Sequence record: SRR31156797_6279
Strand: one strand, 5' to 3'
Length of the DNA: 34,180 nucleotides
Below, one piece after another: positions 1 through 34,180 of the stretch (positions within the stretch are counted from its first letter, which is position 1; the number at the start of each line of letters is the position of its first letter). The position numbers and the translations under genes were made by a program. Under the pieces are notes generated by a model, which did not search any database, was not told the origin of the DNA, and was given only the letters and a program-made list of their open reading frames with translations.

Positions 1-75
1 CTGAAGGCGCTCGCCTGCTAAGCGAGTATAGGGCTTAAAACTCTATCGAGGGTTCAAATCCCTCCCTCTCCGCCA
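1..75 (+). tRNA. tRNA-Ser(GCT), 5' end cut by the window edge
   Basis: Anticodon arm CTCGC-CTGCTAA-GCGAG, long variable arm, T-arm GAGGG-TTCAAAT-CCCTC, ends CCTCTCCGCCA with encoded CCA. Confidence 0.95.
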
Positions 76-86
76 CATGAAAGTCG

Positions 87-118
87 AAAGGCAGTTGGAA
101 TTATCCAGCTGCCTTTTT
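87..118 (+). terminator. Intrinsic terminator after tRNA-Ser(GCT)
   Basis: AAAGGCAGTTGGA / TCCAGCTGCCTTT stem followed by a T tract. Confidence 0.8.
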
Positions 119-256
119 GCTTTGGTTTTCAATTCTTTGGAACGACCCTGTAATTTATCCGTGAGTGCAAGGTTGCTAATTCCCTGCTTTTCTTGTTAAG
201 AATGAATCTCAGTTTGCGGTTTGAACTTTATATATTAGATTCTTTTCAGGTGCTTG

Positions 257-913
257 ATGCTAAACATGGTTACAGTTATTATTGCCGATGATCATGCGCT
301 GGTCAGGGAAGGGCTAAAGACAATACTTAAGTCTCAATCGGGAATAAGTGTGCTCGGTATGGCTGAGAACGGTGAAGAGGCGGTACGCCTTTGCAGGCGT
401 TTGAATCCGGATGTGGCACTCATGGATCTTTCCATGCCCGTTAAGAGCGGTGTGCAGGCCATTCAGGAGCTTGCTGGTGAAGGTAAGACAAAGTTTCTGG
501 CCCTTACTGCTCATGTTGAGCCTGATCACATTTTTTCTGCCCTTGATGCCGGAGCTAGCGGCTATGTGCTCAAGACCTCATCCAGTAAGGAACTGGTCAT
601 GGCCATTGAAACGGTCATGGAAGGCAAAGTCTATCTTGCCCCTGATATTTCAGCAGAAGTGGCTAAGGGATTTCTGCAACGGGAACGCAGTAACAGTTGC
701 GACAGTCTTGATTCCCTTACCGAGCGTGAGCGTGAGGTATTGAAGCAGGTTCTTGCCGGTTATAAAAATCGTGAAATTGCCGATCTGCTGGTTATCAGCA
801 TCAAAACTGTTGAAAAGCACCGTTCCAACTTCATGAAGAAGCTCGGCCTGCGTTCCAAGACTGAACTGAAGGCTTACGGCGAGGAGCTTAAAGGGAAGGG
901 TATCTACCTTTAA
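257..913 (+). CDS. NarL/FixJ-family response regulator (REC + LuxR HTH); start could be 254, 257 or 266
   Basis: IADDHALVREG, phosphoacceptor LMDLSMP, GYVLK; C-terminal LTEREREVL..GYKNREIA..ISIKTVEKHR. Confidence 0.95.
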   Translation: MLNMVTVIIADDHALVREGLKTILKSQSGISVLGMAENGEEAVRLCRRLNPDVALMDLSMPVKSGVQAIQELAGEGKTKFLALTAHVEPDHIFSALDAGASGYVLKTSSSKELVMAIETVMEGKVYLAPDISAEVAKGFLQRERSNSCDSLDSLTEREREVLKQVLAGYKNREIADLLVISIKTVEKHRSNFMKKLGLRSKTELKAYGEELKGKGIYL

Positions 914-1033
914 GAAAGTAGATACGGGCAGATGGAGAAGCCCGAAAATTAAGCTTTGCATTGCGTCGGTAAAATCCAAATGGTAGCCGCGTATTTACAA
1001 CACAAATTTCTACGTATTATATACAAAAAAAGG

Positions 1034-1062
1034 TTGACATCTGAGGCAAGTTCGGGAAAATT
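1034..1062 (+). promoter_or_regulatory. Probable sigma70 promoter of tRNA-Ser(TGA)
   Basis: Perfect TTGACA at 1034 after an A-tract (UP-like); the -10 element is weak. Confidence 0.5.
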
Positions 1063-1077
1063 CTTTTCTCACGTTTT

Positions 1078-1169
1078 GGAGAGGTGGCAGAGTCCGGTTG
1101 AACGCGGTAGTCTTGAAAACTATTGAGGGTGCGAGCCCTCCGGGGGTTCGAATCCCTCCCTCTCCGCCA
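1078..1169 (+). tRNA. tRNA-Ser(TGA)
   Basis: Acceptor GGAGAGG/CCTCTCC-GCCA, anticodon arm GTAGT-CTTGAAA-ACTAT, long variable arm GAGGGT-GCGA-GCCCTC, GTTCGAATC T-loop. Confidence 0.97.
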
Positions 1170-1179
1170 GAATGTTATG

Positions 1180-1210
1180 AGGCCCTGACTGAAAAGTCAG
1201 GGCCTTTTTT
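1180..1210. terminator. Intrinsic terminator between the tRNA and the convergent PP2C gene
   Basis: AGGCCCTGACT-GAAA-AGTCAGGGCCT followed by a T tract. Confidence 0.88.
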
Positions 1211-1218
1211 ATTGTGAT

Positions 1219-3231
1219 CTACCCCTTCCGCACTTCAACAATAGTCGTATCATCATTCTGCTCAATGCCGTTTCGCCAGTCACTGACTGCTTTGGCTAAC
1301 CGTTCTCCCCTTGATTCTGGGGTGCCGTTAAGTAGCGTTTCAAGCACCCGTTCATCCCCGAATAGATTCTTTTCGCTGTCTTCGGCTTCGGTTACTCCGT
1401 CGCTCATCATGATGCAGGATTCCCCGGGCAGCAGGATGGTTTCCGCGAGTTCATATTGCGTGTCATCCATTATGCCCAGCGGTAAACCTGTTTGGCCTTT
1501 TATTTTTCTCTTTCCTTCTGTGCCTATAATCAGCGGCGGCATATGTCCGGCATTTACCCATTGTAGCAGTCCCGAATCCGGGAAATAGCGCAGGATGAAA
1601 ATTGTTACGAAGTTGCTGTCCCTCTCAAGGAAGGGGAAAAGGTCTTTATTTGCTTCGGAAAGTAGTTCGTCAGGGCTTTTGTGTTTTGTTGCATGGGAGC
1701 GAATCTGGGTCCATGCTGAGGCCATGACCAATGCGGCAGGAAGTCCTTTGCCTGAGACATCTGCGAGATAAATTATCCATGATCCGTCTTCCAGATCGAT
1801 AATATCGTAGAAGTCTCCGCCTACGAACAGGGCAGGACTGCAATATGCGTAGAGTGAGTCTCCATTGCCCAGATTCGGGTTTTCGGGCCAGAAGTGGGAT
1901 TGGATTCGGGCTGCGGCATCAAGTTGCACTTGCAGCTTTTCCTTTTCCAGGCGCTGCTGCTCGTTCTCGGCATAAAGCAATAGTGATTTCAAGCCCAGCG
2001 TGACCAGAAAAGTACTTACAGCAAGATAGATGATTCCGCTCAGATTAAGCATGATTCCGGTGGTTACAAATAGTACTGCATTTCCGGCAGCATAACTGAT
2101 GATCAAAAGGGCAGAGGCGATGACAAATCTGCGCGGCCCAAATCGAACAGCCAGCAGGCAGATAAGTCCCACCATGACTATTGCGCTGAGCAGAACGCTC
2201 CATTGCGGCGCATTGCGAATAAACTTTTGTTGCAGGATGGTATTTACTGCGTTGGAGTGAATCGTGACCAGCGGTTCTGCGTTGGCAATAGGGGTTGGGC
2301 CGATGTCTGTGCTGCCTGAAGATGTCAGGCCTATAAAGACTGTCTTGCCCTTGATGATGTTACGTAAGTCTGCTTCAGCTTCTTTGTCGCCGGAAGCTGC
2401 AATCACGTCGTGGAATGACAACCGGGTGAAACCCTGCCCCCAGCTTCCTGCAAAGTTCACAGCCATGTGGCCTTTTCGATCCAGTGGAATATTTATGTTT
2501 CTCCCGTTTTTGTCGGCAAGTTCCAGATAATCTTCCGTCCACTTGGCATAGTTGATCTCTAGAATTTCCATAGCCGTGCGCAGATCAATGGATGGCAGTG
2601 GGGCACCGCTTAACCCGATAAGCAATGGGATACGGCGCAGGACTCCGTCAGCATCAGGGGAGGCTGAAATATGACCGATGCCCAAAGCGCTGTTAGCAAG
2701 GGCCGGCAGGGGCATGAACGTTCTCTCTGCCTGTTTAATCTCCTTAAGCGGTGGTATAGGGCTGTCCAGTAGAGATTTATTTAGGGCTGTTTTATATTCA
2801 GGAAGGGGCAGTATGACTGTTTCCGGATCGCTGACCAGACTGAATCCGGCGGGAAGCAGTACTTGGCCCTGCCGGACAGCTTGTATAAGTCGGGCATCTC
2901 CTTTTTTATTACCCTGACCGTGGAAAACAATGTCATAGACAATCAGTTTTGCATTGCAGCGGGTCAGTGTTTCAATAGTCTGCCCGTGTATTCCCCGGTC
3001 CCACGGCCATTTTCCCAGTTCTTTGAGGCTAGCGTCATCAATATTGAGCAGTACAATTTCGCTTGATGCCGGAATGTTTCCCGCAAGTCTGATTCTCATA
3101 TCGTAAAGAGTGGATTCCATACGATTGAAAAAAGTCGGGAGCAGAACCAGCGCGGAAATCAACAGTATGAAAATGAGGACCGCGATGCTCGAGACTCTGA
3201 AAATGAACTGTGACCTTGGGTACTTATTCAT
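1219..3231 (-). CDS. CHASE2 sensor domain + SpoIIE/PP2C (RsbU-like) phosphatase, membrane protein
   Basis: CHASE2 motifs IDDASL..LGKWPWDR, YDIVF, DADGVLRR, IHSNAVNTIL; three TM helices; PP2C motifs VGGDFYD, ADVSGKG, NAGHMPP, SDGVTEA, QNDDTT. Confidence 0.93.
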   Translation of the reverse strand: MNKYPRSQFIFRVSSIAVLIFILLISALVLLPTFFNRMESTLYDMRIRLAGNIPASSEIVLLNIDDASLKELGKWPWDRGIHGQTIETLTRCNAKLIVYDIVFHGQGNKKGDARLIQAVRQGQVLLPAGFSLVSDPETVILPLPEYKTALNKSLLDSPIPPLKEIKQAERTFMPLPALANSALGIGHISASPDADGVLRRIPLLIGLSGAPLPSIDLRTAMEILEINYAKWTEDYLELADKNGRNINIPLDRKGHMAVNFAGSWGQGFTRLSFHDVIAASGDKEAEADLRNIIKGKTVFIGLTSSGSTDIGPTPIANAEPLVTIHSNAVNTILQQKFIRNAPQWSVLLSAIVMVGLICLLAVRFGPRRFVIASALLIISYAAGNAVLFVTTGIMLNLSGIIYLAVSTFLVTLGLKSLLLYAENEQQRLEKEKLQVQLDAAARIQSHFWPENPNLGNGDSLYAYCSPALFVGGDFYDIIDLEDGSWIIYLADVSGKGLPAALVMASAWTQIRSHATKHKSPDELLSEANKDLFPFLERDSNFVTIFILRYFPDSGLLQWVNAGHMPPLIIGTEGKRKIKGQTGLPLGIMDDTQYELAETILLPGESCIMMSDGVTEAEDSEKNLFGDERVLETLLNGTPESRGERLAKAVSDWRNGIEQNDDTTIVEVRKG

Positions 3232-3239
3232 ATAACTGC

Positions 3240-3821
3240 CTATTCTGGAACATCTTTCTTAACTTTTACATCTCGTCCGGCTGATCCGGTCATATCAATG
3301 GGAGCCAGTGGATCCGATTTGCGGAAACGACCTCTTTCTCCTTTGGAGAATGTTTCCAGTTTCCATATAGTTTTAGATGTCTTAGGCAATAGTCTGTCAG
3401 CTTCTTTTTCACCTCCGGGGATGATGAATAAGCCTCCATCTATTTTTTCACCGGCTATAGATGGAAGTTTTGCAAAGCTGGCGTAGAGGATAATTTGTTC
3501 TTTGCCGAACGGTTCGGATATGTATAGGCCCCGGTTTTCTCCGGCAGCTGGAGTTCGGTATATTTTACCGCCTAACACCTTCCCATCAATCTTGGTTCCG
3601 GATGGGATGATCCTGATTGTTTCGCCTGATGCTGTTACGTAGAGCAGAAGGACATTACAGTTTTGCTCCGGGGTGAGGATGATGTTCAGTTCTTCTCCTT
3701 CGACATATTCCGATTTATCGGTTCTAAGATTAACTTTCGGTTTGCCTGCAAATGCTGAAGCAGTGAGCGTCGCTGAAATCAAGCACGTAATTGCGATAAT
3801 GAATATGTGTCTATCAAACAT
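3240..3821 (-). CDS. Exported DUF4384-like protein
   Basis: Signal peptide ending ASAFA; TDKSEYVEGEEL, LLYVTASGETIRIIP and EPFGKEQI patterns typical of DUF4384. Confidence 0.7.
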   Translation of the reverse strand: MFDRHIFIIAITCLISATLTASAFAGKPKVNLRTDKSEYVEGEELNIILTPEQNCNVLLLYVTASGETIRIIPSGTKIDGKVLGGKIYRTPAAGENRGLYISEPFGKEQIILYASFAKLPSIAGEKIDGGLFIIPGGEKEADRLLPKTSKTIWKLETFSKGERGRFRKSDPLAPIDMTGSAGRDVKVKKDVPE

Positions 3822-3845
3822 AACATTTACTCCCTGCTGAAGTTA

Positions 3846-6233
3846 TTATTGTCCATAATACACGAAAGGCGCCCAATAGTAAGGCATTCTCATTCTTTCA
3901 CCGAACCTGCCTTCAATGAACTCCCTTTTGGTGGCGGACAGTGCTTGCTCAAAACCGCTGCCTTTATCTACCTTGCTATACATGTCTGTCATGAAATCTA
4001 CGGCTGAACGGTCTGATACGTTCCATAGGGAAACGGACATGGCTCCCGCTCCGGCAGTGATAAAGGCGTGGGTCAGCCCAACCACCCCTTCGCCACGGAC
4101 CAGTGCTCCTAGTCCTGTTTCACATGCGGACAGATTAACAAATTCAGCTCCGATATTCAGTTTGCGGATTTCCGCAGCATTAAGAAATCCATCATTTGAG
4201 TCATTTTTTTCTGTGCGGGAAAGTACCAGTGCGGATAGTTCCGGGCGTGTGGGAACCGCTATGCCGTGTACTGCAAAATGTATTATCCCGGCTTTATTAA
4301 GTGCTCCCCTGGAGGAAAGACTGCGTAGCTTCTTTTCGTTGACATCACTGCCCCTGATCAATGTGGATTGTTTGAAAATGGAAGCAATTATTTCAATTTC
4401 ATCAGCGGTGCCGGGCAGGTCGGAAAAGCGATCCAATTCAAGGCATGAATAGGCAAAATGAAGTGATTGTCGGTTCTTGAAAGCAAGAGCTATTCTTTCA
4501 TCCAGCTCCTCTTCTTCACACACATTTTTTGTTGGAGATGATGGATTGTACTTTTCATATTCAGCTCCGCCCAGCGCAATAATGGAAAGATCTTTGCGGT
4601 CTCTTTTCCTTTCCTTCAGAACCTTAAGGATAGCCGCTGACTGCACATAGCCGATTTCGAAATCCTGAACTAAGAAATTTCCTGAAGCCTCCTGCAATGT
4701 TTCAAAAGGAATTAAAGCCAGCGGTCCGTCAGGTATAATTATTAGGCGCTGCTTGCCGGATATTATTTGTGCTGCTCCGTCAAGGAGCATACGGTACAGT
4801 TCTTTCGCCAGAATTATGCGATTCTGCCCATGTTTATCCGTCGGATCAGACAGGAAAGTGCGATACCGGGTAACAGCTTCCATAATGTTCTTAATCGGTG
4901 GAAGTTTCTCAACCTTTTTTTTGTGTGATGATTTGAAGCCCCGTTCTCCTGTTGTTTTGGGGGGGAGTTGTGCTGTCATAACGGGGTGGAATTGGTTTAC
5001 CGCTTTTGTGAAGTCTTTGAAACGCAGTCTTTTTACTAGAGAATTATCCCGATCCATTGCCAGTAATCTCAGGCGGTTCTTCCCCGTTACACTGAACATG
5101 AGTATGGCGCTTTGATCTGGAATTATTTTCTGAAATTCAGGCAGTGAAAGAGGTCCCTCAGGATCACTGCCACCAATGTTTTCGGAAAGCTGACGAGCTC
5201 GGCTCATTTCAAAGGTTTTAAAGAATCCGAGTGCATCTTTGCGGGCGGAGTAAGCATCAATAAGCCTGTTGTATGAATTAATCTGGCTGGCGAGATAGGT
5301 GCGTTTGCGCCTTCCCTGAGCTTTTTCCCGCAACTGGTTTTTGATCCCTACTGCTTTGTTCAGGAAGTCGATGGCAGGAATAGGGTCCTCTTTATCATAA
5401 GCAATGACTCCTAAAAGGTGCAGATTATCAGCTATGTTTTTTTTTCGGCCTAGTCTGGTATTGATGGCAAGGGCACGCTCTACGTCATTTTGAGCCTGAT
5501 CCAGATTTTGTCGTTCAATATTGATTTTGGCTATGTCTGCGATGTTTTCAGCAACAATACCTTCGTTTCCAAGTTTTTCGTTTATTTTCATTCCTTGGAG
5601 AAAGGCATGCTCGGCTTTGTCGAGTAGTTTCCTTTTCAGGTAGACTTTGCCCAGTTTATTCCAGGTTTTGGCCTGCAGCTTGATAGATGAGCCGGCCTTA
5701 GCAAATTCAAGGGCTTTGAGCATATATCTTTCAGCTTCAGCATGTTCTTTTCCTTTAAGGTAAAATATGGAAAGAGCCGTATTAAGAATGGTCAGATTTC
5801 TTGTGTCCTTGCTGTCTTTCAGTAAATGCTCAGCTGTTTTCAGGTGCTTTTTGACAGCCTTACGGTCTCCCCATTTTCCTGATATTTCCGCCAGACGCAT
5901 ACAGATCATTCCCGCAAGATCATTTGCGCTTATTTTTTCAGCCAGTTTCAAAGCTTTTAGATAGTATTTTTCGGCAAGGTCATAGTGGGCTTGCGATTTA
6001 TATGCGGTGCCGAGTCCTGCATAGCATTGGAAAAGCGGGCGGGCACTTTTGCGCCGGGGAATTTGTTTCAGTGCTTTTGAATATGCTTTGATGGCGCATT
6101 CATAGTTTTCTTGTTGAAGACAAGACTTTCCCTTCTTTATGGCCTTTACCCAGTCCGGTTTTTTGGCAGCAGAGTGGCTGGGGCAAAGAAGTATTGCCAG
6201 AAGTATAATATTGAGCAGACAGTAGTTTCTCAT
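3846..6233 (-). CDS. Exported TPR-repeat + CHAT (caspase-fold) protease
   Basis: Signal peptide; several TPR repeats; CHAT motifs IIPDGPLALIPFETL, LPGTADE, HFAVHG (catalytic His), LSACETG (catalytic Cys), VSLWNVSD, PYYWAPF. Confidence 0.93.
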   Translation of the reverse strand: MRNYCLLNIILLAILLCPSHSAAKKPDWVKAIKKGKSCLQQENYECAIKAYSKALKQIPRRKSARPLFQCYAGLGTAYKSQAHYDLAEKYYLKALKLAEKISANDLAGMICMRLAEISGKWGDRKAVKKHLKTAEHLLKDSKDTRNLTILNTALSIFYLKGKEHAEAERYMLKALEFAKAGSSIKLQAKTWNKLGKVYLKRKLLDKAEHAFLQGMKINEKLGNEGIVAENIADIAKINIERQNLDQAQNDVERALAINTRLGRKKNIADNLHLLGVIAYDKEDPIPAIDFLNKAVGIKNQLREKAQGRRKRTYLASQINSYNRLIDAYSARKDALGFFKTFEMSRARQLSENIGGSDPEGPLSLPEFQKIIPDQSAILMFSVTGKNRLRLLAMDRDNSLVKRLRFKDFTKAVNQFHPVMTAQLPPKTTGERGFKSSHKKKVEKLPPIKNIMEAVTRYRTFLSDPTDKHGQNRIILAKELYRMLLDGAAQIISGKQRLIIIPDGPLALIPFETLQEASGNFLVQDFEIGYVQSAAILKVLKERKRDRKDLSIIALGGAEYEKYNPSSPTKNVCEEEELDERIALAFKNRQSLHFAYSCLELDRFSDLPGTADEIEIIASIFKQSTLIRGSDVNEKKLRSLSSRGALNKAGIIHFAVHGIAVPTRPELSALVLSRTEKNDSNDGFLNAAEIRKLNIGAEFVNLSACETGLGALVRGEGVVGLTHAFITAGAGAMSVSLWNVSDRSAVDFMTDMYSKVDKGSGFEQALSATKREFIEGRFGERMRMPYYWAPFVYYGQ

Positions 6234-6379
6234 CCTTATATTTCAACATAAGAGTTGTTTTTTTACAATGTAGCTGATGAAAGAATTGTATAAGACTGCC
6301 ATCTATACCCAATATCTGCTATCATCCCTTAGCCTGCCCTGATTTTCCGGGGCAATAACCGAATTTCAAGGGGGGTAAG

Positions 6380-7498
6380 ATGAAGAAAATATTTAGTTTC
6401 ATTCCGTTGATCCTGTTTGCTTTGAATCTTTCTGCATGGGCAGGACCGCCATGTCCGGACTGCTGTTCCCCGGAATATGGTGATACGGTCATGGACAGTT
6501 ACCGCAAGCTGATGTTTAAGGATTCGATTTACGGAGAATTGCCTGAAGCAGGGAAGGGGATTCGTCTGGGCGTTTATCAGGCACAGGCAGATTGCGGCCC
6601 CGGTGCGTCTGTTAAGAATATGGATCGCTTGGAAAAGGTTGCCGAAATGGCAAAAAAACGTGACGTGCAGCTGCTTTCTTTTCCAGAACTATATGTGACT
6701 GGCTACACCTTAAGTCCTGAACAGGCCAAGAAAGTTGCGGAGTTCAAAGACGGCCCCAGTATCAGCCGTGCCCGGGCAGTTGCCAAGAAGTTGAATATGG
6801 CTCTGATCGTTCCTTATGCAGAAAAGGCAAAGACCAAGGCGGGCATGCAATATTTTGATTCCATTGCTATTATCAACGAGCGAGGGGGTCTTTTGGACAG
6901 CTACCGTAAGGTGCAGCTCTATGCCGGACAGGAACGAGCTAACTGGTCATTCGGAGAGACTCCGCCCAAAATGTTCAAAGTTTTCGGATTCCCGGTGGGT
7001 GTGCTGAACTGTTATGAAAATGAATTTCCGGAGCTGGTGCGTTCTCTTGCCCTGCAGGGTGCTAAGCTTATTGTTGGCCCAACGGCAGCGGATTGTTACT
7101 ACACCATGCCTAACGGCAAGCGCAGTGCGGTTCCATATCCTGATGTTTCAACTCTGCTCCTGCCCGCTTTCGCTTATGCTAATGATATTTTTTATGCTTA
7201 TAGCAACCGGGCCGGATACGAGAAGCGGGAAACCGGAGAATGGCATTACCGCGGCAACAGTATAATTATCGGTCCTCACGGGGATATCATTGTCAAGGCA
7301 GGACACCAGCAGGATACCATGCTTATTGCAGATATTGTCCCTGAGTACTATGGGCCGACCCACCCTGAGCAGGATTACTACTATCTGAAAGACCGCAGGC
7401 CTGATCTTTACAAAGAACTATTGAAAACAAAGGTTGATTTTCGAGAGGGCGGATTTGAGTACCCTCTCCACAAGGACGGCAAGGAAATTTCGCGTTAG
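6380..7498 (+). CDS. Carbon-nitrogen hydrolase (nitrilase superfamily, amidase-like) with signal peptide
   Basis: Glu-Lys-Cys triad motifs FPELY, YRKVQL, LNCYENEFPE; NRAG, GNSIIIGPHG, DRRPDLY; RBS AAGGGGG. Confidence 0.9.
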   Translation: MKKIFSFIPLILFALNLSAWAGPPCPDCCSPEYGDTVMDSYRKLMFKDSIYGELPEAGKGIRLGVYQAQADCGPGASVKNMDRLEKVAEMAKKRDVQLLSFPELYVTGYTLSPEQAKKVAEFKDGPSISRARAVAKKLNMALIVPYAEKAKTKAGMQYFDSIAIINERGGLLDSYRKVQLYAGQERANWSFGETPPKMFKVFGFPVGVLNCYENEFPELVRSLALQGAKLIVGPTAADCYYTMPNGKRSAVPYPDVSTLLLPAFAYANDIFYAYSNRAGYEKRETGEWHYRGNSIIIGPHGDIIVKAGHQQDTMLIADIVPEYYGPTHPEQDYYYLKDRRPDLYKELLKTKVDFREGGFEYPLHKDGKEISR

Positions 7499-7516
7499 AG
7501 TCGTTTGAATATGAAA

Positions 7517-7548
7517 ATCCCGGATCAGCGTTAATGATGATCCGGGAT
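7517..7548. terminator. Hairpin between convergent genes, probable terminator
   Basis: ATCCCGGATCA-N10-TGATCCGGGAT inverted repeat. Confidence 0.65.
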
Positions 7549-7588
7549 GATTGTTTTGTTTGCATTGCCCATGGTGGGTTTTAATATT

Positions 7589-10261
7589 TTATTTGGTTAT
7601 ATGAGGTTTGGGGACCCGAAGCAATGCCCCGGAGCTGATGCCGCTCTTGTTGATCAATTTCAAAGTCAGCATCATTTCATCTTCAAGGATGTAGCGGGCC
7701 TGATCTGCTCGATGTCGACGGAAGTCATCTTCATAAAGTCTGACCAGATCAACTGTATTGCCCATGGAATTGATGGAGCTGCGCAGTATTCGGTGGTATG
7801 ACTCGATAGAGGGCTGCATATTGAACTGAAAAGTTTTATTTGTAATTATCAGCGGTTCTTCGATGATTGCATAGGGCTCAACTAGGGCTAGCCGGACGCA
7901 CATGTCCCACCCTTGTTCATGGTCATTGGGTGCTCTGAAAATTCCCACATCATTATGCAGTCTGCGCTTGTAAAGCAGTCCCCGCAGGTCGCATATTTCA
8001 CAGAGCATTTCCCTCACTTGCCCCATAGGTTGTATTTCTTTGGCGGTGTTATTTGTATCATGCAGGAAGTGTCCGCATTTTACAGCTGTAACATCGCTTT
8101 TGCCTTCTATTTGATCCAACAAGGCGGCAAGGCAATGTGGCAGAAGTTTGTCGGAAATTTCCGCCCAGAATATGTATTCACCACGGGCAGCGTATAGTCC
8201 GTTGTTGAGCAGATCATGAAATTCGCCTGAACGGTTGACTGTTCTGACTTTTAGCTCGGGGAAATTATTTGCAAGAGCGTTGATCAAGCTTGTTTCAGCT
8301 GTCTGGTTAAGTATAAGCACTTCAACTGATTTTTCCGTTTGCTGGGATAACATAGTTAGAAACATGGGCAGCAGTTTGTGTTCTGTGGCACCATTAAGCG
8401 GGACGAGAATGCTGACCTTAAGGTCATGTCCTTTTTCAGAGTGTGGTATGACGGGTCTGAGGAGGGTTTTATCTTTTGAAATAACCAGTCCTTTGTTCAC
8501 ATGCCTAATCCTGCCATGCCTATTCAGCTTGTGCCATGTTTTGCCTAGTGCATCTGTTGCGCTGGTAGAAAACCCCCCGGTATTACGCAGGGTTTCTGTT
8601 TCAAACATTGCACAGGCTCCGATTTCGTTGAAATGAGGCAAGGAATAGGCTGCCGTCGCGGTTTTATGTTCAAAAATTGAGCCGAGTCGGGAAAATATAA
8701 GTTCGTCAAAGCAGTCATCATTACCGATGTACTCCATTTCCCGGTGGTCACTGATAAGTCTTTTAAGGTTTGGGTAGCTGAGTACTGTGTCTGTTTTAGA
8801 CAAAAATATTTCATGCAGGCTGTAGCAGAAGTTTTCTGTGTATTGGCAATCTGGTGATGCGGTAACTGTAAAAGGTGCTTTTGCCAACTCTAGTCCTTTG
8901 TTTAGCATCTGGTGCAGGGGGAGTTGCTTTGCATCAACATAGCGCAGATAAAGGCGTTCTTTGTATTCAGTTTTTACTTTTCTTTCCACTTCACCACTTT
9001 TATCTGCGTCCAGCAGGATCAGTTCAGTGAGTAAAATTTGGTCCAGCAGGGCATCGATGCAGAGTCTTGTCTCTTCATTCCAATTGAACACCGGCAGCAG
9101 GATACTGGCTTCCATTTCGCTTCTGATATCGGCAATGGAAATGCCTGTTTGTTCATAAAGTTCAGTGGCAGTCTGGGGGCCTTCGAGAACCAGCTCTTTG
9201 TAAAAGCTGAATAATTCCTTTTCGATGGGTAGTCCTTGTCCCATATGATCGGTGACATGCGTTCCCTCTAAGTTGTCATAAAGAGCCATTGGTTCACCGT
9301 TATGGAAGTAGAAAGCCCAGTTCTGTTTTCGCACGCAGGCATAATCGGTAATGCCCGTTACATCGAAACTCACGTTACGTTCGGATATTCCGATCAATTC
9401 CGGAACTGATTTGCCTTCAAATACTGGTTTCAGGCTGATCCCTTGTGCCTTCATCTCTTTTCCCAGTGCAAGGTCGAGCAGGGTTGGCGCGATGTCTATT
9501 GAGCGGATAAGTTCATGCTTTTTAGCCGGGGAAAGTCCTTCGGCAATAAAGGATGCAAAGACGCGGGTTTTATTGTTGGCAAAGCCCCACGGCATACTTT
9601 TGTCATATGCAATGTAGTTTTCGTCCAAAACACAGCCATGGTCGGAAGTCACAACAACGATATCTTCCGCGCCGGGCTTGATTTTGTTCCATAGGGCTTT
9701 AAAATCTTTGGCTTGTCGGGCCACTACTTTGAGGTATTCGTCGGTGGTCCAGCTTGTTTTCTGGTTACCGCCGAAATCGTGAATATAATCTAAGTGAAAA
9801 TTGACGAAAAATGGTTTTTTGCTTTGGCGGACTCGCGCTATGAAGGCATCGCGTCGGTCATTATCGTAGTTCCGGTGCGGAGTGTGCTCAAGGGTCGGAT
9901 AGCCGGATTCAAATACATCAAATCCTCGTTTGGGTTGGCAGGAGTCAAGACTGCTGTCATCCCAGCGGAAGGTCTGGTAACCGTAATGCTTAAAATGCTC
10001 GGTGACGGTCAGGACATCATCTTTGAAATTGCGGATTGTCTGCACTCCGTGATGGATCATTCCTGTCAATCCGGGGCGCAGGGATGAAAAATACGAAGGG
10101 GCTGAGATTCTGGTGGAACCGCCGCTGGTCATAACATCTGTAAACAGGACTCCCTGTTCAATTACTTCATCAATTTCATTATATACGGCTGTTTCGGAAA
10201 GACATGATGCCAGCATGTCTGACCGGAGGGTGTCGATAACTATCCAGATAATATTTTTCAT
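7589..10261 (-). CDS. Alkaline-phosphatase/sulfatase-fold domain fused to two GT2-like (GT-A) domains
   Basis: N-terminal IVIDTLRSD, HLDYIHD, VTSDHG, SIDIAPTLLDL; GT2-like starts SILLPVFN and KVSILVPL with LNKGL..AKAPF and LNNGL.AARGEYI. Confidence 0.8.
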   Translation of the reverse strand: MKNIIWIVIDTLRSDMLASCLSETAVYNEIDEVIEQGVLFTDVMTSGGSTRISAPSYFSSLRPGLTGMIHHGVQTIRNFKDDVLTVTEHFKHYGYQTFRWDDSSLDSCQPKRGFDVFESGYPTLEHTPHRNYDNDRRDAFIARVRQSKKPFFVNFHLDYIHDFGGNQKTSWTTDEYLKVVARQAKDFKALWNKIKPGAEDIVVVTSDHGCVLDENYIAYDKSMPWGFANNKTRVFASFIAEGLSPAKKHELIRSIDIAPTLLDLALGKEMKAQGISLKPVFEGKSVPELIGISERNVSFDVTGITDYACVRKQNWAFYFHNGEPMALYDNLEGTHVTDHMGQGLPIEKELFSFYKELVLEGPQTATELYEQTGISIADIRSEMEASILLPVFNWNEETRLCIDALLDQILLTELILLDADKSGEVERKVKTEYKERLYLRYVDAKQLPLHQMLNKGLELAKAPFTVTASPDCQYTENFCYSLHEIFLSKTDTVLSYPNLKRLISDHREMEYIGNDDCFDELIFSRLGSIFEHKTATAAYSLPHFNEIGACAMFETETLRNTGGFSTSATDALGKTWHKLNRHGRIRHVNKGLVISKDKTLLRPVIPHSEKGHDLKVSILVPLNGATEHKLLPMFLTMLSQQTEKSVEVLILNQTAETSLINALANNFPELKVRTVNRSGEFHDLLNNGLYAARGEYIFWAEISDKLLPHCLAALLDQIEGKSDVTAVKCGHFLHDTNNTAKEIQPMGQVREMLCEICDLRGLLYKRRLHNDVGIFRAPNDHEQGWDMCVRLALVEPYAIIEEPLIITNKTFQFNMQPSIESYHRILRSSINSMGNTVDLVRLYEDDFRRHRADQARYILEDEMMLTLKLINKSGISSGALLRVPKPHITK

Positions 10262-10283
10262 TTGAAGTGCCCTCGTTCAGAAG

Positions 10284-10997
10284 CTAGAAAGTCAGCAAGG
10301 CATTAAAACGATAAGGGGACATCGGGTAGCTCTCTAGGTTCTGATCAAAGGTCTGGACCTTCATTCCATGTTTTCGACCGTATTCATGGAACCATGCTTT
10401 AGGATAGTAAAGATGACGGTAGGGGCTGTCTTCTGCTGTCGGGTATTCCTCTCCAGTATAGATCACATTACGTCTGTAGTCTTCGCAGAGGTTCCTTTTT
10501 TCGAGGTCGGGAACATCAAGGATGAATATCTTTCCGTTGTCAGTGAGAACTCGCAGTATTTCATCCATGGCCTTTCTAGCATAGTCAAGGTCACGAAAGT
10601 AAAAGAAAACGCCGTGGGAAAAGACAGCTTCGAACATATTGTCCTCAAAACCGAGGTCTGAGGCTTCACAAGCTTTTCCTTTCAATTCAGGGATAGCGGA
10701 CATAGCCTTTTGAATCAGGGTTTTAGAATAATCAGCGCCGTAAAGTTCCGGGCCGGAATCGCGGAATGTGTAAAGCATTGCTCCGGCTCCGCAGCCTACT
10801 TCCAGAATTCTGGAAGCTTTATCTGTTTCCAATTTGGCTTTAATGTCCGCTGAAGTTTTCATCCAGTCTTCCACGGATATTGCCCCGGTTCCGGTGTCAA
10901 AACCGTCAGCCTTCATAAGGTCTTCAAGGGAATCTCCGCTTTCGGTGCCTTTGCGGGTCCAGACCTCGTGCCAATTGTTTTCAGTAGATATATCCAT
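10284..10997 (-). CDS. Class I SAM-dependent methyltransferase
   Basis: ILEVGCGAG, GADYS, FEAVFSHGVFFYF, ILRVL..NGKIFILD. Confidence 0.92.
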   Translation of the reverse strand: MDISTENNWHEVWTRKGTESGDSLEDLMKADGFDTGTGAISVEDWMKTSADIKAKLETDKASRILEVGCGAGAMLYTFRDSGPELYGADYSKTLIQKAMSAIPELKGKACEASDLGFEDNMFEAVFSHGVFFYFRDLDYARKAMDEILRVLTDNGKIFILDVPDLEKRNLCEDYRRNVIYTGEEYPTAEDSPYRHLYYPKAWFHEYGRKHGMKVQTFDQNLESYPMSPYRFNALLTF

Positions 10998-11010
10998 TTT
11001 AATTTCGTCC

Positions 11011-12840
11011 TTATGCTGTCTGGGATGAGATCATATTCTCAGCAAATGTTGTGGTCAGGGCATCAACCAGCATGCGGTTTTCTTCGGGAGTTTTGACTGC
11101 AAGTCGCAGGTAGCGTCCTTCAGGCAGTCCTTGCTTTTTGCCGAGGTCCTTGACCAGCATCTTGTAATTCATGAACAGTTGTTCTTGAATGTAGTCGGAA
11201 GAAACGCCTTCGGGAAGTTCGCAGCAGAAGTAGTTTGCGAATGAAGGAATAACTTTCAGGCCCGGAATCTTATTCAGCATTTCCCCCATTTCATCACGGG
11301 CTTCAATTACTCTGGCGCGGGCAACTGCGTAGTAGTTGCGATATTTGGGCAGGATATCGAGAAAATATTGGGCAACGGAGTTGATATGCCAGATGGGCAG
11401 TGCCGTGCGTACTTTGCTGATAAGTTTGCGGTCAGCACTTGCAATATAACCAAGCCTGATTCCCGGAACACCGAGGTCTTTACTCAAACTGCGCAGGATG
11501 ATCACATTGGGGTATTTATCCAGCTCATCAAGAAGGGTTGTGTCCCGTCCGGTGCCGATGAAGTCGGCAAACGATTCGTCAAGGATGATCATATCCAGAT
11601 GGCGCAGTTCTTCAAACATATAACGAAGTTCAGCTGGTTTGAATCTTGTCCCGGTAGGGTTACCGGGGTTGACGATGACCAGCGCGTTGGATTCGCTTGT
11701 TTTTACTTCTTTGATAATTGTTGCCGGAGTCTGGGTCAGGCTTTGCGGACAAGGAGGAATGGCGTGAATCTGTTCTGGTTTAAGATTGCGTGCATATTCA
11801 TCAAATGAAGGTTGGAGCAGGGTTACCTTGTTAATTTTTTGACGCAAAAGCTCAATCAATTCAGAACCGCCGTTTGCCACAGCAAGCATGGACTCATCAA
11901 TTTTGGCCCAGTTCGCAAGGCTGTGATTGATTTCCTGCTGGCCTGAAGGGTAGTTGCCTAGCAGATCGGTCAGGTTCAGGCGCAGTTCGTTATACAGGTT
12001 CTGGTTAGGGAAATATGGATTGTAGAGATATTCAAAATCAGTAAAGTCATAGCGCCAGTATCCGCCATATTTTTTGCGCACCTTCTCAAGCAGTGCGCGG
12101 TCATCGGTTACATAAGCCTCGGCTCGTTGCAGGTCAGTGAAATCATCAATTTCAAACCAGCGGTGTGATGCGCATATCTTGGCCTTGAGTTCTTTGCTAC
12201 CCATAAAAATAATCACACCCAGAACCAGTTCATAATACTCATTCTGACCGTTCATTTTTACATACAGATCTATGGTGGGGCGGAAAATATTTTGCAGGAA
12301 ATCTTCAGTAAAAGTGTATATGTTTACCGTCTTATATTTATCGGTAAAGTTGAAATTTTCATCCTGATCTTTACCGGGTATCAACCGGGTAATATTTTGG
12401 TGGTCAGGAGATAGTTCCACTACTGTTCCGTCCATATGGGGCTGGAAATGGTCGACCATAACAGCATTGGCAAAAGACTCTTCCAGCAGTTCTTCAATTA
12501 ATCCCGGCTCAAAGAAAATATCACATTCCAGAAGGACGGTATTTCTGTCCCACAGTTCACGAGTCAGCCACAGGGAGTGGATATTGTTGGTCTTGTCCCA
12601 GTCCGGGTTGCGCACGTAAACAATTTCAATGCCGTTATAGCTGTCACCCAGCCTTTCATGCAGCTGCTCAGACTTATATCCTTCCACGATGATGAATCGT
12701 TCAACCGGATGTTTTGAGAGTATATCCAAAGCATTAACAATCAGCGGACATCCATTGACTTCGACCAGTGGCTTGGGGACATCATCCGTGATGGGACTCA
12801 GTCTTTGCCCTCTTCCTGCTGCTAGAATGATAACCTGCAT
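11011..12840 (-). CDS. LicC-like nucleotidyltransferase (cytidylyltransferase) fused to a class I/II PLP enzyme (HisC/CobD-like)
   Basis: IILAAGRGQRL..PKPLV, TNNIHSL, WFEIDD..DL; C-terminal NGGSE, VNPGNPTG, LDESFADF, RSLSKDLGVPGIRLGY (PLP Lys); RBS GGAGG. Confidence 0.88.
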   Translation of the reverse strand: MQVIILAAGRGQRLSPITDDVPKPLVEVNGCPLIVNALDILSKHPVERFIIVEGYKSEQLHERLGDSYNGIEIVYVRNPDWDKTNNIHSLWLTRELWDRNTVLLECDIFFEPGLIEELLEESFANAVMVDHFQPHMDGTVVELSPDHQNITRLIPGKDQDENFNFTDKYKTVNIYTFTEDFLQNIFRPTIDLYVKMNGQNEYYELVLGVIIFMGSKELKAKICASHRWFEIDDFTDLQRAEAYVTDDRALLEKVRKKYGGYWRYDFTDFEYLYNPYFPNQNLYNELRLNLTDLLGNYPSGQQEINHSLANWAKIDESMLAVANGGSELIELLRQKINKVTLLQPSFDEYARNLKPEQIHAIPPCPQSLTQTPATIIKEVKTSESNALVIVNPGNPTGTRFKPAELRYMFEELRHLDMIILDESFADFIGTGRDTTLLDELDKYPNVIILRSLSKDLGVPGIRLGYIASADRKLISKVRTALPIWHINSVAQYFLDILPKYRNYYAVARARVIEARDEMGEMLNKIPGLKVIPSFANYFCCELPEGVSSDYIQEQLFMNYKMLVKDLGKKQGLPEGRYLRLAVKTPEENRMLVDALTTTFAENMISSQTA

Positions 12841-12882
12841 AGCTGCCTCCGTGTCAAATAAGTGGTTTCAATGGGCATTAAT

Positions 12883-12900
12883 AAGCAATGTTTGTTCCAA
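12883..12900 (-). promoter_or_regulatory. sigma54 (-24/-12) promoter of the cytidylyltransferase operon
   Basis: Minus strand TTGGAAC-AAACA-TTGCTT has exact GG-N10-GC spacing, about 43 nt upstream of the ATG, with AT-rich DNA further upstream. Confidence 0.65.
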
Positions 12901-13079
12901 AATAAAGTTCTATTAAATTTTGTTAAAACATTGTCTGTTTGATGGGGGCACAATGAACAATCGTTGGATGGTATGAATGATGGATTTATATTGAATGATC
13001 TCATGTTGTTGTGATAATGAATTTATATGATTGTTATAGTTGTTCATTTTCAAGAATGTTTGAATTTAAGGAGTTGCGT

Positions 13080-13538
13080 GTGGACGGGCTTCCACTCTGG
13101 TTGATTTGGCTGGGTGCCGGACTTGTTCTGGCCTTGTTGGAACTGGCTGTTCCGGGGATGATTTTAATTTTTTTCAGCCTTGGCTGTCTGCTTTCTGCTT
13201 TAGCTGCATATTTTTTCAGCGATGCTCTGGTTTTGCAAGTTGCGGTTTTTTGTATCTCCTCAGCAGGTTCACTGTTGATTCTGCGCCGGACATTTATGGA
13301 CTGGTTTCAGGGACAAGTGTCAGATGTTGTTGATGACGGTTATGAAAATTCTCCGGAAGGTGCCTTGGCTGAGGTTAGCAAGGATTTCGGTTCCGACGGT
13401 TATGGTCAGATTAAGTATCGGGGGTCGTTCTGGAAGGCTGTTTCCCAGTCAGATCATAGTTTCGTGGTTGGCGAGAAAGTACGGATTGTTTCGTGGACTG
13501 ATAAAAGCAAGACTTCTTTCTTTGTAAAAAAACTTTGA
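13080..13538 (+). CDS. NfeD-family membrane protein (short form)
   Basis: WL..GLVLALLEL..PG hydrophobic N-terminus, C-terminal OB-fold GQIKYRGSFWKA; GTG start after AAGGAG; next to an SPFH gene. Confidence 0.88.
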   Translation: MDGLPLWLIWLGAGLVLALLELAVPGMILIFFSLGCLLSALAAYFFSDALVLQVAVFCISSAGSLLILRRTFMDWFQGQVSDVVDDGYENSPEGALAEVSKDFGSDGYGQIKYRGSFWKAVSQSDHSFVVGEKVRIVSWTDKSKTSFFVKKL

Positions 13539-13554
13539 CAGGAGAGGTGGCGAT

Positions 13555-14541
13555 ATGACGCCCGCATTGGTTGCAGTCATTTTTATAGCGCTGGTGTTAG
13601 TTGTAATAATTATAAAATCCATTCGAATTGTTCCGCAGAAAACAGAAGCAATTGTGGAAAGACTCGGTAAGTACCGGGTGACCCTCGGAGCAGGGTTCCA
13701 TTTTCTTTTTCCGTTTATAGATCGGGTGGCTTATGAATTTTCACTCAAGGAAGAGGCCCTTGATACCCTGCCCCAGACCTGTATCACCAGTGACAACGTC
13801 AGCGTAGTCGTAGATGGCCTTATCTTTATAGAAGTGCAGGATTCTAAGGCTGCGGCCTACGGTATCGACAATTATCGGTACGCGGCATCGCAGCTAGCCC
13901 AGACAGCTCTGCGCTCCTGTGTAGGTAAGCTTGCCTTGGATAAGACCTTCGAGGAGCGTGATTCCATAAACGCGCAGGTGGTGGAAGCCATTGATGCAGC
14001 CGCTTCTTCATGGGGGATCAAGGTCTTGCGCTACGAAATTAAGGACATCACCCCGCCGGAAAGTGTGAAAGCAGCCATGGAAACTCAGATGATTGCCGAG
14101 CGTCAGAAGCGTGCGGATATTGCCCGCAGTGAAGGTGAAAAGCAGGCCACTATTAACAAAGCTGAAGCTGCCAAGCTTGATGAAGTTCTCAAGAGTGAGG
14201 GTGAACGTGAACGGCTTATGAACGAGGCTACTGGTCAGGCTGAAGCCATCACAACTGTTGCAGATGCCACAGCCAAGGCTTTGCAGACCGTCGGTGCAAC
14301 ATTGAATACATCAGGCGGCGCAGATGCTGCGTCGCTCAGGGTGGCTGAACGTTACGTGGAAGCTTTCGAAGGTCTGGCCCGTAGATCTACCACGCTTATC
14401 CTGCCGGCTGAAGTCGGGGATGTTGCTTCCATGGTAGGCACTGCCATGAGTGTTTACGGTAAGGTGAAAGGCAAAGACAATAGTAAAAAGTCTGTCCAGA
14501 AACCTGAAGGTCAGGGAGAATTCGGTTTTACTTTGGAATAA
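13555..14541 (+). CDS. SPFH/stomatin-like protein (paraslipin, QmcA-like)
   Basis: IVERLGKY, FPFIDRV, QTCITSDNV, LAQTALRS, WGIKVLRYEIKDITPP, AERQKRA. Confidence 0.95.
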   Translation: MTPALVAVIFIALVLVVIIIKSIRIVPQKTEAIVERLGKYRVTLGAGFHFLFPFIDRVAYEFSLKEEALDTLPQTCITSDNVSVVVDGLIFIEVQDSKAAAYGIDNYRYAASQLAQTALRSCVGKLALDKTFEERDSINAQVVEAIDAAASSWGIKVLRYEIKDITPPESVKAAMETQMIAERQKRADIARSEGEKQATINKAEAAKLDEVLKSEGERERLMNEATGQAEAITTVADATAKALQTVGATLNTSGGADAASLRVAERYVEAFEGLARRSTTLILPAEVGDVASMVGTAMSVYGKVKGKDNSKKSVQKPEGQGEFGFTLE

Positions 14542-14579
14542 ATAATTATGCCGTAGGGCGGAGAATTAGTGCATATAAT

Positions 14580-14606
14580 AAAACCCGGCTATGATGGCCG
14601 GGTTTT
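14580..14606. terminator. Bidirectional intrinsic terminator
   Basis: AAAACCCGGC-N7-GCCGGGTTTT between convergent genes. Confidence 0.8.
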
Positions 14607-14632
14607 ACGTTTCAGGCGCACGGACTGCCCTT

Positions 14633-14842
14633 TTAGGCTATAGTGTTAGCTATTGTCCCAACGCCGGAGTACGCAGCACTGAGAACGCTTTTTTGGAAAT
14701 CATAATCGCTACTGGTTGAAGAACTGAACTGGTCGGAGTTCATGTAATCAAGGGTCTTGGTTACAACTTGAGCTCCGAATAGTTGCTTGTCACTTACCGC
14801 AGGTGCGGTATCCATGGTTGAGCTGATTCCTGTTACGTCCAT
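14633..14842 (-). CDS. Small hypothetical protein (69 aa), possibly motility-associated
   Basis: ATG at 14842 preceded by GGAGG; has its own promoter and terminator; sequence MDVTGISS..AQVVTKTLDYMN..GVGTIANTIA. Confidence 0.75.
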   Translation of the reverse strand: MDVTGISSTMDTAPAVSDKQLFGAQVVTKTLDYMNSDQFSSSTSSDYDFQKSVLSAAYSGVGTIANTIA

Positions 14843-14884
14843 AAAACCCCTCCCGAAAAAGGGCAATATACGCGCCTATCTGTC

Positions 14885-14911
14885 AAATCGGTAGATATCT
14901 AAAAAACTTTA
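14885..14911 (-). promoter_or_regulatory. sigma28 (FliA)-type promoter
   Basis: Minus strand TAAAGTTT-N11-ACCGATTT versus consensus TAAAGTTT-N11-GCCGATAA. Confidence 0.7.
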
Positions 14912-14973
14912 GAGTAAAAATAAGAAAAAATGAGTTTTATAAGTCAAGTCTTGGTAATTCTTAATTAAAGAAT

Positions 14974-15012
14974 AAAAATCCCCGATGTCATCATGGACAT
15001 CGGGGATTTTAT
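14974..15012 (-). terminator. Terminator of cvpA-mazG
   Basis: AAAATCCCCGATGTC-N6-GACATCGGGGATTTT, with a T tract on the minus strand. Confidence 0.85.
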
Positions 15013-15031
15013 TCTCTTATTTGGGTGCAGT

Positions 15032-15799
15032 CTATTTTTTGACCTGCTCCCAGAGTTCGTTTTGTTCAATGAGGTTCATTTCAGAGATGTCTTTGCCTTG
15101 TTCTTTGGCAAGATCTTCCATTTTGGCGAAACGCTCAAGGAATTTGTTGTTGGTGATGTCCAAGGCGGTGTTGGCTTTAATGCCTTTGCGGCGTCCCAGT
15201 TCAATCAGGGTGAAAAGGTAATCGCCGAATTCCTCGGCAATGGCATCTTTGTCGCCGGATTCAAGGGCGCTGTTCCATTCTTTCCACTCATTGTCGAGCT
15301 GACCGAGGCACTGTTCGTCAGATTCAAAGGTGAATCCACTGCGGGCTGCTTTTGAGTTGATACGGTATGCCTTGAGCATGGGTGGCAGTCCCTTGGGCAG
15401 GGAGTCAAAAATCTTTTTATCGCCTTTTTTCTCGCTACGTTTGATTTTTTCCCAGTTGCGGAGCAGTTCTTCCTGATCTTCAATTTTGCAGTCCGCAAAT
15501 ACGTGAGGGTGACGGCGGATCATTTTAGCGGCACCGGAATCAACGGCATCGGCAAAGGTGAAAGCTCCGTCCTCTTCGTAGCGCTGGGCAATGAACAGCA
15601 GCAGGAACATAACGTCGCCTAGTTCTTCCATCGCTTCCTGTTTGTCGTCAGCGCGGATCGCTTCGACCAGTTCGAAAGCTTCTTCAATTATGGAATCACA
15701 AAGGGTTTTAGGGGTTTGTTCTTTGTCCCAAGGGCAGCCGTCCGGTGCGGTCAGACTGGAAATTACATTTTTGAGTTTTTCTATGGATTTTGCGCTCAT
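15032..15799 (-). CDS. mazG: Nucleoside triphosphate pyrophosphohydrolase MazG
   Basis: GCPWDKEQT, EEAFEL, EELGDV, KMIRRHPHVF, WEKIK, EEFGDYLF. Confidence 0.96.
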   Translation of the reverse strand: MSAKSIEKLKNVISSLTAPDGCPWDKEQTPKTLCDSIIEEAFELVEAIRADDKQEAMEELGDVMFLLLFIAQRYEEDGAFTFADAVDSGAAKMIRRHPHVFADCKIEDQEELLRNWEKIKRSEKKGDKKIFDSLPKGLPPMLKAYRINSKAARSGFTFESDEQCLGQLDNEWKEWNSALESGDKDAIAEEFGDYLFTLIELGRRKGIKANTALDITNNKFLERFAKMEDLAKEQGKDISEMNLIEQNELWEQVKK

Positions 15800-15800
15800 C

Positions 15801-16361
15801 TTAAATAGTATCGCTTATAGGGTTAGTGAGTTCTGAGTGGTCGGGAAACATTGATTTGATGTCTAGTGAATCAAGTACGTTGTCCGGAGCAAAACTGATA
15901 AAGAAGCTCGCCGTGGACATCACTTTGGGGGCCAGCTTGGACTTAGTCAGGAATTCGGAATTAGGGGTAAAGCTGTTTAACACGACAATAATTATGCCGC
16001 CGACAATAATTGCTTCGACAAATCCCAAAATTCCGCCAAGAACCTGATCTGCCCAGCTGAGCATGCTCACGGTCAGTATCTTTTTAATGGCAACCCCGAT
16101 GAGAAAGGCTACAAAAAGGGTAGCCACGATGATGGAAAGATAGCTGAAAGCCTTTACTGTTCCGGGGCCGTCAAAAAATGTCTGAAAATACGGGGCAAGT
16201 TCTTGATGGTATTTGGCGGCCAGATAAAAGCCGAAAATTAAAGAAAAAACGGAAATAGCCTCTCTGACTATTCCGCGTAACAAGCCTCTGAAAATCAGGG
16301 CTCCGGCAATTACAATTAAAATGATATCCAGCGCATTAAGTGCTAAGCCTGCTGTTTGCAT
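15801..16361 (-). CDS. cvpA: CvpA-family membrane protein
   Basis: NALDII..GLLRGIVRE, WADQVLGGILG, SKLAP; four TM segments. Confidence 0.88.
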   Translation of the reverse strand: MQTAGLALNALDIILIVIAGALIFRGLLRGIVREAISVFSLIFGFYLAAKYHQELAPYFQTFFDGPGTVKAFSYLSIIVATLFVAFLIGVAIKKILTVSMLSWADQVLGGILGFVEAIIVGGIIIVVLNSFTPNSEFLTKSKLAPKVMSTASFFISFAPDNVLDSLDIKSMFPDHSELTNPISDTI

Positions 16362-16620
16362 ACTGAAATCCGTTCATGATTGTGTTTGTGAAAAAATGCG
16401 CGAACTCCGCGTGAAGCCTTATCAATAAAAGATATAAAAGAAGCCTAGCAGACCGCAGAGGAAAAGTGAATATCATGAACCTCCTTGAAAATAATAAAAA
16501 ATGTGACAAAGAAGTGAAAAATGAGGTTGTGTCATTTCGTGATCTCAGGTAATTCTCGATTAATTTTGAGGGAATGTTTTTTAGTGTCAGAATCTTGTTG
16601 TTCATGCTTGGAGGATATGC

Positions 16621-17172
16621 GTGAAGTTGATTGAAACGGAATTTCCCGGACTGGTGGTTGTTGAACCCAAGGTTTTCAGGGATAGGCGGGGCTTTTTTCT
16701 GGAAAGTTTCAATAAAAATGTCTTTGCGGAAAATGGGTTGCCCACTGATTTTGTTCAAGACAACCATGCATATTCATCAGGTCTCGGCGTCATTCGCGGT
16801 CTTCATTTGCAGATGCCTCCATATGCTCAGGCAAAGCTTGTTTGGGTAACTCGCGGGGCAGTCAACGATGTAGTGGTAGATCTGCGTAAAGGATCACCAA
16901 CCTACCGGAGATCGTTCAAAATTGAACTATCTGCGGATAATTTCCTGAGGTTGTTTATCCCCAAGGGATTTGCGCATGGATATGAAACCCTGACCGAGGA
17001 AAACGAGTTCATGTACAAGGTCGATTTCGGATACGCCCCCGGCAGCGAGGCCGGGATCAGGTGGGATGATCCGGAGCTTAATATCGACTGGAAGACAAAG
17101 AATCCGGTACTTTCCGACAAAGACCAGAAGCTTCCTCTTCTGGCACAGTTTGACTCCCCTTTTGAGTTCTAA
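16621..17172 (+). CDS. rmlC: dTDP-4-dehydrorhamnose 3,5-epimerase
   Basis: DRRGFFLESF, FVQDNH, IRGLHLQ, QAKLV, VDLRKGSPT, IPKGFAHG, LSDKD; GTG start after GGAGG. Confidence 0.96.
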   Translation: MKLIETEFPGLVVVEPKVFRDRRGFFLESFNKNVFAENGLPTDFVQDNHAYSSGLGVIRGLHLQMPPYAQAKLVWVTRGAVNDVVVDLRKGSPTYRRSFKIELSADNFLRLFIPKGFAHGYETLTEENEFMYKVDFGYAPGSEAGIRWDDPELNIDWKTKNPVLSDKDQKLPLLAQFDSPFEF

Positions 17173-17253
17173 ACTGGGCTGCGGGAGGTGTTTTACAAAC
17201 ACTTTTCTGCTTCTCTTTGTCAGAAAATAGGGGTCTTTCTTCTTTTGGGGAGT

Positions 17254-17271
17254 TTGTGAAAAGTTTCATAT
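17254..17271 (+). promoter_or_regulatory. Rex-like operator upstream of qrcA
   Basis: TTGTGAA-AAGT-TTCATAT versus the Rex box TTGTGAA-N4-TTCACAA; next to a TTGACA -35 at 17276. Confidence 0.65.
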
Positions 17272-17364
17272 TCTCTTGACATAGAAAGATTCTCTATTTT
17301 AGAAGAAATGGCGTTAATTGGTTGTTTATGTTTCACAAAACTTAAGGAGTAGTGGGGCGAGGTT

Positions 17365-17916
17365 ATGGAGGAAAAAAGAACATCGAAGCAGTGTGGAGGA
17401 GTTCTTCCTTTCTTCATCGGTGTCCTTGCGAGCCTGATCGTCGGTTGGTGGGTTTTCCCGCAGGTTATTTATAGCCAGAAGACTCAGCCTATCGATTTCA
17501 GCCACAAGGTTCATGTTGAAGGTGAAGGTATGGACTGTGAGTCATGTCACATGTTTTTGGAAGACGGTTCCTTTGCAGGTCTGCCTTCCAACGAGCAGTG
17601 TGCTGAGTGTCACGAAGATGTCCTCGGTGAAACCGAAGCTGAGGAAATTTACGTGACCGAGTATCTGCAGAAGGGTGTGGAAGTACCCTGGCTGGTTTAT
17701 CAGTATCAGCCCGATAATGTTTACTTTTCGCACATGGCACACCAAGGCTTCGAGTGTACGGATTGCCATCCCGACGTAGGCAACAGCGACACGCTGCCGA
17801 CGTATTACGAAAACAGAATCAGCGGTTACAGCAAGCAGACCATGAAGATGTGGCAGTGTGAACGCTGTCATGCGGAAGTTGGTACCAGCAACGCATGTTA
17901 CGTCTGCCATAAGTAA
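17365..17916 (+). CDS. qrcA: Menaquinone reductase complex, membrane-anchored multiheme cytochrome c
   Basis: N-terminal TM, QPIDFSHKVH, five CxxCH motifs (CESCH, CAECH, CTDCH, CERCH, CYVCH); operon context. Confidence 0.93.
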   Translation: MEEKRTSKQCGGVLPFFIGVLASLIVGWWVFPQVIYSQKTQPIDFSHKVHVEGEGMDCESCHMFLEDGSFAGLPSNEQCAECHEDVLGETEAEEIYVTEYLQKGVEVPWLVYQYQPDNVYFSHMAHQGFECTDCHPDVGNSDTLPTYYENRISGYSKQTMKMWQCERCHAEVGTSNACYVCHK

Positions 17917-17929
17917 GTGAGGGACTGCA

Positions 17930-19999
17930 ATGGGTATTGATCGCAGAACTTTTATTCAATTGGTAACAGGTGGTGTTGTTGGTTCACTCTTCACCCCTGT
18001 AATTTGGAAATCTCTGGATGATGCAGCTATCTGGTCGCAGAACTGGTCTTGGATTCCCAGACTGAAATACGGTGCAATCACTGAACAGGCTTCTGTTGCC
18101 AAATTTGGTGCAGCTCCCTGTGCGGAGATTGTTAAGTCCGTAGGTGGAAGTCCTTATCTCTCCAGAGGAAACGCAGAAAACGAAATGAGCAAGGGCGGTG
18201 TTGATCCTGTCAGCGCCAGTGGTCCTCAGCTCATGTACAGTCCTTCCCGTATCAACGGTCCCATGAAAAAGACCGCGGAAGGCAAATACGAGTCCATCTC
18301 CTGGGAAGATGCTGAAAAGCTCCTCTCCGAGAAACTCGCTGCAGTTAAAGGACAGAAAGGCAAACTCGCTGTTGTCTCCGGTGATGTAACCGGTACCGCA
18401 ACTGAGGTTCTGTCCGGTTTCGCCTCTGAAATGGGCGCGGACTGCTACCTGATGCCCTCTGAAGAGCAGGGCGCAGCCGTGGCTCTGGCGAGCATGGGCG
18501 GAAAAGGCCAGATCGGTTATGATCTGGAAAATTCCGACTTCGTGCTTTTCGTAGGTGCGGATGCTATGGATTCATGGGGTTCGGTTGTGAGAAACCAGTG
18601 TGTTTACTCCGAAAGCCGTCCCACCGGTGAAGAAATTAAGACTACTTATGTCTACGCCGGTCCTTTCCAGAACAGCACAGCGGCCGCTGCAGATAAGTGG
18701 GTTCCGGTTGCTCCCGGCACCGGCGCTATCTTCTGCCTCGGTCTTGCTTACCATATGCTCAAGGCCGGAGCTTCCGCTTCCGCCTCCGACTTCGCCGACT
18801 TTAAGACTCTGGTAATGTCCAGATTCTCTCCCGATAAAGTGGAGAAAGCCACTGGCGTATCCGGAGTGGAAATGGCTGCTATTGCCAAGCGCATTATGAA
18901 ATCTTCCACTCCCGTTGTTGTTGCAGGCTCCGAGTTCGCTCAGGGTGCAGGCGCAGCTGACGTGATTGCCGCTGCTGCAGTTAACATGCTGCTCGGTCGC
19001 GTCAACAAAGACGGCGGTATGAAGATTCTCCCTGAACTGCCCACAGCTATTGAAGCTGCTGCAGGTCGTTCCGAATTGGCTGCCAAAGACTTTATCGGCT
19101 ACCTTGCAGGTATCGCAGCAGGCAAAGTTGCAGCTCCTGAAGTAATGATGGCTTATGAAGCCAACCCTGTTTTCGCACTGCCCCAGAACACAGCTCTGGC
19201 ACCGGCGTTTGAAAAAGCAGGTTTCCTCGTAAGCTTCAGCACCTATATGGATGAAACAGCTTCCAAGGCTGACCTGATTATGCCCAACCCCACCAGCTAT
19301 GAGCGTTTTGAAGATGCACAGACCCCTTACGGTGTCGGCTCCGCAATGCTCGCAGCCAGTGCTCCTGTTGCAGAGCCTCTCTACAACAGCAAGCCCACTG
19401 TGGACGTTGTCCTTGGCGTGGCTTCCGGTCTGGGTATTGACCTTGGTTACGAATCCTCAGAAGCCGTTTATCAGGCTAAAGCCGAAAAAGCAGGCGCTGA
19501 CTGGGATTCCCTTGTAGAAGGCGCTGCTTACGTTTCCGATTCCACTGAATCCGGTTCCATCAAGTTTGCAGCATCTGTCCTTTCCAAGGCTGTGGCCATG
19601 CCTAAGGGCGGAGAAATCGCTCTTGCTCCTTACTCCAAGCTCATCTTTGGTACTCCCACTGTGGCTATTCCGCCGCTGAATGTGGTTGCTATCAGTAAGT
19701 TCGAGCTGCTGGGTAAAGACCTCATGGTTCAGGTTAACTCTAAGACTGCCAAGAAACTCGGCGTGTCTGAAGGTTCCAAGGTCAAGCTTGCCGGAGCAGG
19801 CGGAGAGTGCGCTGTAAGAATCCATATTAATGAAGGCGTAATGAATGATGTTATCGCCGCACCTCTTGGATTCGGTCACACCGCATGGGATGCTTACTCC
19901 AGCGGTAAAGGCGAAAACATCTCCAAACTTCTCACCGTTGGTACTGAGTCCGGCACCGGTTTATCCGTGTGGACCAGTTCTTTCGTGAGTATCGCCTAA
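17930..19999 (+). CDS. qrcB: Qrc molybdopterin-oxidoreductase-like subunit
   Basis: Tat motif DRRTFI, SLDDAAIWSQNWSWIP, ISWEDA, STYMDETA..ADLIMP; no N-terminal FeS cysteine cluster. Confidence 0.93.
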   Translation: MGIDRRTFIQLVTGGVVGSLFTPVIWKSLDDAAIWSQNWSWIPRLKYGAITEQASVAKFGAAPCAEIVKSVGGSPYLSRGNAENEMSKGGVDPVSASGPQLMYSPSRINGPMKKTAEGKYESISWEDAEKLLSEKLAAVKGQKGKLAVVSGDVTGTATEVLSGFASEMGADCYLMPSEEQGAAVALASMGGKGQIGYDLENSDFVLFVGADAMDSWGSVVRNQCVYSESRPTGEEIKTTYVYAGPFQNSTAAAADKWVPVAPGTGAIFCLGLAYHMLKAGASASASDFADFKTLVMSRFSPDKVEKATGVSGVEMAAIAKRIMKSSTPVVVAGSEFAQGAGAADVIAAAAVNMLLGRVNKDGGMKILPELPTAIEAAAGRSELAAKDFIGYLAGIAAGKVAAPEVMMAYEANPVFALPQNTALAPAFEKAGFLVSFSTYMDETASKADLIMPNPTSYERFEDAQTPYGVGSAMLAASAPVAEPLYNSKPTVDVVLGVASGLGIDLGYESSEAVYQAKAEKAGADWDSLVEGAAYVSDSTESGSIKFAASVLSKAVAMPKGGEIALAPYSKLIFGTPTVAIPPLNVVAISKFELLGKDLMVQVNSKTAKKLGVSEGSKVKLAGAGGECAVRIHINEGVMNDVIAAPLGFGHTAWDAYSSGKGENISKLLTVGTESGTGLSVWTSSFVSIA

Positions 20000-20022
20000 A
20001 TTAAAGTCAGGGGATTCACGTT

Positions 20023-20781
20023 ATGCAACAATTGGAATTTGATACTAAATGGACCATGGTAGTAGATGTCGACAAGTGTACCGGTTGCGGTGCTTGTATG
20101 GTGTCCTGCCAGGCTGAAAATAACATAGCTCCCATGGAAGAAGGGTCCAACAAGCTTAAGACCCTCACCTGGATGCTTGTGTACGAACTCAACAACGGTA
20201 AGGAATTCCCCAACAGGGAAGTTGCCTACCTGCCCAGACCCTGCATGCAGTGCGGACACCCTGCCTGCGTTCCCGTCTGTCCCGTAGTTGCTACTACTAA
20301 GGATGAAGAAGGCGGTATCGTCAGTCAGATTTATCCCCGTTGCATCGGTTGCAGATACTGTATGGCAGCTTGCCCTTACCACGCTCGCTACTTTGGCTGG
20401 CTCGACCCGGTATGGCCCGGTGGTATGGATAAGGCTCTGTCTCCCTCAACCTCTACCCGTCCTCGCGGTGTTGTTGAGAAATGTAACTTCTGCCACTCCA
20501 GACTGCTAGATGCACGTCAGCGTGCTCGTAACGAAGGTCTGGATCCCAACAAGCTCCCCGACGGCTGGTATCAGCCTGCTTGTCTGGAAGCATGTCCCAC
20601 TGGGGCAATCTCCTTCGGTGATGCCAAGAACCCTGAGCACAAAGTTCATGAACTGATCAAGAGCCCCAATGCTTTCCGCATTCTGGAATCTATCGGCATG
20701 GATCCTCAGGTTTACTACATCAGCCGTCGTGACTGGGTCCGTGAGCAGAGTGATAACCACGTCGCTGAAGACAAGCACTAG
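20023..20781 (+). CDS. qrcC: Qrc iron-sulfur subunit (NrfC/DmsB-like)
   Basis: CTGCGACMVSC, CMQCGHPACVPVCP, CIGCRYCMAACPY, KCNFC..PACLEACP. Confidence 0.95.
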   Translation: MQQLEFDTKWTMVVDVDKCTGCGACMVSCQAENNIAPMEEGSNKLKTLTWMLVYELNNGKEFPNREVAYLPRPCMQCGHPACVPVCPVVATTKDEEGGIVSQIYPRCIGCRYCMAACPYHARYFGWLDPVWPGGMDKALSPSTSTRPRGVVEKCNFCHSRLLDARQRARNEGLDPNKLPDGWYQPACLEACPTGAISFGDAKNPEHKVHELIKSPNAFRILESIGMDPQVYYISRRDWVREQSDNHVAEDKH

Positions 20782-20795
20782 GAGGGAGGTTTACC

Positions 20796-22028
20796 ATGGA
20801 TAGCAATCTCTTCCCCGAAGGCGTAAAACGCTGCGGACTTCCCAAGTTCCTGCTGTGGATGGCATTTCCTGCCGCTATTCTGCTCTGGGGAGCTTACGCT
20901 GCCGGACAGATTTTCTACTACGGCATCGGCGTAACCGGCCTTGATAACTACTTCGGGTTCGGCCTCTGGATTACTTTTGACCTTGCGGTTATTGCTCTTG
21001 GTGCTGGTGCATTCTTCACCGGTTTCCTCAAGTATATCCTCAAGATCGATCAACTTAAAAATATCATCAACCTTGCAGTAGTCTTAGGATTTCTGTGCTA
21101 CTCCGGCGCCATGCTCATTCTGACCATGGATATCGGGCAGCCCATCCGCGCATGGTTCGGTTACTGGCACCCCAACGTGCATTCCATGCTCACAGAAGTT
21201 ATCTTCTGTATTACCTGTTACTGCACCGTTCTGATTATTGAATTCATTCCGCTGGTTCTCGAGCAGAAGCAGCTGAACAAGATTCCTTTCCTGCACCATT
21301 TTGCCCATCATCTGCACGTGAATATGGCATTGTTCGCAGGTATCGGAACCTTCCTGTCCACCTTTCACCAGGGTTCTCTCGGTGGTATGTACGGCGTTAT
21401 GTTTGGTCGTCCATACGCTTTTCGTGAAGGTTTCTTCATCTGGCCCTGGACTTTCTTCCTCTTCGTTCTCTCTGCTGTGGGTTCCGGTCCTGTTTTCACA
21501 GTTCTGGTTTGTACCCTCATCGAGAAAATGACCGGTAGGAAGTTGGTGGAATACAAAGTGAAAGCCCTGATGGGTAAAATCGCCGGTACCATGCTCTGCG
21601 TGTACATGTTCTTCAAGATCATCGACACTTGGGCTTGGGCTGTTGGTTACCTGCCTTCCGTCGGACTGACCTTCGACCAGATGTTCTACGGTAACGTCTA
21701 CGGACAGTGGCTGCTCTGGACTGAGCTCGTACTTTGCGGCATCGTTCCCGCAATCATGCTGATCACTCCGTCCATCAGGAACAACCCCAGCCTGCTGTAC
21801 ACTGCAGCGATTCTGGACTGCATCGGCGTATCCATCAACCGTTACGTCTTCACCGTTCAGACCATCGCTATCCCGGTTATGCCTTTTGATAACTGGGAAA
21901 TTTATGTACCCAACTGGGCAGAATGGGCAACCTCGCTCATGATCTGCGCATACGGTGCTCTGGTGCTCAGCCTCTGCTATCGCTATCTGCCTATGTTCCC
22001 TCAGGAAGTTAAGCTGAATAAGAAGTAG
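20796..22028 (+). CDS. qrcD: Qrc integral membrane subunit (NrfD/PsrC family)
   Basis: FGLWITFDL, DIGQPIR, HSMLTEV, STFHQGSLGG, NRYV; multiple TM helices. Confidence 0.95.
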   Translation: MDSNLFPEGVKRCGLPKFLLWMAFPAAILLWGAYAAGQIFYYGIGVTGLDNYFGFGLWITFDLAVIALGAGAFFTGFLKYILKIDQLKNIINLAVVLGFLCYSGAMLILTMDIGQPIRAWFGYWHPNVHSMLTEVIFCITCYCTVLIIEFIPLVLEQKQLNKIPFLHHFAHHLHVNMALFAGIGTFLSTFHQGSLGGMYGVMFGRPYAFREGFFIWPWTFFLFVLSAVGSGPVFTVLVCTLIEKMTGRKLVEYKVKALMGKIAGTMLCVYMFFKIIDTWAWAVGYLPSVGLTFDQMFYGNVYGQWLLWTELVLCGIVPAIMLITPSIRNNPSLLYTAAILDCIGVSINRYVFTVQTIAIPVMPFDNWEIYVPNWAEWATSLMICAYGALVLSLCYRYLPMFPQEVKLNKK

Positions 22029-22055
22029 CATCCGGCTGGTTGCTCAAGTAAAGTT

Positions 22056-22090
22056 AAAAGGCCCTGCTCGTGAGAGTGGGGCCTTTTCTT
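22056..22090 (+). terminator. qrc operon terminator
   Basis: AAAAGGCCCTGCTC-GTGA-GAGTGGGGCCTTTT. Confidence 0.85.
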
Positions 22091-22274
22091 GTTTTTAGGA
22101 CTGTTATGGATAAGACCAATTTTTACTTGAAAGTTTTGGCCTTGAATGATCGCGCTTCTTAACTAGTTGGCAAGGGTTAAAAGATTACTGGGATGATTCT
22201 GTTGTTTAATTGAGTGGGGCGTACCTCATTTCTTAATTCATTTAATGCGGAGTAAAAGTAAGTTGGCAGTGTAA

Positions 22275-22313
22275 AAAAGAAAGCCTCCCCGCTACGCGGG
22301 GAGGCTTTCTTTT
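22275..22313 (-). terminator. Terminator of the ABC/cNMP operon, with T tracts on both strands
   Basis: Perfect 18-bp stem AAAAGAAAGCCTCCCCGC-TAC-GCGGGGAGGCTTTCTTTT. Confidence 0.88.
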
Positions 22314-22331
22314 ACATTAATTAATCTTAGC

Positions 22332-22934
22332 CTAGTAAGGCAGAAACCACTTCATTCCTTGCATCTTAGCCGGAATGGGCTTCTCTTTTACTGGTGGGTG
22401 TGTGATATCCCAGCATTCTCTTTCCTGTTCAATCCATGAGGGACGGGAAAGCCTGATGGAGTTCCCTTTGGTTATGCTGTCATCATCGCCGCTGAAATGT
22501 TGCAGAATGAGGCTGACATTACCGTCTGCATCACCCAAGGACCATTTCCATACTTTGAGAGTTCCGAATGGATTGCCACGCCAGTCATTAGGCTTGCCGA
22601 AACGTTTTTCAATTTTGCCATAAAGCTTATTAAAAAAGTCCATGCTACCGTCTTGGTACTTGAGCTTCATGCGCAGGATAATGTCATTGCGTTTGCAGTT
22701 CCCGACAACAACATACCCGCCTTTGTATCCTTCCATGTCTTTCAGGCCAATCCGTTTGATGTATTCCTCCTGCCATGGGGAGGTCTTTGATTTCATATCC
22801 AAAAGGGAGCGGATTGTTGAGACATTGTTACCAATGGTTATACCCGCAACTGATTCTGGGGCATTCTGAGCTGCAAAAGCATCGGAGATGCCAAGCATGG
22901 AAATTAATACGGTCAATAAGATAAGTTTCTTCAT
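22332..22934 (-). CDS. Exported hypothetical protein
   Basis: MKK plus hydrophobic signal peptide ending DAFA; last gene of the operon; no recognised domain. Confidence 0.82.
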   Translation of the reverse strand: MKKLILLTVLISMLGISDAFAAQNAPESVAGITIGNNVSTIRSLLDMKSKTSPWQEEYIKRIGLKDMEGYKGGYVVVGNCKRNDIILRMKLKYQDGSMDFFNKLYGKIEKRFGKPNDWRGNPFGTLKVWKWSLGDADGNVSLILQHFSGDDDSITKGNSIRLSRPSWIEQERECWDITHPPVKEKPIPAKMQGMKWFLPY

Positions 22935-22961
22935 TTGATCATTCCTGTAGGCCCGTGGGCA

Positions 22962-23459
22962 CTAAATGAGAGTCAATCCTATCCCGGAAGTGCAACCGGA
23001 ACATCCTGTGTTGTAGTTTGTTATGAATCTTTCTTCCCAGTTACTTATCATGTCAACTGTGGCTTTCAAGAATTTATTGCTGATAACAGGATATTGTTCC
23101 TGAGCCTTCTTGAATTTTTCACTGGTCAGGCGAATGCATACGCAATCTGAAGTAGCTTTAAGAGTGAATAATCTTTTAGAGTCGCCAATGAGTGACAATG
23201 CGCCGACAAAATCACCTTCTTTAAAGGATTGGATTTTGGTGGGACCATGATCAAGGAAAGCTTCCATGGTGCCACTGATCAGATAATAGGCGGATTGGTC
23301 AAGGTCTCCACAGGCAAAGACTTCGTCACCTGCAGAGAATTTTTCGCGTACGCAAAGGTAGGCAATCAGCTTCTGTGCTTCAAGGTCAAGACCGGAGAAG
23401 TAAGGAATCTCCCTCATTATTTCCAAATGTTCTTGGTATTCGCTTGTTTCTGCTGTCAT
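22962..23459 (-). CDS. Stand-alone cyclic nucleotide-binding domain protein
   Basis: IPYFSGL, FSAGDEVF..GD, YYLISG, GDFVGALSL..RLFTLKA; no HTH. Confidence 0.85.
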   Translation of the reverse strand: MTAETSEYQEHLEIMREIPYFSGLDLEAQKLIAYLCVREKFSAGDEVFACGDLDQSAYYLISGTMEAFLDHGPTKIQSFKEGDFVGALSLIGDSKRLFTLKATSDCVCIRLTSEKFKKAQEQYPVISNKFLKATVDMISNWEERFITNYNTGCSGCTSGIGLTLI

Positions 23460-23461
23460 GA

Positions 23462-25957
23462 CTAATGTGCTCCATGTACGAGTTCATAAAGAAGTCCCTT
23501 TTTCGCCATGAGTTCATCATAGGGACCGACTTCCATCAATTTACCAGCCTTCATGACTGCCACTTTATCGTAGTTTTTAATGGTATCCAGTCTATGGATA
23601 ACCGAGATAAGTGTTGCTTTGCCTTTCCATTTGGTTTCAAGCAGTCCCTGAATACGGTTCTGGGATCTGTTGTCCAGCGCCGAAGTTGCCTCATCCATTA
23701 TCATGATGGGCGGATTCTTGAGGAAGGTCCGGGCAATAGCCAGCTTCTGGCGTTGACCGCCGGAAAGCTTGTCACCCTTGGTTCCAACCTGAAATTCCAT
23801 GCCTAATTCTACAACTGTTTCAAGGAGGTCTTCCTCGATTAGCAGCTGGATCATGGATTGGTTGATGGCGTCTTGAACCTTGGGATGATCGGTCTTGGGT
23901 TTACCGAAAAGGATGTTGTCCAGAATTGTTTGTGAAGGGATGAATTCAGTCATCTGGTAGAAGCTGAATGCTTCGGGCAAGTCTTCAGAAATTCTGGAAT
24001 TGAATATCTTGCGGCCATCAAGGATCAAACCTTTCAATACAGCAGGAAGGGCGACAATTTTATGCACTCCGGGAACAAAACCAAGAGCAAGGCGAAGCAG
24101 CATTTCACGGTCCTTGCCTTTGAGTTCAAGCAAGGGAGTGTCGTCAATGCGTCCGGTAAGTTGCTTATAATCTTCAAATTCCTCGGAAGGAATGGGGCTT
24201 TGTTCGAAGAATACTTCGTCCGGCGGGAGATTGCCCAGAATATCGACAGTCTGCTTGGCTAATTCGCGTCCGAGACTAAGCAGCGGTGTTTCCAATTGCG
24301 CTTCTTTAAGGAAGTTTTGGAAATAGTCATTGCTGACCAGTTCGCGACCCGAGAAACTATTGTCATTTGCATGTCCGAAGGTAATGTTCCCAGCAACTGA
24401 TGAGAAATCGAGATACTGGCCGTCCTGATAAAACTCCACGTGCTCGGCAAGCCTGTCGCCGAAATCTGAGTGGAAGTTCTTACGGACCCTGACTAACCGT
24501 TCTGAAAGCTCGGTCTCTTTGTCAGGGTCGAGTAGTGTGTTCAAGCCGAAGCGGAGCACGTCAACAAAGATACCTGCCTGCTGGACAGCCTCAATCATGT
24601 TGTCCCGGCTGGGCATTTTCTGCTCGGCATCTGGATCACCTTCAAGGACGGCTGCACAGGAGTAAAGCAGGTTGTCCTTGATAGTTCCGGAGAAAATGAA
24701 CGGCGACTGGGCCACAATGCCCATATTGTGGACCATATCGGCTTTGGTCAGGTCCCCGACTTCGTAGCCGTCGATTTTTACCGACCCTCCCGTGTATTTA
24801 TATAGCTGGGATACACATTGGGCCAACGTACTTTTCCCACTGCCCGAGAATCCCACAAGGGCCATTTGTTCTCCGGGCTTGAGCTGCATATTGATTTGCT
24901 TAAGCAGCCGTATATTGCCGGAAACAGTGAAACCGAGATTCTGGACTTCGATATTTCCTTTAAGTTCTACTGGAGCGCGTCCTTCAGGCTCAAGTTCAAA
25001 CTCTGGTTTGGTGTCGAAGTATTCCATGACCCGACTATAGCGGACCCCGGCATCGTTATGGACCTGATAGAAGTCCATGAGCTCTTTCCAGGGATCGTAA
25101 ATTTTTTCATAAGCGGAAAGGAATGCCACTAGAGCACCAAGGTCGAAGCGGCCCTGAATGGCAAGGTAACCACCTACGATGAAGAGCAGAAAGGGGCCAA
25201 GATTCTGGAAAAAGTTGTTCAGGACCTTAATGCCCTGTTTGTAAAGAATCCAAGTGATCCTGATCTTGAAAAGACGGTCAACAAAGGCACCGTATTTACG
25301 GTTTTCAATGCGGTAGGAGCCGTTTCCGTGGATTTCATGGATACCGGAAATGGTTTCATTGATATGGCTGGAAAGATATCTTGTCGTATCAACCCTTTTC
25401 TTATTGGCCTTGTTGGATCTTTTCTGGAGTTTAGGGACCAGATAAATCACAAAGGGGTAAAGGGCGATGGAAATACCGGCCATAATCGGGTTCAGGTAGA
25501 ACATGTATCCAGCAAAGGCGATGAGCGTGAGCAGGTTTGTCACCGGAACTGCTACGGACTGCCCAACATATTCACCGGCCGGAGCCAGTTCTGTTACTAA
25601 TGAGGAGACGACCATACCCGGGTTGGCCTTTCTGAAGTATCCCAGCGGCAGAGTTAAAATATGCGCATATAATTCCTTACGCATTTTTGCCAGTGCCTCC
25701 TGACCGATGTAGGTTTGCAGAACAGTGATCAGGTATTTAAGCAGGCTGGCTGATACAACAGATGCTATGTAGAAGCCACAGTACATGAAGAGTAGATCAA
25801 CCTTGCGCATACTAATGGCTTGGTTGATGATTTTCTTCTGCATTTCCAGAGGAACAAGTCTGACTGCTACTGTGAAGAAGATAACAACCAGCAATATGAG
25901 CTGCAATTTCATATTGCTGTTCTTCACCCAGTAGGTAAGCGGACGCTTGGTGATCAT
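23462..25957 (-). CDS. ABC exporter, fused TMD + NBD, with a large insertion in the NBD
   Basis: TM domain, Walker A GFSGSGKS, Q-loop VAQSP, LSGGQRQ, IMDEATSALD, H-loop IHRL. Confidence 0.93.
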   Translation of the reverse strand: MITKRPLTYWVKNSNMKLQLILLVVIFFTVAVRLVPLEMQKKIINQAISMRKVDLLFMYCGFYIASVVSASLLKYLITVLQTYIGQEALAKMRKELYAHILTLPLGYFRKANPGMVVSSLVTELAPAGEYVGQSVAVPVTNLLTLIAFAGYMFYLNPIMAGISIALYPFVIYLVPKLQKRSNKANKKRVDTTRYLSSHINETISGIHEIHGNGSYRIENRKYGAFVDRLFKIRITWILYKQGIKVLNNFFQNLGPFLLFIVGGYLAIQGRFDLGALVAFLSAYEKIYDPWKELMDFYQVHNDAGVRYSRVMEYFDTKPEFELEPEGRAPVELKGNIEVQNLGFTVSGNIRLLKQINMQLKPGEQMALVGFSGSGKSTLAQCVSQLYKYTGGSVKIDGYEVGDLTKADMVHNMGIVAQSPFIFSGTIKDNLLYSCAAVLEGDPDAEQKMPSRDNMIEAVQQAGIFVDVLRFGLNTLLDPDKETELSERLVRVRKNFHSDFGDRLAEHVEFYQDGQYLDFSSVAGNITFGHANDNSFSGRELVSNDYFQNFLKEAQLETPLLSLGRELAKQTVDILGNLPPDEVFFEQSPIPSEEFEDYKQLTGRIDDTPLLELKGKDREMLLRLALGFVPGVHKIVALPAVLKGLILDGRKIFNSRISEDLPEAFSFYQMTEFIPSQTILDNILFGKPKTDHPKVQDAINQSMIQLLIEEDLLETVVELGMEFQVGTKGDKLSGGQRQKLAIARTFLKNPPIMIMDEATSALDNRSQNRIQGLLETKWKGKATLISVIHRLDTIKNYDKVAVMKAGKLMEVGPYDELMAKKGLLYELVHGAH

Positions 25958-26008
25958 TAAAAACTCCTGTTTAGGCTATATATCTAACAAAAATTTATTA
26001 CCTTTTTG

Positions 26009-26037
26009 TTGACGCAGCGACAAGGGTTTTCTAACTT
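26009..26037 (+). promoter_or_regulatory. Probable sigma70 promoter of the RsbW-like gene
   Basis: TTGACG-N17-TAACTT. Confidence 0.5.
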
Positions 26038-26083
26038 ATGAGCGGTAATCGTACTATCTGTCCCACATGAGAAAATTGAGGAT

Positions 26084-26533
26084 ATGGTTTTGGTAAATAA
26101 TCCTGAGGCACAGGCTGACGGCGGCGTCACTTCTTCTTTTTCACTGAAATCAGATATTTCTGAACTCAGTGTCCTTGCTGAAAAAATTGAAAATTTCGGC
26201 AGTGAGCATGGTGTTTCTGATAAGACTGTGTTTGAACTCAATCTCGTGCTTGATGAGCTTTTTACGAACCTTGTCAGCTACGGTTGTCAGTCAGACAGGC
26301 ATAAGTTTGATATTATCATGGAATTGAAAGATGGAGTTCTCACCATCTGGATTGAGGATGACGGTAAGGAATTCAATCCTCTTGATGCTCCCGAACCGGA
26401 TGTGGGCTGCAAGTGTGAAGAGCGTAAAGTTGGTGGATTGGGAATCCATTTTATGCGCAAGATGATGGACAGCATTGAATATGCATGGAAAGATGGCAGG
26501 AATAAATTGACGTTGACCAAAAATATTCAATAG
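26084..26533 (+). CDS. RsbW/SpoIIAB-like anti-sigma factor / Ser kinase (HATPase_c)
   Basis: LVLDELFTNLVSYG, IEDDGKEFNP, GGLGIHFMRKMMD, GRNKL. Confidence 0.92.
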   Translation: MVLVNNPEAQADGGVTSSFSLKSDISELSVLAEKIENFGSEHGVSDKTVFELNLVLDELFTNLVSYGCQSDRHKFDIIMELKDGVLTIWIEDDGKEFNPLDAPEPDVGCKCEERKVGGLGIHFMRKMMDSIEYAWKDGRNKLTLTKNIQ

Positions 26534-26636
26534 CTTTATATATCTATTAGAAAAGTAGCCCGCTGGGCGGATTTTTATATTTAACAGATTGGCAATGCCG
26601 CGTACCAGTCGGTAAATTGGGAAAACGGAGGAAACG

Positions 26637-26975
26637 ATGGGTCTTGAAGTTGGTGAAATCAAAAATGACGGTATTATTACCTTTAAGCTTAAAGGGCGTC
26701 TTGATTCAAATACATCCAATGATTTTGAAGAAAGGCTCCTGAGCCTGATTCAGGATGGTGAAAGCAAGATCATTCTGGATTTTGAAAACCTTGAGTATAT
26801 TTCCAGTGCCGGGTTGAGAGTGCTGCTCAAAGCCGCCAGAGAACTCAAAGGCGGAGATGGTAAGCTCATTCTCTGTTCCCTCAAGGATTATATCAGGGAA
26901 GTTTTTGACCTTTCCGGCTTTGTCTCCTTCCTGCCTATCTATAACACCATGGATGAATGTTTGGGCGCTTTCTAG
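26637..26975 (+). CDS. STAS-domain anti-sigma antagonist (RsbV/SpoIIAA-like)
   Basis: LKGRLDS, LEYISSAGLRVLL (phospho-Ser motif), VFDLSGF. Confidence 0.94.
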   Translation: MGLEVGEIKNDGIITFKLKGRLDSNTSNDFEERLLSLIQDGESKIILDFENLEYISSAGLRVLLKAARELKGGDGKLILCSLKDYIREVFDLSGFVSFLPIYNTMDECLGAF

Positions 26976-27131
26976 ACATTTTTAAATAATCGGGCCATAT
27001 TCAGGTCTTCTCTAATGTCTTTAATGCTTCCTGTCTGCTTTTTAGCGGACAGGAAGTTTGTTTTTTGAAACTGTGATAGTTTATTGCTAGAATAGCCAGT
27101 GCGCTTTCTTACATACACCGGAGGGTATAAA

Positions 27132-28475
27132 ATGAGCGGTATATTCACATCTCTTGCAGTAATGATGTCTCCGAGGGGACTTGAGGTCGCAGGGCACGGT
27201 GCCGGATTGGGCGGGGCTGCTTTTCTGGGAGTCCTTGTTCTGGCAGCTCTTTCTGCTATCTGCACCGCGCGCAGCATGGATAAACTTTCATCCGGGGAAC
27301 TGCGGGCCACCCCTGTTGACCGCGTCGCATTCGGGTTTCTTGATGCAGCCCGTTTTTTTACCCTGACCGTGCTGGCTGTCTCATGGTTGGGGCTTGCCGG
27401 TTATGCGGTTAATGAAATTTTCATTACATCTTTTCCTAATCTGGGTGCATCATTTACCATTCTTGCCCTAGCTGTTTGGGCCTGTTTTCTTTCAAAGAAA
27501 TATGCTGGAGACCTTTTCGGCGGAGCTTTGACTTTGGCCTTTCTATTTTTTGTTTATGTGGTGGTGATGGTCAACCAGCCTTGGACCGGAGGAATGGGCT
27601 ATCCTACCGAACTTCCGGTGATGTTTGCCCCGCTGCTGCCGACTGCTTTTGCCGAAGCAGGGCCTATGGGCTGGATGCAATTGATTTTTCTGGGAGTGCT
27701 TGCCTTTGTCGGTTTTGATCTTCCACTGGTTTTTGAAAATAAAGGTTCAAGGGCAGTTCCGGCTATTTTGCTGATTCTTGCTGCTTTCGGTTTTTTCGTC
27801 TGGGCAGCTTTGCTGGTTACGACTCCTGAGGAATTGCTTAGTTCAACAGTTCCTCACCTTGCGGTTGCCGCACATGTGCTTGAAGGTAAGGGGCTTTTGC
27901 TCATGGGAGGTACAATCGTATTCGCAACTTTTGCCGGTATCTGTGCGTTGTTTCGTCTTTTCGGACATAAGGTGCGCGGGGTTCTTGCTGATGATTACTC
28001 CAGCTATGCTGTCGGAGGGGCTGCAGTATCTCTGGGCGCAATCATTGCTATCATGCTGGCTAAAGGCTGGGCCGGAAAGGAAGAGCTGGAAGCTCTTATT
28101 TCCGCAGGTCTTTGTTTCTGGTTCGGATCTTACGCACTGATTGACCTGCTCGGTATTGTTGCCATGCGCCGCGCTAGACGGTTTTACCTGCCCAGATTTT
28201 TGACCTTGGGGGTGCACGTTATTGCTGCAGCCGTATGTTGCCTGCATATCGAATTTCTTAACTATTTTCTCTACACCATTGGTTGTTTGACTGTTGCGGG
28301 TATTGCCCTTGGATTTACCATGAAGGAATATTGCGACTATCCTCCACTGGAAGAAGTTGAGGCTGAAGATGAGGGCGAAGGTGATTCTGAATCTGAAGAA
28401 GGCGAAGAAGTTCATAGTGATCCGGTTGAGGATGGTTCTGAAGATGGAGAGTTGAACATTGTGAGTTATAAATAG
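27132..28475 (+). CDS. Polytopic membrane protein, possibly a divergent APC-like permease, with an acidic C-terminal tail
   Basis: About 12 hydrophobic segments; ATG after GGAGG; Asp/Glu-rich tail. Confidence 0.7.
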   Translation: MSGIFTSLAVMMSPRGLEVAGHGAGLGGAAFLGVLVLAALSAICTARSMDKLSSGELRATPVDRVAFGFLDAARFFTLTVLAVSWLGLAGYAVNEIFITSFPNLGASFTILALAVWACFLSKKYAGDLFGGALTLAFLFFVYVVVMVNQPWTGGMGYPTELPVMFAPLLPTAFAEAGPMGWMQLIFLGVLAFVGFDLPLVFENKGSRAVPAILLILAAFGFFVWAALLVTTPEELLSSTVPHLAVAAHVLEGKGLLLMGGTIVFATFAGICALFRLFGHKVRGVLADDYSSYAVGGAAVSLGAIIAIMLAKGWAGKEELEALISAGLCFWFGSYALIDLLGIVAMRRARRFYLPRFLTLGVHVIAAAVCCLHIEFLNYFLYTIGCLTVAGIALGFTMKEYCDYPPLEEVEAEDEGEGDSESEEGEEVHSDPVEDGSEDGELNIVSYK

Positions 28476-28581
28476 AGAGTTTTTTGCCCGTTTTTTCTTG
28501 TCCTCCGGCTTTGATTTGGTATTATTAAAGTGAACCCTAAATTTGTTCATTTATTAATATACAAAATATGTGGAGGTAATG

Positions 28582-28998
28582 ATGGGCAACCGTTTAATAT
28601 TGCTTCTCTTTGCTTCAATTCTTGCCGTGTTAGCTAGTCTTGCGGTCTTCCCGCTTGCGGCAGATGCTGAAGATGTACCCCGGGTTTCCGGTGATTATCT
28701 GGAACGCAAACTAGGTACGGAAGGGCTGGTGATAGTTGACTCACGTAGTGGTTCTGATTGGCGGGGAAGTTCGTCCAAGATAAAGGGGGCGATCCGCGGC
28801 AAGGCCGGAAAGGAAAGGGAATGGTCCGCAGACCTGCCCAAGGGTTCCGAGATAGTCATCTACTGTGCTTGACCCAACGAATACACAAGCTCCCGTGTGG
28901 GGCGGAAGTTGAAGAAGATGGGTTTTACAAATGTTAACGCGCTTCTGGGCGGTTGGCATCAATGGCACAGATCAGAGTTTCCGGTTGAACCTAAGTAA
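28582..28998 (+). CDS. Exported rhodanese-domain selenoprotein, in-frame TGA at 28870 read as Sec
   Basis: IVDSR..KIKGAIR..IVIYCA-TGA-PNEYTSSRVGRKLKKMGFTNVNALLGGWHQW..FPVEPK-TAA: the rhodanese fold continues in frame to a TAA just before the terminator; signal peptide LAADA; RBS GGAGG. Confidence 0.88.
28873..28911 (+). promoter_or_regulatory. Candidate bacterial SECIS element
   Basis: Hairpin GC(T)CCC-GTGT-GGGGC at 28889-28903 with bulged U and G-first loop; lower CAAC/GTTG pairing; directly 3' of the UGA. Confidence 0.6.
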
Positions 28999-29005
28999 AA
29001 AAATG

Positions 29006-29040
29006 AAAAGGGGGATTGCTCAGGCAATCCCCCTTTTTTT
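29006..29040. terminator. Bidirectional terminator
   Basis: AAAAGGGGGATTGC-TCAG-GCAATCCCCCTTTTTTT between convergent genes. Confidence 0.9.
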
Positions 29041-31543
29041 ATTCCGGTCTATCCATTTCAATCTTATTTAAAGAGCGGTGCTTTCGCAGGGCCGCCGACC
29101 TGAAACATTTGCTGATAAGTTTGCGTTTTTCCTTGAGTGCCTCGCGCTGGGCTGCGATCTGAGCAGCTTCATCACCTTTAGGCTTGTACTTGGTTTTGAC
29201 TCCGCGGAAGGCAACCTTGATTTTTTTGCTTTGAAATTTTTGATCAAGTTCATCCACAATGTCGGATTCCGTGGGGAATTTATCCTCAAAGTGACTGACC
29301 CAGAAAAGAAGTTCAAAGTCCAAGCCTAATATTCCAAAGCGTTTGAATAAAATGTTCGGAGCCGGGTCTTTGAGTACATTGGGGTGCTTTTTGACTACCT
29401 TGAGCATGATTTTTTTGGCCTTCTTAACCTTTGTGCCGGGAACAAGAGTGACCGGAATCGTTACCCTGATGCGGGTGTCCTGATAGTTGAGGTTGACAAT
29501 TTCGCCTTTCAGGAAGCTGGAGTTGGGGATGATGACCATACTGTTGTCCAGAGCCTTGAGGGTGGTGTTACGGATAGAAACATCAATCACCGTTCCGATG
29601 ATTTTTTTGTGCTGCAGGGTGTCTCCTTTTTTAATGGAACCACCGAAGAGGATGATCAGCCCACTGACAAAGTTACTGACAATATCCTTCATACCGAAAC
29701 CAATACCGATGGAAAGGCCGCTGGCGATCCAGGTCAGTGCGGACATGGGAATACCCAGCAGAAAGAACGAGGCCAGCAGAAAGACCACCCAGACAATGTA
29801 GGACCCAATGGTGGACAGGGTATGAGCCAGTGCCGATTCAATGCGTTGTCCATTGATTGAAGTATTATTGACAAAGGACTTGAGCCAGAAAAGAGCCAGC
29901 CGTGCGGCGAAGAAAAGAATTAGAATGTAGAAAAGATTTTTCACCGAAATATCTGCTCCGGCAATATTCATATCCATGTGCCGAAATACAAAGCGGGCAA
30001 AGGGAACACCGCCCATGTAGGCAGTCGCCCAGCCGATGAACATAAAGATTATTACCGAAACCGAGAGCGGATAGAAAAGCTGGACCATCTGGTTGTGGTG
30101 CTGTGCCTCGCGTAGTCCTTGCTCAAATTTCTTTTGTTCGTCCTCGTCAAGCTCTTGATCATCGGGAAGCTGGTATTCTGGCTGAGGAAGATCTGTGATC
30201 AGGATAGTTTTCAGGGCTGTACAGATTTTCATGGTCACCAGAAAGAGGAACCATATCTGGGTCAGCATCATTGCCTGTGTGCCGAAACCCAGCAGGGTGA
30301 AAAGAGCTGATCCGGAAAGGACAACTCTATTGGCCTTGGATGTTGAGCGGGTTATCTGAAGGGTGTATCTGTTGCGGTTGACGTGCAGGGCTGCAAGACC
30401 TGCGACACTGAGTACGAACCAGACTACGGACAAACATTCTGCGGGAAGGGTCAGCATATGCATGATATCCCCGGCGGTCATCAGACTCCAGAGGATGAAC
30501 ATGGGGGTGTAAATTAGCGGTGCTGGCTGAACTTTTTCCCGGGCCCAGAGAAAATTGCGGGTACAGATGATGGCCCCTAAGGTTATGGCTTCGGTCCAGA
30601 GTAACCCTGTTATCTGATTGGCGGTAAACAGCGTGAATACACGGGCAAACAGAATTGCTGTACCTAATGAGATTAGGAATAGTCCGTTGTTGTAGAAGGA
30701 GAGTTTATGGTTGCTGAACATGGGGCGGCGGAGCATTCTTTTCACCAATGTGCGCAGAATCAGCCAAAACACGATGGTTATGCCGCTCATGATAATCAAG
30801 AAGTTGTCCCATTCAACCCAGACAATGAGAGGGTGGTAGAATTTGGTGTAGCTTTCCCGCCACTCTTCAAAAGCATAGCCGATATCGTTCCATGCCTGCG
30901 GGAAGAAAAGGATTAGATTGGGTTCAAAATAGAAGCTTTTTAAGGTCTGGGCATAAAATTTATGGGTGACTTCATGGTCCTCGCCCATGGAATCCATTAA
31001 ATTATCCGATTTGAGGAGGGCGGCATCAATTGATTTTTTTAAAGTAGCCGCCTCATCACGGACACGGAGATATTTTCCTCTTGTTGAGGTTAGTTGCTGT
31101 TTTAGTTGCGGATCGGAAATTTTAGTTTTGAAATGAATTTCATTTATGACATCAAAACCCTGTTTGATCTTCTTGAGTCTGTTCTTCTCTATGAGCAGGT
31201 CTGATTTTGCCAGCTGGATATAGGCCCGGACATCATCAAGCTGCATAATTACCGTGCGGTAGGACCATGGTGTCTGCTTGGCCATTCCGCGCAGCATTTT
31301 TAATTGGTCCAGCCGGACTTGTGCTGTGTGTAGCCTTGCATCGTATTTTTTGATCATAGCCGGAATATGCTGTTTAAGATCTTTTACAGCCTGGGCCTGA
31401 CGACTAATATCGGCATCAAGTGTATCGACCATGCTGAGCAAAGTTTGCGTGGCTGTTTCGGCCTGTGATTTCGTGGCAGAGGAGAAAGAAATGAGTAAAA
31501 TTAAAAGAATCAGGATCAATCCTTTTTGCGTCTTTGAGGTCAT
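29039..31543 (-). CDS. Large MscS-family mechanosensitive channel (MscK-like architecture)
   Basis: Signal peptide, coiled-coil periplasmic region, many TMs; GLSIGIGFGMKDIVSNFVSGLIILF, IKKGD, ISIRNT, IIPNS, HPNVLKDPAP; ATG 31543 after GGAG. Confidence 0.92.
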   Translation of the reverse strand: MTSKTQKGLILILLILLISFSSATKSQAETATQTLLSMVDTLDADISRQAQAVKDLKQHIPAMIKKYDARLHTAQVRLDQLKMLRGMAKQTPWSYRTVIMQLDDVRAYIQLAKSDLLIEKNRLKKIKQGFDVINEIHFKTKISDPQLKQQLTSTRGKYLRVRDEAATLKKSIDAALLKSDNLMDSMGEDHEVTHKFYAQTLKSFYFEPNLILFFPQAWNDIGYAFEEWRESYTKFYHPLIVWVEWDNFLIIMSGITIVFWLILRTLVKRMLRRPMFSNHKLSFYNNGLFLISLGTAILFARVFTLFTANQITGLLWTEAITLGAIICTRNFLWAREKVQPAPLIYTPMFILWSLMTAGDIMHMLTLPAECLSVVWFVLSVAGLAALHVNRNRYTLQITRSTSKANRVVLSGSALFTLLGFGTQAMMLTQIWFLFLVTMKICTALKTILITDLPQPEYQLPDDQELDEDEQKKFEQGLREAQHHNQMVQLFYPLSVSVIIFMFIGWATAYMGGVPFARFVFRHMDMNIAGADISVKNLFYILILFFAARLALFWLKSFVNNTSINGQRIESALAHTLSTIGSYIVWVVFLLASFFLLGIPMSALTWIASGLSIGIGFGMKDIVSNFVSGLIILFGGSIKKGDTLQHKKIIGTVIDVSIRNTTLKALDNSMVIIPNSSFLKGEIVNLNYQDTRIRVTIPVTLVPGTKVKKAKKIMLKVVKKHPNVLKDPAPNILFKRFGILGLDFELLFWVSHFEDKFPTESDIVDELDQKFQSKKIKVAFRGVKTKYKPKGDEAAQIAAQREALKEKRKLISKCFRSAALRKHRSLNKIEMDRPE

Positions 31544-31824
31544 GTTTTTCTCCAAGGCTTGACAAGCCTGCTATTTTTCCGGTTAATTATCTGCATCCGC
31601 TGACTGCTTTTCAGTTCGTTTCCTCACAGTCCTGCCTGTGATCCTCTTTTCTAGAAAATTTTCCGGTACAGACCGGATCGTGTCCGGTAGAAAATTCTAT
31701 CCACAAATCACAAACGTGTATTTTGCAGTCGGCAATTCTTATTCTTCAATGTACACTGCTGGTTGTACTAAATGTATCTGATAAATAAAACATTTTTTAC
31801 AGCCTATTATCAATCGGGAGAATT

Positions 31825-32355
31825 ATGGTACCCAATATTTATCTAATCGGTCCCCGTGCCTGCGGTAAAACCACTGTAGGAAAGCAACTTGCCGATAAGC
31901 TTCATCTTGAATTTTTCGACAGTGATGAAGTTCTTGTGCATAAGGCTGGCTGTGAAATCGCGCAGTATGTCGAACGGCATGGCTGGGACGCCTTTCGTGA
32001 TCTGGAAGCGCAAGTGCTTCGCGAATTGTCTCAAAAGCAGAGCTCGGTAATTTCCTGCGGCGGAGGAATTGTGGTCCGTGAGGAAAACAGATCCTTGCTC
32101 AGCAATAGTTTTACCATATATATTAAGGTGGATGTGCATACCCTCGCCAATCGTCTGCAGGCCGATCCAAATCATGATCAGCGTCCGTCGCTTACCGGAA
32201 AGTCCATTGTTGACGAAATCCGGGAAGTACTTGAGGCGCGGGAAGAGTTCTATTCCGGTTGTGCCAGCCTTGTTGCGGACGGTGCCGGTTCCATAGAAGA
32301 CATTTGTATACAGATTTTAGAAAGCTACCAATCCTTCAACAAAGGGGATAAATAA
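31825..32355 (+). CDS. aroL: Shikimate kinase (AroL/AroK)
   Basis: IGPRACGKTTVG, FDSD, GWDAFRDLE, SCGGGIV, QRPSLT; upstream of aroC. Confidence 0.92.
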   Translation: MVPNIYLIGPRACGKTTVGKQLADKLHLEFFDSDEVLVHKAGCEIAQYVERHGWDAFRDLEAQVLRELSQKQSSVISCGGGIVVREENRSLLSNSFTIYIKVDVHTLANRLQADPNHDQRPSLTGKSIVDEIREVLEAREEFYSGCASLVADGAGSIEDICIQILESYQSFNKGDK

Positions 32356-32356
32356 T

Positions 32357-33409
32357 ATGAGCGGCAATACATTCGGCCAGATTTTCAAGATAACCACCTA
32401 TGGAGAATCCCATGGTCCCGGACTGGGCGGAGTTATCGACGGCTGTCCGGCGGGGATTGAACTCAGCGAAGAGATCATTCAGCTGGAACTGGACCGCCGC
32501 AAGCCCGGACAGGGGATAGCCTCCACCGCTCGCAAAGAGGCGGACCGGGTCAAGATTCTTTCCGGTGTTTTTGAAGGGCGTACCACCGGGACTTCCATTG
32601 GCTTTCATATCGAGAACACCGATCAGCGTTCCCGTGATTACTCTAAAATTATGAATGTTTACAGACCAGGACATGCCGACCGTACTTTTGACGCCAAGTA
32701 TGGTTTTCGCGATTATCGTGGCGGCGGACGTTCTTCCGGTCGGGAGACTGTTTCCCGTGTAGCTGGTGGGGCTGTGGCCCAGGAATTTTTGCGCCAGCAA
32801 TCCATAACCTGCCAAGCCTACACTGTGCGCATCGGCGGAATTGACGGAGAACTGAAAGCCCCGGAAAAGGCTCACGAACTACCTTTTTTCGCAGCTGACC
32901 CGGATGTAGTTCCTCTTTGGGAAGAGCGGATTAAGGAAGTCCGTTCACAGGGTGACACTCTCGGTGGGGTGGTTGAAGTACGTATCAAAGACGTGCCTGC
33001 CGGACTCGGTGAGCCTGTTTTTGATAAGATTGATGCCCGCCTTGCTTATGCGCTAATGTCTGTCGGTGCGGTGAAGGGGGTTGAGGTTGGCTCCGGCTGT
33101 AAAGCTGCCGATGTCCTTGGCAGCGAGAACAATGATTTTATGGACGAGGTTGGCTTTTGTAGCAACAATGCCGGCGGTATTTTAGGTGGTATTTCCAGCG
33201 GACAGGATATTGTGGTCCGTGCCTACGTGAAACCGATTCCGTCCATCAGCAAACCTCAGCAAACCGTTAACCGTGACGGTAAGTCGGAACAAATTGTAAT
33301 CGGTGGCAGGCATGATATCTGTGCCATTCCGCGTATTGTTCCGGTGCTCAAGTCCATGGCGATGCTCACGGTAGCTGATTTTATCTTATTACAACGAAGA
33401 ATGGGCTAA
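32357..33409 (+). CDS. aroC: Chorismate synthase
   Basis: TYGESHG, RPGHAD, RDYRGGGRSSGRET, NNAGGILGGISSG, GRHDIC. Confidence 0.98.
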   Translation: MSGNTFGQIFKITTYGESHGPGLGGVIDGCPAGIELSEEIIQLELDRRKPGQGIASTARKEADRVKILSGVFEGRTTGTSIGFHIENTDQRSRDYSKIMNVYRPGHADRTFDAKYGFRDYRGGGRSSGRETVSRVAGGAVAQEFLRQQSITCQAYTVRIGGIDGELKAPEKAHELPFFAADPDVVPLWEERIKEVRSQGDTLGGVVEVRIKDVPAGLGEPVFDKIDARLAYALMSVGAVKGVEVGSGCKAADVLGSENNDFMDEVGFCSNNAGGILGGISSGQDIVVRAYVKPIPSISKPQQTVNRDGKSEQIVIGGRHDICAIPRIVPVLKSMAMLTVADFILLQRRMG

Positions 33410-33416
33410 AAAGTAG

Positions 33417-33449
33417 AAGGGCGGACACATGAGTGTCCGCCCTTTTTTT
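33417..33449. terminator. Terminator after aroC, between convergent genes
   Basis: AAGGGCGGACAC-ATGA-GTGTCCGCCCTTTTTTT. Confidence 0.88.
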
Positions 33450-34179
33450 ATTTCTTAGCGATTATATATCCGAAGCTGGTCCAGCGTCCGTTGTCTACAG
33501 CAAGGGTTTTCGGATCGTCGTCCGGGGCCTTTTTGCAGAATGGATCATGCTTGGCGAATTCCATCCACCAGTCCCATGCATCAGGAGCATAGCCGCTCTC
33601 GATGATTTCAAATCCGGCCCGTTTAAGGTCTGCAACAGTACTGTCGACAGTTCTGAAGCATTCCTTCCACGGAAATTCCGGTTGTGAAACATAAGGTTCC
33701 AAGTCCTCGGGCAACGGTACGTCAAGGTGCATTGGTTCTCCCAATGCGAAGATGCCGTCCGGTCTGAGTACCCGGTGAATTTCTTGAAGGCATTCAATGT
33801 AACCTTCTTCGCCGCTAATTCCGCGTACCATCTCCAACGCTGTTGTTGAGGTGGCAAAGTCGAATGATTCAGAGGCCAGGTGTGTTTCCGGCACTCCGAT
33901 TTTCTGGGTTAAAACCAGATTTTTAACACCCCATTCTTGGGCATTGTACCGCGCATGCTCAACCATTGGTCTGCCGTCCATACGATCATCCCAAGGATCA
34001 ATGCCAAATACGGATACCCCGTATTCCCTGGCAAGGAAACAGGCTTGAACTCCACGGTTGCAGCCCACATCCAGCAGGCGTGCACCAGACCGGATACCCA
34101 TTTTCTGGGCCATGAAGTCACTGAGTTTCAATCCACCGGGACCGCTGCATTGGGCGTAGATGGTGTCCAGATCGGTATA
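33448..34179 (-). CDS. Class I SAM-dependent methyltransferase, 5' end beyond the window
   Basis: LLDVGCNRG, GIDPW, SFDFATS, HRVLRPDG; the frame stays open upstream of 34131 (YTDLDTIYAQCSGPGGLKL) to the window edge. Confidence 0.9.
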   Translation of the reverse strand, partial: YTDLDTIYAQCSGPGGLKLSDFMAQKMGIRSGARLLDVGCNRGVQACFLAREYGVSVFGIDPWDDRMDGRPMVEHARYNAQEWGVKNLVLTQKIGVPETHLASESFDFATSTTALEMVRGISGEEGYIECLQEIHRVLRPDGIFALGEPMHLDVPLPEDLEPYVSQPEFPWKECFRTVDSTVADLKRAGFEIIESGYAPDAWDWWMEFAKHDPFCKKAPDDDPKTLAVDNGRWTSFGYIIAKK

Positions 34180-34180
34180 T

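Follow-up and report, generated by a model that had tools for sequence, protein, structure and literature searches.

The rhodanese gene and its surroundings

The window, by which we mean the whole stretch of 34,180 nucleotides from sequence record SRR31156797_6279 that was analysed, carries on its + strand a reading frame which opens at GTG 28570 and is closed by a TGA codon (28870-28872) right after the residues I-V-I-Y-C-A. This is the 100-aa ORF which the initial annotation had described as a rhodanese gene interrupted in its active-site loop, and we found it exactly there. Past the TGA, the frame continues through 41 further sense codons to a TAA (28996-28998). When the TGA is translated as U, the product comprises 138 residues, with U at position 97. 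Judging from the sequence, ATG 28582, which lies 5 nt 3' of a Shine-Dalgarno-like GGAGG (28572-28576, + strand), is a more likely start than GTG 28570, and the M-G-N-R-L start is common to close homologs. The coding sequence considered below is thus 28582-28998 (+ strand, 138 residues including Sec97, and the TAA).

The gene is preceded by a gap of 106 nt, in which a promoter-like site can be seen (28498-28525, + strand; TTGTCC, a 16-nt spacer and TG-TATTAT), although it matches the consensus at only 9 of 12 positions. The upstream neighbour (27099-28475, + strand) encodes a polytopic membrane protein for which no family was found in Pfam or NCBIfam. On the other side, the TAA is followed by a strong 14-bp GC-rich hairpin with flanking T/A runs (29006-29037), in agreement with the earlier remark that the frame ends just before a terminator. 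A T run is present on both strands, and the hairpin is likely a bidirectional terminator, shared by the rhodanese gene and an MscK-like gene (29039-31555, - strand) that converges on it. The qrcABCD genes also lie within the window, at 17365-22028. The closest homolog of the rhodanese (89% identity) is encoded in a Maridesulfovibrio MAG, which identifies the host, by sequence relationship, as a Desulfovibrionaceae-type sulfate reducer.

The read-through product matched the NCBIfam model NF041203 ("rhodanese_LYCAU, rhodanese-related (seleno)protein") with 147.9 bits against a curated cut-off of 115 (E 1.1e-43), residues 15-138 being aligned on profile positions 3-126 of 126 (124 of the 126 positions). 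Pfam Rhodanese (PF00581) covered residues 38-130, that is, across the TGA, with 43.1 bits against a cut-off of 22.2 (E 5.9e-11). An AlphaFold2 model of the read-through protein, computed with 30 homologs as input, had a mean pLDDT of 91.4. In Foldseek, all top matches of this model were rhodaneses (3tp9, 3nhv, 6mxv, 1gmx and others), aligned over 105-109 columns, which correspond to the whole mature domain with the part encoded after the TGA included. The Foldseek probability was 1.00 for many rhodaneses, and the target-normalised TM-score to single-domain ones was 0.70-0.86. The proposal that the codons past the TGA encode a rhodanese C-terminus was therefore borne out, since the Pfam domain, the predicted structure and the structural matches all span the TGA.

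The window gene is an ordinary member of NF041203 and corresponds to the published "CxU" form of rhodanese. Like the other members, it has an [ILV]-Y-C-A-U motif with one in-frame TGA, a hairpin downstream of that TGA and a hydrophobic N-terminus, and its matched length is about 126 positions. The differences are trivial, in that Y-C-A-U is preceded by Ile rather than Leu, and the protein is 86-90% identical to its orthologs from four related genomes. The selenoprotein family is already known: it is curated, and it was predicted in 2005, reportedly for the first time by Zhang and Gladyshev. The novelty of the gene is low for this reason, and the caution of the initial annotation that the family might not be new was well placed. 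The "CxU" rhodanese is listed among predicted selenoproteins in passages of PMC13188914 and of PMC9312934, a review from 2022, and the reference lists of both carry Zhang and Gladyshev 2005, Bioinformatics 21:2580. Against this background, the window gene itself holds no surprise, and the remaining interest lies in the function of the NF041203 family. Among the titles and passages of the literature that were searched, no functional study of this family was found; the term "NF041203" led only to one review from 2026, and "LYCAU" only to an unrelated match.

The protein is probably exported. Residues 1-29 (28582-28668, + strand) resemble a Sec-type signal peptide, in that a basic residue is followed by a hydrophobic core and A-D-A precedes E30, and residues 2-25 are helical in the AlphaFold2 model. 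A hydrophobic N-terminus was present in 30 of 30 homologs, three of which look like lipoproteins. Moreover, some relatives carry the rhodanese fused to a cytochrome c (described below). Since haem c is attached in the periplasm, these fusions must be periplasmic. On the basis of the N-terminus and of these fusions, we infer export through the Sec pathway and a function in the periplasm, which is consistent with the location first suggested for it.

The in-frame TGA and the downstream hairpin

In order to assess how widely the TGA is conserved, NF041203 was searched in 401 Desulfovibrionia genomes, and matches were counted at E <= 1e-20. This gave 54 matches in 49 of the 401 genomes. An in-frame TGA was present in 52 of the 54, and two of these 52 hold two TGAs. 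Only two matches were free of TGA: one, which with 124.7 bits is a bona fide member, reads C-T-C at this point, and the other, which scores below the NF041203 cut-off, has His at the Sec column. Furthermore, 24 betaproteobacterial loci encode C-A-C, with TGY codons, at the Sec site (C-A-C-P-N-E-Y). In this form the rhodanese domain is fused to a DedA/VTT membrane domain, and with 76.7 bits on NF041203 it stands outside the equivalog. Leaving the match below the cut-off aside, the residue found in homologs at the TGA position was thus Sec or Cys, and never Trp. Selenoproteins are typically recognised by just such an alternation of Sec and Cys at an invariant position of the active site.

We then compared 30 TGA-containing sequences which are 33-90% identical to the window protein. 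The TGA stood in the same column in all 30, and Y94, C95, A96 and U97 were invariant. Past the TGA, nine further residues were invariant in this set (E100, S103, L110, L121, G123, G124, W125, W128 and P134). In the 40 codons after the TGA, pairwise differences per site were 0.297 at the first, 0.295 at the second and 0.541 at the third codon position; in the 40 codons before it, they were 0.434, 0.387 and 0.633. Variation downstream thus falls mainly on the third codon position, and the coding pattern after the TGA is at least as strong as before it. Conservation of the downstream frame, on which the initial interpretation depended, is therefore present, and the pattern indicates a frame under protein selection.

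These observations bear directly on the possibility that the TGA is a genuine stop, whether the gene is a decaying pseudogene or has been hit by a nonsense mutation or a sequencing error, and that the locus yields a fragment of about 96 residues or nothing. Gene callers do read it in this way: the database homologs with E <= 1e-10 are, in 14 of 14 cases, stumps of 89-111 aa which cover 57-70% of the query, and all those named by a source are called "hypothetical protein". The window sequence folded alone, moreover, forms no structure better than shuffles (see below). However, 52 of 54 matches, from 49 genomes and at identities down to 33%, have the TGA in one and the same column, and homologs have a Cys codon at the same site. 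According to the structural model, the rhodanese fold of the stump would also be short of two helices and two strands. Together, the conservation of the TGA column, the invariant downstream residues and the coding pattern rule out a real stop as well as a nonsense mutation or sequencing error, and the probability that we leave to such an origin is close to nil. The stumps instead confirm the suspicion that ORF callers miss the full gene. With respect to annotation, this is a clear case of a standard ORF caller shortening a real gene, for which a remedy exists in the form of NF041203.

The initial annotation had also pointed to a hairpin with a bulged U and a G-first loop, located about 16-30 nt downstream of the TGA. 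When the 30 sequences were folded jointly by RNAalifold over 60 nt from the TGA, one helix was obtained, in which columns 20-24 pair with columns 30-34, that is, window positions 28889-28893 with 28899-28903. The conserved hairpin (28889-28903, + strand) consists of a 5-bp stem and a 5-nt loop, C-G-K-G-N (28894-28898), and its first base is 16 nt past the UGA. Hence, the proposed position held, but the bulged U and the G-first loop are absent from the conserved fold. A G-first loop is seen in the minimum-energy fold of the window's own sequence, an alternative with an internal C/A mismatch, and it is this fold to which the initial description corresponds. Folding of 28865-28935 as a single sequence was no better than shuffles (z = -0.41). 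No SECIS family was found in the window by Rfam, which at the gathering threshold returned two tRNA matches only.

Across the 30 sequences, the stem was paired in 149 of 150 cells, and two of its pairs showed compensatory changes: at one of them, 27 sequences have C-G and 3 have U-A, and at the other, 18 have G-C, 11 have U-G and one is unpaired. The covariation score exceeded those of 500 out of 500 shuffles and of six slid registers, the scored model having included a two-pair lower extension of the stem. This extension (columns 17-18 with 36-37) was dropped because it pairs in only 9 and 17 of the 30 sequences. In the 24 Cys-form homologs, the same columns were paired in 66 of 120 cells, although these control sequences are rich in GC and fold into other hairpins. 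The stem is short, and as it falls inside the conserved codons S-S/A-R-V-G/A, part of its conservation is protein-driven. At the same time, the amino-acid changes S..G versus A..A track the base pairs of the stem. From the alignment, 28889-28903 can be described as a SECIS-like hairpin which is conserved with covariation and placed at the right distance from the UGA.

The machinery for selenocysteine insertion was sought in related genomes, which serve as a proxy for the window's organism. Genes for tRNA-Sec and selB were present in 7 of 7 related genomes tested, and selA and a TGA-containing selD in 2 of 2. In the two genomes of the first-found homologs, tRNA-Sec scored 82.5 and 80.1 bits, selB 389.7 and 374.7, selA 615.8 and 607.6, and selD 338.8 and 329.6, all above the respective cut-offs; in the five further close relatives, tRNA-Sec and selB were found in all. 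Within the window itself, neither Rfam nor ARAGORN detected a tRNA-Sec, the latter reporting one tRNA-Ser(UGA), and a run search found no RNA sequencing runs with the locus.

One could also imagine that the UGA is read through without selenocysteine, by near-cognate Cys or Trp or by other recoding, and that the hairpin is a by-product of conserved codons. The stem of only 5 bp, situated within such codons, would fit this explanation, and so would the facts that support for the Sec machinery comes from the genomes of relatives rather than from that of the host, and that the family is listed as predicted only in the passages of the reviews that mention it. On the other hand, tRNA-Sec and selB accompany the gene in every related genome tested, the stem changes are compensatory, with S..G and A..A following the base pairs, and the Cys forms pair at little more than half of the stem cells. 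The alternation of Sec and Cys at the active site also argues against it, and we consider read-through of this kind highly improbable. In contrast, by analogy with established bacterial Sec decoding, SelB carrying Sec-tRNA(Sec) would bind the mRNA hairpin, and the ribosome would then insert selenocysteine at UGA 28870-28872 instead of terminating. We are highly confident that 28582-28998 is a Sec-decoded rhodanese gene of the NF041203 family. The initial interpretation is supported in each element that could be compared, apart from the details of the hairpin.

The Cys95/Sec97 active site and related rhodaneses

The invariant C-A-U motif of the active-site loop, Cys95-Ala96-Sec97, is encoded by TGT GCT TGA (28864-28872, + strand), and the window reads I-Y-C-A-U where the family motif is [L/I/V/T]-Y-C-A-U. 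In rhodaneses, the active-site loop that joins the central strand to a helix has six residues, and the catalytic Cys comes first among them. Either C95 or U97 may be assigned to this place: in an ungapped whole-domain HMMER alignment, the catalytic Cys of 6mxv falls opposite U97, while in the alignments to YnjE and NoxA-3, which contain a two-residue gap, it is C95 that takes this place. The AlphaFold2 model, with a strand at 90-94, a loop at 95-100 and a helix from 101, fits C95 at the canonical position. In one relative, the codons are TGA-GCC-TGA, so that both sites are Sec codons (U-A-U form); this variant occurs in one of the rhodanese-octahaem fusions. A passage of PMC1976440 already reports the U-A-U form for Olavius symbionts.

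Since two chalcogens stand two residues apart in either register, we propose that they act as a pair. In such a mechanism, the selenolate and the neighbouring thiol would work together on sulfane sulfur or selenium, for example from polysulfide, S0 or thiosulfate. One chalcogen would accept the atom as a perselenosulfide or persulfide, as in rhodaneses, and the second would resolve it via an Se-S bond, the sulfur being handed on or freed as sulfide. Periplasmic c-type cytochromes may then re-reduce the Cys-Sec pair. In favour of such a pair and of its link to periplasmic redox chemistry are the U-A-U form and the fusions to octahaem cytochromes in relatives. We put the chance of this pair chemistry somewhat below even, and offer it as a tentative scheme.

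Among known proteins, a useful comparison is Sud (PDB 1qxn), the periplasmic polysulfide-sulfur transferase of the anaerobic sulfur-respiring bacterium Wolinella succinogenes. Sud is a single-domain rhodanese like the window protein and is exported, as the latter probably is too, and the NF041203 profile matches it at E 1.5e-7. However, Sud has one catalytic Cys, with neither a Cys-x-Sec pair nor selenium, and its sequence is only distantly related. The window protein does not belong to the Sud type, though it may work like it. The closest solved structure by sequence is 6mxv, a rhodanese-like family protein of Francisella tularensis, to which the NF041203 profile aligns with 119.6 bits (E 7.9e-34), ungapped over both tandem domains, and Foldseek gives an E-value of about 5e-8. 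In contrast to the window protein, 6mxv is built of two domains in tandem, each of which has one Cys, located in a C-G-x-G-F-R-S loop, and it has neither Sec nor a second chalcogen residue.

Other rhodaneses with Sec in or near the active-site loop exist as well, namely TsoB (NF045694; UxxxxU, rhodanese/DsbD fusion-like) and further selenoprotein forms which PMC13188914 lists in the passages concerned. These differ from the window protein in motif, in domain architecture and in the number of Sec residues. Membership in TsoB was rejected, as the protein scored only 14.1 bits on NF045694 against a cut-off of 805.

Neighbouring genes and possible function

The upstream membrane protein (27099-28475) gave a lead in a language-model look-up, which placed it near clusters with a minority of amino-acid-permease members; its atlas feature score was 0.97 to a cluster in which 35% of the members carry AA_permease_2. 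As a lead only, it can be said to resemble amino-acid/APC permeases. Of 31 loci searched by tblastn, 17 have a gene for this membrane protein ahead of the selenoprotein gene, at identities down to 26-29%, and the MscK-like gene was found downstream in only 11 of these loci. We also built a profile from six such membrane proteins and searched it in the same 401 genomes, accepting matches of at least 220 bits. It gave 30 matches, 26 of which lie on the same strand as an NF041203 match and 77-492 nt 5' of it; the remaining four are in genomes without an NF041203 match. The titles and passages of the literature that were searched contained no mention of this gene pair.

A different context was found where the rhodanese is part of a longer protein. 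Open frames of 524-580 aa accounted for 10 of the 54 NF041203 matches. In the nine of these that are readable, an N-terminal LYCAU-type rhodanese is fused to a domain with eight CxxCH motifs; the tenth (L058) lies at a contig start and has two TGAs. One fusion was scanned, and its best matches were Pfam Multi-haem_cyto and, partially, hydrazine dehydrogenase. The fusions tie the rhodanese domain to periplasmic electron transfer. No paper on a rhodanese-octahaem fusion was found among titles and passages, and both the fusions and the permease-like neighbour seem to be unreported as facts of genomic context. A functional analogy to the fusions is offered by MccSep/ExtKL of Geobacter sulfurreducens, described in passages of PMC13510729 as a periplasmic pentahaem protein in which Sec is essential for polysulfide reduction. 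In both, Sec is coupled to c-type haems, but the fold of MccSep/ExtKL is unrelated, its Sec is in the cytochrome, and the window gene has no haem domain. In Desulfurivibrio, secreted rhodaneses are assumed to feed polysulfide reductase, according to a passage of PMC12142623.

It is conceivable that the Cys-x-Sec rhodanese is the substrate-handling part of an undescribed periplasmic sulfur/selenium redox system, which in some Desulfovibrionia is fused to an octahaem cytochrome c resembling HAO/hydrazine dehydrogenase, and in others, including the window, is free-standing with a permease-like partner. This is a speculative view, and we judge it rather unlikely as a whole. If true, the fusions would represent a new kind of multihaem selenoenzyme for the turnover of polysulfide, thiosulfate or selenium oxyanions, and the free-standing rhodanese with its permease-like neighbour would form a module for chalcogen capture and import, or export. 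The function of the family is made testable, in a cultivable and non-pathogenic sulfate reducer, by three facts gathered here: the chalcogen positions 95 and 97 do not vary and Sec can occupy both, the rhodanese can be fused to an octahaem cytochrome, and a permease-like gene adjoins it in 26 of 30 cases.

The same Sec-decoded gene could alternatively serve in uptake, its product capturing or activating a sulfur or selenium compound in the periplasm and handing it to the upstream permease-like protein, as in an import module for, e.g., thiosulfate, selenite or some other chalcogen species. This role is suggested by the proximity and common orientation of the two genes in these 26 cases, by the persistence of the pairing at 26-29% membrane-protein identity and in loci without the MscK-like neighbour, by the resemblance of the membrane protein to APC/amino-acid permeases, and by the fusion of the betaproteobacterial Cys-form homologs to a DedA/VTT membrane domain. 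The cytochrome fusions, however, point to redox chemistry rather than transport, a promoter-like site separates the two genes in the window, and the permease-like protein falls into no Pfam or NCBIfam family. We regard uptake as a doubtful explanation. It is also weakened by the distribution of the pair, as the adjacent permease is absent in 23 of the 49 selenoprotein genomes. In eight loci an ORF of about 360 aa lies upstream instead; its N-terminus was read in six of these, and in the two that were tested by family search (2/2) it proved to be purM.

Genomic neighbours of the selenoprotein gene

Directly upstream of the gene for the probably exported rhodanese selenoprotein, the plus strand of the window encodes a membrane protein (27099-28475) of a kind that is about 400-460 residues long and forms a conserved neighbour of the selenoprotein gene. 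Neither Pfam nor NCBIfam holds a family for this product, which language-model features liken to a permease. Its relatives were found at loci L027, L028, L049, L057, L059-L063, L065-L070 and L075-L077 of other genomes, and across the 401 Desulfovibrionia genomes 26 of the 30 strong matches directly adjoin the selenoprotein gene on the same strand. Just 5' of the permease-like gene, two genes also lie on the plus strand (26084-26975): one for a kinase resembling anti-sigma factors (HATPase_c_2), the other for an antagonist with a STAS domain. Together with a protein carrying a SpoIIE/RssB-like phosphatase domain, encoded apart from this pair on the minus strand (1219-3231), they are parts of a partner-switching module.

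Rhodanese domains within larger proteins

At eight loci of related genomes (L073, L080-L084, L086, L087), a LYCAU-type rhodanese domain with the TGA codon is followed in the same protein by a C-terminal domain that bears eight CxxCH motifs, the fusion proteins having 524-580 residues overall. The top family matches of the L073 fusion (1339-3036, plus strand) are Multi-haem_cyto and a partial match to hydrazine dehydrogenase; our literature search found no description of such a fusion. Another cytochrome fusion, at L085 (minus strand), has the motif codons TGA-GCC-TGA, i.e., a double-Sec U-A-U, a variant known earlier from Olavius symbionts (PMC1976440).

In Burkholderiales-type MAGs, membrane proteins of the DedA/VTT family end in a homologous rhodanese domain of the Cys form (C-A-C-P-N-E-Y). 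This set comprises L003 (2296-3318, plus strand) and 23 further betaproteobacterial loci (L004-L026), and its members reach 76.7 bits on NF041203, short of the cut-off.

Methyltransferase genes, selD and the host

Two methyltransferase genes on the minus strand of the window (10284-10997 and 33448-34131) match methyltransferase-domain selenoprotein families weakly, with scores of about 28-31 bits that fall well short of the cut-offs, and no in-frame TGA was seen in either. The selD genes of two related genomes (G001:C2:33036-33959 and G002:C1:941762-942682) contain one in-frame TGA each and therefore both encode a Sec-containing selenophosphate synthetase. Since the window carries a complete qrcABCD menaquinone reductase operon (17365-22028, plus strand; all four subunits above the NCBIfam cut-offs), the host is a Desulfovibrionaceae-type sulfate reducer.
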